A DNA stretch of 64,000 bases, filler included, from Porpidia crustulata (taxonomy: Eukaryota), in assembly GCA_964255105.1 (NCBI GenBank). It is 5 parts of 5 records of this genome, joined end to end, with 100 filler letters (N's around TTAATTAATTAA, not from the genome) between each part and the next. Parts side by side here need not be neighbours in the genome. Positions count along the whole stretch, not along the records: positions 1 to 12,759 come from CAXUWE010000489.1; 4 more parts are not named here. The stretch is one strand, 5' to 3'. Every line of letters begins with the position of its first letter. Positions within the stretch are counted from its first letter, which is position 1. The notes below the pieces were generated by a model, which was given only the letters and a program-made list of their open reading frames with translations, was not told the DNA's origin and made no database searches. This document shows positions 1-64,000 of the stretch, piece by piece. A program made the translations under genes and the position numbers.

Positions 1-3000
1 GGAAGATGGGGGGGGGGCTTACGGTTCCCATAAAGGCTGTGGGGACGACGATGGCGTTGGGGTTGGCCGGCGCGTCGATGCTGCGGATGCGGTTGCCCAT
101 TTCGCCGCGCGGGATCTCGCTGGTGACTTCGAGCCGGCTGCGGTCGCTGGCGGTGACGCCGTTGATGTTGCGGTTCAGGATCATCAGGTTGCCCTCGGCG
201 TCGCTTTCGAGGTACACGTCTTCGGCGATGTCGGCGACGGCGGTGCTCCATACTGTCTGATAATGGCGTGCGACCTCGTCGAGGGTGTCTGGGAGGCCGG
301 CGGTGCCGCGCTTGTATTCGATGACGGAGATGCTTTTCATGAGGTCGGCGATGGCGATGGTATTGCCTCTGACGGCGATGTCGATGGGGGCGGTGGAGGT
401 GCGGTAAGAGGCTTGCTTTTGTAGGGTCTTGTCCGTGAGGGAGTAGATCACCACCTGAACACAATGTTAGTTGAGGTTTCGAAATAGGCGGGCGGAATGG
501 GGACGTACGGTCTTGACCAGCGCTGCAACGATGTTCCCATCTACTACTCCTATGGCTCGACAAGCTCCTTTCAGCGTAAGTTCCGCAACCAGCCGAAGTT
601 TCCGTTCTTGACCGACTGCAAAGACGAGAATCCTCCCACGAATGCTTTCGTCCTTTTTGTCTACATCGTCGAGGTATGCAGTGCCAACAACGAATCTTTC
701 TACGAGAGAACCGGATTCCTCACGAAGATCTGCCCTACAGACACTCTCGACAAGCTCTTCTACTTTCAATTCGTATGTGTCAAGCTCTTTGAACAGGACC
801 TCATCCGCCAGCTTGAAATGACTTTGTACAATTTCGTTGCCATATCTCAGTGTTCGTCGAATCGTGCCCATTCCGAAAGCTTTGAGGTTGGGTGAGTACT
901 GCACCCTTCGAACGGTCTCGTGTACGGATAAAGTCTGCACGTGGGTGGTGCGCTCGGTATCAACCAGAGCAAGTCTGAGATCTTGGTCTGTAGAAATGGC
1001 TATTGCTTCCGGATACGCTTCGGAGTCGAAAGGACACACGCAGGACGCCTTTTCGGCGGTGATGGCAGAGTATATAATCCTCCCTTCCAGCCCGTATATT
1101 AAGCTTGGATGTTCGCACGTTGCAAAAACACTGAAGAGGCCATCACTTTTCGGTAGAGCCTTGAATTTAGCTTGTTCTGTGCCGAGTACCATGGCTTTCC
1201 TTGATGATAGGGTAGCATTGGTGGTATTGTAAGAGAATGTTATAACCTCTCCATTAGCCATTGCTATGAATAGAGTGGGTGGCTGATCTAAAAGAATCTG
1301 GGTGAGAAGTATGGAACGTGGTATAGTGATGTCGTCCTCGTTCATGGTGATGCTTCGAATAATTTCCATTGTGTCTATCTTGAACACTACGACTGCTGCG
1401 CTTTGCCAGAAACCAGCGATACATACATCAGTGAAAATCGTAGGCACATGAATACATGCGACTTGGCCCTCATCCGTGAAGTTCCTTCGTGCCTTGACCT
1501 GAAGATTCTCGGCGAGATCCAGAATGACGGCCTCAGAGCCTCCAATCGACAAGGCAAGCCTTTGGTCATTGGCTGATGCCGCTGTGATACTGAGCCCAGT
1601 AGGAGACGACCATTCCGATATCAACATCCCATTCTCCGGGTCGACGATGCGGGCTGACGATGGAGTCACTTGAAGTAGGTGATTGCTTGGAAGGTTGGAG
1701 GCAAAGAGAGTGCTTTCTGATGATGATAAGCCCTTATATTCGGCTACCTCTTCAACTTCTCCATCTGCGTCAAATCGAAATACTCTGGTTTCATCGACAA
1801 ACGAAGCAAGAAGCAGATCCATGTACTGAGACTCGCTAGTGGATCGAATTCCAAAGAGATCGATTATATGTTCCATTTCTCCCAAAAGCCCCTGCTCTTC
1901 TAAGCCAACTCCGCTTCGAACACTTCGAAGGCTACCGTCTTGGAACGCTCCAGAGCCAGTGACTACCCGTGCCTGTCCGGAAGAAAATTCATTTGTTTGT
2001 GATTCACCTGCTCGGTGCCCCATGTCCATGATGGTAAAGTCCAAAATGGGCGCAATGTTCGGGAGCGTTTGCACTACTTCAAACTCCTTTTCCAGTACCC
2101 TGATAACTTTTGAATCACCTTGGTGAGATCCAACGAAGACGTGGCCGTTATCCAGATATACCAGAACCGACGCTCGAGAAGTGTGGCCGATCAAATCGAG
2201 CTTCCAACCCACAACTTCATCATCTTCCCCTAGTAGGAGCATCAGGAAGTACAATTTCCCGTAATCATCACCTAAGAGCCAGCGTTGCGCATCAATTTGC
2301 TCCCAAGCCACAAAAAGGGATGCTTCCTCAAGGGGTTCTATTAAGGTGTGACCAGAAACCTCGTCGAGATAGGCAATCGATGTCTCTGCAAGAATGAGGA
2401 GGCCATCTGTAGTTGTAAGCGCACACTCGGGTGATTAAAATCGCTTCGTACATACAAGCTGGCGCTGGTACGGGTATCAAATGACTGGCCCCTAGTTCCA
2501 GATCATTACGAGCATCGAGGACTTCCTCAAGGCTTGCATCGCCTTGCTCCCCGCTGCCACCTGCAGAATAGTCTAGTATCCTAATGCTAAGACAAACCTT
2601 TCTAAGATTATCTTCATAGAGGAAAGCAAGCTTGGTTCTTCGCTTATCCTTGCCACCACGCCAATGTACAAAAGCCGAGGATCGCACGGAGAGGTCAGGA
2701 ATCCTAGTCGCGACGGGATCACCCAGAAATCCTGCTGGAGGGTTTCCTTTCTTCTTTCCTGGTTGCGATATCGGGATTACTGTAACAATCCCATCGTACA
2801 GTTGCAGGGCCAAGAATTGCTTCGAAGGATCGACCAAACACCGATCAAAAGTTTGCGAGTCCCTAGATGTCTTATCTGCTGCATCAGTATACCTGGTCTC
2901 CGTACGTAATTGACGCAGATTCTCGTCCCAAGACACAGTAAAGTACTTATACTGGTCGGTACCGATAAAAAGGTGCTCGGTCGGAGAGTTTGCGGGCTGC

Positions 3001-3255
3001 AACTTCTCGAGCATGAGGACCTTGCCGTAAATGGATCGGGCGTGAGATAACACGAGGCCATCAATAGTCTGACTGTATATTTCCAAGCGGTTGGCTTTCC
3101 TGTAAACAATAAATATTATGGATCTGATCTCTCGATCATGGAGGATCTTCGTGAACTCACGCTACAACCAAGCATTCGTCATCTGGTGTGAGCAATCTCA
3201 GCTTGATTGCATGCCGTATGCTGCTAGACCGATGTATGGGAGCCAAATAAGCCAT
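1..3255 (-). CDS. DDB1: DNA damage-binding protein 1 (DDB1, CUL4 adaptor), multi-exon, 3' end cut off by contig edge
   Basis: ATG at 3255 gives MAYLAPIHRSSSIRHAIKL. ORFs 2328..3086 and 467..2311 carry DDB1 motifs (YLDNGHVFVGSHQGDS, NIAPILDF, TGSGAFQDGSLRSVRSGVG, RFVVGTAY). Introns near 3100-3160, 2407-2456 and 455-507. The last visible exon has IAIADLMKSISVIEY and VARHYQTVWSTAV. Confidence 0.95.
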
Positions 3256-3800
3256 CTTGGACCTTCACCGATTCTTGGTTCGAACTTCTGTTGATGGAAC
3301 GTGAAAGCTGAAGCCGTGGAGTACACTTGACCATGGAAGTATATAAAAGAAAACAGCTTATAAACATCCGGTATGGTAAGGCCAAGAGCGCTTCCTACTC
3401 GATGACTCTTAGGCAAGAAATCGATCGAACTAAGCTGGGGTGTCCGTAGCAAAATCGCAATTTCCATATATCCTCATTCGGAAATCTGGTCCAATTGTAG
3501 TTAATCACCGCTCCAAGAAGATGAAGAATTGGCATTGATGAACACCTTGGCGTACTGAATGGAAAGACATTCCTCTTGAAGATTGCGGGTAACTAGCATC
3601 GACGGGCAGCTCACTTTTCGGAGTCAAAGAAATATATCTTGCTGATAAACTGAACTGTACCTCTCACTAGACAGCGCGACTTTCTGTTTTGGATCTTGAT
3701 ATCTTCTTTGCAGTGTGAGTGTTCTGAATGGAGGTCCTCATCATGACTTCTCAGCCTTACCCGCTCGAGACATTCTTCGCGTAGGCGAAACTATCCGCGT

Positions 3801-3891
3801 CACCTTGTTGAAGAAAAAAATGGAAATGGGTCTCGCATAATTTCGCCTGATTTATACCAAAGCCATTTCCATTTTTTTCTTCAACAAGGTG
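3801..3891. mobile_element. 91-bp MITE-like element with perfect 29-bp terminal inverted repeats
   Basis: CACCTTGTTGAAGAAAAAAATGGAAATGG at 3801-3829 is the exact reverse complement of 3863-3891. CGT flanks both sides (3798-3800, 3892-3894), a possible 3-bp target-site duplication. Confidence 0.7.
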
Positions 3892-4334
3892 CGTGTCTAA
3901 CTTAAGATAAGTCTCGACGCTAGGGCTAGAAAACAACGTTATGTCAATGAATTAACAAGTTAACAACTGTTATTTTGTTATTCTTCTCTGTTCTTTAATC
4001 ATTTGTTAAGTAAGCAAAGAGTACTATTAGCGGCTTTTCGATTGCTAGATGAAGCGAGAATCGATATATGTTTTACTCGGCTAATCTAGACTACGGCCAG
4101 GTGGTTCGATGATTAGACAAGGATACTATCTCTATCCCTCTCAAGTCTGTGAGTGATAATTTCGTTGTTCAAGACCATACTCCTCTGCCAAGCTGAAAGC
4201 TCGAGTTCACCGCAAACGGGTCCGTTCTAGATCAACGGCTCCTTCCCAGACGAGCCGGATCATTCGTCGCTCGGGGTAGAGGGGGCTTTGGGGACCGTTT
4301 AGTGCTATGCTTATAAACGGCTCTATGGACGTAC

Positions 4335-4598
4335 CTATTCAGCCGCCAGAGGCTCAGCTGCATCGGCAACCCGCGGGTATGTCCCGTAGCTGGCGTACGA
4401 GCCATAAGAAGTTGGGGCTGGAGGTGGAGGCGGGTAGTTGTTGTACGTGCCGTAAGTGCCATACTGGCCATATGCTCCATAGTCGGCCGGGGCAGCCTCA
4501 GCTTCTCGTTTGTCGGTTCCAGTGGGAATGGGACTCGCAATGACCATTTGAGCCGAGGCGAATGCCAGTAGGGCGAGGAGGTTCTCAGTGATCTTCAT
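4335..4598 (-). CDS. Small secreted Kex2-processed Tyr-rich repeat peptide (87 aa); putative RiPP precursor
   Basis: MKITENLLALLAFASAQMVIA|SPIPTGTDKR-EAEAAP-ADYGAYGQYGTYGTYNNY-PPPPPAPTS-YGSYASYGTY-PR-VADAAEPLAAE*. It has a signal peptide, a KR site, X-A/X-P dipeptides and Tyr at every third residue, and lies divergent from a UstYa-like gene. Confidence 0.85.
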   Translation of the reverse strand: MKITENLLALLAFASAQMVIASPIPTGTDKREAEAAPADYGAYGQYGTYGTYNNYPPPPPAPTSYGSYASYGTYPRVADAAEPLAAE

Positions 4599-5615
4599 GA
4601 TGAGTATCGGGAAGTGAAGTAAGAATGGAGATTTCGAAGACGTAAGATAGACGCTTTCAATTTGTTGAAAGCTTCCAGCAGAGAAGAAGAAGAAGCCGAT
4701 CTTATAGAGAATGAAACGGGAGCTGGCGTTCTCACGGCTGCGGGGTATGACATACCGTCTCCTCTTGATGGCACATCCAATAAGTTTCAGGGAAGGCCTT
4801 AAACACTCAGGCTCCACGAGTCTTGCTGCCGAGTACGGACCCAACATGCTTCAAGATTATTGCAGGGTCGATGAGACAGCGCATGGGGCGATCGAGACAT
4901 CCTGGCTTTGAAGTATAAATGGCCAAATCCACGTTATAGAGGCATGCTGAGCGACTTGATCCTGACCTTGTGTTGTCAAGAAATATATTGATACGGATAC
5001 AAGCGTGCTACGCGCTCCCCTGGTGGTCCGACCTGGATGCGGTGCAGCTAGTTAGAAACGTTATATTCCAATTAGAGTGACGGATTAGCTAGCTGCCTAA
5101 AGTTAATCCATTGATTCTTATGCCGGAGAGAAGAATATCGCTAGCTCTATTAAGCTAGCCAACTTCTTGGTGCTTCTGAGAAGCAGCTGGGTACGTATAA
5201 GTAATCAATAATGGTTACCACTTAGTAACCAGCAGGTGCTGGGCCGAGAGCTTAAGGCACCCTCAAGTTATCATACTAAGCAAGGTAAGCAAGTACCCCG
5301 CTCTTCCTTCAGATGTGGGATGGCATGAGTGTATCGATGTTGCCCCGGGCAATCCGAGGATGTAAGGCATCTGGCTGAAGATGACTCTGCTTCTTGCATC
5401 GCCACCATGCATCTCTGTACCCGAAGATCGTCCCGTCCTGGTCACGAGAGGAGACAGGCAGCGATTGAATCGATTGAGCTACCAATGTGCTGGAGCCAAT
5501 CCCCAAACCATGTTCTTCGACATTGTTGCCTCATCTTTTCAATTTTCCCAAAATGCACTGGAATTACTAGTATCTACTCACCCTCCAAGTTGCCTGTTGA
5601 ACGCACTTTTCCACG

Positions 5616-6696
5616 ATGTTTGAATATCCTTGGAAGAAAAGCTTCAATTATAGTCATGTCTCACAGACAGGGGACTGCAAAGCATTCATCTCAGGATCAG
5701 ATAGCACAGAGACGCTAGATTCACCATCAAAGACCAGACCAACACGGTTCTACTTTTCTTTGCTCGTGACACTATTCCTGGCGATTACTTGTTTCCTTGG
5801 AGCATGGCTGGGCAGTCGCCGGGTCGCTGACTTGGCTTCGCTATGTACTGGACAGATTTCCCAATATTGTATGCCAAAGTCAATGATATTTATATCCAAT
5901 TGCTGATTCATATTTCAGCACCGTTTGTGAAGGACGTTGGCCTAAAATATGAGATCGTAGCTTTCAACGGCTCGTTGCTGAGAGAGAACGTATTCCGGCA
6001 GGATGCAGGGCCAGAGGTTGACGCAGCATGGACTTCCTTGGGCGTTGACTGTGAGCCCTCGCGATGACCGAATAGACCTCCTGGCTAATTATGCAATATT
6101 ACAGACAGAAGTGTGATCATACGATCTGATCAAGCGGAGAAGTCAGGCCTCTCTGAGATCCAAGTTCGATTGAATAATCGTTACGGGGGAGGTTATCCGG
6201 CCAATGTCGAAGGGCTACACCACTTACACTGCCTTGTAAGTTTCTTTGAGAACACCGCAACTCAATTTAACCTATCTACTCTTTAGAATCTTCTCCGGCA
6301 GTCGTTGTACTACAACTTCGATTACTACCATGAACGCGGCGAAGGCGCCTTCAAGAACACAGACGATATCCTGCGTTTCCACGTCTGTGAGTGCTTCACA
6401 TCTTTTCTTCCGCCGCTACCCCAATACATTGAGCAGGACGCTAACATGCTACAGCCCATTGTCTAGATATCATCCGCCAACAGCTGATGTGTACCGTGGA
6501 CGTTGGTATTCTCGGCCAAGTATGGTGGGACAAGGAACAGCCCAAAGCTTATCCTGATTTCAATACCAAGCACAAATGCAGGAATTTTAACGCGGTGCGG
6601 CAATGGGCAGAAGAGCATCAAGCGCCTGTAGATGTGCCGTTGGATTATCTGAGGCCGCCGATCAGTGCTGAAGCTGTTTATGGCAGTATACCTTGA
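5616..6696 (+). CDS. UstYa/DUF3328-family oxidase with N-terminal membrane anchor, 5 exons
   Basis: Splicing introns 5869-5918, 6051-6104, 6236-6286 and 6387-6454 gives one frame: TM segment FYFSLLVTLFLAITCFLGAWLG, then FNGSLLRENVFRQDAGPEVDAAWTSLG, ANVEGLHHLHCLNLLRQSLY, RFHVSHCLDIIRQQLMCTVDVG and DFNTKHKCRNFNAVRQWA. Two HxxHC motifs and the LMCxxD motif are typical of DUF3328. Confidence 0.93.
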
Positions 6697-7125
6697 TTGT
6701 CAAAGGTCCAACGCAAACAATTGGTTTATATCCTGTTGCGGGTGTGAGGGTAGTATGTAGAGTGCTCGAAAATGTGTAAATAATCCCAATGTTAGCTAAT
6801 ATTCTGAAACTATTGCCACATGCCACACTAAATAGCTCTAGCAATAATCTACCATACGCGCCATTGATGGACTTTGAAAGTGATTATTCTCGTTCACTGA
6901 ATGGCAGGGCCTTCTCCTCAATGGAAAGTGTATTGTGTAAGCGAGGAATCCCTCAATGCTCCTAGTCCAGGGATTGAGACATTCCAGGTATACATCACGA
7001 TGTCACAGGTCCATGATATATGCAGCCTTTTAGGTTCATGTCAACAGAGACTCTGCTCTACTTGACCCGTCTGAGGCACTGAGGTATCGCTGTATTCAAT
7101 ATTCTGATCCCGATTTCAGAATTTA

Positions 7126-7581
7126 GCGAATCTCATCGGAAAAAGAAGCAAATCTATTAAATTTGCTTTGCACCGCGTCTCGCAATCGAAACACGAAGTA
7201 ACTTAATAATCTGAAGCGATGAAAATCATGATCTGTATATGTACATAAAATAAACACGCAATGATTAATTATGATCTGTAAATATCACTGCGTTGTGTAC
7301 GCACGAAGTGAACTGCATTTGAATGAAATTTGATAAAATTTGATGTTGTTTTTATTTTTGTAGCAAATTGAGCAAATTTGCTTTATAAATGCATTTAACT
7401 TCGTTCGTATACAGCACAGTGAATATAATGATGTATTATTTACAATTGCGTATTTGTTTTATGCGCACATACAGATCGTGATTTTCGTCGCTTCAGATTA
7501 TTAAATTACTCAGTTTATCGATTGCGAGACGCGATGCAAAGCAAATTTAACAGATTTGCTTCTTTTTTCGATGGGATTCGC
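7126..7581. mobile_element. About 455-bp AT-rich foldback element with long imperfect inverted arms (non-autonomous transposon relic)
   Basis: GCGAATCTCATCGGAAAAAGAAGCAAATCTATTAAATTTGCTTTGCACCGCGTCTCGCAATCGA from 7126 matches the reverse complement of the sequence ending at 7581 with 4 mismatches, all transitions. Pairing continues inward imperfectly for roughly 200 bp. No ORF. Confidence 0.75.
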
Positions 7582-7706
7582 GATAATTCACTTGAAGTCA
7601 TCTCCTTTTCGCGCTTAGCGACCGCTATCTAAGGTACCCTTGACTTATTTTAGGTGGTAGATTATCCCGTTTCCATGGCCCACAACATCTACCCAATCAT
7701 GCTACT

Positions 7707-8118
7707 CATTGGCATACGGAGACTTCGCCACCGCCTATGACGGATCCTTCTCGATCCTCTCATTTCGGTACTCCTCAAAAAAGGCCGCGAAAGTCTCCCT
7801 GTTCATGAATCCCATTACCTCATACCTCGTCCGCGCCACGCTTCCAGCTCCGTTGGAGTCTTCGAACAATGGCTGCATCTTGAATTGGCAATAGTGGCAG
7901 AGTGCCTCGGCCTGGTGAGTTGTAAGATCCTTCCCATCCTGGCGCACGACCAGTACGCTGCCGACATCATTCTGCCACTTCGGGAGCAGCGCCCAGCCCC
8001 ACTTTTCACTCTTGAGATCAGCATAGAGGTGCAGGAATGTCGCTGCTTGGTTTTCATACGGGTACGGATCCGTATTGCGGTCATCTTTTCAGGTTCGATC
8101 TGGGGGGTATTTCTGCAC
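7707..8118 (-). pseudogene. Degenerate fragment of an uncharacterised fungal protein gene with two in-frame stops
   Basis: One frame reads VQKYPPDRT*KDDRNTDPYPYENQAATFLHL...WGWALLPKWQNDVGSVLVVRQDGKDL...EALCHYCQ...EKDPS*AVAKSPYANE*. Stops are TGA (8089-8091) and TAG (7735-7737), each one transition from TGG. No clear 5' exon. Confidence 0.5.
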
Positions 8119-8677
8119 TAGAAAGGAGAGAAGCGGTGGGGATATCAATAAAGAGAATCAAGCCGGGCAAAGAACAAGACAAGAAGAGAAAAGACGCAAG
8201 CGAAAATTTGGTACTCTGCTTCTGTCGCATTTACAACGTTGACGTTCTTCTTCGCTACTCAGGTACAAGCTCATTCCTTGGGTCTGCTAAGCTTGAGATG
8301 GGAGAGAGGATCATGAAGGTAGCGGTCGAGCATAAATTTCTAGAATCGAATCGACCACGCAGAGGTCACATATCTTCAACAACTGCTGTAAGCGACCCTC
8401 AGCTATTCTAGCTGACTGGGCTACCGTGCTTGCTGGCGGCTGCGCAGGAATTTATTGGATCAATAAGACTGGGAGGAATTGTGCGGCGTCATAGCCTTTA
8501 CGCCGGGTTTAAGAGTTTTTGGTGGGTGCTAACAATGGATTGTAGCTTTACTCAGACAATGCTATATGGGGTATCTCAAATCATTCCCTTGACACCGTGC
8601 ACTTTGTCAACCTGTTGTCCCTGACCATTTTCCATTACCGACGATGACTGTGCCAGAGAACGTTGTGAAACTCAAGC

Positions 8678-10075
8678 TTATGATACTGTTTTACTCTTCT
8701 CCTCGTCCCCTGAATGGGCGCCTTCTTCGTCATCAGTCCCCCGATCCGTCTCCCACTCAACCCCTTCCTCGTCGTCTTCCTCAGTCCCTTCCTCGCTGTC
8801 CTCCGAGTCCGTAGGATCATCGTTGTGACCTGGCATTGACATATGCCTAGGGTTAGAATCCCCAGGAATGATCCGAGGAGCACTCATAGCGTTCAGCCAC
8901 TCTTCGTGGGTCATGTCCGAGATGAGGTCGGGGGCTGTCTCGCCAGGTGCGATGGAGAGTTGCTCGTCGTATGTGTCGTATGCTTGCGGATCCTGTTATG
9001 TCTCAGTACGCGCGTTCCCAGAAAAGTCGCAAGCATCCGCTTACGTCTTGATCGATCCATGACTTTCGTTGCCAGGGCTCCTCGCGCATAGCGTTCAGAA
9101 GCTTACTAGTCTCGGTTTCGGTTTCTTTGCCATTTGCGTCTGCATCGTCGACTTCCGTGGATTTGACAGACATGTTTACTGCTTTGGCCTCGGGTTCCTC
9201 CTCGCCGTTCTCGGTAGCACGTTGTGCGCGGGCTGGTTTCTCGAAGTCGATGAGAGCATCAAGGTGGGAGAAATGTGGACGAAGTTGGACGATAGCATCG
9301 ACCTTGTTGAGGTACAAGTTCTCTACGAAAGTTGTAAGTGCCATACAACTGCTAGCTCCCTGAAATGAATATCTTGTGTCAATAACTCACTTCCTTTAAA
9401 AACTCCAATGTAATAATTCGGATCTTTGCCCTCTTTGAAAGGGATAATTTGTCCGCCTAGGGTGATCTTATTCATGACATGTCCCTTGTTGTTCGCGTCA
9501 TCGAAATTTTCCAGAAGAGATTCTTGCGTTGGCCCTTCTATCGACGGTTTTTGACTATCTTTTGCTGCAGAACGAGGCTTTGAGCCAATACCAAACCCTC
9601 CAGCCATGCCGTAAGATCCACCCTCTCTTAGAACACGGCTCTTCCGCATCGCCTCTCCGTAGATGATGCCCTTCTCCTTATTGAAATTATGGTGGACGTC
9701 CATAGGAATATCAACCTCCACGAGGCCACATTTGGGCTTGATACGAAATTCTAGAGGTTTCTGTCCAGTTCTGTTGGAATAAGGTTGGTCGGGATCTCGA
9801 TTTGGATATTGAAGGATCATGACCTTCATAGTAGGTGTATTTATGTACATATCGTACTCGGCAGCGACATCATTACTTTCCTTATCAATTTCCCCATGAT
9901 ATCGATGTGCGTTTTTGGTCAGGTCTAATAAACTCATTGGAAAGTCCTCCACGTCGTTGGCAGGGAGAGCTTGTAGCTGAGCCTGCACAGAGTCTTGCCT
10001 CTCATCGATAGGGGTATGTGTCCAATCTGGGGTGGGTAATGGAGGATGTGCCATGCTAGACTTCTCAGACGCCAT
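8678..10075 (-). CDS. RPC37: RNA polymerase III subunit Rpc37/RPC5 (Sin-like N domain), 3 exons
   Basis: Motifs LQYPNR, EFRIKPKCGLVEVDIP, ITLGGQI, NYYIGVFKG and VDAIVQLRPHFSHLDA. ORFs 9323..10075, 9003..9344 and 8678..8914 join through introns near 9390 and 9044. Acidic C-terminal tail. Confidence 0.85.
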
Positions 10076-10541
10076 TTCGGACGCTGGAAGAGAAGTCTGC
10101 CTAGCAGCACCCTTGGTACGTGCCTCTCTTTCCTCTCAGGAGCTTTTATTTATCTTTGCAGCTGAGACAGGCGATATTGGCTTGATCTCTCAAGCGATAT
10201 TTTATGTTCACGCCGCGCTGCCTCTCTTACTCCAGTACTAATATTGACGTCCTCGGCACCCTTGTCCTTCTAATAACGATGCATAGCTAAGTGGACTGAT
10301 CTTGAATTAGAGAATGTACATAGGGTACCATGGTAAGATTCACACCGGAAGGTCTGGCGGTAAGCAAGGTTGAAATGTGAAGTTGTTGATCTCGAAAGTG
10401 AGGTCAAATAATTAATTGTTCGCGTCGTTAACGGCAATTGCGTCATTCCCGCAACTTTAAATATAAGCGCTTCTCACACTCATTGTAGGGCTGAGATATA
10501 GACTGAGCTTCTCTTAACTATGGACCCTGGAGATCTTCACA

Positions 10542-12449
10542 ATGTCACTGCCCGGCCTTCAACTTTCTACCCCAGTGGAGGTAGGGGTCGTACCAAATAT
10601 TCATAATGTCAAGCCAGGTACTGAATGGAGATTCGAGGTCGCTTTTGGTACAAATGTAGAGTTGAAGGTAAGTTATCTATTGAATTTTGCAGTGAGAAGG
10701 GATGGCGCATTTTGATGCTTTCTCCCTCTCTTTGCATTTTTGCCCTATTCTTCTCGATTTTTTCTCTAATTTCTTATCCTCCTTCCTTCCACTTTTGCTC
10801 GTTCTTTCCATCCTCCTTCTCATTCTACTTCTTGTTTTTGTCCTTTTATCTTTCCCTTCTTCTTTTCCTTCTTTTCCTCGCCTGCAGTCCACTTTCTCTC
10901 TCTTCGTCTTCTTCCCCCTGTTCTTCTTCTTCCTCTCTTTCTCCCATTCGAATGACCCGACCTTGTAATAGTTCTTCCTTTCTTACGCTTATATACCTGC
11001 TTATTCACTTCTTTTCTGCCTACTTGATTCGAAGCACTCGATTTTGGTAGCTATGTCTGGACTCTACTCACAGTTGCTATTTTTACACAGCTTCTTTCCG
11101 GTAACGCAGAGCTTTTTGGCACAGAACTCGCCCAAAAACAAACCTATGTATTCACGGGGATCAAGGCAGCAATATTCACATGGCATGGTTGCCTCCTCGA
11201 GGTCTCAGGGGATGTCCAGGTCGAATACCTTGCTGAAGAGACACCTATGATCAGCTACGCAAACTTGCACTTTGCGCTGGAGAAAATAAGAGACCAGAAT
11301 TTACTGGATGAAAGAGATGGTCCCCGAGTGCTGGTCGTTGGACCGGAAAATGCAGGAAAGACTAGCTTAGTCAAGCTTCTCACTGCCTACGCTACGAGAT
11401 CTGGTCGACAACCTATTACTGTGAACCTTGATACCAAGGAAGGCATGTTAAGCGTTCCCGGAACTTTATCTTCAGCGGTCTTTTCCTCAATCATCGATGT
11501 GGAAGAAGGCTGGGGAAGCAGTCCGACCAACGGACCGAGCCAGGTCCCCGTAAAGCTACCATTAGTGTACTACTATGGACAAGCGAATCCGGATGATAAT
11601 GTACAGACATTCAAGCCTATGGTAACGAGGCTCGCGCTCTCTGTGATGAGTAAGTTACAAGAGGACACAGAGGTAAAGGAAGCAGGGTGTATCGTGGATA
11701 CGCCGGGTGTTATTAGTCAAGGAAAGGGAGGGTATGAGATTATTCAGCATATTGTTTCCGAATTCTCAAGTAAGCTCCAGGCAGTATTGTATCCACCTGG
11801 ACTCGTTGGTGACCTTTTCTTAGTCAATATAGTGATCATCCTCGGCTCTGAACGCCTCTACAGCGACATGGCGCGTCGCTTCAAGGAACAAAACACTGGT
11901 AGCGGCGAGAAGATATCTGTTATTAAACTGGACAAGTCTGGCGGCTGCGTCGACCGAGACGAAGAGTATCAACGACAATATCGTCAAGCGCAAGTCCGGG
12001 AATACTTCTTTGGCGACAGCAGAAGCACTCTGAGCCCTCATACTCAACAGGTCGACTTCAACCAACTGACTATCTACAAGATCGCCGAATGTAAGTTCAT
12101 CAACTCCCAACTTCACCCCCTGTACAGCACTAATGAAACCACCCCAGCCTCCGACCTCCTCAACTCACTACTCCCCGGCGGTGAAGCCGACGATGCTTCA
12201 TCCGCGATTTTCGATCAGGTACAGCCATCGCCGCAAATGCAGAATTCAATCCTTGCCATCGTGCAGGCAGACCCCAACGACACACAGGAAAATATCCGCG
12301 ACGCTAGTGTAATTGGGTTCATTTACGTCGCCGAAGTCGACGAGAAGAGGAAGAAAGTGAAGGTCTTGGCGCCTTTGAGCGGGAGGCTGCCGCACAAGGC
12401 CATGATATGGGGGACGTGGCCGGAAGGCGTTGGGGACTTGGTTGGATGA
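10542..12449 (+). CDS. CLP1: mRNA cleavage and polyadenylation factor / polynucleotide kinase Clp1
   Basis: Exon 1 MSLPGLQL...EWRFEVAFG. Long intron ~10668-11090. P-loop GPENAGKTSL, plus VKLPLVYYYG, KLDKSGGCVDRD and GFIYVAEVDEKRKKVKVLAP. Further introns at 11770-11823 and 12091-12147. Confidence 0.95.
10715..11020 (+). repeat. Pyrimidine-rich (CT/CTT) low-complexity tract inside CLP1 intron 1
   Basis: About 300 bp dominated by T and C on the + strand; it produces the F/S/L-rich and K/R/E-rich spurious ORFs. Confidence 0.8.
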
Positions 12450-12759
12450 TTGGGCTTATATGGTACTACATGGAGTTCTATTTAGCGGCAAGGGAGAGGA
12501 TAATCTGCCAGCGAAAGCGAGGCCTTGACCTCATCTTCTATTTCGTTGAAGGCGTAAAACCAGGCCAATCTAATCTTCCTAACGGGACTAAATTAGATAT
12601 TGGCATTGATGGGGTGACGTCTTTTCGTCGTCGTTGAACGTATTCAGCACCACCCACGTAACACTAGTTGCAGCCACTACATCATACGCTCCCCATAATC
12701 CTTTACCATGACCATCCCCCAGTAGAAAAAAGCATACAAAAATCAGACATCCCCAACCT

Positions 12760-12859
12760 NNNNNNNNNNNNNNNNNNNNNNNNNNNNNNNNNNNNNNNNN
12801 NNNTTAATTAATTAANNNNNNNNNNNNNNNNNNNNNNNNNNNNNNNNNNNNNNNNNNNN
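12760..12859. other. Assembly spacer (N-run, TTAATTAATTAA, N-run)
   Basis: 100-bp spacer carrying a six-frame stop linker. Confidence 0.99.
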
Positions 12860-13230
12860 GGAGGGGATTGTGTGGGAGATTGTGGTGGTAGGTGCTAGAT
12901 TATCATAAAGTGAGGGGACGATGCTTTAGTGATGAAGAAAGCAAGAACAATAAGAGTCTGGCCGAGCGCTGCTGTCAACTCTCTATAAACTCCGCATTTT
13001 CACGTTTTCGGCACCGTGAATTTCCAATGCACTAAGCTCACCGCGGTTGAGGTACATTTATAATATTTGCTTTTTCTGTTCATTATAGGGTCGCGTACAA
13101 ATCCTCCCAAGTCGCTGAGATTCTAAGAACGCATTTCCCAGAGCGCCCTGCACCCAACATCTAACCCAAGTGCCCTTGTTGATACTTCTCTTCTTGCCCC
13201 CGAGTGAAACACCCATTTACATGAAAACAT

Positions 13231-15658
13231 TCAATCCACCTTCCCGTATGGTCCTCCGCCGTTCAAAATCCCCTCCTTTCCATCCAACTGAAAGAAACCT
13301 CCGGTCCCACCCTTCGTCTTCCGTATGTATCCTTTACCCCACATTGCGCTACCAATTACTATCCCAATCAAGAGACCGAAAGAAACCCAAGGGTGGCTAG
13401 TCGCTGCGCCACGTGTATGGAAGAAAACCTGCTGGAAGGCGCCAGTGCGGGATTTTGGAGAGAGTTTGGGGGGGGTGGAGATCACTTTGGGGCGGGTCTC
13501 GAGGATAGAGGTGCGGGATGGGACGATGAAAGCACCCGATTCGGTAATGTCCCAATAACGGCGATTCTATGATAGTCAGCAGGTGTGAGGGAGGATTTAA
13601 AGAAGAGAAGCAGACTCACGTCTTCGTCGTTAATTATGACTCTTTCACCGTCGTTCTGGACATTGATACCGTACGTTGATCGAATCCAGCGCTCCCAAAA
13701 GATACCATCTACCCATGCAAAACCTACTTGCTTCCTGTCATCCTCACTAATATTGATTTCGATACTCTTTGCTGCTCTTATAGCTCTCTGATCGCCTCGA
13801 TCCTCTGCTTCTTCGAGACGCAATTGCTTCGCATCTCTCAATTCTTGGCGTTCCAACTGGAAGGCATGGGTTTGCTTCTCCATCCAGTCAAGTGCCGCAT
13901 TCTTGATCTCACGCTTATCTAAGACAAATTCATCTGCCCTTTCGCGAGATAACATCCCGAGGACTACAAATTTTCCACTCATGATCTCGCGGGAATTAGA
14001 GGCTGTGAGCTCTGGTACAATCGGTAGCCAGACGGACTTCATCCAATTCAGTACCTGTCTGAAGTCTCGCATATCTTTTGGTGCTAAAGCGTTGTAATAG
14101 CTTGGTCTTCCGTCCCTTGAGACTAACAGTCGGGGCCATGTCGATATTTTGAATCTATCGGCTAAAACAGAGCTATCGGTCTTGACCAGCTTCGCGTGGC
14201 CAATTAAACTCAGTGTCAATCGTTCTAGAGCCTCAAAGTCTTCGCTTGTGGTAGCGTGATCGTAGAAATAAAGAAAGATGACCTCTTCAGTCTCTTCCAT
14301 TACTTTGAAAGCTGGTGCGTCCACGTATGTCACACCGCCGCCAATGTCCAAAGCTTTCTTTGCGTAGCTGACAAGATCTCCAAGTCCTCGCAAGCCATCA
14401 TACTCGACGCGCTCGCCACCTCGGAAGAAATGGATTGTTGGATAGCCTTTGACTCGGACATCTTTGCAAAGTCGTACCTCCACATCGCAATTAACCTCGC
14501 CGACGTTGAGGTTACCTTGCAACTCCTTCGACATTTGAAGCCAGCCTGGGGCAAGAGCTTGACAGTGGTGGCACCATGGTGCATAGAATTTGACAAACCA
14601 GGGATCTTGAGTGTTGGTAACTAGCTTCTGGAAGCTTTCTTGAGAAAGAGCGATGGAGGTCCCCAAGGCATTTGCTATTACGGTCGGCTTTGTCGGCCTC
14701 GAAACCTTTGTAGCCTTCAATTTAGATTTCCCCGTTGAAGCCTCTTCTGCTGCAGAAGCCGTGCCTGTACCTGGAACAGCTTTCCCGTCCTTTTTGTCGG
14801 CCTTGTCTCCAGTCACCACGGGATGGGTCTCGGAATCGGTAGAGTTCTCGCCAGGCGCCGGTAGAGTCAGACCATTCTTTGATCTCGACCCAGGTCGAAT
14901 GGATTCTAAAATCTCCTCAACAAATGCACTCAAGCCTGCCATATCGCGTTCCCTCTTGTTCGGCGTATCATGTTTTACCTCGAATTTCTTCACGAGTTTG
15001 GAATCTTTGTACAATTGAAATGTCGGCCACGACGTAACCTGCCGATCATTGCACGCATCGCCATACCGGATGCAGTCGATGGATGCAAAGTTAAAGTCGT
15101 AGTATCGATGGAATGAGTTGGCCTGTGACTGAGCTGTAGACGGTTTTCCGGATGCCAAAGGCTTCGAGGTCTACAATTGAGTCAGATATACGTGACTTTT
15201 GGCCTGCGGTCTCAATTGTACCTACATAATAAAATTCGTACAGGGTTTGCCACGCTGGGGCAATGTCCTGACAATGATGACAGTAAGGTGAGAAATGTTT
15301 CACAAACCTGCTCAGAAATATATCAGTGTTACACTTCATTCTCGACTTCCCCTTCAAGATTGAGGGTTGCCATCGCAAAATCATACCAATAGCCGTTCTT
15401 TATTTCCTCTTCAAACTTCTCGCCATTAATTTCCTTCATTGGCGGAACCTCTATATTATTGAAAAGGGTCGAGTCGCTAGAAACGGCTTCGCTATTTGTA
15501 GCGCCAGCCGCAGCTCCAGCCTCAACAGGTGCGGGCTTGATCTCCGACAGAACATCTTCTACAGTGTTGAGTTGGTGCTGCGTGTCTCCAGCAGTCGTAG
15601 CTTGTACTGAAGATAGGAGGAGAAGGGAAATGACGGCTCGTGGGATGAGGAAATGCAT
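13231..15658 (-). CDS. EPS1: ER membrane protein disulfide isomerase-like, multi-thioredoxin-domain (Eps1-like)
   Basis: Signal peptide MHFLIPRAVISLLLLSSVQA; two CxxC sites (FSPYCHHC, FYAPWCHHC); further thioredoxin-like folds; C-terminal TM segment and di-lysine-like end GKVD. Introns near 15308-15387, 15171-15227 and 13567-13619. Confidence 0.85.
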
Positions 15659-16159
15659 TGTAGATAACGACACCAGGGCCGTACCGGCCGGATCGAAACG
15701 GTGATGACCAAGCTAAGCTGTTGAGTTTGACGTGACGTCTAGAAAATTCCCAAAGATATCGTCCACGCGTAGAGAGGAAGAAACGTTCAAATTGAAATAC
15801 CGGCTGGCCGGTCCTGAGTCGGTATTCCTGTTGCCCAACAGTGCCAAGCAGCCGTGCTTATTTGTATTTGGACAGCGACTAGAGATTCAAAGATCGATCG
15901 CAAGCGTGGATTACAAGTGAAAACCCTTCGTAAAGCTCCGCCACTTGTGCCTCCATGTGGATAGAGACTGATGAATGCGGCGAGGCAATCCCGCATGAGG
16001 TGATCTACGTTGCTCCCCTGAAGGCCCTCGGCTACGTTAACCTGTTTCGGCGCTGACAACCACGCCATGCGCATCCCGTGGAATAACCGAGAATCCTTAA
16101 ACGTCGTTTTTGCATCTCAGTTGATGGAATAACTGCCAGCTCATGTAAGAGCCGCAAAA

Positions 16160-17049
16160 ATGAGGCCGGCATTCCGACTACTTGCCGCAGTCAAGCATGG
16201 TCGCTACCTGGAAGCTGGTAATCCGACAGGTCTCACAGGACTTTTCACACATCCGGCCCCAAGGTCTACTCTTCTCTACCTCTACAGCTCCACGCTTGAT
16301 AAACTCAAGGCATTCCCCGAGCATTCAATCTACCGACAATCTGCCGAGGCTCTGACTACACATCGGCTTAAGATTGTCGAGTCTATCAAGCCTGAAGGCT
16401 ACGAAGAATGGGCAAAAAAGGCAGCGGAGTTGGTTGAAAAGAATCCCCAAGTTTTCGATATGCCCGAGGGGAGCCCTCAAAGGGTTTCCGAGCACAATGG
16501 AGAGATATTTGTCACTACTACAGTCCCACAAGAGGAAGATGAGCGAGTAGAGGAGTGGGATGGAGAGAAAGTGCAAGCACCCACATTGGAAGGTTCTAGA
16601 GACGCCTCTGAGAGACTGCATCAACAATTCGCAGCACAGGACGACCCTGCAGATGATGCAAATACTATCACATGGGAACCAGAGCCGCCACTAGAAGCTT
16701 CACAGTACGTTATCATTGCCATCGATGTCACAAGTCTGTGTTATTACGGGGCTGACCTGCCATGCTCTAGAATCAATGAGATGGAGACCCAAATCGGAGC
16801 CGGTTTGATCGAAGAGGTAATCCAGGTGGCGCAGGGTGAGCTGAAGTTAGTTGATTCGATGCTAGAATCGAAAGTGTGAGTATTTCAAATTTTGAATGCT
16901 AGATTTATAACCTTAGTGTTATCCATAAACAGTTTGCTAATCTTTGGTATAGATGGGAGGAGCTTGGGGAGAAGCCACCACAAGGGCAATGGGATTACTT
17001 CGCAAGGGATCAACATACTCCTGGGACACAAGAACCTCCAAGTAAATAA
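16160..17049 (+). CDS. NDUFA5: NADH:ubiquinone oxidoreductase 29.9-kDa subunit (NDUFA5 family)
   Basis: PTGLTGLFTHPAPRSTLLYLY, YRQSAEALT and IGAGLIEEVIQVAQGEL. Last exon WEELGEKPPQGQWDYFAR ends in TAA at 17049. Confidence 0.92.
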
Positions 17050-19269
17050 TATATAACTCAAGCTTTGTATATAATAGAAATAGACAGGAGCGAACATGCT
17101 TTCGAAACCTATCAGCTGTAAGCAGAGCCAGTCTTAAGCTACTACTCTAATTTTATCCAAAACACGCAATAAACGCATCTCAAGTATTCTTACAAATGCC
17201 CACCAGCACCTGGGCGTGCAATGTTTCCCAGTGGCAAGCGAGTAATGTGTATTGATTTAAAGCACACACAAGTTCGAGCAATAGAGATTTGTTCTAGTTT
17301 CAGATGGGGCGTGAGTATTCATTTATCCTACATCTGGGAACGAATGCAGTCATTCAGCATATTAATTCGTTTCGCCATACCTACGTTGCGTGATCGAGCG
17401 TTCATCGAAAACATTTCCTTGCTTTTCTAAGGCCTGGCTGAAGTACTGAGGATGTTGATGATCTATTCTAGTCGATATGAAATACTATGTTTCCTATGAG
17501 ACTTGGGTAATTCAGATGATCGTCATCAAGAATTGGCTGGGGGAGGGACGCCGGAATAGGAGCTGCTCATATCGGAGGAGTACCAATTGATTTACCTTAC
17601 ATTACTACGGATTTTGTTCACCTAGGTAGGGACGTTTCCGTTGAATCGCCTGCATTTCTATTATTTACCTACCGTCTGGGTCCCGTTTCTATCAATTGAG
17701 GCAAGAATCTCATATCACGCCTCCTATGGCAAAAGCGAAGACTCAATAGCTTACCAGGAGGAAATCTGATTTGGTAAATAGACAAATCAATTGGCACGAC
17801 TGTGCTGTGCGGATCTTGGCATACACAGTAGAGAATGAAATCATAATGGGCATTCTGTCAGAAGGTCGTCACACCCAACAGTCACTAGTACTAGTGTGGA
17901 TCATCCTCTTGCTGTTAGTGGTTAGATAACTGCTTTTCATGGTTGCTTTAGGAACTATCAAGGTTAGACTTTCTTTAGAATATTCCCTTAGTAAAATTGT
18001 AGTTTGACACAATTACCCCAGATACCCACATACCGTAACAAGGGGCAGATATTGGTTGAGGGATGGACCTACGAATTATGAGGAGATGGTCCTCGAAAGA
18101 AACAAGTCGGGTTTGGACTGTCATTTAGGGCCGGACATTCTTACGAAGAGTTTACAGTGTCGTGGGCGTGAGCGTCTACAATTCGGGTGGTGTAAGCTAA
18201 AACTCGGCTGAATTATTGATCCGTCACGAATCTTCATCGTTTTCTAGCTCACTTCTGGAATGACGTTCGGGCAGAGGGAAGCGATCTACTCCGGTACCTC
18301 ACATCTCTCCATCCTAGTCTAGGTACGCGTGGCGTGTGTGGGTGTGCGGCAGAGGCTTCAAGTGATGATTGGATCAAGCCTCGTCGTCAGGTTTGCTATT
18401 CAATAACACCTAATTGACGAACCTGAATCTCATCTTGAAAGGACTTTACTACTGCATATGCTACATAAGTACAATCAATACGGTTTACTATAGGATAGAT
18501 AGGGTGTGGTGGGGTGTGGGATACGATACATGAAGGTTTCCGTAATCGGGAAAAACTACTCGGGATTATTACCAGAATTGCCAGGTACGTAATCAAAGTT
18601 CTCACTCTCCCTCTCCCACTTTCATCCAACTACCTTATTGTAATTCTTTTTCTCCACACCGACCGCACGACTCCCATGCGTGTAATTGATTCTGCCGTAT
18701 AGACGACCTGCAGTGTGTGAAAATCGGTCACCAGCCTGTCTGATCCCGTGGTGCAACACTTGCGAGTCCCCACCCACCACGCCAAATCTGGTATCTGTTT
18801 CAGCCAAATTATTACTCGCCAGCCCGTTCGATTGCTTATTTGATCCACCGAATCCGAATCCACCTGCGGTTAATTAGTGGGACCCGTCGATTAGATCTTC
18901 ACAGAGCCGCATCGTCGGCCCACTGCAGTTCACCTATACCGCCAAGTGACTCGAAGGGCGGCTTCAATCTCGTCGTGGAGCACTAAGATATCCGCCACCG
19001 CTTTCTGCAGAGGCTGCTGCCGTCTACAACATTCGGAGGATTGCGGCATCTCCCCGGGCTCTGTGAGCTCTACTTCTTTCGTACTCTTTTCGCTAGAGCA
19101 TCGCGGACTCTATCGACCATCTGATTCGTCTATGCTATGTCTATCGATTGGACTGGCATTTAGAGCTTTAGAAAAGCCGCTGGGACGTCTTTCAACACGA
19201 TTACGATACGCATTCTAATGACGGCAATATTCGATTAGACTTTTCTTCATCATCCACTCGCTTCTCGCA

Positions 19270-20882
19270 ATGGACGCTCAATTCCCATCTGGTGTTGTGT
19301 ATGCACCGAGCCTCCCACCGAATCGTCAACTATCAACCACGACATCGCCTTACCAGCTTCCCCAACCATCGTCAACGAATACCCAGACCTTGCCATCGCT
19401 GCAGTCACATACCTACTCACAAGGTTTCAGCAACGACCCTTTTGGCCAGAGATTGCAAGCCTCTCAACCATCTTTCGTTTCTGCAAATACTCCGACCATT
19501 AGCCACGCTACCACATTTCCAGTATATGCAACGTCACTTGATGCACCCTACCCTGGCCATCAGAGCTCCTATGCACAGCCTGCGCGACCTTTCCAGCCTC
19601 CGCATACATATTCCTCCCAACCCTCAACGACGCAAGCGTTCCAGACATATGCGGCCCCCGTTCCCATGCAGGTCCGCCGCCCTGAATTACGGCCAATGCC
19701 CGCCGGTGGCCTAACCGAATTACCCCAGATATCTTCATATTCAAAAGGATCTTCGGCATCGAGTCTAGTCTCTCTACAAAGTACCCGTGACCCACAACCC
19801 ACGCATGTAGTCGGCTCGCAGGGCCGACGAGGTATACTTCCCAGCACCGATGGACGTCCACCAGCAGTTGGAAACGGAACTAGCACAAGTCAGAAGTCTG
19901 CTGGTATTCCACCAAAAGATGCAGAAGGAAAGTATCCTTGCCCGTACTGTACAAAGAATTATTTGCATGCCAAGCATCTGAAGCGCCACCTGTTGAGACG
20001 TAAGCTCGAGGTAGCTCCATCATGAAAACCATTGTTAATAGCGGCTTAGATACCGGCGTTCGACCGTACTCATGCGGACTATGTAAGGATACATTCTCGC
20101 GAAGTGACATCCTGAAGCGTCACTTTCAAAAATGTTCCGTGCGCAGAGGTAATCCGTCTGGTGCAAGTCACTTGGCTCATTCAAGGGCAAACAGGAAAGC
20201 AAATGTTGAGACGGTGGATGATATGATTCTTCCAAGTCCGAGTAGTGCAATGCCTCCAGGTCAAGTTTCGCATCTTTCCGGCTTTCCATCGACAAATTTA
20301 CAGGGTTCCTTGAATATCGGCAGCCTACGTTTAGGCCAAACAAGTTATGCGGAAGAACAACATGGTTTACCGACCACGATGTCACAGTCGAACGGTGTCA
20401 AACATACTATGAATTCTCTCTCCACTGCAAACAGAGGACCCTCTGGGCCATCGAAACCCACTGGATTTGATCATACAGGGTTTCAAAATCCGACGGGACA
20501 CATCACTCCAGACTCGGTAACAACAAGCGGCGCAGCAACGCCTTATCCTTATCCGCAAGACTCTCGCCCCAATCAATTTTCTGATGGAAGCTTCAGTCAT
20601 GCTCCAAATAGTACCCAATTAGATCTGAGTGGGACCAATCGAGCTCCGGCCGGCTCAAATTATTCTAGTGAATCCCTTCCTCAGATCGTGGAGTCGTCGC
20701 AGGGTCACAGAAGCGATCTTGATTGGTTGTTTCCACCTGGATCGCAAGGAGACTTCAGCATCCATTCCTTCCAGTCCGGTATTGACCACTCTCAGCAGCC
20801 TATCAAGCCCGACCCAAACTTTTCAAAAGTTCCATTCTCATTGGCTCCAGATTACGCTCCATTCCTGCCAACAAAAGTCTAG
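19270..20882 (+). CDS. C2H2 zinc-finger transcription factor (RfeC-like), 2 exons
   Basis: HVVGSQGRRGILPS motif; fingers CPYCTKNYLHAKHLKRHLLRH and CGLCKDTFSRSDILKRHFQKC joined across an intron at ~20000-20049. Confidence 0.85.
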
Positions 20883-21464
20883 ATCTTATTCAACTTCTGT
20901 TGTGCTCTTCTATGGTATTTGTTAGACTTTACTGCATACTTATAAAATGCTTTGGTGGTGGCTTTCTTCTGGCATAGGATTTCGCTACGAAGAACATGAT
21001 AGATGAGGACCAAAATATAGAGGTATAGATGAGAAAAAGAAAGACAAAATTACCAATAGAAACGCTATGATGATGGTGCTGGGAGTGATGCATTGTCAGT
21101 CCGGCGCTTTGTTTGGATCAGAGGCTTCTACGCCCGTTGTATGAATTATTAGGTCTTCTACATCCAGATTCCTATACAATAGCTCGGTGGCATCTAGCCT
21201 TGGAGCTATCAGCGAAATACATTGGTGATGAAGCTAATAGTTTCACAATCTGGCGATCAGGACGTCTTTACGCACGGTATTATAGAGAGTCTGAAATAAC
21301 ATGTAGACCCTCTTGGGCACGGCGAAGTAATTTTTCAACAATCAGTGAAATAGGAGGTTTCGAGATCGTGAAAGCCAAGACACAACAGGGCGTCCTTGCT
21401 AAGCGAGCCTTGGACGTCATCGCTAATCGCATGGCGGCTCATAAATCTTGCAACTTAGTCCAGT

Positions 21465-23616
21465 ATGTCAATTTTCTACCGATTGCTGGCGAGTCAGGCA
21501 ATTCAACCAGCTTCAATGCCCGTAGTAAAGCCCTACACTATAGGGCGTCTCACTCATCTCAACGCGAGATCCCTCCCTTCTAGAACACAATATCTAAACC
21601 AAGCCCGGCGCGCTATTCCCCTCCATGTGCGCTTTGCCTCGAGCTCCCAAGAAATAATAGGGGATGCTCGCTCTTTAAGTACGCGGATCAAAAACCTGCT
21701 CTTAGGTACGACTTTTGCGCTGGTCCTAACCTTCGGCTATTACTATGCCACGGACACGAGAGCAGGTGTACATCAATGGCTTTTTGTTCCATCGTTACGC
21801 AGATTATACGATGATGCGGAGGAAGCTCATGAGGCCGGTGTCAAGGCATTGAAGACCCTCTATGCTTTCGGATTACATCCAAGAGAGAGGGGATATCCGG
21901 ATGGTGCTGGGGATCTTAGGGTCGAGGTGGGATGAACTTGTCAGGCTGTCTCGTCCAACGCGTTAAAGAGCTAAGCATGTACGACCAGGTCTTTGGTCAA
22001 TCAATTGCCAATCCTATAGGGACCAGTGCAGGCATAGATAAGCATGCCGATATCCCTTCTCCTCTCTTCGCTCTCGGGCCTGCAATCATTGAGATTGGGG
22101 GGACTACAAAACACCCTCAAGATGGTAACCCGAAACCGTGAGCTTCCTTCATTACCATAGATATATCCAAAGCGTTGACGAAACATGCCTCAGTCGAGTA
22201 TTCCGTATTCCATCCCAAAAAGCTTTCATCAATCGGTACGGGCTCAACTCTCATGGCTGCGATGATGTGGCTATGCGATTACGCCAGCGAGTCAGAGAGT
22301 ACGCGTATGCAAACGGCTTCGGCATTGATGAGTGTGCAGAGCAGATGGTTCTAGATGGCCAAGCTGGAGTGCCTCCAGGATCACTCGTGGAAGGGAAATT
22401 GATGGCCGTCCAGATTGCAAAGAATAAAGCCACACCTGATGATGACATAGAGGCTGTAAAGGCAGACTATGTTTATTGTGTGGAGGCTTTAGCCAGATAC
22501 GCTGATGTAAAGAAGGACAGATTATAGTAATGAAAAGTGCTGATGATCCTTGACAGATAATCACAGTTAATGTATCAAGCCCTAATACCCCAGGGCTAAG
22601 AGGCTTGCAGAAAGTAGAACCTCTCACGAAGATCCTCACCGGAGTTGTTGAAGCTGCGAACAGGGCAAAGCGAAAGACAAGACCCGCAATCATGGTAAAA
22701 ATAAGTCCAGACGAAGATTCCGAAGAACAAGTCTCTGGGATCTGTGACGCTGTATGGGAATCCGGGGTGGATGGGGTCATCGTAGGTAACACGACAACCC
22801 GAAGACCAGACCCATCACCCACAGGCTATACTTTACCTCCAAGGGAAGCGGCTGCGATGCTAGAGCAGGGGGGATATTCCGGCCCACAACTTTTCGATAG
22901 AACTCTATCTCTAGTCAGAAAATACAGAAGAAAGCTCGACCAAGGCCCGGACAACTCGTCGTCCCCACCTTTCCCAGGAAAAACCACTCCCGAACCTCAG
23001 CCCCAATCGACATCGCCTCCTGATCCACCAGCACCGCAGAAGCTAGACTTGGACACGTCCGTCAAAATCGATGCAACCATTGTCCGCGACATTGCACATA
23101 TAAAACCTCAAACTCCGGAAGCAGAAACCGCCTCCAAGGTCCAGCCGCTGATTCGTATTCCCACACGCAATAATCCTTTCTCCACGGAATCAGCAGACTC
23201 CGATGCCTCTCCTGCACTCTCGTCTTCAAACCACATCACCCAACTTCCTCCTACACCAACGGCCTCTGGGCCCACAGCATCATCATCAACGCCTCCGCCA
23301 ATGCCACCTCGATCGAAGAACGTAGCAGCACCAGTCGTCCAATCCGAGCGGAAAGTGATTTTTGCAACTGGAGGGATCACAAACGGGAAGCAAGCGCTCG
23401 AAATACTGGATGCGGGCGCGAGTGTTGCAATGATTTACACGGCTGTAAGTCAATCCAGAAACACTTCTTTATCTGCTCGTGAAGGCGAATGCAAATAAGA
23501 TAACTAATGACTGTCTGTGGTGGTTATAGTTGGTCTATTCGGGGGTTGGAACGATTACACGGATCAAGGGGGAAATGAGGGAGGCTCGGGAGGGGAAAGG
23601 GAGGAATGGCATATAG
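21465..23616 (+). CDS. URA9: Mitochondrial (class 2, quinone) dihydroorotate dehydrogenase, multi-exon
   Basis: Targeting sequence and TM anchor; NPIGTSAGIDK, PQDGNPKP-RVFR, INRYGLNS, VNVSSPNTPGLRGLQ, VKISPD, VGNTT, GGYSG, IFATGGI and last exon LVYSGVGTITRIKGEM. Confidence 0.95.
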
Positions 23617-24181
23617 ATATCAGGAGGTAGAGAAGAACACCGGGAATGTTGTACATATTGATGAGGGACAAGAACACTATTTAAGAACGAGCAGGAAGAG
23701 TGTACTACTACCTAGCAGGCCACGATTGTGCTTTGTGAGTATAATATAATCTAAGGGGACTTAGAGAATGCATGGTGATTTTTGGTCTTTCGCTTCGTAT
23801 TTCGAAATCCTGGGAACGCAGATGACTAGATCGCACTAATAAATGAAAGTTCTGTAGTAGATATTTTAGCACTCGTTGAAAGAATTTCTTAATCGAATAA
23901 ATATTGCTTCCAAAGCTTCCGTATAAATGTTGATCAATGTCGTTATATCATACTCTAGCGCGCGCCCAGTATGTGGCACTGTGGGTGAAAGCGATCTTAT
24001 CTAATTAATAAGCCTCTACACCCCCCTAAATGCCACAAGGCCCAGGTGGACTATCCTCATCTTTACCTTCCCGTTGTTAATAGCAGTCGCTTTGATCGGA
24101 TGGCGTCAGTCGCAATTACTTCCCTCGAAACGACCAAGAAGAAAACCCCCACGACTCAAAATCCTTGAAGTCACTCCCGCC

Positions 24182-25103
24182 ATGGCTGCGAGGGCTCTCG
24201 CCCTCAAGGAAGAAGGAAATCAGTGCGTATCCCTAGCCTCATCGTGCTCCTTGAATCAGAAACTGTCAAACTGACAGGTCGACTCCTCCTAGCCACTTCC
24301 AAAATGGCCACTACAAAGAGGCCGAGAACCTCTACACCCGCGCCATCCAGCACAACCCCACCAACCCCAAACTCTTCACTAACCGGGCCATGACCCGCCT
24401 CAAACTATCCTCTCACGATGCTTGCATCGACGACTGTCTCGCCTCCATCTCCCTCGCCCCCAAGGACAATATGAAAGCCTTCTACCACCTCGCCCAAGCC
24501 CAGCTTGCCCTTCACCATCCTAACGAAGCCCACGTCTCTGCCCAAACCGCCTACGCCGAGTGCTTGCGCACCGCCAGCCCCAGCACCAGCGCCGTCAGCC
24601 AGCTAGTGCTGCAGACCAAGAAGGAAAAATGGCATGCCCGCGAGCGTGACCGCGTCCGGCGGCGCGCCCCGCTACTCGCCGAGCTCGAGGACGCCCTGCG
24701 CGCCTCCGCCGTCAAGGAACTCTCCCACCTGACCGCCCGCGCCGAATCCGGCTCTCTAGCGCCCCCCTCGTTCCTCTCGGAGCAGCTGGCCCTCGACACC
24801 GCAACGGCGCTCAAGATCAGCGAGCTGCACGCCGTTTTCTCCGCCGCAGACGCGGCCAACCGGCTGCGCGATGTGCCGGACCACTTGATTGACAGCATCT
24901 CGTTTAGCGTGATGCACGATCCTGTCGTCACGAAGACGGGGCAGAGCTACGATCGGTGCACGATTATGGAGCATTTACGGCACAGCGGGACGGATCCGTT
25001 GACGAGGGAGCCGTTGCGGATAGAGGACGTGCGCCCGAATATAGGGCTGAGGAGGGCGTGCGAGGAATTCTTGGAGGCGAACGGGTGGGCGGTGGATTGG
25101 TAA
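24182..25103 (+). CDS. TPR + U-box E3 ubiquitin ligase (CHIP/STUB1-like)
   Basis: ALALKEEGN, intron ~24224-24291, TPR motif LFTNRAMTRLKL, U-box VPDHLIDSISFSVMHDPVVTKTGQSYDR...DPLTREPL...NIGLRRACEEFLEANGWAVDW. Confidence 0.92.
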
Positions 25104-25618
25104 GTGGGATTTCTGGGCAGTGTTTTGGGGGAAAGAAGGAGGGGGGTGGAGGCATGGAGGCGATTTGGTATTTTCGACCACGACAAGTCTTGGTGGAGAA
25201 AAGGGGCATTGGGATGGCGTTGAGCACCCCGGAAATCACCGGAATCTGCCTACACCACATGACATCCTCCACCAAGAATCTGGGCGCCAGGAACAGACGG
25301 GAATGATATTATTTGTAGATACGATACCCCACATAATTTTATAACATACGCTGCTTTGGAACTCGTCGTCCCGTCGCTACGAACTCATTCTTCCGTCTTG
25401 GTGAGACTGCGGCCTTCTTTGATTCTTAAAAGGGGGACGGTCGAGGTGTCTATTCGATGGGAGGAATTATTCGAGAGGGCGGTTAAGGGGGTGTTGATGT
25501 TTTTGAGTGTGTGGAAATTGGAGGAGAGGAAAGTGGAAGGAAGAGTAGAGAAAGAAGGAAGAAGAGGAGAGACGAGAAAAGAGGAGATGAAATGAGAGAA
25601 GATAGAGGAGATGGAATG

Positions 25619-25718
25619 NNNNNNNNNNNNNNNNNNNNNNNNNNNNNNNNNNNNNNNNNNNNTTAATTAATTAANNNNNNNNNNNNNNNNNNNNNNNNNN
25701 NNNNNNNNNNNNNNNNNN
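25619..25718. other. Assembly spacer
   Basis: 100-bp N spacer with TTAATTAATTAA. Confidence 0.99.
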
Positions 25719-27546
25719 GAGGTGGAAGAGTTGGTGGAGTCTGGGTTGGTGGAGACGTTGGAGGCGACGGAGGAGACGAGGGAGAGGTCGACTGCGTTAC
25801 GGATCAGTCAGGGAAGTTGGTTTATAAGGTTGGAAGGGTTTTACTTTTCTCGGGCAGCATGTCGAGGTCGGGCTCGTCGTCGGGTTGTGTTTCAAAATCG
25901 GCGTAGTGGAGGTAGCGTCGGTTGTGAGATAATTTTGCATACCGATACGAAGATGGGACGGGACGTTTGAGATCCTGTTTTGTGACGGGGCCAGCTTCGG
26001 TCTTGTAGCCGATGCTGTTAGGGAACCAGGCCCCTTGCAGAAGGCAGCGAATCCGTTGCTCTTTGACAAATTGTAACGCTTCGTGGTTAAGCTCGTCGCG
26101 AACTTGGCGGAGGTGGTGGCCCCAGGTATCTTCGTAGGTCAGTTCGAACAGTTCCATCTGGAGCTGTCTTAACCGTTGATATTCAAATGCTTCGATTTCC
26201 TCTTCGACCTCGTTAACATCTTTGGTACGCGGTGCTGCACCTACGACAGCTTCGAGTAATATACGGACAAGCTCGACAACCTTGACGAAGTCTTCAAGCT
26301 CTGCGCCTGTAGCTTTCCAGAGGCGAAAAAAGGCTTGGAGACCGGCAATGTGTAGTCTTGACCATTGGAGGATTAATGGCTTGAAGACCTTCTCGAAGCT
26401 GGATCGTGATTCTAGTGCCAGATAGTTCTTCGCATCATCTACGTCAGACTTTTCTACCTCAAAATGCTCATAGAGCATGGTGGTCACTGCCAGGCTTGCT
26501 CTTGCAATGGGACATCTTTTCTCGGGTTGTCGTGCCGACTGTTCCAAGAGTAGCTTTTGAAAGCCGTCCTCGCGCTTCCGTACATAGTCTGTGAGATCCA
26601 TCATCCCAAGATATCCCGCCTCTTCAAATTCCCACGCTGGTGTCTCAGACTCGAAACCCAGACGTCTCCATTTTTCAGGGTTGTGGTACTTTTTCGGTCC
26701 CTCGCCATTCTCAGGGGTCTCCATTGGCTTTTCTGGATTGCTAGCTAGATGAATACTCTTCAAGGCACGTCGGTGGTCTGGTTTTTGAAGATCAACTACA
26801 ATATCTCTCCATTTCCTGAGAAGCAATTTCGACAAGGCTTGGAATTCCAGGAGCGGATGTGCCAAATCTTGCAACGCAGTGCTCTGCAGTAAGGTGTATA
26901 CAGCTTGAATGACGCCTAGATCTTGCAGCCTTTTGATAAACTTGGGCCATTCCGATTTCGAGTCATTGGTGATTGCATCTCTCATCAATGAATTGATCAA
27001 TTGCAGAGCATTGGCGCACAAGGCATGATCGGCGGAAGAAAGTCTACTAACAAGCATCTCGAGAAATTGAGGGTAAACGGCAATGGCTGGTTTCAAGGCT
27101 CGAAAACCAAATGAGTCTGGTTGAGACGTCTTGCTGGCTGATGTATGCGGATGAGAGACAATGGCTACGAGGATAGACATGGCACCACGTAGAATATTGA
27201 CTAGAGGATGGGTAACAACCAACTCGACAACCTGCACAGCCTTCAGCATCAGTTTTGAAGATCAAACCAGTAATCTCACCCTTTCTACCAAGTCCTGGTT
27301 GATATACTCCCATCCCTTGTCTACCTCCAGCAGACGCGAAAAGGATGTCAGGCTGTAAGCAAGCGTATTCCCACTCGCCTGGAGTGTCAGGTATCGTAGT
27401 TTGGTCAAACCACCTTCTTGAATGAATATGTCTGCGAACGACGGGTCACCAATATTCGACTGCAGCTTGAACACTGCCATCTTACGCACCGCATCTTCAT
27501 CGCTACCCAATCGTTCAACCAGCTCCGAAACATTAAGGTTTTCCAT
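25719..27546 (-). CDS. ELMO/CED-12 family protein, 3' end truncated at contig edge
   Basis: N-terminus DAVRKMAVFKLQSNIGDPSFAD; ELMO domain KWRRLGFESETP...GYLGMMDL...CPIARAS; PH-like EQRIRCLLQGAWF...KLSHNRRYLHYADF. Confidence 0.92.
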
Positions 27547-30500
27547 GGCGATTGAAAGTCCTCAACCATATCTTTCACAGAAGCTATCGAGACGTATGGG
27601 CTGCAGCTTCATGATGAGTGGGTAGAGAGAGCCACGAGGTTTGCATTTGATGTTATGGGAATGCCTAAATTGGGCAACTTGCTCTGTTTGGGTTAGCTTG
27701 GCTTCGGGCGCTGAATCCTACTCTACTCGTTTCCACCCCTCATCGGTCCACTAAACCTAGGGTTAGGGCTATATTTCTCATCTTCCGCCGCCCACACGGT
27801 TACCCTCCAGTTTAAGATCGATGCTCAGAAGGAACGAGATGGTGCTCTCAGCATCAGACTATTATGAATAGGAACTTCGAGTAACGAAAACCTGGACTTG
27901 TAGTGAGATCGGATTACATCTGATCATGCAATCTCAAAGGTCGGCCACTACGAATCTATCTACTCTCCATCTCATACTGAAACAACACGGATCCCCATTC
28001 CCGTCACTTAGCATAAAGCATAGATTATCCGGGTGTAACACATAAGCCCCTCTCAAGTGGGATGAATTCTCCGAAGTGGGCTCGGTCTAGCCGGTTCTAT
28101 TAACAGTTGCATCGTCCTAGGACCGTTGGTGAGACCGATTTCCAGGTGCACGTTCAACAGTTCTAGGCTGTGATTGCGTGCTTGACAGCGTTGTGCTTGT
28201 AGATCAACAGGCATGTCATGCACTTCATATGTGCATATCACCGTGTTATCTTATCAGACAACACCCACTCGTTAGGACGGAAGCCTGCTTTATCCAAGCG
28301 AACCGGACCAATGACCATCTGGGCATGTTGTGTAACAATCGTCCCGCCAACGAGGGTGTAGTGTGCGCCACGACAAAACGGCTGCACAGCTTAACGCATG
28401 GGAAGGCCGTGTATCGACGCAGGGTCTGCTGGACGCGCAACATCCACAATCCGTCGGAACTATTATCACTTATCAACAACGCATATCCACATGAGTGGTA
28501 AGAATATACAATGCTGTACATAAAAGCTCAACCCCCATCATCATTTGCGTGGATGAAATATATCGTTCATTAGCTTAGGCTACTATGCCCAGTTCAAACC
28601 GTCCAGCCGCAAGCGTTGGATTGCCATCGTACTTATCAATTAGCATTGCCGCCAAATGCAGGCGATCGCACCGATTGCGAAGACACCGTCGATGCGTCTC
28701 TGCTCCAGTCTGGTGCAAATCGTGAGTGTGGCAGCGACTGTCGAACGCCTACTGAATTGGGCTCGGCCGTGCGAGGAAGACGCTTTCATCAATTTGCGAG
28801 AGGGTTGTCTGGCAAGCGACCATGCCCTGCATGTTCGACATAACTTCTACACACTGCGGTGCTCTCTCTGTGACACCAAAGCTCCTCGTCGCCTTCTGCC
28901 AAGGCCCTGTGGCTGGAGTAACGAGTTCAAATTTTATCGAGGGATTCGAGGCCATTGAGGGTTGCGACCGCCGAGTCTACGACAAGTATTGTCCCAAGCT
29001 GAGGCTTTGCTAACTACATGAGGCTCCACACACTTTGTTTTTCATAAGCTGTACTGCCAACCCATATCAGACTCTAATGATCCTGCATTTGACGGCTTTG
29101 GATTGTAGGTAGCCTTGGACTGTAGGTCTTCCGGCCCGTTCTCTTCTACGCTCCTGCAGTCTGGTTTGTTTCTTTCTGGCTTGTGGAACCAGCGATACGC
29201 GGCAGCCAACAATAAGGTAATTGGAGATGTAGATGGATACCATGGAAGTGTAATGTGCGGAGAAGCTGAGGGCTGATAAGCTATCATGGCTAAGAGAACG
29301 AAATGGAAGAACGCGGGGATACAAAACGATGGAATCCTCAAATACAAGGATAAGATGATAAGCCACTAGAGAGCAAAGATAAGGCGGATAAAGAATATGT
29401 TTCTGCTAGAAGCGAAAGGAAAGCCTCCGGCACACTAAGGCATAGGCATGTAGCAGGGGGGTACCATATACCTTGATACCTTGCTGCCTCACTATGAACG
29501 TTAATGCACTCTGCCGAAGGTACTTCTTGACTCCCTAATCCCTGAGGTGCTTCTTGCTTGTACTTGCGTGCGTACGCCACAAATAAGTTGCAGGTCTGTG
29601 CGTTGGAAGAGACTGCCAGATCCAGTGATCTTCCAGAAGTGCATCTACTTGAATTACCCAGTAGCATACAATAATCGTGAAGGAAAGTGCTCAATTTGGA
29701 AAATTGATAACCTGAAAGCTTAATAGCAGTAACATAGGTACCTTACGTGCTGACCTTGGTGTTATTCGCTGTTGCTCATGACGGCCTGTAGGAGCAACGG
29801 TTTTGGTGGCTGGCGGTTAGGTACATTATAAGTAGCCAACATGCCACTCTAAGTAGCTAACCTTACCTTGCGGGAAGCGGAGATATTCTTACTCGCCTCC
29901 TCGCGCATTTTCACGTCTCAATTAACGTCGGATTGATCAGACATTGCATCGACGGGGGAGGCTTTTCAAACCGTAGCGGGTGGGGGGAAGTGGGATGAAA
30001 TGTAAGCTGCATTCATGAGACTCGGACAATTTGCCGGTGTCTGAGTCTCTTGAAGACGTTCTCTAGCCGCAGCGAGTCATCGAAGAAACCCTGTGAAAAC
30101 AGTTCAAGTGCGCCGGATATCCCCAATGCCTACACGAGTCACAATCGATCAAATACGCAACTGACTGCGATCTTGATCATATGTAACATGGTCGACTCTG
30201 GAGGAATCCTTCGATTGAATCGGTTGATCTCTGGGTTGAACGAACGCTGGCGATCGAATCAGAGTGTGTGCTACTTGCATCGGTACGCGCTAGGTTGATC
30301 CAGGAGGACAGACGAGGAGTTGCTCCACCCTTCTCAGTTTTCACTACTCCCAGGCCGTTGAGGCGCTGCCGATGCCCTGCATTTCCTCTAGCATCAGGGG
30401 GCATGGTTTGAGCTCTTCTTTTAATCTATCATCGTGATGTAGTGTATGCGGGAGCAAAGTTTCGACTCCTCTTTACCTGCGGATATTTTCCTCGTGAATA

Positions 30501-31736
30501 TCGCAATCGCAAGATTCAACATCCTAGCAACTCTGGTTGTTTGTGGATAGCATGAAAGTACTATTTGGTACCTTGTTTACTTAAGATAATTGGAGACTCG
30601 CACTAAGAGCGCAGAGGCGATTAGTAAGCGCCACTGGTAGCATAAGCGAAACCGCTTCGAGCTTAAGGCTACAGGTAGTTGTGCAGCAAGCCAGGGTGCC
30701 TGCCAGGATGGCAGCATCAATTCTGCATGAAAGCCCCGCCCCCGCCCTTCAAGCTCCACCGCCCGGCATACATTCCCTGGCACTCTGCAATCCGTCCGCA
30801 GTGAGAGGCACAGGGGATCAATCCATGAAGGAAAACATCTTGCCGCTGGCACCGTTTGTTGATATGATTATTAACAGTAGTATGAAAGTAAGGTCTCTAA
30901 GCCTGTAGAATGGCCTTGCGGTCGTCTTGGCGTCGGACTGGCACGAATTGGCGGAGTACACTGGTAGTGGCGTCGTGTTGGCCTGGGAGGAAAAAGTTTG
31001 TAAGGCCCCAACAGAGGCCCACGTTCAATTTAGTATCGCCATTCGTGGTCTGATGAAGTCTGAAGAAACATATTGCAACATCGATGGCTTGCAGATACAT
31101 GACCAAAAGCACTGGATACCTACTTGTTCGTAGCTACAAACCACTTTGTGGGTTTGGCATCTGAAAGCGCCTAATTTGAATACCTACTCTGCAAGACGCT
31201 ACCTACCCCACACACTTCCTGATAAGACCAATGATCCTCCTCCCAACAGGCTAATTACTTGCTTCCCCGAAAATTTATTCGCCGTGCCTGGAGATCAACA
31301 TTGATATTAGTCGTGTATGTGTGTGTGTGGGTGGGTGGCAGATTCAGTCGTTTGTCAAGTCATATCAATATTCACCATCAAGGGACCCCATCAATCACCA
31401 CGAAATACGTCGATTGCCATAGTAGGACATTTGTACCTACACTCAACCACCCGTTCGTTAGTTTCATCTCTCAGCGCCTTGGTCTTTTGATTACGGACCG
31501 CCCAAGGACGGAAAAGTTGCTACGCCTCAGACAATCCTCAAACCTCCGGTAGACTTGAGTCAATCACCCTCACCAAGGTTAATTGCTCCAATTCGCCATC
31601 GATGATTCCTCCGTTAGACTCGCTTCACTGCTCACGATCTACCCGCGGTTGGCTTGGGGGAGGAGGGGGCAACTGAGGGCCGTGATCGGTCGGTGCATTC
31701 GCCTTCCTTCCCTTGAATTTGGCAATCTCTTGCACC

Positions 31737-33526
31737 ATGACGGAAGTACTGTCGATACAAACCCAGACAGACGGGCCCTCGCATTTTGGAAATAATCCTC
31801 TACGTCGTTCGTCATCTCAGACATCCTTTCTGCTGCAAAACCCCTCCTCCTACCATAAAACCTCATCTCCCATTGTCAAATCAAAATACACGAGCGCAGG
31901 TTACGACAGCCGCCCTTCTGTATCCCTCCCCTCGTCTGCACCCTCATCTCCACGCCTAGCTCAACCGGATTTTTCGAATCAGCCATCATACACGTCCACC
32001 CCGTCAAGTAGTCTGTCACTGGATGAACAATGCGAAGAGCAGGACGAAGATATCGAGTTTCCTTCTTACAATGATAAAGAATACTACGAGGGTCATAATG
32101 ACGTCGAATTCCCTTCGAGCGCCGAGCCGAGAGTGGTGGGACCCGTACCACGATCTGCGAGTGATAGTGCAATTCACGACTCCTCGAGCAACGACGTCCC
32201 CAAGGTCACACCCACCGCTGGAGATGATTCGTCGATCAAAAGCGAACCTACAAGGCATGTCGACTACTTGTCACACAATTGGAAAGAGGAGGACATATGG
32301 TCATCGTGGAGGCATATTGTTGCAAAGCGGAAAGTCTACAGCAATGGTCCAAGGCTCGAAAATGCATCCTGGAGGACTTGGGGCAAGTCAAAATACCGAC
32401 TGAAGACGGTCTCGCCCGAGGCACTGAATTGGTAAGTTCGATGTACTCGAAGGTGTCTCAAAACATTGTTCTGCGAGATCTGACATGCAATAGGTTGAAG
32501 GACCATGATGTGACTTGGCTCTACGGTCCCCTTCAGACAGGCACCGCCAAGCCTCTGGATTTTGATTCAGCACCTCCAGCAAGCCAGCTTTCACGGAGCA
32601 ACTCGTTTGGCTCCAAAAAACCCATCCTTAAAAAGCGAAGTCTATCGGAGATCATGCTACAGCGGTCTCTCTCGTCTTCAACCCTAATGAAGCAAGCTAC
32701 CGATTCTCTCCGAGCGCAGCAGCCTGAGAAACGATTACGAGAACGACCGATACTGGGCAGCCTAATCCTACCCGATTCCGTGACTTCTTCCAACCCGGAA
32801 TCACCCGGTAGGGCATCCATTCCACCGACCATTCTTTCTTCCGCATCCGTTTCAGGTAGGCAAACACCTTGCACCAAACGCCATATTCATTTCAACAATA
32901 AGGTCGAACAATGTATTGCTATAAATAAAGGAGGAGACGAACACGAGGATTACTACAGCGCCATCCATGACGACTCCACCTCGGACGATGACTTACTCAC
33001 AATGAAGCCGATTCAGACCACCAGAGCCCGGATCAGTAATCGAGCAACGCCACGCAATAGCTTCAGTGGTGATAGTAAAACCATTGCAATGTTGCCGTCC
33101 ACGACTTTGAATTACCGGGGCGACACTCCCGAACCGGTAGAACCAAAAGCCAGGCAGCAAGGATATCTATGGAACCTAGGCTCGAAGCTCACTGGGTCGC
33201 CTTCGCAAGAGACTCTCAAACGTACCGTACCCTCTGCGAATTTTCTTCTCGACGAGGATGACGATGCCGACATGACTTGGCAGCCATCCGCTTCAGGTGG
33301 TAGAAGGGACAGCATCTTCCTTATGCGTGGTCCCAAAGAGGAAGAAGACGATGATGAACAACGACAGCGAAACGGGCTACGACGAACGCCATCGGGTATG
33401 TTTATGCCATACGAAGAAGATGAGGACGACCTTAATCCCTCTGGATTGTTCGGCAAGGTTATTGACACTGTCAATACCGCAAAGGACATTGCCCATGTCA
33501 TATGGAACGTTGGATGGCGAAGATGA
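31737..33526 (+). CDS. REG1: Protein phosphatase 1 regulatory subunit Reg1-like (resistance to glucose repression), 2 exons
   Basis: EPTRHVDYLSHNWKEEDIWSSW, RLENASWRTW, VSPEALNW/LKDHDVTWLYGP, KPILKKRS, PP1-binding RHIHFNNKVEQCIA and VDTVNTAKDIAHVIWNVGW-like C-terminus. Intron 32432-32493. Confidence 0.9.
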
Positions 33527-34368
33527 TCGACTGCGACTGAATACCAATTTGGCGCACGGAGGCTTCCTGTTCATAATCGATACCCATATCAGCCACGCTC
33601 GGGAATGACATACATACGATAATTTTCCCCGAGATATTGACATATGCTCGGTTCTCAGGCGTTTAGCGACTTACCAAAAGCACTTGCACACTTGTGCAGG
33701 TGCATATTTTCAATGTCCATATTTAGGAGTTGCTACATAGATTTCCTTACTTACGGGCTCCGTAGGCATAATTGCGTGCGGACGGGTTTTTGGCGGCTCG
33801 AACAATCGAGAGCAGTTCGCCTTTACCGTGTATCTAAGGCTTTCGGTACATAGGATGATATGGATTGTTCAACCTGATTATGATGGATCTAAAATCATCC
33901 CATTCCTTCTTAAATTGAATACATGCATTAAGTACCTTAGTACCGAAGGTACCTACACGTGCTACGTCATAATGTTTGAGCTAGTGATAGCGAGATCTAA
34001 GGTTATCTTATCCGGACGATTAGATTTAGAGTAATAGATTAGATCTCTTGGCATTGCTAATTGACCTCAGTGACCGTCTCCCGCCTCTTTCGAAGGTTTG
34101 GTTCGCCTTCAGGATACTGTATTGTAGGTTGTTAAAAATCTTAATTATTGAGCCTTCGCACTACATCAAATCATCTCTTGTTGTGAAAAGATCTGCTGGC
34201 TGCGAGGTTCCCTATTTGTGCATTGAATTTCACCAATCGACTCACCGCTCAACGCTTCACGCATCGTACAACCGTCATGCACACACAGCACCAAGTACCG
34301 GTCGTTCTCTGATTTTTTTTGAACGGCCATACAAGGCGGACGATCCTACCTCTTGCAAGTCGAAGCTG

Positions 34369-35436
34369 ATGACCGGAACTTTGGAAAACATTACATCCCT
34401 CGAAGATGGCAATGACTGGTATCAGTCCCGATCGAAAACGGAGGCCAAAGATGATCACGGAGTAGAAGCTTTGAAAGACATTACCTTCGGATCTGTGAGT
34501 TGAGTAGTTCTTATAAGGTTCTATGAGAGACGGGTCTAAACAAATTCTCTATAGATAGCTGGCATTACAGGCAAGATTATTGAATACCCATTTGACACGG
34601 TCAAAGTTCGCCTGCAATCCCAGCCCGACCATAGTCCCCTACGCTATACTGGTCCCCTCGACTGCTTCAAAAAGTCTCTGCATACTGGGGGGGTTGCGGG
34701 TCTTTACCGAGGTATCAGTGCGCCACTCGTCGGTGCAGCTATTGAAACAAGCAGTCTCTTCTTCAGCTACCGTATCGCTCAAGATGCGCTCCAGGCTACC
34801 CTTCTCAAACCTTTACAGGGCGACACTCTTCCTTTGAGTGCACTTATTGCTTGTGGTGCGGCCAGCGGGGCTTTTACAAGTCTTCTGCTTACCCCCATTG
34901 AACTCATAAAATGCCAGATGCAAGTGCCACTCACAACGTCAGCTTCTCGTGGCCGGGGGCCTCTCTCTGTTATTACTTCCATTTTTCGGTACAATGGCCT
35001 CTTTGGCTTTTGGCATGGCCAACTAGGTACCCTCATTCGGGAAACGGGCGGCTCAGCTGCCTGGTTTGGCAGTTATGAGGGCATCTCGGCCCTGTTCCGA
35101 AGGTACGACGCCCCCTTAGGCTCCCGGGCTTCTACCACAAAGAGTTCAACGGTCCTTCCGATGTGGCAGCAAATGCTTGCAGGTGCCACCGCAGGTGTGA
35201 GCTACAACTTCGTTTTCTTCCCTGCTGATACCATAAAATCGCGTATGCAGACCGAGAGTCTCGGCTCCCATAAGCTAGGGGCAAGAACGGAATTCTGGGG
35301 GAGTGGACTTGCGCTGTGGAGACAGCAAGGACTACAGGGGCTTTATAGGGGTTGTGGAATCACTGTTGCACGTGCAGCGCCAAGTTCGGCCTTGATATTT
35401 GCAATATATGAGGGTTTGAGGGGTTGGTTCGACTGA
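34369..35436 (+). CDS. Mitochondrial carrier, ornithine/basic amino-acid type (Ort1/Arg-13-like)
   Basis: ALKDITFGS, intron 34495-34553, then three PxD/ExxK signatures ([33 protein letters not shown]) and [10 protein letters not shown]. Confidence 0.9.
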
Positions 35437-35658
35437 GAGGGAGGTATGGTCTCGGATTTGTATCACATTGCCAGAGATCTTGATAAAAATTAAATGCATA
35501 CTGCATAGGAAAGATTAAGACGGTTTTAGGTTTAACCACAATGTTTCCGTAGTTTCCTTTTCCAATGAATAATTTCGATATTTAGTCCCATCCACATTTC
35601 GCTGTTCACCGCAACAATCTTACCAAAATTGACTCATCTACCACAACCCTTATCCAAG

Positions 35659-36820
35659 ATGTCGCGCCCAACTACTCCCTCTCTCCAAACCTCAACTTCC
35701 TACCCCCTACCTCTTAATACCTCCGCCAGCCCCGGACGCTCCACCACTGCCCCGGTAAAGCCAAAACACCATATCCCCCACCATCCCCACCGGCATCACC
35801 ATCACCACCATTCTCGAGACAAAAGCATTCCGCAATCCGCCATTCAACTCACCACAAAACCCTTCAGTCAAATCCTCAGTCCCATCATCAGCACTGCCGC
35901 CAGTAAAAGCGATGGCCCCAACGAGAGCCGCTCGCAGCACAGTCGAAGTTCGAGCGCCATGGCGCAGGAAGCTAGGGTGAGGAAAGAGGAAGAGGAGAAG
36001 AGGAGGAGAAAAGTGTGGAAGTCGGTGGAGAGAAAAAGAGAGGGGAGGGAAAGGGTGGATGGGTATGTATAGGACGTCCCACGTAGACCATAGTCGTTGA
36101 TCTACTTCCTCTATTCTGGTGATACAGACTAATTTGATTTGCAGAGACCTTCGCCAGACCCTCTCAGTTCTATCCACGCTCTCTACCACTACGACCCGCC
36201 GTCTAGACTACACATATTACGCCCTCCTCTCGCACCTGTCAGCCCTCGCAGCCACTATCTCCGACCTCCGCAACCTTTCGTCCAGTACCTCTGTCCACCA
36301 ACAAACCTTCGCCACGGAATCGAAAGAAATATCCCATGAGATCAGCCATCAGATCTCCGCCTTTGAAGACTTCGAAGCGCAGAGCCAACGCATCAAGGCA
36401 CTCCAGAAGCGTATGCACAGTGGGAAACAGTATGTCGAGGCTCTAGGCGCTCGCTTGGAGCGGGTGAAAAGTAAAGTGGAGGGGTACGAGCGGACGGAAG
36501 AAGAGTGGAGGGATCGAGTAAGTAGGAGGCTGCGGATGCTGTGGGGTTGCATCGGGACAATCCTGTGCCTGTTTGTGGTGTTTGTGATTATACGGCATTG
36601 GCCGAAAGCGCGGGACGGAGTGCTGCCACCGGTGGCGAGATTCGGCAACCTAACGATTGGGGGCTTGGTTGGTGGAGATGCTGTACTGCCAGCTCTTGAC
36701 AGCATGGCTCTGGGCAGGAAGGAGTATAGGGAAAGGGGGAATGGTGGGACGGAGTCGGCTAGGGGGCAGGGAGGAGATGTGAATGACCATCCGGTGATGA
36801 GGCTTTTGGACGAGCTGTGA
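35659..36820 (+). CDS. Hypothetical coiled-coil protein with His-rich N-terminus and a C-terminal TM segment, 2 exons
   Basis: ORFs 35629..36072 and 36119..36820 join via a GTATGT..GCAG intron (~36062-36144). Contains TTRRLDYTYYALL, a coiled coil and TM segment MLWGCIGTILCLFVVFVII. Confidence 0.75.
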
Positions 36821-38471
36821 ACGCTACCAAAAGACATCAAGTTTTTGGTATCAAACCGGTAGTTCGATCGTGTGGAAGGGATCCCGGTGTCCAGTAGGTT
36901 ATCCAGTCACAGTCTTGAAAGATCCTTTGCACACTTACTGGACACTTCACCCAGGCTCGTTCTTTACCCTTTCTAAGAAGGTTGCTCATTCGTGTAAGCT
37001 GTCACAATCTTGCCAGCACGAACAGCAATCTACCGCTCCTCCATCTCTACTATCTTCTTATCAGATTATCTTTCCACTCATGACTTGCCGTGCGCATAGC
37101 AAGTATACCTTCACTATCACATTCCATTTTTACAGCTTCACATGCTCATGATATTTCTTGACCTCCTACGTTCATTCATCCACTCACTGTCATCCCAATC
37201 CTCTCATTTCGAATACCCGCTGAACAGCACCTTCTCCCATAGTTGGCATTTCTTTCATGCCACACCACGGCGGAATACATTATGTTCGACGGCCGCAGGA
37301 AACGATACGGCCAGGGCAAAGTCAGACTTCTGTGGGCGGGAAGTTTTGGAAACAGACTGATATTCCTTCCAGGCCAGATGATCAAAATAGCCTTCGAGGG
37401 AAGAAACTTAATGACATTGCAAAATTAGCTCTAGATATCTATCACAAACCCAGCCGCGAGCCCAGCCAAGAAACCCACCCGAGCTTCCGCAATCGCAGAC
37501 ACTGCCACAATCGCCGTCAAAGTTATCTCTATCGGCCAATTTGGTTTGTTCAAAGACGAGGGCGTGGGCGCGTCAGGTTGGTCGAAATAGCTTCGATGGG
37601 AATGCTTGTTGCGTTTACGAGTTTAGGGGGGCGATGAGAGAACTTTCAAGGTTATTATGTCGACATATCGATGTCGGAAACGTCCATATTTGCCATCAAC
37701 TCAGTCTATATCAGCCCATTCCGCGGTCGCCTGCCTTCAACAACAATATCGTCGGAAAACAGGATCCACCAAAATAAATGCTGACCGGAATTTTGACCTA
37801 GGTCAGGATGGGAAACGATGATTCCATAAAGAGAGTTCCTACACGACACCTGTCTTGGTATCTCGTCTGTGATGACATCGTTGGGATTGAACCCATTTGA
37901 TCTCGAGTAGCTTTCTAACGGGGTGTGGGAATTTTCGGGAAAGGGGTTTGAGCTAGATATAAAGGCGTGGATTTTGGGGATACGATGTTACTGAATTGAG
38001 AAAAAGGAATTTTATGTCGTTTGATGTGAAAGCTCTGGTGTTTGGTGTCCGTTTTTAAAACGGTAATGATGGACTTCGTGTTGGCGAAATGGGGGAGGTT
38101 ATTTTGATCCTCCAGAGCAGGGGATTTGTTTATATCGGTTAGGCTGGGTTCGGAAAGATTTCACAATGGCAAACAACACTCCATCCTCAACAACCTACAG
38201 AACCTCCCCTACCTCGACTTCCCTTTCTCCTTTTTCACCAACTACCGTTATAGCAGCCGCTGGCCACCGGCCACCATCCGCGAGAAAACCCGCTTCTTGC
38301 TAAGGCCGTCTGACTTGACTGAATGATGCTGTGGCCCAGCGCCGCCGCCGAAAAGGAACATTGCGTTCATCGCCGCCACGGTCTCCTCACGCGCTTGCTG
38401 CGAGCGTATAAGCCAGCCATGGGCCGAAGTTGGCGCGAAGGGGCTTGACGTTTTGTTTGCATGGGCAGGTG

Positions 38472-38571
38472 NNNNNNNNNNNNNNNNNNNNNNNNNNNNN
38501 NNNNNNNNNNNNNNNTTAATTAATTAANNNNNNNNNNNNNNNNNNNNNNNNNNNNNNNNNNNNNNNNNNNN
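38472..38571. other. Assembly spacer
   Basis: 100-bp N spacer with TTAATTAATTAA. Confidence 0.99.
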
Positions 38572-39896
38572 CCCTTCTCCCTTTCCTTCCCTTTCCCAAG
38601 CCATCCCCCCGCAATTTCCCCAATTTGCCCTTGCGGCCAACATAGTGATCGCACACGACCTCGCCTCAGTTTGTCTTTCCCCCGTTGGTTGAATACCCCG
38701 CCGACGACTCCATCAACCCCACTATCTGCAATCTCCTCGGCGGCTCCGGTGGCTAAAACCCGCAATCACGCCGAGCAGCTCCTCGTAAGCACTAAAATAT
38801 ACATCGATAGCGTCGTCGTCAGCAGCTTTGGTGGCCAACTTGGCTTTATGCACGAGCTTAGCGGTGGCGGTGTAGATATAAGCGAGAGCGAGAATCTGTG
38901 GCTTTCAGCATGGCGGTGAGCTTCTTCTGCGCGGTTCGCGGCCTTGATATTATTGTTGATGCAGGCGGTGAGCTACCACTGGCGTAGGCCGTTTTTGCTT
39001 GTGACGAGGGGCTTGCTTGCTTCTGGGGTGATGGTGTTGAGATCGTGACGGGAAGGTTTGGGTGGTAGAGAGGGGATATCGCTGGTTTTCGGAGCGTCGT
39101 GGAAAATTTTGACACCGGAGTACTGGTGTACGACGCCCCTAGGGAAATGGCCGGCGCTGGTTTTGGGTGCTTTTGTGACATGGCCATTTGTTTTTGCAGT
39201 ATTAAGTGGTTTGGGCTAAGCTGTCTATTTGAATTCGGACGACAGGTCTAAGAAATCTTTCGGATCACCGAAATCGCTATCATCGCTGCCGGGCGTAGGG
39301 GCTTGATGTCTTGGACATGAGGGCGGCAACGCGGGTGCTTTAAAAGCGCTCGAGTGAGGAGGTAGGTACTTCCGGACTTGGCTTGCCGGAAACCTGCTCA
39401 GCAGGCTTCAATATGCATTATTAGGCTTCTTTACCGCTTGGTACGTGATTGTCTGGACTGCTAGCATAAGTGACGACCAGGTGACGATCAGCAACCCCGC
39501 CAGGATCTATTCGGAGCTTTGGCTAGCAGGCAAGTGACGTATTAGCGAAGTGGCCGGACCTTCACTCATGGCTCTGAGCTCTTAGAACTTAAGTTGCTGA
39601 TTCTAGTATATGGCTGACTTGTACGGATTGATTGCCCTTGCCACTGACCAATCAAGGATCTCAAGAGCCGTATTGAGATGTCGTCGTTGCAATAATGCCT
39701 CTAGTGTAGATGATCCAAAGACTTACTGGATTCAACGTCATGACTGACGTTGTATGGATCAAGCTGCTCAGCCACAGAGAAGCTTCGTAACGAGATGAAC
39801 GATATTGTGCGCATGAACGTGAGTGAACAAAGAGAATAAGGTAGGTCGAGAGATGCGATGCCTTTTGCGTGCGGTGCTAAGTAAATTCCATGCAAT

Positions 39897-40780
39897 TCAT
39901 CGCGATTCGTCGACGGTGGAAACACGAAAAGAGTGCCCCTCCAGGACCTTGTTCTCCTCGATACTTCGTCGTAACCAGTCCACGTTAACGATCTCAACTC
40001 CCCATTTACGGGCAGCTTCGTACTTGGGTCCTACCGCATCTTTTGCAATGAGATGCGTGCTGTAGTCTTTGTGAAGAGCCCCTCTGTACCGGCCACCGTG
40101 ACTCATTATGAGATCCCCAAGCTCATCGCGGTAATAGACTAGGATATTCATGTCAGTCAGTGAGAGAGGGACCCCAAGGAGGTATACGCACAGTCCTCGA
40201 ACCCAGTTAAGCTGATTTCCAGTCCATTAAACAACCTGCTCGCCCCATATTTAATCTTTGAATCATCAATCTGCTTATCTTCAATCTTCTCGCTCTTGAC
40301 GACGATCTCTTTGGATGGCTTCATCCCAAACCCGAGCAGGAAGGACGACCTCATAGCTGCTCCGGCATAAACAAATCCGATATTGCCCCAGTCAATAGCG
40401 TTCCAATTCTCCACCCTCCAGTAGATATCCCAACCAACTGCTTTGACACTCCAAAGATGCCCGAGATCTGCAATCAACAATCCAAAGAGCAGAGTTTTCC
40501 ATACTCGCAGATCTTTCGTTGAACGCAGCACGAGAGCTTCGTTCATAGCAAAGAAAAAGTACAGATTTGAGAGCTGGGAGAGAACTATTTGGGTTGATGC
40601 GGGAATGGGGCCCGAAGGGGCGGAGGGTGAATGAGTGAGGGCGAGGTAGAAAGCCTGGTCGAAAAAGGCAAAGTAGGCGCCGACAAGTGCGGAGACGGGC
40701 TCGATATAAAGGAAGAATAAACGATAGAAGATAGGAATCTGAGCTTCGTCTATAGGACCACTGCGAGACGGACCCGTCAT
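39897..40780 (-). CDS. Multi-pass membrane protein with C-terminal BRCT domain (apparent fusion), 2 exons
   Basis: Hydrophobic N-terminal domain (FYRLFFLYIEP...LLIADLGHL...WGNIGFVY) followed by LFNGLEISLTGFED. A 53-bp intron (40139-40191; GTGCGT..CTGAC..TAG) joins in frame to FYYRDELGDLIMSHGGRY...STHLIA...KYEAARKWGVEIVNVDWLRRSI, a canonical BRCT pattern. Confidence 0.75.
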
Positions 40781-41432
40781 GATGGTGATGTTACGGCGAT
40801 CTTTGATTCGAAAGAAGGCGTGTGTGTTGTGGTTTAAATCCAAGAAACAATGCGTTGGTATACAGACTACAAGCTTGCGACTCCTCCTGTTCGCTAGGAA
40901 ATCATAATAAACAAATGCAAGGTCCGTCCTTTGGTTACACGCCCGCGCATGTTTACACGCTTTATGCCATCATGTCCTGCGGCACAGTTCCGCACATGGA
41001 CCTAGTCGTGCCAGTCAGCCATGGTTCCACAGCCAACGGCTATCTACTCCTCACTATCAATTCAATATGAACGCATGTTTAATTCCTTTGTCCCCAAACT
41101 GCTGAAATCATAATAATTCTAAGATGATACCTTTAGACGGCAGCGCAACGCACAGCTTCGCCCATATCTACAGTGGCGGCCCGAGGCAAAATCTTCCAAT
41201 GTAAAGGTTATGCCAATCGCGAGTGCTAGATTCCGCTATCAGCAGGATCACTGCAATTCAGGATATCTAGTATTCTAGCCGTAAACAATTATATTAGGCA
41301 TTATTACGCCATCATTCCGTGCTATAATACATCTTCATTTGCGGAGCTTCTGTGCGCATACAAGGCCAGGTATCTTTCTTACCAGTAGGTATATAAAATC
41401 GGATTATGTACGTGGCTTTTGGAGAGCCATGA

Positions 41433-43476
41433 TTAATTTACACTATCGACAGGGTAATGTGATGCTCCTCTAATTTGCCGTCTTGGTTTGATGCTACGTT
41501 CGCTATAAGATTATGTCAGCTGAAAGTTGCTTTAGTGTCAAGGACATACTAACTCTTTAGAGTAATAAGTCTCGACAGGCGAGTAGGAGCTGGTACTATG
41601 AGTAGACGAAGCCGTGAAGGCTTTTTTGGAGTGATAAGGTTGTTCGCCTGTATTCACAGTACCGTTGTACATTGCGCTGGAGACAATTAGACTGGGTGGT
41701 TTCCAGTATATAATGAAGAAGGGTCTTACCCATGACCATCAGTGGGAATCTGGGTCACTGCACCGGTCAAATCCAGGGGATTATCAACGTTACCACCAGC
41801 ATTGCCAGCAATTGCCATACCATATGCTCGACAGTTCTCAAGATGGTTTTCAGGAATCTTTAGATCCTTAAGGTGATCTGGAGCTTCAATCATAGTTGCC
41901 ACCAAGCCAGATGAGACGTGCCATTCGATGTGGCAATGGAATGACCAGACTCCTGGATTGCTCGCTTGAAATCGAATTACAGCGTAACCATTTGGGTTCA
42001 CCATAATGGTGTCCCTTCGGACCGGGATGCTGGATAAGTTGGCGGCGTAAGTACCGAAAGCTCCAGCCTGGGGAGGAGATCTCTCAATGACTTGGAAGTT
42101 ATGTCCGTGAAGGTGCCATGGATGCAGATTATTATGATCTGTATTGACGTTGTTGATAACAATCTCGACTACTTCGTTGTACTTCAGGACAAAAGGGTTG
42201 ACTTGACCATACACTATGGGATTGGAGGAATATTCATTACCGACAGTGAGAGCCGTGTAGAGGGATGGGACCTTCTGCATCAGATATGTGACATCATTTA
42301 TAATCGCCCTAGAAACATCAGTCATAGGTCTTCCTTTGAAAATTATAGGACTTACCTGTTGACTCCACTAAGATTTGCAAAACCAGTGTTTACGGTGATG
42401 TGATGATCGACTTGACTCAGGAGGGGCTGATGGTCGTATGGGACAAGATACATTTCGTCAAAGAAATCAAAACCCTGTATATCGACAGGAGGTGGAAGGG
42501 GTTTCTTGTCGTCGTAAACAAGCCATGCCGTGATATTGGGATTGTATCCTGGGGGCGGGATACCTTTTGGTGGGAACATCATGTTGATATCCAAAGTGGC
42601 AAAAATGGCGAAGTTCTTGTCGGTGCTATTCTTGGTGTCGATAAGAAAACTCCATCGCTGTCCCGTAGCAATGCGGATATTTTGAGATCCGATGTACCTT
42701 GGCTCGACGTACACTCCATCAATTTCGACAGCTGTGAACGGATGCCCATCAAAGTAAATGGCGTGACCGGCGAAATTACCAATATTGACGATGTGAACCA
42801 AATAAGTTTTTCCAGGCTTGACGGGAATCGAGACGTTTTGGCCGTCGTTGATGAGACCACTGTCCGCATCGGGTTCTAGGCCACCCCTGACGTTTTCGTC
42901 TGTAGTCGACTCATAGTAATTAAGGAGGTTTGGCATCTGCTCATGGTACCAATCCGAGAGTGTCATCGTGATCTCCTCATCGAATTTGCCAGCATACGGC
43001 GCCTTGCTATCGTGAACAACGATTGGACCGCGTAGGCCATCTCCCATTTGGCCCATATTATGCGAATGATACCAGTAAGTGCCGGGTTGGTTTATCTATA
43101 CCCACGTTAGAATGCTCCTCGATGGCAGGATACAGCCATTGCCTACCTCAAAATCATACTTGAAGCGGCCACCTGGGGGAATAGGGCACTGCCCGACTCC
43201 AGAAGCTCCATCCATTGTAGAACTGCCTGTTTGGAAGATTCCATGCCAATGGAGAGTAGTGGACTGGTTTCCCAAAGCATTATGGACATTGACAACAACC
43301 CTGTCCCCCATATCGACATCTATCTGGGGGCATGGCCATTGCCCGTTGATACCAATAACAGGCCTAGCAAACCCATCAGGGCTCGCCGTAACCCATGTGA
43401 TGTCCCAGTTGTAGGTTACAGTCTTGGAAAAAGATATACTGGCAAAGCTAAAAAGGAGAAGAACAAGCACATACAT
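41433..43476 (-). CDS. Secreted multicopper oxidase, Fet3/ferroxidase-like, multi-exon (3' exons tentative)
   Basis: Signal peptide; four Cu-binding motifs TTLHWHG, TYWYHSH, HPWHLHGH and WSFHCHIEWHVSSGL. ORFs 43096..43476, 42352..43056 and 41726..42325, plus short downstream exons. Confidence 0.92.
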
Positions 43477-46448
43477 CGTGGCCGGGTTGTACAGTGTCGA
43501 GATACGGTTGAGGCAACCTTTCGAAGGAGGGATAAGACAGTATATACATGAACGAACAAGCTAATTTGTAACGACTTGATGTATACGGACATCCCCGAGC
43601 GATGAATCGGCATGATGGCGATATTCCAAGGTCACAGCCGAACCAGACACCGCCTTGAGGAGAGAGATTCATCTGGACTGCTGAAATTCAAGGAGAAAGT
43701 CAAGGAGGAAAGTCTACGGTCTGCACGATTCTGCACTTAGACCAAGACCCATTCTCAAGGTGGCAATAAGCGATGTGGAAGCAGCTTGTCAATACGACCG
43801 AAGTATGCATAATTTGAACGAGCATGAACCTCGGATGACCTGTGCACGAGGTCGGCCCTGTAGCAAATGAACGTAAGAATATGAATTAGGTTAAAGTGAG
43901 CATAGAGCTGCAGTAGGATGGAGATGCGGTACGGCTATTGCTTGGTGGATGTGGTTTATGGGACTGCTTTGATTCCGAGTCGCAGCAACGACCCATTGCA
44001 TGTAAGACTCCCCAGAAACGGAGTATTCGTAAGCATTCCTTGAGAAAGCGGAATATGTATGTATGGATCTTTGATCGTAGCTATACGGTAAGACTTGAAG
44101 AGATGACAGTTGTTGGCGGTGTGAACTATCATTCTCCTCACGAATACATACCTATCGTACTACCTTTCGTCTTCATGTAAGAAGTCGACTTGCGGTGAGC
44201 GCCACCATAGACACGCGATTTCGGTTATAGTTTTGGGTTTCTCCAGCGCTAGCCAGGTCGGGTAAAGCACAAGCCACGCTGTCTGGACTTTGTACAACGT
44301 CAACCCCAATCAAGGAAGGTTTTGCCATCGTGATGAGCTTTATCAGATCCACCAGACCTGTTGTTCATCTTTCGTTCAATAGTAGCCTGTATCAAATAAA
44401 TGACCATATGAATTTCAATCTGTCGAATTCTTCAGTAGTTGGCATAACTGGCCGAGACCTGCATTACGGCGTCGCATATACCTGATTACTGGATTCTACT
44501 AGATCAGCCAGTCATTGAAGTCATCAGCTCGATCTAGGGAACAATGAAGCGCGTAGAAATCAACGATCTCCGGAAAGAGTTCTAGCTAGAATGTCATCAC
44601 CTTAAGCTTCAAGTCATCGTACTTTCTCTGAGGGTAAAAACAACCACATTAATGACTCGAATATGCCTCATTTCAGCAACTTATGACCTCGGTATAAATC
44701 CTGGTCTTGGCCTTCACCCCATGAAACAAACCAGTCGGTGGAGTGTGACTTGTCCAGTTCGTCGGACGTCCTCGCCTATGATCTTTGTCAAGCGGAGAAA
44801 TAGATCAAGCTGATTGCAAGTCGATGATGCCTACTAATACATCCTGAAGAACCCATACCATCAAATGTTATTGCTTACGCCTCCATTGACTTCGCTGATA
44901 GCTTTCCGATTGATCCAGAAGTAACGCGCTGATATTCCGGATTTTGTGGGGTTGTTAACTCATTATAATCTAGCTTCAGATAGCCTGCCACCAGATTTGG
45001 TTCAGCCTCATTGAGAACAGTGATGGGTATCGGTACCTCATCATGAATCTCGGAACAGATACTAGATAGCTGGAACCTGACGCACTTTGAAGCCGTGCGT
45101 AGACCCGGCCTTAAGGTAGCTTGTCCAACTTTCACGTGAGTTCGGGCGCGAATACCTACACTATGATAGCTGCATATAGAACCCGAGTGTATGGCGAAAA
45201 CACTCGGTTGGATTGTCCTCGCTCGAAAGACAGAAGAGCCTTGTGCTGGTAATCCCGTAGTAATTTGCTTTGCGATTCATGCACAATAAAGACAATCTGA
45301 CCCATATCAATCTTGTGAACAAGCTTAGCTTATTAGTTTTAAGCAAAACATTACTTAATAATCTTCATAGATATAAGTTCTTGGAACGTTTACCTTCATA
45401 ATGTGGAAGTGGACCCTGAATTCTTTACGGGGCTCGGGTGAGTTGGTCAGCCATCCGGATCATCTCCTCGGTTTCAACGGACGTGACAGGTTAGAAATCT
45501 CAATTACTCACGGAAGCAGTAGAAATAGCTTGGCTACCTGACGAGAAGAAGCACGGAGCGGTATCGCGCATTACCGAAACCCGAAATGATTGCCATAAAA
45601 CAACGCTTGAGAAGCAAACAATTCCAACGGGTAGTAGACGATGTGTCTACTATTGCAAGGTAGATTGCATAGCCATAAGGTAGTCATAGAAATATAAATA
45701 TGCGCGTGTGAATTAGTCATGATTATGACGAAAACCAAATATAAATTTGAAGTGAGTGTAATGAAAATCAGTATAGATGAGATATCAATAGCAAGCGTTT
45801 CCAGGACTGAAGATTCAGTGATAGGACTGGTGATGAGGATATGGAAAATAGCTGGTAATAAAGAATCATGATACCTTTGATATTTCAACTAAATTGGGAT
45901 CTCATCATATTGACTAAATTGAGTCGTACAATTCTCTGTAGCCAAGGAGCAAAGGGTCGCCAACTCTCGTTATTACACACCGTAAAAACGATCAGCTCGT
46001 ATGTCAGCACAGTAAATACATGATCAAGATCGTCGGCCTTTTTTTTCTTGGTTGCATACATTGTCGAAATTTAAGGAGTAAGGATGTGCGGAACGGACTT
46101 GAGTGCAGATCTGGAACGCTTCCGCGATGACGCCACATACGAAGATTTGAAATGCGAGGCGCCTTCCCGGTGAGGCTGAGGTTAGTCTATCAAATCTGGT
46201 GCCCCCCTAAACAGGAGCTTCTTCACATTGTTGACGGTCTGAGGAGTTAAGGGAATCGTTCAAGGAGTGGATATTTTAATGATTAATCAAATGTCACGCT
46301 CATTACACCGTCACCTCGCGTCAACCGGTGGAATCGGTTGTTGAGTCTCAGAGCTCCATCTTGCATCCACAGATAAACAGGGACTCCAGTGTCAGCGCGT
46401 TGCATTGCAAGCTGATAGAGGTAAACAAAGGCTTTTTACAACACCACA

Positions 46449-48623
46449 ATGGATCACTCGAGCCGCTCTCACCTTGCCGACTTCCTTCCCTTTCGAAGAC
46501 GGCCATCGTTGTTCTCAAGGAAAAAATTGGCTTCATGTGAACAGCTCAGGAAGAACGAGGAAGGTCTTTACGGCAATTCCTCTGCAGGGTGTGCAAAGCT
46601 ATGCATGTTTGATTCGAATACTTCGGATCAAAGCGGTGATCACCACTGGCAGAACTTTACGGTCGGAGCAGCCGCTGTGTCTTATGTAAAGGCGGATAGC
46701 TCTTTCTACGCCAACCAGCAAGTGAGCAAGCACGGAGCCCATAAGGGTTTTACGCCAAAGAGATCCAAGAGTCTGCATGGTTTGAACAAGACAGTAGAGA
46801 AGGATGGCGCGGTACCGCCCCAACATTTATGGAGATCTTCGACAGCTATTCCTTCAAAGCAGCGCTCTGGTGACCAACCGGCAGTATGTGCATGGCTCCG
46901 AAGGTGTATGAGTACCACACTGGGACGTCGCAACAAGTCCCATAACCTTTCTACATCTAGACCCCAAGTCACTCCGGCGCGGCACAACAACGGTACAGTA
47001 TCAATACCTGCCATTGGCGTTGAACCCCCGCATGTCCCAGACAGTACCACCAGTGGGGCTGCAGCGAGGGCAGCAGCTGCAGCTCAAAATGAGATTCACG
47101 AAAGTGCACGAAGCATGATGTTGACGGAGCCAAAGGTTGCCAAAGACTCTGAAAGCGGGATCGGAATAGAAGTGGAGAATATGAATGGCACAATTCCAGT
47201 TGTGCGCAAAGGTTGGCTGTCCCGCATTCTGGTAGTGGAACTCGATGCTGATGACAGCACAGATCCAGCGTCTGCACTCCCAGAAGAACTAGTTGCGCAA
47301 ACCCTCTCCTATCTTGATTCTGCCTCTCTGGTGAACGCCGAGCTGGTCTCGCACAAGTGGCAGAGTTCAGCTAGTTCGCGTCATATCTGGAAGCACGTTT
47401 TCCAACGCGAATTTGAAAGCGTGCGGCAGATCAATCCAGACCAGTCTGCTGTTCTTCAAATTGGGGGCTACGGATTGGGCAAGAAGAACGGAGATCAACA
47501 TTGGAAAAATATGTGGAGGGCCCGCAAAGCTCTCCAAAAGCGATGGCTAGACGGTTATGCGGCAGCCATATATCTCGAGGGGCATACCGATTGTGTCTAT
47601 TGCGTTCAATTTGATGAGTATGACGAATCCATCGTTACGATCGAGCTCCTACTGACTGCTAATAGGCACAAAATCCTCACAGGATCCAGAGATTGGACTA
47701 TACGCATATGGGACGCTCATACCTACGAATGCATCAAGGTTTTAGGAGTGCCAAGCACAAATAGGCCTCCTGTTGCCCCTCTCCCGACTAACTTGACTGG
47801 ACGTGGATCGAGACCGTTCACCAAAGTATTTTCGCCATTGGCTATCACTGAGACCAATTTTAGCCCAGCGTCAGAATATCACTCTGGCTCGGTCCTGTGC
47901 TTGCAATACGACGAGGAGATTGTTGTCTCTGGCTCCTCGGATTGCACCTTGATCATCTGGGATATAAAGCTCGGTTATCAGCCCATCCAAAAATTGCGTC
48001 ATCATACCGCTGGTGTCTTGGACGTTTGCTTCGATGCAAAGTATATTGTTTCTTGTTCCAAGGACTTGACAATCTGCTTATGGGATCGACATACTGGTGG
48101 CTTTATTCGGAGTTTGACTGGGCATCGCGGCCCAGTGAATGCAGTACAGCTGAGAGGAAATCTTGTGGTCTCTGCTAGTGGCGATGGAATCGCCAAACTG
48201 TGGAATTTGAATTCTGGGCTTTGCATCAAGGAATTCCCTAGCAAAGACAGGGGCATGGCCTGCGTCGAATTTAGCCTCGATTCGCGAACAATCCTAGCTG
48301 GCGGGAACGATCAAGTTGTCTATCAGTTTGATACAAACACAGGCGAGCTCGTAAGAGAGCTCAAAGGCCACAAAAGTCTTGTTCGATCACTGCACCTAGA
48401 TAGCGCAAATGGAAGGATCATCAGCGGAAGCTACGATACCAGCGTCAGAGCATACGACCTCCACACCGGGGATGCAATTATTGATTTCACTGGATGGACC
48501 ACGAGTTGGATTCTTAGTGCCAAGGCCGATTACCGGCGTATTATTGCTACCAGTCAAGATAGTCGAACAGTCATAATGGATTTTGGCTATCAATTACCAG
48601 GAATGGAGTTACTGGAAGGATAA
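46449..48623 (+). CDS. F-box/WD40 protein (beta-TrCP/FWD-1/Pof11-like SCF substrate receptor)
   Basis: F-box DPASALPEELVAQTLSYLD; WD40 repeats GHTDCVYCVQFD, HSGSVLCLQYD, HTAGVLDVCFD, GHRGPVNAVQL and GHKSLVRSL. Probable in-frame introns 47212-47262 and 47618-47665. Confidence 0.9.
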   Translation: MDHSSRSHLADFLPFRRRPSLFSRKKLASCEQLRKNEEGLYGNSSAGCAKLCMFDSNTSDQSGDHHWQNFTVGAAAVSYVKADSSFYANQQVSKHGAHKGFTPKRSKSLHGLNKTVEKDGAVPPQHLWRSSTAIPSKQRSGDQPAVCAWLRRCMSTTLGRRNKSHNLSTSRPQVTPARHNNGTVSIPAIGVEPPHVPDSTTSGAAARAAAAAQNEIHESARSMMLTEPKVAKDSESGIGIEVENMNGTIPVVRKGWLSRILVVELDADDSTDPASALPEELVAQTLSYLDSASLVNAELVSHKWQSSASSRHIWKHVFQREFESVRQINPDQSAVLQIGGYGLGKKNGDQHWKNMWRARKALQKRWLDGYAAAIYLEGHTDCVYCVQFDEYDESIVTIELLLTANRHKILTGSRDWTIRIWDAHTYECIKVLGVPSTNRPPVAPLPTNLTGRGSRPFTKVFSPLAITETNFSPASEYHSGSVLCLQYDEEIVVSGSSDCTLIIWDIKLGYQPIQKLRHHTAGVLDVCFDAKYIVSCSKDLTICLWDRHTGGFIRSLTGHRGPVNAVQLRGNLVVSASGDGIAKLWNLNSGLCIKEFPSKDRGMACVEFSLDSRTILAGGNDQVVYQFDTNTGELVRELKGHKSLVRSLHLDSANGRIISGSYDTSVRAYDLHTGDAIIDFTGWTTSWILSAKADYRRIIATSQDSRTVIMDFGYQLPGMELLEG

Positions 48624-49161
48624 CTCATACTCCCGATCAATTGTAAGGTTGTCGATTTATTGCATTGGTGCGGAGGATAGACAGTTCTCATGGCATTTAA
48701 GAGCGTGCATTTTCTCTCTGGCAGTCTTGTCCTTTGCATTTAGAGACGAGTCGTAGGGGTCCACATTTAGATGTAATTGTAGTGATATTATAACGACTTC
48801 TTGTAACAGCTCAATTATCATTCAGGGAACACTTAACGCATGTAGTGTGAAGGCCTTCAGAGAACAAGATATAAGGTGGTTTAGGAATAAGAAAGGGAGT
48901 ACGCTATGATTGATTGGCCAATTTAGGCGCGATCGGAAACCTTTGGTGCTTGGTACTCTACGTGACTGGACGCTGCCGAATGGCCTGACGTGACGTTCGC
49001 GACAAACAAATAGTGTACATAAAGTTTCAACATCACTGGGAAAACATTCCAGCTGGTAACCCACTTTCGATCCTTGAGCTAATATCTGTTCGCGCATCTG
49101 TGATTTGAAGATACCCGTTGCTTCAAGGTCTCCGGTGGTAACATCTTACTCAACGCCCATT

Positions 49162-50208
49162 ATGGGTGAATCGAGGTACGAGGCCGGTCGGCCTGGTCCT
49201 TTCTTCGTTATTGATTGAACGCTATTGACCTGTCCTTATGCTACAGGCAGGAATTACTGGCGTGGCTCAATAATCTGCTCCAACTAAATGTCACAAAGGT
49301 CGAGCAGTGTGGGACAGGGTACGACTGTCCACCCCAAAGCCCAAGCACTTAAACAAAACAAGCACGAACTGATACTCTTCCGATCTGCTAGAGCAGCGTT
49401 ATGTCAAATCTACGATAGCGTATTCCGTATGAACGACGTTTATTCATGAAACTCCTTAGAATTGTCACTGACTGTGTCTAGAGGACTTACCCATGTCGAG
49501 AGTCAAGTTTAATGTCAATACGGAATATGCCTACCTACAAAATTTTAAAATCCTTCAAAGTAGGTGTTTGCCTCGACACGGTGCCTTTTCTACCAATCTC
49601 GCGCTTATGCTCGTCACCAGACTGCTTTACAAAGCACCAGATTGAGCGCCCGGTGCCCGTCGAGTCGCTCATTAAGTGTAAGATGCAGGATAATTTAGAA
49701 TTCCTCCAATGGTCGAAGCGATACTGGGACCAATATTACCCTGGTGGTGATTACGACGCAGTAGCACGGAGGAAAGGTTCAGGGGCACCGCCAGCAGCAG
49801 CACCACCGTCATCACGTAATTCTGGCGCAGGTGCAGCGCGACGGGGTACAACTCCAACAGCCGCACCAGCTGCTAGGGGAGCAAGAGCTACTGGCGGAGG
49901 AGCATCTACTGTCGTCATGCAGGAGAATTCGGCGCTCAAGGAAACTGTCACAGGGTTGGAGCGCGAGAGAGATTTCTACTTTAGCAAATTGAGGGATATT
50001 GAGCTATTATTGCAGCAGGCAGTGGAGGCGGATCCGGAGATTGAGAAAGACGAGGACGGATTGATCAAGCACATTCAGGCGATTCTTTATTCTACCGAGG
50101 TGAGTTGGCAATTAAGTGACGAGTTGCAAAGCTGACAGATTGAATCAGGAGGGGTTTGAGATACCAGCGGAAGCAGAGGGGGCTCTGGATGACCAGGAGA
50201 CATTCTGA
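49162..50208 (+). CDS. BIM1: Microtubule plus-end binding protein EB1/Bim1/Mal3, multi-exon
   Basis: MGESR/QELLAWLNNLLQLNVTKVEQCGTG, CH domain CKMQDNLEFLQW, EBH motif LERERDFYFSKLRDIE...ILYSTE/EGFEIP, C-terminal ETF. Confidence 0.95.
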
Positions 50209-50578
50209 AGGGGATGTTCAACCAGCCATGGAAACGTTGGCGTTCGTTTCTGTAATCGCTTTGTGACTACGGTCTCCGGATAGGGAGATGGATTTTTACA
50301 CACCTAGAAGCATATTGTCTTAGACATGAGTAGAATATTCCACAGGATGTGACATGTTCATCAACTCGTTCTCGTGTAAATTTTGTCAACTGGCACACTG
50401 GTAAAGACACGGAATTATTCCGCTCTAATTCGTCATTCGACCTCGCCCTAAGGTAAGGTACAGGTACCACTTGATTCCTATCAACTTACAAGCTCCGAGA
50501 TCAATCTCTAAAATTACATCTTTCCACCCTTAAGCCTACGTCAAATCTGTATCGAAATCGAGAGTAGGGCTCAGAGAC

Positions 50579-51321
50579 ATGGCCTCTCCGGTGGAGATAT
50601 CTATCCCTAATACTTCTGCTTCTAACGCTTCCACGCCATACACAGTATATAACATCAGTCTCCGTCTACCACTCCGCTCGTTCACAGTACAAAAACGCTA
50701 CTCGGAATTCCAGACTCTGCACTCAAATCTATCAGCACAGGCTGGCGCTTCTCCACCAGCAACCCTCCCCCCCAAATCATGGCTCCGATCATCCTCAAAC
50801 CCCGAATTCATAGAAGAGCGTCGGAAGTGCTTGGAAGCGTACCTGTACACAATCAATCAAGGCGATGACGACCGATGGCGGAACACAAGCGCATGGCGAT
50901 CATTTCTCAACCTCCCAAGCAACACAGGCTCCAAGTCCAGCCTGGCATCAACCCTTCACGGCGCGATCGCGGGCCCGGGTAGCCGTGCCCCGATCAAAGA
51001 CCCGGTTGTATGGCTAGATCACCACAGAGATCTGAAATCGCAATTACACGACGCGCGGTTGGCACTTACGAGAAGAGACCAAGCCTCTACCCCACAAGCA
51101 CAGCACGAATGCTCGGCACAAGCAAAAAAACTCCTCGTACGCGCTGGGACAATGATCGCCGCCTTGGACCAAGGCCTCAAAACCCTCAGCCAGGACGCTT
51201 GGGGCAGCGAAAAGCTCGGCGAAGGCGAACTGCGCCGCCGCCGCGACCTCGTCAGCAGCGCCAAGCGCGAAAAAGACGGCCTCGACAACCTCCTCAGCGC
51301 CATGGCCGCCAAAGCCCACCT
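50579..51321 (+). CDS. VAM7: PX-domain vacuolar SNARE Vam7-like, 3' truncated at contig edge
   Basis: PX domain YTVYNISLRLPLRSFTVQKRYSEF...LPPKSW...EERRKCLEAYL, then GEGELRRRRDL. The SNARE motif is not in the contig. Confidence 0.85.
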
Positions 51322-51421
51322 NNNNNNNNNNNNNNNNNNNNNNNNNNNNNNNNNNNNNNNNNNNNTTAATTAATTAANNNNNNNNNNNNNNNNNNNNNNN
51401 NNNNNNNNNNNNNNNNNNNNN
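51322..51421. other. Assembly spacer
   Basis: 100-bp N spacer with TTAATTAATTAA. Confidence 0.99.
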
Positions 51422-51881
51422 TTTCTTTCGCTCTAGATCAGCTCCTTGTAGAAACTTTGATTGTAGTATATCTGAAAGACGTCGAACGAACTCATATGAC
51501 CAGTTTTTACCTGGCTGTTTTCCAGATATAGTATATGCAAAAACACGAATCATGGCATTGGGAAGAGGTATACCACGTTCGGTAAGCTTGTTGATATAGT
51601 GAATAAGCTCTTTTTCTTGTTGGTTCGAAAGAATTGACGTCGTTTGCTTGCTTTCCTTCACGGAGGCGGTTATACCCCTATGTCGTCGCGACAGCGTGCT
51701 TCGATTGATATTGAATTTCTTTGCAGTTGCAGTGTAATTAGGTGACTCTTGCAAAGCTAGATCTGCAAGCGCTGCCGCAATTGCAGCCATATTGAATTTC
51801 TAATTGATTTTTGAAGAAAGATGAAAGTAGTAAAGTGGGGTGTGCACGGGACCGGAACGTGCACGGGCCCGGGAATACTCC
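51422..51881 (-). mobile_element. 5' end of a Fot1/pogo-type (Tc1-mariner superfamily) DNA transposon with transposase N-terminus (ORF from 51790)
   Basis: psq-like HTH (NYTATAKKFNINRSTLSRRHRG) and CENP-B-like HTH (LSNQQEKELIHYINKLTERGIP...PGKNWSYEFVRR). Putative terminal repeat at 51842-51881 with two CCCGTGCAC direct repeats, next to a TA at 51882-51883. Confidence 0.88.
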
Positions 51882-51929
51882 TAGAGTAGCGGCATAAAAA
51901 AGTTTCCAAGCTCAGAGATCAGTAAAAGT

Positions 51930-54900
51930 ATGGTGAAATCTTACTTGTAAGTGCGTCTTCTCTGGATACCGAAAAAAGGAGAGTTAAGACGCTGACTACT
52001 GGATCTGCAGAAAATATGAGCAGTCCAAAACTTTTGGGATCATAACATCCTCTTCTGCAAATGCTATTTGGAGCCCTGGAGAACCTGTTCAGAATGTCGG
52101 ACTTCGCTCATCAGGTGCAGGCAGAGCTGTGGTCGGCGCTGCCGAGGAGGTTCTATGCTGGGACCTAAAGAAGGGGGAGCTTCTGCGTCGGTGGAAAGAC
52201 AACGATTGCAATGCAGAGGTGACAACAATTGCCCGTAGTAAAGCAGATCCAGATATTTACGCTGTTGGGTGAGTCTGTCAATCTGTGGACCCGAAATAGT
52301 ACAAATTCATTATATGTGGCTGTAGGTATTCAGATGGCAGTATTAGGCTTTGGGATTCTAGGATAGCTACAGTTGTAATCAGCTTCAATGGTCATCGGTC
52401 GGCAATCACGAAACTGGATTTCGACAAAGACGGAGTTCGTCTGGCAAGTGGATCTAAAGATACAGATATCATCATTTGGGACTTAGTTGCAGAAGTTGGA
52501 TTATTCAAGTTACGCGGACACAAGGACCAGATTACGGCTTTGCAATTCCTGCAACCCCCTGAAAGCGAGGGAGAAACGAATGGCAGTCACAGCAATGGAG
52601 ATGGGCCATCGCATCATGGAACTGCAAACGGTCAGGGAGGCCATGCTGGGTTTCTACTCTCAACAAGTAAAGATTCTCTGATCAAGATTTGGGACATTGA
52701 GTCTCAGCAATGCATAGAAACGCATGTGGCACAGACGAATGGCGAATGTTGGGCCATGGGAGTATCTCCCGATCTCTCAGGTTGCGCTACTGCTGGTAAT
52801 GATGGAGAAATGAAGGTTTGGTCCATTGATATAAGAGGACTACAAGAGGCAGTGCGGCGGATTACAGAAGATTCGGATCGAATCTATCTACGAGAACGTG
52901 GTTCGCTGTACAGAAAAAGCAAAGACAGAGCTCTCGGAGTCAGCTTTCATCCTCGAGGGAACTATATCGCCGCCCACGGCTCTGAAAAAGCCGTCGAGAT
53001 TTGGAAAATACGCTCGGAGACCGAAGTTCAGAAAACGTTGGCGAGAAAAAGACGAAGACGGCGTGAAAAAGCATCGACAATAGCTACTCTTGCTCAAGAC
53101 GATGGGACACAAGAAGCCCCGACCGGGGAAGACGGGATTATTGAAGATATTACGTCTGCAGACATAACAGATATCATTGTCCACTGTGTTATTGTACGAA
53201 CAGGCGGAAAGGTCCGGTCTATCGATTGGGCCGGCGGAAGACCAAGCAAGGCTCTACAGCTTCTAGTCGCGACTTCGAACAATGAGTTGGAGCTTTACAG
53301 CATAGTGGTGAAAAAGGAAGAAAAAAAGCCCAGAGTGGACGAGCCACCGGATTATACTCGTACTTTCTCAGTTGATATGCCGGGCCATCGTACAGACGTC
53401 AGATCCCTGGCTCTGAGCTCGGACGACAGAATGCTTGCATCTGCAAGTAATGGCAATCTGAAAGTGTGGAACGTTCGGACACAGAGCTGTATAAGAACGC
53501 TAGGCTGTGGCTATGCCCTATGCTCGGCATTCCTCCCTGGGGATAAGATCGTTGTGGTTGGTAATCGAGACGGAGAGCTCGAGTTGTTTGATATCGCGTC
53601 TTCAACCCTCATTGAGACTGTGAAAGCACACGAAGGACCGGTCTGGACTATGCATGTGCATCCAGATGGCAGGTCAATCGCAACGGGTAGTGCAGATAAA
53701 TCTGTCAAATTCTACAATTTCGAGGTTATCCACGAGGAAATTCCTGGCACCAAGCGTACAACGCCTCGCTTCAAGCTGGTCCATATCCGTACTCTTAAAG
53801 TCACTGATGACATCCTCAGTGTACGATTCTCCCCCGACTCCCGACTAGTTGCTCTTTCTCTACTTGATAATACTGTCAAAATATTCTTCGTGGATTCGTT
53901 GAAACTATTCCTCAATCTATACGGCCATAAACTACCTGTACTTTGCATGGACATCTCTTACGATAGTAAATTGATCGTGACCTGTTCCGCCGATAAGAAT
54001 GTCAGACTTTGGGGTCTCGACTTTGGTGATTGCCATAAGGCTTTCTTTGCGCATCAAGACAGCATTATGCAGGTAGCATTCGTACCTCACAACCAAGACG
54101 GTAACGGACATCACTTTTTCAGTGCGAGCAAAGACCGAATGATCAAATACTGGGACGGCGATAAATATGAGCAAATACAAAAGTTGCAAGGCCACCACGG
54201 AGAGATCTGGGCACTAGTTGTAAGCCGAACTGGCGAGTTTCTTGCAACTGCCAGCCATGACAAGAGCATCCGAATCTGGCAGCAAACAAACGAACAAATT
54301 TTCCTGGAGGAGGAGCGTGAGAAAGAATTAGAGGATCTTTACGAAAGCACCCTCACAACTTCTTTAGAACAAGACGATGAAATTGGTGGAGAGAAATCCG
54401 AGGTTACGAGCGCAGGTAAGCAAACAAATGAAACGCTCATGGCAGGCGAGAAAATCGCCGAAGCGCTGGAAGTTGGCATTGTTGATCTAGCAATCATGCA
54501 AGAATGGAGCCAGGCAAAACTCACACAGCCCAATCTTGCCCCTCCTGCTCGTGATCCAATATTCTTGGCTTACAACAACATTTCCGCTGAAGCACACGTA
54601 CTTGCAGTCGTGCAAAAGATTAAAGCTGCCGCGCTTCAAGATGGCCTCTTGGTGCTCTCTTTCGATAAATTACCGGCACTATTGACCTTTCTCAACATAT
54701 GGGCCGAAAGGCAATGGAATCTGGCCCTCACATGCCGAATCCTATTCTTTATGCTCAAAACTCATCACAAGCAGATAGTAGCGAGCCAGAAAATGAGGCC
54801 GATGCTAGAAGGAATTCGTTCCCATCTACGGACGTCGTTGCAAACGCAAAAGGATGAGATGGGCTTCAATCTTGCGGCTTTGAGATTTATTGGAAGCAGA

Positions 54901-55002
54901 ATCCAGGAGAAAGGCACGATACAATACATTGATAACGCGGTGTGGGATGACGAGGCTCTGGGGAAAGGCAAGAAAAAGAGAGCTTTTGTAGATACAGCTT
55001 GA
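51930..55002 (+). CDS. DIP2: U3 snoRNP/SSU processome WD40 protein Dip2/Utp12, 3 exons
   Basis: MVKSYL start; introns ~51947-52010 and ~52269-52325; LYGHKLPVLCMDISYDSKLIVTCSADKNVRLWGLDFGDCHK; IFLEEEREKELE; C-terminal Utp12 domain. Confidence 0.96.
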
Positions 55003-55173
55003 TTAGCTAGCTAAATACTCATAACGTTGTAAAAACAGAAAGGACTGTACAAGCTAAGACCCTTGTCACCTGCATAGAAACGCGATAGGGCTTCGCGATC
55101 ACGCGTGCTTTGGTGCTTTTCGATAACTTGATTAGGTGATTAGGTAGCCTGTCAAGCTTGATACCACTCAAGC

Positions 55174-56036
55174 ATGCGATGGCCATGGCGGTCTTCCACC
55201 ACCTCAGACGATCGAGATAATAAGCCAGGCTCTGTGAGCTGGACAGACTCCCTCAATGCCACAGACTGGAAGCACTACACCGATCCCCGCACAGTTATAC
55301 CCACCATCATCCTCACAGGAAGTGCCTTGCTCCTTACTCGCTTCCATCGCTCATATCTACGTCGCATACCTCAAGCAGCCAGCATTCAGCCCAATTTCTG
55401 GCGAAAGCGCAGTCTATTTGGCAGAGTTACTAGCGTAGGAGATGGCGATAATTTCAGGATGTTCCACACTCCAGGAGGACGATTGGCGGGTTGGGGTTGG
55501 CTGCCCGGACGAAGAGTTCCAGAAAGGAGAGAGGATCTGAAGGACAGGACTGTACGTTCCGTTCGAGTGCTTTCAAAGCGCGATGTCTGAAATGGAACAT
55601 CCTGACATAAGGAGCGGTTGGGTAGATCCATGTCCGTCTTGCAGGAGTTGACGCTCCCGAACTCGCCCATTTCGGTCGTCCATCGCAGCCTTTTTCACAA
55701 GAAGCTATCGACTGGCTCACTCACTACGTGCTACAAAAACGAGTACGTGCTTACGTTTACAAACGTGACCAATACGATCGGGCGGTTGCTACGGTTTATG
55801 TGAGGAAGTGGCTCTTGAGAAGGGATATAGGCTTGCAAATGCTGCGGATGGGCCTGGCGACTGTATATGAAGCTAAGACTGGAGCAGAATTTGGAATGCT
55901 AGAGGAGAAGTACAGGAAAGCGGAAAGGTGGGCGAAGTTGAAGAGGAAGGGCATGTGGGGAGGGAAGAAGGCAGATTTTGAGAGCCCACGAGATTACAAG
56001 ACCAGAATGCAAAATAAAGAAATAGAAAAGAAGTGA
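55174..56036 (+). CDS. LCL3: Staphylococcal-nuclease-like endonuclease Lcl3, 2 exons
   Basis: [27 protein letters not shown]; intron 55552-55626; [23 protein letters not shown] and [15 protein letters not shown]. Confidence 0.93.
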
Positions 56037-56475
56037 CACTGGACCCCCACTTGCAATGTTCATGGGACCACGAGAAGTGATATTGTTCATGCTAAAGTTG
56101 TGGCCCATCCAATAGTTATGCCGCACCCTGATAAAAAGTGGTAATATTGCTGTACATAATTTGGAGGTAGCGAGAGGATACTCATGCAAAGTAGATATCG
56201 ATTCAGAGAATTTTTATGCTGCCTAACGAACGCATGCAGATAAGATCATTCTTGATGCTGGTCTTTATTTAGATATCTCCATACTTGGCTAGTAGACTTC
56301 CTTTGTTCCTTGGTAGGGTTCGCCTCTCGCTCGTCAGCCACTCGAGCCACGCCAACCGCAGATCAGGCACCACCCTACTCTAAGTTCACCTATTTTGACT
56401 CGCATCCTCCATTGCCGGTCAAGCCCAGACCCTGTCCGGCCTACATTCTCTCAGTCTATTCTAAGCTACTGCATC

Positions 56476-57881
56476 ATGAAGAAACTCGGCTTTGGAAAGA
56501 AGGGCGAGAAAAGTGACGGCAGCGAAGAGTCTAACCGCTCAGCTCTCTTTGGCTCACGATCTAAAAACAAATCACCAAATCCCTCGGCAAACCCCTACGC
56601 ACAACCTACTTCGGCTAGCGATCCGTACTTACAAGCAAAATCCAATGCATACACGCCTGGGCCTCGCCCAAATTCGTCAACCATGGGCTCGTCGCCAGGT
56701 CCAACTAGTGGGGGCTACGGGGGGATGAACGGTGGTGGGTATGGGGGTATGCAGAATGCAGGTAGAGTGGACTATGATTCTACGAGTGATGCTCGTGGTG
56801 GATATGGAGCTGGAAGCTACGGATCTCAAGCTGGTTACGGAGCGGATAGATACGGGTCTGGGTCACAAAGTTCTGGTGCTGGGGGCTCAAGGTATGGTGC
56901 TGGTGGCTATGGAGGTCTAGGACCCGTCGAAGGCCATGATTCAACCATAGACGACAAACGAAGTGCTCTTTTCGGAGGAGCAAAGGAACGCTTACAACAA
57001 CAAACACAACAGTCAGCTGGTATGGGGCAACCACCCCCATACGAAGAAGGACAGTCAGGGGCTTATGCCAACGGAGGGGACCAAGGCTACAACGCGTACG
57101 GGGATCGCCAGCTAACGGCAGAGGAGGAAGAGGAAGAGGAGGTGACCGCAGCAAAGCAAGAGATTCGCTTTATGAAGCGAGAAGATGTCTCCTCGACTCG
57201 TAATGCCCTTCGTATCGCTGCCCAAGCTGAAGAGACGGGACGTGACACACTAGCCCGTATCGGAGCTCAAGGCGAGCGCATCCACAACACGGAGAAGAAC
57301 CTTGACCTTACTGCCAATCACAACCGTATCGCCGAAGAGAAGGCCAAGGAATTAAAGACCCTCAACAAAAGCATGTTTGCCGTTCACGTCTCCAATCCCT
57401 TCACAGCCTCTTCGAGAGCGCGCCAAAGAGATGACGATGTCATGGAAAAGCATCGGATGGAGAGGGCTGAGCGTGAAGCGACAAGGAAAGCAGGCTATGA
57501 AAGCGAACAGCGCTTGCAGAGAACTTTCAAAGATCTTCAGCCCGGCGATGCCGGCTACAATGCGGCTAAGAAGCAATCAAGCCTGGCTGAGCGAGCGAAG
57601 TATCAATTTGAAGCGGATTCAGAGGACGAGGAGATGGAAAATGAGATCGACAGTAACCTCGACGCCTTAGGTGGAGCAGCTACTAGATTAAATGGTTTGG
57701 CAAAAGCGACGGGCAAGGAGCTCGACGAGCAGAATCGGCATCTTGAGAGAATTAATGCCAAGGTAAAGCAACATTTCTCGTCCATGAGTGTGCAACAGCA
57801 AAAAGCTGACAGGATGTTTAGAGCACAAAAGTGGATGATCAGATTGCAATGAACCGGGCGAGGCTGGATCGATTCCATTAG
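56476..57881 (+). CDS. SEC9: Plasma-membrane t-SNARE Sec9 (SNAP-25-like), 2 exons
   Basis: Gly/Tyr-rich N-terminus; Qb motif KQEIRFMKREDVSSTRNALR...LNKSMFAVHVSNPF; Qc motif YQFEADSEDEEMENEIDSNLD. Intron 57762-57821. Confidence 0.95.
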
Positions 57882-60800
57882 ACTAGAATACGGAGTGTCC
57901 GGCGGATGTTTATGGTATCGGTGTTGTACTATATTGTCTTGATAATGGAGCATGCAATACTGCTAGCACAGCTCCCAATTTACTGAATTGCTCGTTTTCT
58001 GAACACGCTTCGATCATACATTGATTTATAAGGCTATCGGCGATGCTACATCCAAGCTGGGAACCTGGCGAAATATCATGGTTGGTACCCCCAACGTTCC
58101 GGTTACCTCGTGCCCAAGCATCCGAAACCCCGGGAAAGATGGATCATCTACACGAAACACTGGGTAAAGAATTCACCGAAGAAACCACGGTGCTACCACG
58201 TACAGCAGGTTGGTTTGGCGTTGGCAAGCTGGGACTATTCATAATGATACCTAATGTTCATGAGGATTCGAAGACGCACAGTGATAACTCTAATTGTGCG
58301 TATGTACGGCGCAATTAGACTACCGCAATCGCCTCGAGTATTTGCTTGAGACCATCTCCCGCAATTTTGAGTTGCTGAGAGCCAGAGAGCCGAAGACTGG
58401 ACGTATGAACTGCCAATGCTTGTGAATACCGATTAGGGAAGGTCCAGCATACATATTGCACTTTGGGACAGCGGACGGAATGCATAAAAGCTCTTCTTGG
58501 CCAACCTAGAGTATACTCTACTCGCCAGTGGCAAAATCACGATCAATCTAAGAGGAACGCATGCCTGTCAGACTACTGCATACTACCAGAATAGAAAAAC
58601 TTCTACAAGGAAAGCAATAGCAATGCCACTGGACTAGAAGAACAATACTGCAAGTGCAGATTAATAGCAACGCAGATCACTTGTTCGCTATCTTCCGGAT
58701 GAACAGGATCGTCTACCTTAAAATCGTTCAGAGCTGCCACGAGCTCGCAAGCAAACGCCACTCTCAGGACCTTCCTCCTAGCCCCTGGAGAACAACAACC
58801 CACGCTACTGCCCCGCAGTGAGGAGAAATTGGTGAAGAGAAAAAGCTTATAAACAGCCCCCATTGTTCGCTCATTGCTCCCATTCGTCGCCGGGTCGTCT
58901 TACTGGATTCGAAACGGTAGCTTGAGGTTGTATCTTGCCAACTCATTCCGAAAAAGTGCAGGCTTGCAAAGGGAATGTAGTGTGATACTGAATGATACAA
59001 AACGTGCAAATAGCGTTACATACTGTAGAGTACAGTCGTAGCCCTCATTCTACCAACATGCTGGGCCGAGTGAGTGCGGAATACGGAATTCCGATTGTAT
59101 CTCGTTCGTGGTTGGATGTAAGACTTTCTTCAACCGGGGACTCGTCACTAGTATCAATGAGGGAGGTTGTCGTCTTGATTAGGCGCGATTGCAATTATGA
59201 GCTCTGGTCCAGCAACCAATGATTCTTCAGTGACGAGCTCGATGGAGCAAGCCGGTAATGGAACGGTGGAAGCTGTACTCCTTTCTGACAGGATGGCGTA
59301 AAGCCCGTGTTTCGCCAATTCCTCATGGCTGACGCACCCAAATGTACAATGACGTGGGGCGCAAGACCCCTCTTCCACTCTTTTCCCTCCCGACTCCCGT
59401 CAACCCCCAAAATGACTAAGTTACTGCGTCGGCACCTTACCGGATTTCGATGTGACTAAAGTGAATTGATTACACGTATCAACGTACTGCGTTACAACGG
59501 GCTTCAAGCCAGCCGATGCGCCACTGAATGCAGGTGTCCGATTAGACCCCTGGCAGTACCTTAGGGCTTGGCGTACATTAGAGGGAGTTCCACAAGGAGA
59601 AGTGGGAGATAAGCATCGTCATTGCACAACTTAGTGGCCTCGTGTGATTTGACGGGCGTGGATCGTAGAATGCACAGACGGCCATTTGACGATGCAGAGA
59701 AACGACTTAATCATCACTGGGGATCAAGAGCGCAATGACTAAGGTCTCAGGTTGAAGGTCAATGGGTTCGAAAACATGTGTACTGATGAGCAAGACGATA
59801 CTGCTACTGCCACCACTACTAGCACACCTTTTCCAGTCACCCAGGTGTCTACGGAGTAGTAATGAACACAAAGGGAGAAATCATCAAAGCAATAGGATAC
59901 CGAGCAGCAGGGCCTGCACAATACTAAGCTGCCCCAAAAATGCAACAGGTCTGGCCGATAGCGGCCCCAGATTTTTCATGCGTGGATTTCTATCTATGTC
60001 ACTTTGAGTTTGTTCATCGAGATCCTAATGAAAAGATTGACCCGGAACAGCTTAATTCTTGGAAATGTTTCTAAATCGAGCGATTTGCCACTTCAACCTC
60101 AGAGGATATACCTACTCAACTACCAGGTCCGGATGACGGGTAGCCAGCAACAAGCAACAAGCAACAAGCACTGCTCGCTTGTACCCAGCCAATTAGTCTA
60201 TTACCGACAATAGATGGTACAGACCACGGTGCATGTATCCCAGCACCCAGTCCCATGGCCGGCGCCTGGTAGTGCAAAGACCACGCTCGAAATGCTCACG
60301 ACTGAATGGCAATGCTCAATTTCCCAGAGCACTGAAAGCGGATGCAGTGTACGACACCTCCAAGTCAGCACGGTGGACTCATGTTCCACAGTCATCAGCT
60401 TCTTGAAGCCTCCTCCCCAAGTCTTGTATGTTGTACTCCTCCAAGAGTAGATACATTGAATATCTGCTTTCCGCGGCCCGCATCGAGCGAGTCTATAAAA
60501 TCGGCATAGAACACCGCGTATCGTGGGTAAGAAGCAGTAGACCAGTAGGTAGGTAACGAAATAGAACCCCACTGAACACTCTCCCTACCTTCCTTCCCGA
60601 ACCAGCGTTTTCTCATAGGTACACACACGCAACTCATCTCAACATGGCCCACCATCATCCCCTTAAATCAAGGCCTTGATCCTGGTACGCTTTAGCCCCC
60701 GAGTTTAACGTCAACAGCGGGCAGTCAATCTAGAGGCGTTTTGGTGGCTTCGCATCTTACTATTTCTGGCCAAGCGGTGGGAGTCTTCGGCAAATTGACC

Positions 60801-61387
60801 TTGTACCCTGCAGACTGCAGATGCAGTACTTGGTGAACTGTGCAGGGATAATGGGATTGCAGTGGTTTGGTAAATAACGGAATCCCGCCTAGCGTGGTTG
60901 TTGTTACCAGCCCGTGGGCGGCTTTCTATACAAGCCATTGAAGCCACTAGCGGCCTCCCAACCTATCAATCTTTCTCCTTGTTACTTCACAGCACCTCAT
61001 AACGGAAGAACGACGTACTGGCCTTCATCTCCCGACCTCCGTTACCCTACCACCCTACCTAAACCCTTCCCCGTCCCCAGGAATAGTCTCGTACTTCTTT
61101 TTATCTAAAGACACCGACTTTCCCACATAGTTTTGCAGATCTACTTTATCTTGGAATATCCCCATATCTAGACCATCCTGCTGATCTTCAATCAGCTCGT
61201 CCAGAAATAATTATCCCACCAGCTATTCTTACATCAGGTCAACACGAACGAGTCCGCTACAAGGCATTCACTTATTATATCAATCCCACGACCGTTCACT
61301 ACACCATTCCCTTGAGTGACGCATTGTTGTTTTATCAATATCTTCACGCACATCGTTGCTCGAGTATTCCCCACCAAGATCTTCAGC

Positions 61388-62558
61388 ATGACAATGACAA
61401 TGGATCAACAACAAAACCGCCATCTCGGCGCCATAGGATTCGACAGCATGCCCTACGCAGCACCTCAGCCACAATTTACCAATCCTTGGTCCACCGCGAC
61501 TTCAGGCACATCCAATGCTCACCTCTTTGCTCCTTCCTTGGGATCAGGTAGTGTCGGCTTTGATGCGCTTGCCAAACAGGCCCCGCGAGCAAACACCGTC
61601 TCGATGGCTTATCCTTCCATGTCAATAAGCGCACCAGCAATGAACGCAACGAACGGGTATTCCAATGGACCTTACAACCAGGATTTACTAGGTCTACCGC
61701 AAGATTTGCTCACTCCTCGGTCGACATACGAACAAGCATACTCGAGCGCCCCCGCACCATCAAACAGCGCATATCCCCCAACGTCAGCGCCCTATATTGC
61801 GTCGTTTTCCGGTCTGCCACAGGATGAAAGACGTCTATCTCACCAGTAAGTCAATGTTGGCGTTCATCCCGCCATCGTGCTTGCTGACCCTCAGCCAGAA
61901 GTTCGGCATCTTCAGCACCATCCCACACATCTTTTGGCGACACGCTAGACGCTGGTCGGGGCATGGTTGCTATGAGCCAGGATCTGACAACCCCAAGAAA
62001 TATCTACGGACCGAGAAGTGATCGGGGATCACCAGACTCTTATGGCTTCCCTTCTTCGCACTCGACCCATTCCTCAATCTCTTCTACCAGCTCATATCCG
62101 TACTCTTACGCCGGATCAGTGGACTCGGCGTCCGTTTCCGACTACAGCTCTCAATCCGAAATGGAGCCAATGAACTCGCGAACATTGCCAAGACCCTCCG
62201 GCTTGGTCGGAGCCGGTCTTCCTCCTGCGCCGCAGTCCATGATGGGCCAATTCAACTCGAAAGTGTCTACGAGTACCCAGAAGAAGCATAAATGCAAAGT
62301 TTGTGACAAGCGCTTTACACGCCCGAGCTCGCTCCAAACACATATGTACAGCCACACAGGAGAAAAGCGTAAGCACAAGAAAATATCTTCTAGGCACAAC
62401 ATGATTCTGACTTTCATCTAGCATATGCTTGCGAAGCTGATGGCTGTGGACGACACTTTTCCGTCGTCTCGAACCTACGCCGTCACCGTAAAGTCCACAA
62501 GGGCGAACGGATCTCGGATCATGAATCTCCAGAAGGATCATGGGCATCCGAAAAGTGA
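61388..62558 (+). CDS. flbC: C2H2 developmental transcription factor FlbC/FLE1, 3 exons
   Basis: PPAPQSMMGQFNSKVSTSTQKKHKCKVCDKRFTRPSSLQTHMYSHTGEK/PYACEADGCGRHFSVVSNLRRHRKVH. Introns ~61846-61897 and 62369-62421. Confidence 0.88.
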
Positions 62559-64000
62559 GCTCGTCGCTGATGCTGCTTTTGATTCCTTCGCAACCGCAAG
62601 CAACGCTATGTGGTTCGCTGTGCATTTTGTGTGCGTCTAAGCGCATTGCCTTTGGAATGCATTTGAGCATGTGCCTTGCCGCACATTGTACCACCAACAT
62701 GATAGACATTGATTACATTTCTCATCTGTCGTTACTTGGTTTACATGCACGATTGGTCTATGAAGCGCGGCGTCACGGTTGCAGGTTGATCTTTGTACGA
62801 TACCAAATGGTTTTATACCCACTCTCGTTTTGGCGATTCGTGTTGTATGACTGTAAATATCTATTCCATGATTTATTCTCCGATTTGTATCGCTGCTTCT
62901 TGAATAAAGCTACCTTGTGCTTCTTTTGCCAATCCATTTTGGCTAGAACTATATGTGGCTCAAGATACTTCCAATGATAGCAGCTGCTTCATACATCTTA
63001 CCAGAAGGATCCGTCTACCAAAGTGAGCCTAAAAAACAATCTAACAAAGACCACCCACGACTGCGCAATTTGGGCGGTACAACAACCTATGTCCAAGCTT
63101 TTGCGATTATGGAACCATTACTACAAATAATGGATTTTACCGTATGCTCTGACACGATGCCAAACACAGCACAGCCTGTGAGTGACGAAGCTGCACGAGA
63201 TCCACCCAAGTTTCACGACAACACGACAAGACATCTCAGCTTCTAATAGCATCCCAGAGCTTAAAGACATTCTCGGACATGCGTACCAACTCCAGCGACA
63301 TCTCCTTCTCTGGCAGGTAATCTAAAGTTCGGTTTCAGATGGCTTAGGTTGTCGGACCCCAAATCACAAGCATAGGAACACCTTCTTATGATGGTTTAAA
63401 TCTTCGAACTCATAAACTAACAAACCCCACCGCGAGTCGTGCCGTCTCGTAAGGCAAGTGCTTACTCGGCGCACCACATGATCGTTCTTTCATTTCGATC
63501 AAAGGATCCCCTCTGCCGTCTTCATCTCTCCTTTACCAGATGACATTTCCCGCCACCACATCACGTGCCGTATCCTACCCCATCAACCACTACCGAGTCC
63601 GAGCGTCCACAAGCCAAGATCCAGCACCCTCCGGAGCGATGCAGATGGCCGGCTTAGCGAAAAGGCCCTGAAGATCGTGGGCTGCGTTTCATCAGCTCGA
63701 ATGGCGTCAGCGGCGTCGTACCTTGTTGCCTTTCGAGTACTGCTGTAACCTATGTATCCCTGACGTCCCGCTAGCTCGGCGGTATCGTTACCCTGCACGC
63801 TTGTCTTTGCTTCGTTGACCATGAGCTTGGGTGGGTTGCATGGGTTTCACCACTTATTCAGCCTGGCAGTTGTTTGCGCCGCATGTGCTTGCGGTGTGAC
63901 CTTCCCAATCGAGAATTCCCGGTCGGGAGCGATATCGGCGTGCTTTTCTTCTATTTCGACGGGGGGAGAGAGAAGAAGAAAGAAGCGCGCGAGTCAGGGT

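Follow-up and report, generated by a model that had tools for sequence, protein, structure and literature searches.

In a 64,000-nucleotide stretch of Porpidia crustulata DNA (the window), an 87-aa tyrosine-rich precursor and a UstYa/DUF3328 oxidase are encoded head-to-head, their divergent start codons 1017 bp apart. Each belongs to a recognizable protein family, and the pairing recurs in other genomic contexts. On balance we favor reading the two genes, which are transcribed divergently, as a peptide-maturation unit of the dikaritin/asperipin type and, judging by its sequence, one that probably makes a modified peptide. What sets the pair apart is a long Tyr-ladder core of period 3, deep conservation, and a housekeeping neighborhood.

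The locus and its neighbors

The pair and the features around it are as follows.

467-3161, minus strand: DDB1, a neighbor of the pair
4335..4598, minus strand: precursor gene, intronless, 87 codons plus stop (ORF translation, homologues)
4599..5615, no strand: divergent intergenic region, 1017 bp, common to both genes; presumed bidirectional promoter
4702-4713, within the intergenic region: 12-mer TTATAGAGAATG, containing TATAA
5616..6696, plus strand: UstYa/DUF3328 gene, 285 aa (gene model, PF11807 per exon, full-length blastp)
7735-8088, minus strand: unassigned 117-aa ORF between UstYa and RPC37
9323-10135, minus strand: RPC5/RPC37, a neighbor of the pair

Four sequencing runs compared with the stretch all yielded DNA contigs, and those of the probable source run span it entirely. 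Comparison of the intergenic region with those of two related loci, L003 and L006, found a single positionally kept 12-mer (E 0.05), whose end lies 103 nt ahead of the precursor ATG in the window and in L003. As the sole sizeable common block, with that E value, it constitutes weak evidence.

Pfam scans of window ORFs (at least 130 aa beyond 15 kb; selected ORFs before 15 kb) returned no tyrosinase, no methyltransferase, no transporter and no second UstYa; an S41 peptidase and a regulator were likewise not found in the ORFs scanned over the 64 kb. The scans bear out the sequence-only reading, which had seen no tailoring genes adjacent to the pair. A multicopper oxidase gene lies ~35 kb away. 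Selected ORFs of the L003 flanks also gave no Pfam match to dikaritin accessory genes.

The precursor and its family

Translation of the small gene yields MKITENLLALLAFASAQMVIASPIPTGTDKREAEAAPADYGAYGQYGTYGTYNNYPPPPPAPTSYGSYASYGTYPRVADAAEPLAAE (87 aa) and confirms the ORF as originally described, with its hydrophobic N-terminus, KR, EA-EA-AP and Tyr repeats. Its segments, in the order of translation, are:

4536..4598, minus strand: predicted signal peptide, aa 1-21, MKITENLLALLAFASAQMVIA (hydropathy and inspection by eye; likely cleavage before SPIP)
4488..4535, minus strand: pro-region SPIPTGTD, KR (aa 30-31) and EA-EA-AP (aa 32-37) (sequence reading)
4371..4487, minus strand: core, aa 38-76, ADYG...GTYPR, 39 aa, ending in PR (Tyr positions, alignment A1)
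4335..4370, minus strand: acidic C-terminal tail VADAAEPLAAE and stop codon (sequence reading)

The best 11-residue Kyte-Doolittle window of the hydrophobic N-terminus is LLAFASAQMVI, and an M-K-x...A-x-P-[VI]-P layout around the predicted signal peptide is kept in family alignments. Relatives, too, repeatedly show [KR]R with a Glu/Ala/Pro spacer after it; cleavage of the precursor by Kex2 and Ste13-type enzymes would be consistent with these motifs. The C-terminal tail of relatives is either acidic, like that of the window protein, or conserved and amphipathic.

The core has one ladder of six Tyr and a second of four, each with spacing i to i+3, and a PPPPPAPTS hinge between them. Its ten Tyr occupy positions 40, 43, 46, 49, 52, 55, 65, 68, 71 and 74, so that eight of the nine successive steps are of exactly 3 residues; only 1 of 200,000 shuffles of a 45-residue stretch matched this periodicity. 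The periodicity is kept at the level of protein and is not a DNA microsatellite, since TRF returned 0 rows for tandem repeats under the precursor and the Tyr codons of the ladder are mixed (6 TAC, 4 TAT). Residues D39, Y46, G47, Y49, Y52, Y55, P56, P57, Y68, Y71, Y74 and R76 are invariant in alignment A1.

A Pfam search of the precursor returned no family, and the sequence-only reading had recognized no dikaritin match for its core. The precursor is no orphan, though: full-length homologues with the same layout of predicted signal peptide, KR and core were found at 97%, 58% and 51% identity, and the family comprises 66 representatives at E<=1e-3 (86 proteins in a further search). By homology, the precursor thus belongs with Kex2-type precursors that are widespread in ascomycetes, Sordariomycete relatives included. 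In a set of 113 family proteins that includes many fragments, 105 have at least 4 Y..Y steps, and Y[KR]R occurs at least once in 71 and twice or more in 15.

The precursor had also been said to lack multiple KR-delimited cores. This holds for the window copy, which has a single core between KR and PR in place of the several of a typical dikaritin precursor, but not for its relatives: locus L001 encodes one KR-ended unit, L002-L005 two each, P0180 of Xylographa parallela three that are nearly identical, and L006 at least four of ~41 aa. Since relatives carry 2, 3 or at least 4 near-identical KR-delimited cores, the single-core form is, on this comparison, one end of a range of copy number and not a difference of class.

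The structural model available for one family member (P0122, from the Atlas) is disordered, with pLDDT 0.39 and scores all <0.8. In Venturia, the relative g14174 is classed as not up-regulated in planta; within the supplements covered, the identifier occurs in the effector-candidate list only. The peptide motif is absent from the supplements of Umemura 2020 (PMC7329392; these give accessions, no sequences) and Le Marquer 2019 (PMC6339444), and literature searches on DUF3328, on tyrosine-rich Kex2-type fungal secreted proteins and, for the years since 2023, on AprY/asperipin returned no description of the precursor family.

The UstYa/DUF3328 oxidase

The oxidase gene has four introns, all GT..AG and of 50-68 nt.

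5616-5868, 5919-6050, 6105-6235, 6287-6386 and 6455-6696, plus strand: the five exons (gene model)
5754..5810, plus strand: predicted single membrane anchor, aa 47-65, FSLLVTLFLAITCFLGAWL (highest 19-residue hydropathy window)
6218..6232, plus strand: first HxxHC motif, HHLHC, aa 167-171; H167, H170 and C171 invariant in 26 orthologues
6380..6462, plus strand: second HxxHC motif, HVSHC, aa 204-208; H204, H207 and C208 invariant in 26 orthologues

Exons 2-5 match PF11807 colinearly, at profile positions 56-89, 95-137, 138-165 and 168-220, with 22, 30.9, 17 and 78.9 bits (two of the exons, taken singly, pass the Pfam cut-off of 25 bits); exon 1 matched no Pfam family. Intron 4 (6387-6454) interrupts the HVSHC motif, and Cys218 and Cys247 are conserved across the 26 orthologues. 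These matches and motifs sustain the original assignment, and by them the protein is a true UstYa/DUF3328 protein. By analogy with CctR, it would have a short N-terminal tail, a single membrane helix and a lumenal C-terminal domain; an AlphaFold2 model of orthologue P0010, of low confidence (mean pLDDT 61), places a helix at 45-70. Enzymes of this family are described as dimeric, binuclear-copper, O2-dependent and lumen-facing in the available text of PMC12435403. Of the disulfide-linked dimer expected for the family, what the sequence shows is the conserved Cys218 and Cys247.

The spliced protein aligns end to end with orthologues of 285-287 aa at 63-66% identity (blastp). Its orthologue group (~285 aa) is strongly conserved, at 50-65% identity over four or more fungal classes (50-66% by full-length blastp to orthologues); identity to the Blumeria, Podosphaera, Aspergillus and Sclerotinia orthologues is 50-59%. 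There were no Sordariomycetes among 112 UstYa matches in a search that scored only 123 candidates. Since both the conservation and the spread of this group far exceed what is usual for RiPP tailoring enzymes, the oxidase may, as far as its sequence goes, act on a general substrate unrelated to the window peptide. DUF3328 enzymes also work in NRPS and polyketide pathways (PMC12048977).

Conservation of the pairing

A metagenome search for relatives gave at least 20 loci, and among the matches listed 6 were judged true. The other fourteen (L007-L020) were rejected as low-complexity chance matches, mostly to bacterial-looking ORFs. In 5 of the 6 true loci among the matches listed, the same UstYa orthologue lies divergently, 1.0-1.8 kb upstream of the precursor; the remaining true locus, L002, breaks off 656 nt upstream and stands outside the linkage count. 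Precursor homologues are thus linked head-to-head to DUF3328 genes at 5/5 testable loci among the matches listed, beyond which unlinked relatives may exist. The sequence-only reading had named a lack of such linkage elsewhere among the outcomes that would refute its proposal; the outcome favors a functional two-gene RiPP-like unit of asperipin/dikaritin kind.

When window ORFs of at least 70 aa were compared by tblastn with the 20 loci listed, matches came from 4338-6699 only, with 0 elsewhere: the two-gene pair is all that the window and the related loci listed have in common. The flanks of L003, for example, hold an NLR-like NACHT/ankyrin gene and others.

The linked loci among the matches listed represent two lineages beyond that of the window, one of them Helotiales-like; the oxidase at one linked locus is 78% identical to that of Hyaloscypha (Helotiales), against 63% to those of Xylographa/Ptychographa. 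In sequencing run X2, from a relative of the window, a single contig of 11,369 nt holds the two genes at ~94% identity; run X5 contains fragments of the oxidase only. Since L001-L005 are one species and X2 is a close relative of the window, independent support comes from just three lineages: that of the window, that of L001-L005, and L006.

P0005 and P0118 are the only oxidase and precursor entries on contigs of matching size (283,637), and belong to a species of the L003 type; no species whose locus tags reveal gene order is common to the oxidase and precursor lists. In Acephala macrosclerotiorum, P0150 (a weak family member) and the oxidase P0036 are not adjacent, since their contigs differ (848,192 vs 455,426). 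A binding prediction for the lumenal domain of a UstYa orthologue, in two copies, with a P0180 fragment made up of its last unit and tail scored 0.02 against a mark of 0.34, and speaks neither for nor against binding.

Comparison with known systems

The asperipin-2a system of Aspergillus flavus (aprA, aprY, aprT, aprR) resembles the window pair: in both, a KR-delimited, Tyr-rich precursor, secreted by prediction in the case of the window, stands beside just one enzyme of the UstYa family, and few genes make up the set. One asperipin-2a link spans Y-T-G-Y, i to i+3, and the spacing of the window ladder is identical. On the other hand, no transporter or reductase gene adjoins the window pair, and in place of the many copies of a 6-aa core, FYYTGY, there is one core of 39 aa with 10 Tyr. 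The window oxidase comes from an orthologue group whose conservation is deep. The window core is also unrelated to YAIG and YVIP of ustiloxin and phomopsin. To our knowledge, the cores of the remaining known dikaritins are likewise much shorter than 39 aa. According to the available parts of PMC6514808, the asperipin-2a cluster has four genes with one DUF3328 enzyme, the core is of 6 residues, and the modification consists of ethers from Tyr side chain to beta-carbon.

Ustiloxin and phomopsin share with the window pair a precursor with signal peptide (predicted in the window protein) and Kex2 sites and DUF3328 oxidase(s) of HxxHC...HxxHC type; their cores are of 4 residues and the cross-linked residue is Tyr (PMC7329392, in the text available). 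They differ in having a tyrosinase, methyltransferase, S41 peptidase, regulator and second DUF3328 gene, none of which was found among the scanned window ORFs. An older definition of dikaritins (Ding et al., as quoted in the available part of PMC12048977) counts a tyrosinase, methyltransferase, transporter or peptidase among the clustered genes, and the window locus lacks these accessory genes among the scanned ORFs. A DUF3328 gene clustered with the precursor, another dikaritin hallmark, is present, 1017 bp away and divergent.

Kex2-processed repeat proteins (KEPs; Le Marquer 2019, PMC6339444; Umemura 2020, PMC7329392) offer a wider frame. Pairs of a KEP and a DUF3328 gene form an established class; as given in the accessible text of PMC7329392, a DUF3328 gene lies near 22% of KEPs, most commonly right beside them, and it is these KEPs that are Tyr-enriched. 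The relatives of the window precursor, with predicted signal peptide and KR-separated units, fit the definition. The window protein, having one unit where KEPs have repeated units between dibasic sites, would be missed by repeat-based KEP pipelines for that reason. Among Umemura's 838 KEP types, which are listed without sequences, G-5/P-1 or G-6, both rich in Y and D, are candidate homes for the family.

Yeast alpha-factor shows the same arrangement of KR and then Glu-Ala or x-Pro dipeptides directly ahead of the mature peptide. Its precursor is processed by Kex2, Ste13 and Kex1. In contrast to the window pair, for which modification is proposed, alpha-factor is described, in the accessible part of PMC7329392, as free of side-chain modification and its genes as free of DUF3328 companions. 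CctR and other characterized DUF3328 enzymes share with the window oxidase an N-terminal tail, one membrane helix, a later conserved Cys, and two helices each with HxxHC; the substrate of CctR is an NRPS-made cyclic peptide, which it hydroxylates (PMC12435403, available text).

Proposed maturation pathway and alternative explanations

From sequence comparison we infer expression of the pair, each processing step, action of the enzyme on the window peptide, and the type of modification. The signal peptide would take the 87-aa product into the ER, and in the late secretory pathway the precursor would meet the lumen-facing domain of its membrane-anchored UstYa/DUF3328 neighbor. The enzyme would then oxidize the Tyr-ladder core, most likely by forming side-chain cross-links that involve Tyr three apart, as AprY does on FYYTGY, or alternatively by hydroxylation. 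Kex2 would cleave behind KR31 and again behind the PR that ends the core, where relatives have KR or RR, and a Ste13-type dipeptidyl aminopeptidase would trim EA-EA-AP, so that the secreted product would be of ~38 residues, its two Tyr ladders made rigid on either side of a polyproline hinge. The proposal that the pair makes a modified peptide gains a precursor family and linkage elsewhere, and loses its picture of a single-core class, relatives being multi-core.

The small ORF might owe its open frame to chance, in DNA of low complexity beside a real UstYa gene, and its shortness and lack of a Pfam match would be in keeping with that; in view of its full-length homologues (97%, 58%, 51%) and 66 representatives, of a Tyr periodicity matched in 1 of 200,000 shuffles over DNA that has no tandem repeat, and of the TATA-containing 12-mer at equal distance from the ATG in L003, this is very improbable. 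A more substantial competitor, which we rate as somewhat unlikely, is that the peptide is linear and unmodified, or is a Tyr/Gly/Pro-rich secreted or wall protein, that UstYa has another substrate, and that the divergent promoter alone keeps the pair together. The housekeeping neighborhood with no further biosynthetic gene, the disordered P0122 model (which fits a structural or low-complexity secreted protein), and a range of oxidase orthologues exceeding the taxa with a demonstrated precursor all agree with this, as does the estimate, in the accessible text of PMC7329392, that 78% of 7878 KEPs lack a nearby DUF3328 gene and are thought linear. What argues against it is that all five testable loci listed have the precursor head-to-head with the same orthologue while their other neighbors are all different, even where the linked oxidase is nearest to Helotiales (78% Hyaloscypha vs 63% Xylographa/Ptychographa). 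The conservation of ladder Tyr amid variable intervening residues, moreover, fits a substrate of Tyr-directed chemistry, and the same source, as far as its text is available, reports DUF3328 counts that are highest directly beside KEP genes.

The length of the core (39 aa, 10 Tyr and a polyproline hinge, where known dikaritin cores are much shorter) also raises the thought that the oxidase links peptides to one another or to wall polymers via Tyr, generating insoluble extracellular material; the wide conservation of both genes hints at a general cell-biological role of this kind. We consider such polymerization distinctly unlikely: KR-ended units and Glu/Ala/Pro spacers indicate release of discrete peptides, and the characterized DUF3328 enzymes, as described in the available portions of PMC12435403 and PMC6514808, modify a single small peptide internally or take a small cyclic peptide as substrate. 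The two-gene peptide-maturation unit stays the reading that we prefer; points against it are the small number of linked lineages, the breadth of the oxidase group and its apparent absence from Sordariomycetes among the candidates scored, the DUF3328 enzymes of NRPS and polyketide pathways, the non-adjacent Acephala genes, the Venturia listing, and a window precursor with one core that ends in PR in place of KR.

Significance

Few fungal UstYa-dependent peptides have been characterized, and their cores are all far shorter, of 4 to 6 residues in the available text of PMC7329392 and PMC6514808. The pair offers a clean minimal test case, with one enzyme and one candidate substrate of unusual design, carrying ten Tyr at period 3; its small size puts direct heterologous expression within reach, and the recent in-vitro copper chemistry of DUF3328 enzymes (PMC12435403, available text) could be brought to bear on it. 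A 2025 survey of lichen fungi found UstYa-like genes with no recognizable repeated precursor (PMC12048977), and the precursor family supplies candidate precursors for such genes.

By sequence comparison, the conservation of the two partners seems to extend across several ascomycete classes, which is atypical of secondary-metabolite genes and thereby suggests a function of general importance. A farther-reaching proposal, which we put forward tentatively and regard as unlikely, is that the pair is an ancient two-gene module across Pezizomycotina in which a dedicated, strongly conserved copper UstYa links consecutive Tyr, i to i+3, of a secreted peptide of ~40 residues into two rigid ladders of cyclophane rings with a polyproline hinge between them. 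If that were true, the product would be much larger and more regular than any known dikaritin, its conservation and housekeeping neighborhood would speak for a general developmental, signaling or surface role, in place of that of a lineage-specific toxin, and the window protein would be the first precursor for a dikaritin-like gene in lichen-forming fungi.

Arrangement and surroundings of the two genes

The start codons of the precursor and oxidase genes lie head to head, 1017 bp apart. Translation, splicing and alignment confirm what the sequence-only reading had described, an 87-residue Tyr-ladder precursor divergent from a gene with HHLHC and HVSHC motifs.

Features of the window (genes without another stated basis are from Pfam scans)
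467-3161, minus strand: DDB1
4335-4598, minus strand: precursor ORF, 87 residues, from translation
Precursor, start of the product: hydrophobic N-terminus, MKITENLLALLAFASAQMVIA
Precursor, next: short pro-piece closed by KR at residues 30-31, then EA-EA-AP
Precursor, after EA-EA-AP: core, ADYGAYGQYGTYGTYNNYPPPPPAPTSYGSYASYGTYPR, with an acidic tail behind it
5616-6696, plus strand: oxidase gene, four GT..AG introns of 50-68 nt, spliced product of 285 aa
Oxidase, residues 167-171 and 204-208: HxxHC motifs HHLHC and HVSHC
7735-8088, minus strand: open frame of 117 aa, flanked by the UstYa gene and RPC37
9323-10135, minus strand: RPC5/RPC37
11028-12449, plus strand: Clp1
13482-15170, minus strand: thioredoxin/PDI-like gene
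41729-43560, minus strand: multicopper oxidase of laccase or ferroxidase type, three domains, several exons
Farther genes: NDUFA5, dihydroorotate dehydrogenase, U-box/TPR protein, ELMO, mitochondrial carrier, F-box/WD40, EB1, WDR3/Utp12, a nuclease

The pair lies in a housekeeping neighborhood. Among the window ORFs scanned against Pfam, none is a tyrosinase, methyltransferase, transporter, cluster regulator or second UstYa, upholding the earlier claim that DDB1 and RPC37 are the neighbors and that tailoring genes do not adjoin. The multicopper oxidase, ~35 kb from the pair, is too distant to be called clustered. No Pfam family matches the 117-aa frame, and related loci lack a counterpart of it. 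(Two incidental features may be recorded. An inverted repeat at 3801-3891, 40 nt and 90% complementary with 11 nt separating its arms, lies past the 3' end of the precursor gene, in the DNA separating it from DDB1, and could represent a small hairpin or a structure resembling a terminator. Paired N-runs, 44 N each, at 12760-12859, 25619-25718, 38472-38571 and 51322-51421, spaced ~12.86 kb, look more like deliberate masking than assembly gaps.)

The ten Tyr residues of the precursor (positions 40, 43, 46, 49, 52 and 55, then 65, 68, 71 and 74) fall into two ladders, each advancing by exactly three residues, with a proline hinge between them. Eight such steps were reached in one of 200,000 shuffles of the precursor's Tyr stretch. 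Tandem Repeats Finder detected no DNA repeat under the precursor, and codons for Tyr, Gly and Pro are mixed; the periodicity is therefore kept at the level of protein.

The oxidase and its orthologs

Exons 2-5 of the oxidase gene, scanned one by one, match PF11807 (UstYa) colinearly at 22, 30.9, 17 and 78.9 bits, which bears out the assignment to the UstYa/DUF3328 family. Orthologs of 285-287 aa align with the spliced product from end to end (63-66% identity to Ptychographa and Xylographa), and this validates the gene model. A single hydrophobic helix spans residues 47-65. With the last exon as query, 112 of 123 candidates scored were matched at E<=1e-10; all 112 contain PF11807 and most are 270-290 aa long. 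Their sources are Lecanoromycetes, Leotiomycetes, Dothideomycetes, Eurotiomycetes and Geoglossum. Blumeria and Podosphaera, both powdery mildews, are among them, and even these share 50-59% full-length identity with the window's protein. Both HxxHC motifs, Cys218 and Cys247 are invariant across 26 orthologs. By these sequence criteria the orthologous group of the oxidase is a deeply conserved one.

DUF3328 enzymes are described, in PMC12435403, as membrane-anchored, lumen-facing, disulfide-linked dimers that need O2 and electrons and whose HxxHC motifs form a binuclear copper site; the same paper recounts the in vitro characterization, by others, of the cyclase AprY. An AlphaFold2 model of ortholog P0010, of low confidence (mean pLDDT 61), predicts a long helix over residues 45-70 and places each HxxHC motif on a helix of its own, a layout that, within the limits of such a model, agrees with what PMC12435403 says of CctR.

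Certain database entries are probably mis-joined neighbors or chimeric calls: P0103 and P0053, in which a UstYa ortholog is fused with a protein named as a 2OG-dioxygenase (419 aa, from Aspergillus awamori) or with a HET domain (584 aa, from Chaetothyriales), and P0167 (539 aa), which has a Tyr-ladder unit with tail in its final ~50 residues.

A family of Tyr-ladder precursors

A word-indexed search with the precursor retrieved four relatives (97%, 58%, 51% and, partially, 77% identity), the named one being from Xylographa trunciseda. With exhaustive HMMER search, 66 cluster representatives passed E<=1e-3 and 11 of these also passed E<=1e-10; a profile built from 27 members matched 86 proteins. 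Named relatives come from Xylographa spp., Endocarpon, Exophiala, Geoglossum, Glarea, Mollisiaceae, Pseudogymnoascus, Acephala, Colletotrichum, Apiospora, Purpureocillium, Thyridium, Venturia and Ascochyta, giving the family a spread over six or more classes of Pezizomycotina. Members have one plan in common: a signal peptide is followed by a short pro-piece, in many cases closed by [KR]R, then by a Glu/Ala/Pro-rich spacer and a unit, [DG]YGxYGxYG...PPPP...YGxYxxYG[ST]Y, terminated by KR, RR or PR.

The union of these searches is a set of 113 proteins, many of them fragments or mis-called ORFs. At least four Y..Y steps are present in 105; Y[KR]R occurs at least once in 71, at least twice in 15 and three times in 4. 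Three KR-ended units are present in P0180 of Xylographa parallela, and P0117, P0120 and P0193 likewise have three. Because the unit is repeated in many relatives, the family can be assigned, on sequence, to the Kex2-processed repeat proteins (KEPs). The precursor had been thought to stand apart in lacking repeated cores: the window copy is indeed a one-unit form, but many relatives repeat KR-ended units, and the precursor is no orphan. Its unit ends in PR where relatives may have KR, a replacement ahead of an acidic spacer that is found also in P0141 and P0154.

A conserved amphipathic tail of ~10 residues, A-[VIL]-D-[WF]-[VI]-K-x-[LIV]-[WF]-x, follows the last KR in 24 of the 113 members; the window precursor has its acidic tail instead. 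The amphipathic tail could serve in recognition or sorting, or be released as a second peptide. (Its carriers include P0121, P0129, P0131, P0180, P0183, P0190 and P0191; internal KR is frequent.)

Linkage in other loci

Scanning metagenome contigs with the precursor alignment gave at least 20 loci. Among the matches listed, six (L001-L006) encode true relatives; the other 14 (L007-L020) were rejected as low-complexity matches within unrelated, mostly bacterial-looking ORFs. When three UstYa orthologs were used in tblastn, exactly five of the 20 listed loci matched: L001, L003, L004, L005 and L006. Linkage of precursor homologs to DUF3328 genes elsewhere, named as its test by the sequence-only reading, thus holds in all five loci that could be scored among the matches listed. 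(L002, whose contig reaches only 656 nt upstream of its precursor, is left out of this count.)

In L003-L005 the oxidase occupies 8969 down to 7895, with the precursor start at 10001; the genes are divergent and 1031 bp apart, nearly the 1017 bp of the window, and the layout of L001 is identical. Precursors of L001-L005 are 57-59% identical to the window's. In L006 the oxidase (~3675 down to 2732; 78% identity to a Hyaloscypha ortholog versus 63% to Xylographa/Ptychographa) is divergent from a precursor starting at 5435, ~1.8 kb away. A close relative of the window organism also has both genes on one contig of a sequencing run. Since L001-L005 are one species sampled five times and the sequencing-run carrier is close to the window organism, independent support comes from only three lineages: the window's, the L001-L005 species and the Helotiales-like L006.

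As a synteny control, stop-to-stop ORFs of at least 70 aa from the whole 64 kb were compared with the 20 listed loci. Matches came only from 4338-6699; the other window genes gave none. The flanking genes of L003 are of other kinds, one NLR-like with NACHT/ankyrin and one with an MJ1316 domain. Precursor and oxidase travel as a unit, and all surroundings differ. The intergenic DNA of the window and L003 has only one block in common, a TATA-containing 12-mer ending 103 nt ahead of the precursor ATG in both.

Unit number also varies within a species: L002-L005 have two units (L003, 10001-10429), L001 has one (4529-4765), and the one-unit database form P0118 looks, from its sequence, as though units 1 and 2 had recombined. 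Such variation points to unequal crossing-over and to polymorphism in copy number. The L006 precursor gene (5435-6292) has at least four units of ~41 aa up to the contig end, each split by an intron at the same position (49, 49, 49 and 69 nt); the unit was therefore duplicated along with its intron.

Proposed mechanism and alternatives

The balance tips slightly toward precursor and oxidase constituting a minimal RiPP unit. The precursor would move into the secretory pathway, where the neighboring copper enzyme would oxidize the Tyr ladder; Kex2 would cleave at KR31 and at the terminal PR, a Ste13-type enzyme would trim off EA-EA-AP, and a peptide of ~38 residues would be exported as the secreted product. 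All of this chemistry is inferred. The oxidase might alternatively hydroxylate the peptide, as CctR does, or couple peptides to one another.

Several considerations weigh against a RiPP unit. Independent lineages are few, and the unusually wide conservation of the oxidase could mean a general substrate; DUF3328 enzymes serve non-ribosomal pathways too (PMC12048977). In Acephala a weak precursor-family member and the oxidase ortholog are on different contigs. No Sordariomycete oxidase is found among the 112 matches from 123 candidates, though Sordariomycete precursors exist. The original interpretation as a two-gene RiPP system is, in sum, partly supported: it holds up on linkage and is revised as to the uniqueness of the precursor.

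Relation to known systems

The closest precedent for the pair is asperipin-2a, one of whose ether links spans Y-x-G-Y. Its cluster, as set out in PMC6514808, has four genes, one of them for a DUF3328 enzyme that makes ethers from Tyr side chains to beta-carbons in FYYTGY. KEP genes adjoining DUF3328 genes are an established class: according to Umemura (PMC7329392), a DUF3328 gene lies within 15 genes of 1758 of 7878 KEPs, most often directly adjacent, and these KEPs are Tyr-enriched. The Tyr-ladder family may be among the 838 KEP types of that study, perhaps the Y/D-rich G-5/P-1 or G-6. A 2025 survey of lichen RiPPs reported no repeated precursor in lichen UstYa loci (PMC12048977), and searches of open-access PMC papers and bioRxiv turned up nothing describing the YGxYGx Tyr-ladder family or the window oxidase's orthologous group. 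The pair of the window belongs to the known KEP and DUF3328 class as an additional member; what is unusual in it is the long Tyr core of period three, the restriction to two genes, the housekeeping neighborhood and the deep conservation.

Follow-up and report, generated by a model that had tools for sequence, protein, structure and literature searches.

We found that Porpidia crustulata encodes a conserved 87-amino-acid protein with Tyr at every third residue, and that a UstYa/DUF3328 gene lies next to it in the window, which is the whole stretch of 64,000 nucleotides analyzed here (five parts from five records of the genome, joined end to end). Comparison with homologues shows the region to be real and conserved, with the makeup of a secretory pre-pro-peptide whose invariant feature is the Tyr spacing. 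As judged from the protein sequences retrieved, both the peptide family and its pairing with UstYa recur in distantly related fungi. The explanation favored here is that the region encodes a single-copy, dikaritin-like precursor, which would be processed by Kex2- and Ste13-type proteases and whose Tyr ladder would be oxidized by the adjoining UstYa; we put the chances of this explanation as a whole at about even. The features of the locus are listed in Table 1.

Table 1 Features of the precursor gene, the UstYa/DUF3328 gene, and their surroundings in the window.
Feature	Position	Strand	Basis or remark
Precursor gene, intronless CDS	4335..4598	minus	ORF and translation; 87 aa, stop at 4335-4337
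Signal peptide, approximately residues 1-22 (MKITENLLALLAFASAQMVIAS)	4533..4598	minus	Hydrophobic core in sequence; cleavage point inferred
Lys30-Arg31, putative Kex2 site ahead of spacer	4506..4511	minus	Sequence
EA-EA-AP spacer, residues 32-37	4488..4505	minus	Three in-register X-Ala/X-Pro dipeptides, Ste13 type
Core, residues 38-76 including terminal Pro-Arg (ADYGAYGQYGTYGTYNNYPPPPPAPTSYGSYASYGTYPR, 39 aa)	4371..4487	minus	Translation
Tyr ladder 1, Y40 to Y55 (YGAYGQYGTYGTYNNY), six Tyr at i,i+3	4434..4481	minus	Sequence
Pro-rich linker PPPPPAPTS, residues 56-64	4407..4433	minus	Sequence
Tyr ladder 2, Y65 to Y74 (YGSYASYGTY), four Tyr at i,i+3	4377..4406	minus	Sequence
Pro75-Arg76, putative non-canonical Kex2 site at core end	4371..4376	minus	KR or RR in aligned homologues
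Acidic C-terminal tail VADAAEPLAAE, residues 77-87	4338..4370	minus	Sequence
Intergenic region, 1,017 bp, between the divergent precursor and UstYa genes	4599..5615		Coordinates of both genes
UstYa/DUF3328 gene, 285 aa	5616..6696 (exons 5616-5868, 5919-6050, 6105-6235, 6287-6386, 6455-6696)	plus	Gene model and Pfam
Predicted single transmembrane helix, UstYa residues 47-65	5754..5810	plus	Top Kyte-Doolittle 19-residue window, 2.24
First HxxHC motif, HHLHC, UstYa residues 167-171	6218..6232	plus	Sequence
Second HxxHC motif, HVSHC, UstYa residues 204-208, split by intron 4	6380-6386 + 6455-6462	plus	Sequence
RSE1/DDB1/CPSF-A-like gene	2-3161		Housekeeping flank
RPC5 gene	9006-10135		Housekeeping flank
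Clp1 gene	11028-12446		Housekeeping flank
Multicopper oxidase gene, the only one in the window	41729-43560		37 kb off

The mature peptide had been predicted to carry ten Tyr in two strict i,i+3 ladders (six and four) split by PPPPPAPTS, and the minus-strand translation of 4371-4487 is exactly this. The Tyr occupy precursor residues 40, 43, 46, 49, 52, 55, 65, 68, 71, and 74, giving gaps of 3, 3, 3, 3, 3, 10, 3, 3, and 3. When the 39 residues of the core were shuffled 200,000 times, no shuffle equaled the eight gaps of three observed, the best reaching seven. We rejected the idea that a DNA tandem repeat gave rise to the ladder; Tandem Repeats Finder was blank in 4300-4650 at a minimum score of 30, and the ladder codons are mixed (TAT and TAC for Tyr; GGA, GGC, and GGG for Gly). 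The periodicity is not that of a recent DNA repeat. No ladder of four or more Tyr was present in any other frame of the 64-kb window, and a chance match of three Tyr was seen at 25315-25335. An in-frame upstream ATG at 4847, which would open a 170-aa ORF, was rejected as the start because the homologues begin, with MKI(T/V), at the same Met as the one at 4598.

The window precursor has one core without repeats. This core contains no Ile and is flanked by KR on its N-terminal side and by the non-dibasic PR on its C-terminal side, and the tail that follows is of an acidic A/E/P type; other family members have an amphipathic tail. In the AlphaFold2 model of the precursor, residues 2-20, in the signal peptide, form the sole long helix, and the core is predicted to be neither helix nor strand (block pLDDT 55-68). 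The signal peptide is conserved in the homologues. The calculated linear monoisotopic masses are 3993.696 for A38-Y74, 4090.749 for A38-P75, and 4246.850 for A38-R76. The window precursor and six relatives matched no Pfam family at the cut-off. Two of the six relatives scanned gave sub-threshold matches to PF07172 (plant GRP; 17-18 bits, where the cut-off is 30), and the window protein gave none; the weak GRP and PARP matches of the relatives are compositional. Look-alikes of the precursor in the ESM Atlas reached a top score of 0.77, which is under the meaningful level.

When 1.84 billion representatives were searched with a profile, 71 proteins were returned at E<=1e-3, of which 25 reached E<=1e-10, and a second profile search returned 93 proteins. 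Homologues at 97%, 58%, and 51% identity agree with the window protein in their start, signal peptide, cleavage sites, and ladder. The members with a species name represent many genera of filamentous ascomycetes; of the lineages looked up, Xylographa belongs to Lecanoromycetes and Amylocarpus to Leotiomycetes. The family shares a plan in which a (Y-G-x)n ladder is followed by a Pro-rich linker, another ladder, and KR or RR, often present in two to four repeats (three in P0212 and P0141, three to four in P0142), with ladders of 2-8 Tyr. Among 133 family proteins, 1,162 of the 1,544 Tyr-Tyr gaps were three, a statistic that is partly by construction because the set was gathered with Tyr-ladder profiles. 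Gly stood at 880 of the 1,162 +1 positions, and +2 was occupied by Ser, Lys, Thr, Asn, or Asp. The linker held at least two Pro in 96 of 114 ladder-linker-ladder-dibasic units. An artefact, namely a chance ORF or a stretch of low complexity, might be suspected from the short length, the biased composition, and the lack of a Pfam family. However, it is contradicted by the conserved homologues, both sets of profile matches, the conserved neighbor, and the shuffling result, and we consider it extremely improbable.

The original prediction had made its case depend on conservation of the Tyr spacing among homologues, and the spacing is conserved. The Tyr columns of the core are more constant than its other columns, and insertions or deletions in the ladders measure three or six residues. 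In the alignment of single-sequence search matches (A1), ladder Tyr accounted for 7 of the 16 invariant columns, and all within-ladder length differences were of these two sizes. In the alignment of 22 sequences (A2), mean identity to the window protein was 0.90 at the 10 core Tyr columns versus 0.47 at the 29 others. No earlier description of the precursor family was found in the literature by keyword searches or by a motif-string search; among the matches listed by the latter, none was fungal. The ladder motif was absent from the main text and three supplements of a survey of repeat proteins that are processed by Kex2 (KEPs; PMC7329392), and none of six accession strings, representing five family proteins, occurred in its Table S2. 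The Y- and D-rich types G-5/P-1 and G-6 of that survey might overlap this family.

The reading of the protein as a secretory propeptide with KR, an X-Ala/X-Pro spacer, and a C-terminal site agrees with the counts of KR, RR, and PR in the family and with a register test of the spacers. Directly after the last ladder Tyr, the family has KR in 91 cases, RR in 19, and PR in 9; several-step X-A/X-P dipeptide runs, the same spacer type as after KR, follow PR in five of the nine Y-P-R cases. At the position of Lys30-Arg31, P0003, P0004, and P0005 carry a dibasic pair. With the criterion of an X-[AP] run that ends no more than 2 aa before the first ladder Tyr, runs were found in register in 47 of 79 spacers versus 3 of 79 in the +1 register, and the mean number of dipeptides per spacer was 3.6 in register versus 0.25 when shifted. 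The spacers not fully in register numbered 32 of 79; in P0003, the run is interrupted by an LS dipeptide. From this grammar and the relatives, a Kex2-type protease would cut behind KR31 and PR76 after removal of the signal peptide, a Ste13-type dipeptidyl aminopeptidase would strip EA-EA-AP, and a Kex1-type carboxypeptidase may trim the terminal Arg. The remaining peptide would be approximately 37-38 aa long (A38 to Y74 or P75).

A signal peptide, a dibasic site, and in-register X-Ala/X-Pro dipeptides are also the layout of yeast alpha-factor and the KEPs, and KR-EA-EA of the window follows the same grammar. The KEPs contain STE13-cleaved XA/XP repeats (PMC7329392). Since it has a single core, the window gene falls outside the repeat-based definition of KEPs. 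Alpha-factor differs in being linear and W-rich and, as that survey describes it, in having no accompanying DUF3328 genes (PMC7329392). This likeness in grammar bears on the alternative that the peptide is secreted unmodified, as a pheromone-like signal or a disordered 'sticker', with UstYa acting elsewhere and the adjacency reflecting shared regulation or chance retention; many alpha-factor-type repeat proteins yield linear peptides (PMC7329392). On the other hand, the pheromone-type precursors are without DUF3328 genes in the same survey (PMC7329392), and selection acts on the Tyr positions. Since Tyr is kept as ladder length and the residues in between drift, a chemical handle suits the pattern better than a receptor epitope.

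The DUF3328 partner named in the original prediction is intact, adjoins the precursor gene, and has both HxxHC motifs, and the pairing recurs in relatives. All four introns of the UstYa gene are of the GT..AG type, and no stop interrupts the frame after splicing. PF11807 matched exons 2-5 colinearly (profile positions 56-89, 95-137, 138-165, and 168-220 of 220), with an E of 6.7e-22 on exon 5. The protein is 65.6% identical to its orthologue in Xylographa trunciseda over 285 columns. In the alignment of 38 UstYa sequences (A3; P0122 numbering), H171 and C172 of the first motif were invariant and H168 nearly so, and H205, H208, and C209 of the second motif were invariant. Beyond the motifs, toward the C-terminus, are Cys 218 and 247; a disulfide-linked dimer is among the traits of this enzyme class. 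The AlphaFold2 model of a UstYa orthologue has pLDDT below 50 at residues 1-40, a helix at 46-72 (pLDDT 75-94), and motif-bearing helices at 165-188 and 200-218, with moderate confidence (mean pLDDT 59.8). This architecture matches the published one of a disordered N-terminus, one transmembrane helix, and a lumenal helical domain with the motifs (PMC12435403). A PDB sequence search with the UstYa profile returned no match and no solved relative. A complex prediction with two copies of the lumenal domain of Xylographa parallela UstYa and the final repeat plus tail of the precursor from this species gave a score of 0.01 and a mark of 0.34, values that are uninformative on binding.

DUF3328 proteins are described as anchored in the membranes of Golgi, endosome, and vacuole and as facing the lumen (PMC12435403). 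That UstYa/DUF3328 proteins are C-H activating enzymes with two coppers and a dependence on O2 was shown only in 2025 (PMC12435403); the two-copper center is placed at HxxHC(x)nHxxHC, the cyclase AprY is similar in this respect (PMC12435403), and the copper and O2 dependence of the class is also given in PMC12186524. Every known DUF3328 cyclization requires Tyr, according to PMC7329392. By analogy with the published behavior of the family, the membrane-anchored, lumen-facing two-copper UstYa would meet the peptide in the late secretory pathway and oxidize its Tyr ladder. Taken by itself, the claim that the peptide is a substrate of the adjacent UstYa is probably right.

The two genes are divergent, and we infer a shared promoter in 4599..5615. 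Precursor and UstYa have adjacent locus tags in five Xylographa species, X. trunciseda (005723/005724), X. soralifera (003944/003943), X. bjoerkii (000278/000277), X. parallela (001887/001886), and X. vitiligo (005600/005601), which count as approximately one independent observation because they belong to one genus. The contigs of the two proteins are equal in size in Amylocarpus encephaloides (72,057), Aspergillus californicus (141,816), and one further pair (283,637), and a shared contig in these three cases is read from equal size, not from coordinates. The adjacency in the window and in Xylographa and, by equal contig size, in one helotialean and one eurotialean argues against an unmodified peptide with UstYa acting elsewhere. 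In favor of that alternative, the genes are on different contigs in two of the nine named species with both proteins retrieved, namely Hymenoscyphus albidus (88,757 versus 52,979) and Acephala macrosclerotiorum (848,192 versus 455,426). Additionally, the UstYa orthogroup occurs in many fungi for which no precursor was retrieved. This was the case for most of the 112 UstYa matches and, within Xylographaceae, for the orthologues of X. pallens, X. opegraphella, X. carneopallida, and Ptychographa. A survey of Sclerotinia clusters does not mention the locus of the UstYa orthologue (PMC6941272). On balance, we regard an unmodified peptide as quite unlikely.

The favored explanation, a dikaritin-like precursor oxidized by UstYa, can be compared with characterized systems. 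Among the traits of dikaritins, a UstYa gene with two HxxHC motifs beside the precursor and a signal peptide are both present in the window. Multiple Kex2-separated cores are absent in the window precursor and present in relatives. Of the accessory functions in the older definition (tyrosinase, methyltransferase, peptidase, and transporter), no domain was found at E<=1e-5 when the 64-kb window was scanned as 99 stop-to-stop ORFs with a minimum length of 110 aa. The published dikaritin repeat units are 8-14 aa long (PMC7329392), whereas the window core, at 37-39 aa, is several times longer. Ustiloxin and phomopsin (UstA/PhomA, UstYa/UstYb, tyrosinase, and methyltransferase), as published, share with the window a two-HxxHC UstYa enzyme, a precursor with a signal peptide, and, as predicted for the window, processing by Kex2 and cross-linking through Tyr. 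However, their precursors have many Y-x-I-x repeats with a Tyr-Ile cross-link, in contrast to the Ile-free window core, and their clusters contain a tyrosinase and several DUF3328 genes, in contrast to one DUF3328 gene and no tyrosinase in the window.

Asperipin-2a (core FYYTGY), to which the original prediction had appealed, is indeed reported to be bicyclic, with ethers from Tyr side chains to beta-carbons, and to need AprY as the sole DUF3328 protein (PMC6514808). Its link is named as Tyr-O to Phe-C-beta in PMC12186524, and the system is described as having no tyrosinase and peptidase in PMC12048977. Like the window, the Aspergillus flavus system (AprA and AprY) has, in the published accounts, a secretory precursor with Kex2 sites, a Tyr-rich core, one UstYa-family gene, and no tyrosinase. 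It differs in that the asperipin-2a core has 6 aa in repeats of approximately 8 aa and gives two rings, whereas the window has one core of 37-39 aa with ten Tyr at i,i+3. The AprR reductase and AprT transporter have no homologue near the window pair. The mechanism to which we commit would consist of repeated intramolecular ethers from Tyr phenol oxygen to C-beta between successive ladder Tyr, like the action of AprY on asperipin-2a, and would yield fused cyclophane ring chains of up to five plus three rings. Resting on this analogy, the fused-ring Tyr-O to C-beta topology (up to 5 + 3) may be possible but is doubtful. Plant burpitides, ribosomal peptides made by BURP-domain copper cyclases, resemble the proposed product in published Tyr-O to C-beta ethers and related cross-links, and the four-His two-copper arrangement of BURP has been explicitly compared with DUF3328 (PMC12435403, PMC12186524). 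They belong to an unrelated plant protein family with short cores, and there is no sequence relation to the window proteins.

Cross-linking is one of several possible outcomes, since hydroxylation, halogenation, and desaturation are also carried out by UstYa enzymes. Besides the cyclizing members, CctR hydroxylates, ApnU halogenates, and desaturation is also reported (PMC12435403), and phomopsin DUF3328 enzymes install dehydroamino acids according to a title cited in PMC12186524. With these precedents, the ladder residues might instead undergo beta-hydroxylation, desaturation to dehydro-Tyr, or halogenation by UstYa. However, the one characterized system with a lone DUF3328 gene and no tyrosinase, asperipin-2a, makes Tyr-to-C-beta ethers (PMC12048977, PMC6514808). 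A single-residue modification has no need of a strict i,i+3 Tyr register, and the chances of such a chemistry appear to be rather poor.

The original prediction had also named a structural role. Plant extensins, glycine-rich wall proteins (GRPs), and mussel foot proteins are secreted, low-complexity proteins rich in Tyr, Gly, and Pro, whose Tyr are oxidatively cross-linked. The window peptide resembles them in composition, which is not homology. A structural or adhesive wall or matrix peptide, with Tyr cross-linked between molecules by UstYa, a laccase, or a peroxidase, would fit the period-3 Gly/Tyr pattern with its frequent +1 Gly equally well. A polyproline-II helix has three residues per turn, so that i,i+3 side chains share one face; the Gly/Tyr period and the polyproline linker would favor an extended conformation resembling this helix, in which all Tyr would lie on the same side. 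The core predicted without helix or strand, the two relatives with sub-threshold PF07172 matches, and the housekeeping flanks are consistent with such a peptide. A non-toxin structural role also gains some weight because the UstYa orthogroup is approximately 50% identical across classes and is present in the powdery mildews Blumeria and Podosphaera. In contrast, excision of units of approximately 4 kDa in the Kex2/Ste13 manner, with discarded spacers, typifies secreted peptides and not wall polymers, and it would set the fungal, UstYa-paired window peptide apart from extensins, GRPs, and mussel foot proteins. The hallmarks of extensins are Ser-Pro(3-5) repeats (Ser-Pro4) and Y-x-Y cross-link motifs; the window core has neither Ser-Pro4/SPPPP nor Y-x-Y and is not a member of the Pfam GRP family. 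The 87 aa show no evident GPI or wall-anchor signal, and the only multicopper oxidase gene of the window is distant (Table 1). A structural peptide cross-linked between molecules is an unlikely alternative in our assessment. Whatever the product, a physiological role at the cell surface, in the matrix, or in signaling is more likely than that of a lineage-specific toxin because the enzyme orthogroup is conserved across classes, no other tailoring genes are present, and the surroundings are housekeeping genes.

Very few natural substrates are known for UstYa/DUF3328 enzymes, and a survey of lichen genomes reported many UstYa genes but a precursor for neither of its two conserved cluster clans (PMC12048977). 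With only two genes, the locus described here is a minimal unit, and its putative substrate is unusually explicit in having Tyr at every third residue. Therefore, a clean experiment is possible on iterative in-register action and the control of ring size by a single copper enzyme. In its fullest form, our proposal is of an ancient system of filamentous ascomycetes, in which one conserved two-copper UstYa enzyme would iteratively zip (Y-G-x)n ladders into fused Tyr-O to C-beta rings, here up to 5 + 3 of them joined by a polyproline rod, to give a peptide of approximately 4 kDa with a physiological role at the cell surface or in signaling; that all of this holds is improbable. If it were true, no known dikaritin would come near the size of this rigid ladder peptide, and its physiological role would account for the retention of the enzyme orthogroup even by powdery mildews. 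If the product is a conserved surface or signaling peptide and not a toxin, the known biological role of the UstYa family would widen.

Translation of the minus strand at 4371–4487 gave exactly the 39-residue peptide of the original prediction, ADYGAYGQYGTYGTYNNYPPPPPAPTSYGSYASYGTYPR (the core), which sits inside an uninterrupted ORF of 87 codons plus a stop (the precursor). Its 10 Tyr residues are spaced at i,i+3 in two ladders (40, 43, 46, 49, 52, and 55, followed by 65, 68, 71, and 74). Shuffling the 39 core residues 200,000 times never produced eight gaps of three and reached seven at most. Since Tandem Repeats Finder found no DNA repeat behind the ladder and codon usage within the core is mixed, the Tyr periodicity is kept at the protein level and does not reflect recent slippage. 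No further ladder of at least four Tyr was found in any other frame across the 64-kb window. In the AlphaFold2 model of the precursor, the single long helix is the signal peptide (residues 2–20) and the core has no regular secondary structure (block pLDDT 55–68). This fits an extended structural peptide just as well as it fits a flexible substrate. The public ORF call P0140 starts at an upstream in-frame ATG at 4847, which would lengthen the ORF to 170 aa (4599–4847, minus strand); because this extension is not conserved among the homologues, it was rejected and Met at 4598 is the likely start. Approximately 445 bp past the stop codon lies an inverted repeat (3801–3840 / 3852–3891; 40 nt, 90% complementary, 29-nt perfect arms, and an 11-nt loop), whose arm is unique to this site within the window. 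It may represent a small foldback element, or else a hairpin located within or beyond the 3′ UTR.

A single-sequence search with the precursor yielded four proteins (97%, 58%, 51%, and 77% [partial] identity), including one annotated protein of Xylographa trunciseda, which is a lichen-forming fungus. A profile of these matches retrieved 71 proteins at E ≤ 1e-3 (25 at E ≤ 1e-10) from 1.84 billion representatives, and a second profile of 22 members retrieved 93 from a 5.8-billion-cluster set. These homologues rule out a chance ORF. Named members are from Xylographa (five species; Lecanoromycetes), Amylocarpus (Leotiomycetes), Endocarpon, Exophiala, Aspergillus californicus, Hymenoscyphus, Glarea, Acephala, Colletotrichum, Apiospora, Purpureocillium, Coniochaeta, Truncatella, Lasiosphaeria, Rachicladosporium, Cladosporium, Ascochyta, Neodidymelliopsis, and Venturia. 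By eye, they share a grammar of signal peptide, Ala/Pro/Glu-rich spacer, a ladder of the form [D/G/N]-Y-G-x-Y-G-x-Y, Pro-rich linker (PPPPP, PPAGG, or PAPKGG), second ladder, and KR/RR, and the unit is frequently present in two to four repeats.

For family statistics, we used 133 proteins, comprising the window's protein and all single-sequence, profile, and cluster-look-up matches, with P0002 (the 97% identical match) and P0140 (the window's own ORF, extended upstream) left out and weak matches and one chimeric model retained. Successive Tyr were three residues apart in 1,162 of 1,544 gaps, a periodicity that is in part by construction, as the profiles used to collect the proteins were themselves made from Tyr ladders. 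The +1 position was Gly in 880 of the 1,162, and +2 was mostly Ser, Lys, Thr, Asn, or Asp. Ladders contained 2–8 Tyr and were followed by KR (91), RR (19), KE (10), PR (9), or KK (4), or else by the opening of a Pro-rich linker; of 114 ladder-linker-ladder-dibasic units, 96 had two or more Pro in the linker. Two alignments are less circular evidence for Tyr conservation than these gap counts. Among the single-sequence matches, ladder Tyr made up 7 of 16 invariant columns and ladder lengths differed by 3 or 6 residues; in the 22-sequence alignment, identity to the window averaged 0.90 in the 10 Tyr columns versus 0.47 in the other 29. The Tyr spacing, whose absence among homologues would have spoken against the original prediction, is thus conserved.

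Many members carry a conserved amphipathic tail after the last Y-K/R-R (AIDFVKRLWS, ALGYLVKRLWS, AVDWVKDIFV, or AVGDFMRKIFG), as in precursor relatives P0212 (residues 196–209), P0209, P0210, P0147, P0170, P0222, and P0233. Of 57 members ending no more than 16 aa after the site, a regular expression picked out this tail in 22; the rest, including the window's (VADAAEPLAAE), end in an acidic tail of the Ala/Glu/Pro type. The amphipathic form may serve in recognition or sorting and may have been lost in the window's lineage. P0182 (539 aa) has an Acyl_transf_3 domain (Pfam) fused to a C-terminal Tyr-ladder core with this amphipathic tail, which most likely reflects a gene call that merged neighbours and not a natural fusion. 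The annotated C-termini of Xylographa models P0004, P0118, P0119, and P0144 diverge abruptly within the last repeat; as P0212 alone among the models compared ends with the conserved tail, the 3′ ends of several database models are probably wrong, and two or three repeats are likely in the true Xylographa precursors.

We examined 79 spacers, each bounded by [KR]R and a ladder with three or more Tyr. In 47 of the 79, in-register X-Ala/X-Pro dipeptides ran unbroken from the cleavage site and stopped no more than two residues short of the first ladder Tyr, compared with 3 when the register was shifted by one (mean runs of 3.6 versus 0.25 dipeptides). Some runs reached 12–14 dipeptides (Xylographa, P0146, and P0204), while 32 spacers did not completely fit the pattern; in P0003, the run is interrupted by an LS dipeptide. 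Such spacers are the signature of Ste13-type trimming, to which the window's KR-EA-EA-AP-AD-Y conforms. The core ends in Pro-Arg in the window versus Lys-Arg or Arg-Arg in the aligned relatives. Kex2 is able to cleave after Pro-Arg, and basic residues are trimmed by Kex1. Y-P-R occurs nine times in the family, and the X-Ala/X-Pro dipeptides seen after KR also come after it in P0176 (twice), P0179, P0234, P0235, and P0262, so PR seemingly serves as an equivalent cleavage site. The predicted mature peptide spans A38 to Y74 or P75 (calculated monoisotopic mass 3993.696 or 4090.749). Ste13-type trimming has been described for alpha-pheromone-like Kex2-processed repeat proteins (PMC7329392). The window's precursor resembles alpha-factor in its predicted processing.

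A gene of the UstYa/DUF3328 copper oxidase family (Pfam PF11807) lies upstream of the precursor start on the opposite strand, at a distance of 1,017 bp. Its model has four introns, each GT..AG, and splices into a frame of 285 codons without an internal stop; annotated Xylographa orthologues continue uninterrupted across the splice junctions. PF11807 matched exons 2–5 colinearly with the profile (E 6.7e-22 for exon 5), and the protein has a hydrophobic helix (residues 47–65) and both class-defining motifs, HHLHC (167) and HVSHC (204). There is no second UstYa gene within the window. The whole window contains 99 stop-to-stop ORFs with a length of 110 aa or more; because tyrosinase, methyltransferase, peptidase, and transporter domains were found in none of them, the unit consists of two genes. 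A laccase-like multicopper oxidase at 41729–43560 (minus strand; three ORF pieces matching Cu-oxidase_3, Cu-oxidase, and Cu-oxidase_2) is 37 kb from the Tyr-ladder gene and not clustered with it; a phenol-coupling role is conceivable. ORF 51377–51799 (minus strand) has a Tc5-transposase DNA-binding domain (HTH_Tnp_Tc5, E 7e-7) and is probably a transposon remnant.

Features of the Tyr-ladder locus and its flanks
Feature	Position	Strand	Basis
Precursor, N to C: MKITENLLALLAFASAQMVIASPIPTGTDKR-EAEAAP-[core]-VADAAEPLAAE	4335–4598	minus	translation
UstYa gene, five-exon model	5616–5868, 5919–6050, 6105–6235, 6287–6386, 6455–6696	plus	derived here
RSE1/DDB1/CPSF-A-type beta-propeller protein, housekeeping flank	2–3161	minus	
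RPC5, housekeeping flank	9006–10135	minus	
Clp1, housekeeping flank	11028–12446	plus	

Searching longer proteins with exon 5 yielded 123 candidates, of which 112 were UstYa proteins at E ≤ 1e-8, mostly of ca. 280–290 aa and 55–86% identical across the exon. Their sources are Leotiomycetes (Sclerotinia, Botrytis, Hyaloscypha, Blumeria, and Podosphaera), Lecanoromycetes, Dothideomycetes, and Eurotiomycetes. In a 38-sequence alignment (45–93% identity to the X. parallela protein), His and Cys of both motifs were invariant or nearly so. The window's UstYa showed 65.6% identity to the X. trunciseda orthologue and 49–54% to those of Sclerotinia, Aspergillus, Hyaloscypha, and Amylocarpus. Powdery mildew proteins P0099 (Blumeria graminis) and P0049 (Podosphaera aphanis) belong to the orthogroup (59–66% identity over the last exon); a Tyr-ladder precursor was not retrieved from either species.

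Precursor and UstYa locus tags are consecutive in X. trunciseda (MMC11_005723 and MMC11_005724), X. soralifera (MMC17_003944 and MMC17_003943), X. bjoerkii (MMC18_000278 and MMC18_000277), X. parallela (MMC32_001887 and MMC32_001886), and X. vitiligo (MMC15_005600 and MMC15_005601). Both also lie on equal-sized contigs, from which size alone a shared contig is deduced, in Amylocarpus encephaloides (72,057), Aspergillus californicus (141,816), and one further precursor–UstYa pair, P0143/P0006 (283,637). They are on separate contigs in Hymenoscyphus albidus and Acephala macrosclerotiorum, so the genes are co-located in seven of the nine named species with both retrieved, five of the seven being of one genus, Xylographa. 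For four other Xylographaceae UstYa orthologues and most of the 112 matches, no precursor was retrieved (absent or unannotated). An unmodified signalling peptide is a weakened alternative, given the conserved adjacency of precursor and UstYa and selection that acts on Tyr positions, not on an epitope. The comparative evidence (spacer register, cleavage sites, and conserved UstYa neighbour) supports the proposal of a Kex2/Ste13-processed, UstYa-linked Tyr peptide.

In the asperipin-2a structure, the middle Tyr reportedly acts as donor as well as acceptor, as a ladder would require. This peptide (FYYTGY) is described as bicyclic via Tyr side chain to beta-carbon ethers and dependent on its cluster's one DUF3328 gene (PMC6514808), one link being Tyr-O to Phe-C-beta (PMC12186524). 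DUF3328 proteins, including the asperipin-2a cyclase AprY, are described in PMC12435403 as disulfide-linked dimers in Golgi, endosome, and vacuole membranes, with a disordered cytosolic N-terminus, one TM helix, a helical lumenal domain, and a two-copper centre at HxxHC(x)nHxxHC requiring O2 and electrons. The AlphaFold2 model of the X. parallela orthologue (moderate confidence, mean pLDDT 59.8), with low-confidence residues 1–40, a helix at 46–72, and motif-bearing helices at 165–188 and 200–218, reproduces this architecture. Precursor and UstYa would encounter each other late in the secretory pathway, which is also a site of Kex2 action; UstYa would oxidise the Tyr ladder, and repeated Tyr-O to C-beta ethers would form between neighbouring ladder Tyr. 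The precursor gene, its conservation, its grammar, and its conserved UstYa neighbour are established; we lean towards the precursor being the substrate of the adjoining UstYa. A polycyclic ladder is a good hypothesis. The specific Tyr-O to C-beta topology between neighbouring Tyr is the mechanism we favour, at less than even odds; other UstYa chemistry (hydroxylation, desaturation, or halogenation) is possible.

The unit would work like dikaritin-type systems and has their current class-defining feature, a two-HxxHC UstYa adjoining a signal-peptide precursor with putative Kex2 sites. The older features (repeated cores, tyrosinase or methyltransferase) are absent in the window, and published cores are several times shorter than this one. 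A lichen survey describes UstYa genes as widespread but gives no precursor for its two conserved clans (PMC12048977). No description of a Tyr-ladder precursor family was found in the literature searched; Y/D-rich types G-5/P-1 and G-6 of PMC7329392 could overlap with it.

Alternatively, the product may be a matrix peptide with a structural or adhesive function whose molecules are cross-linked to one another. A physiological role is in keeping with the precursor composition, sub-threshold matches to the plant glycine-rich protein family, the housekeeping flanks, and the conserved UstYa orthogroup, powdery mildews included. Against a matrix peptide are its excision into 4-kDa units and the lack of extensin motifs. 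Powdery mildews are poor in secondary metabolism. The occurrence of the UstYa orthogroup in these obligate biotrophs favours a conserved physiological role of the enzyme over a toxin role.
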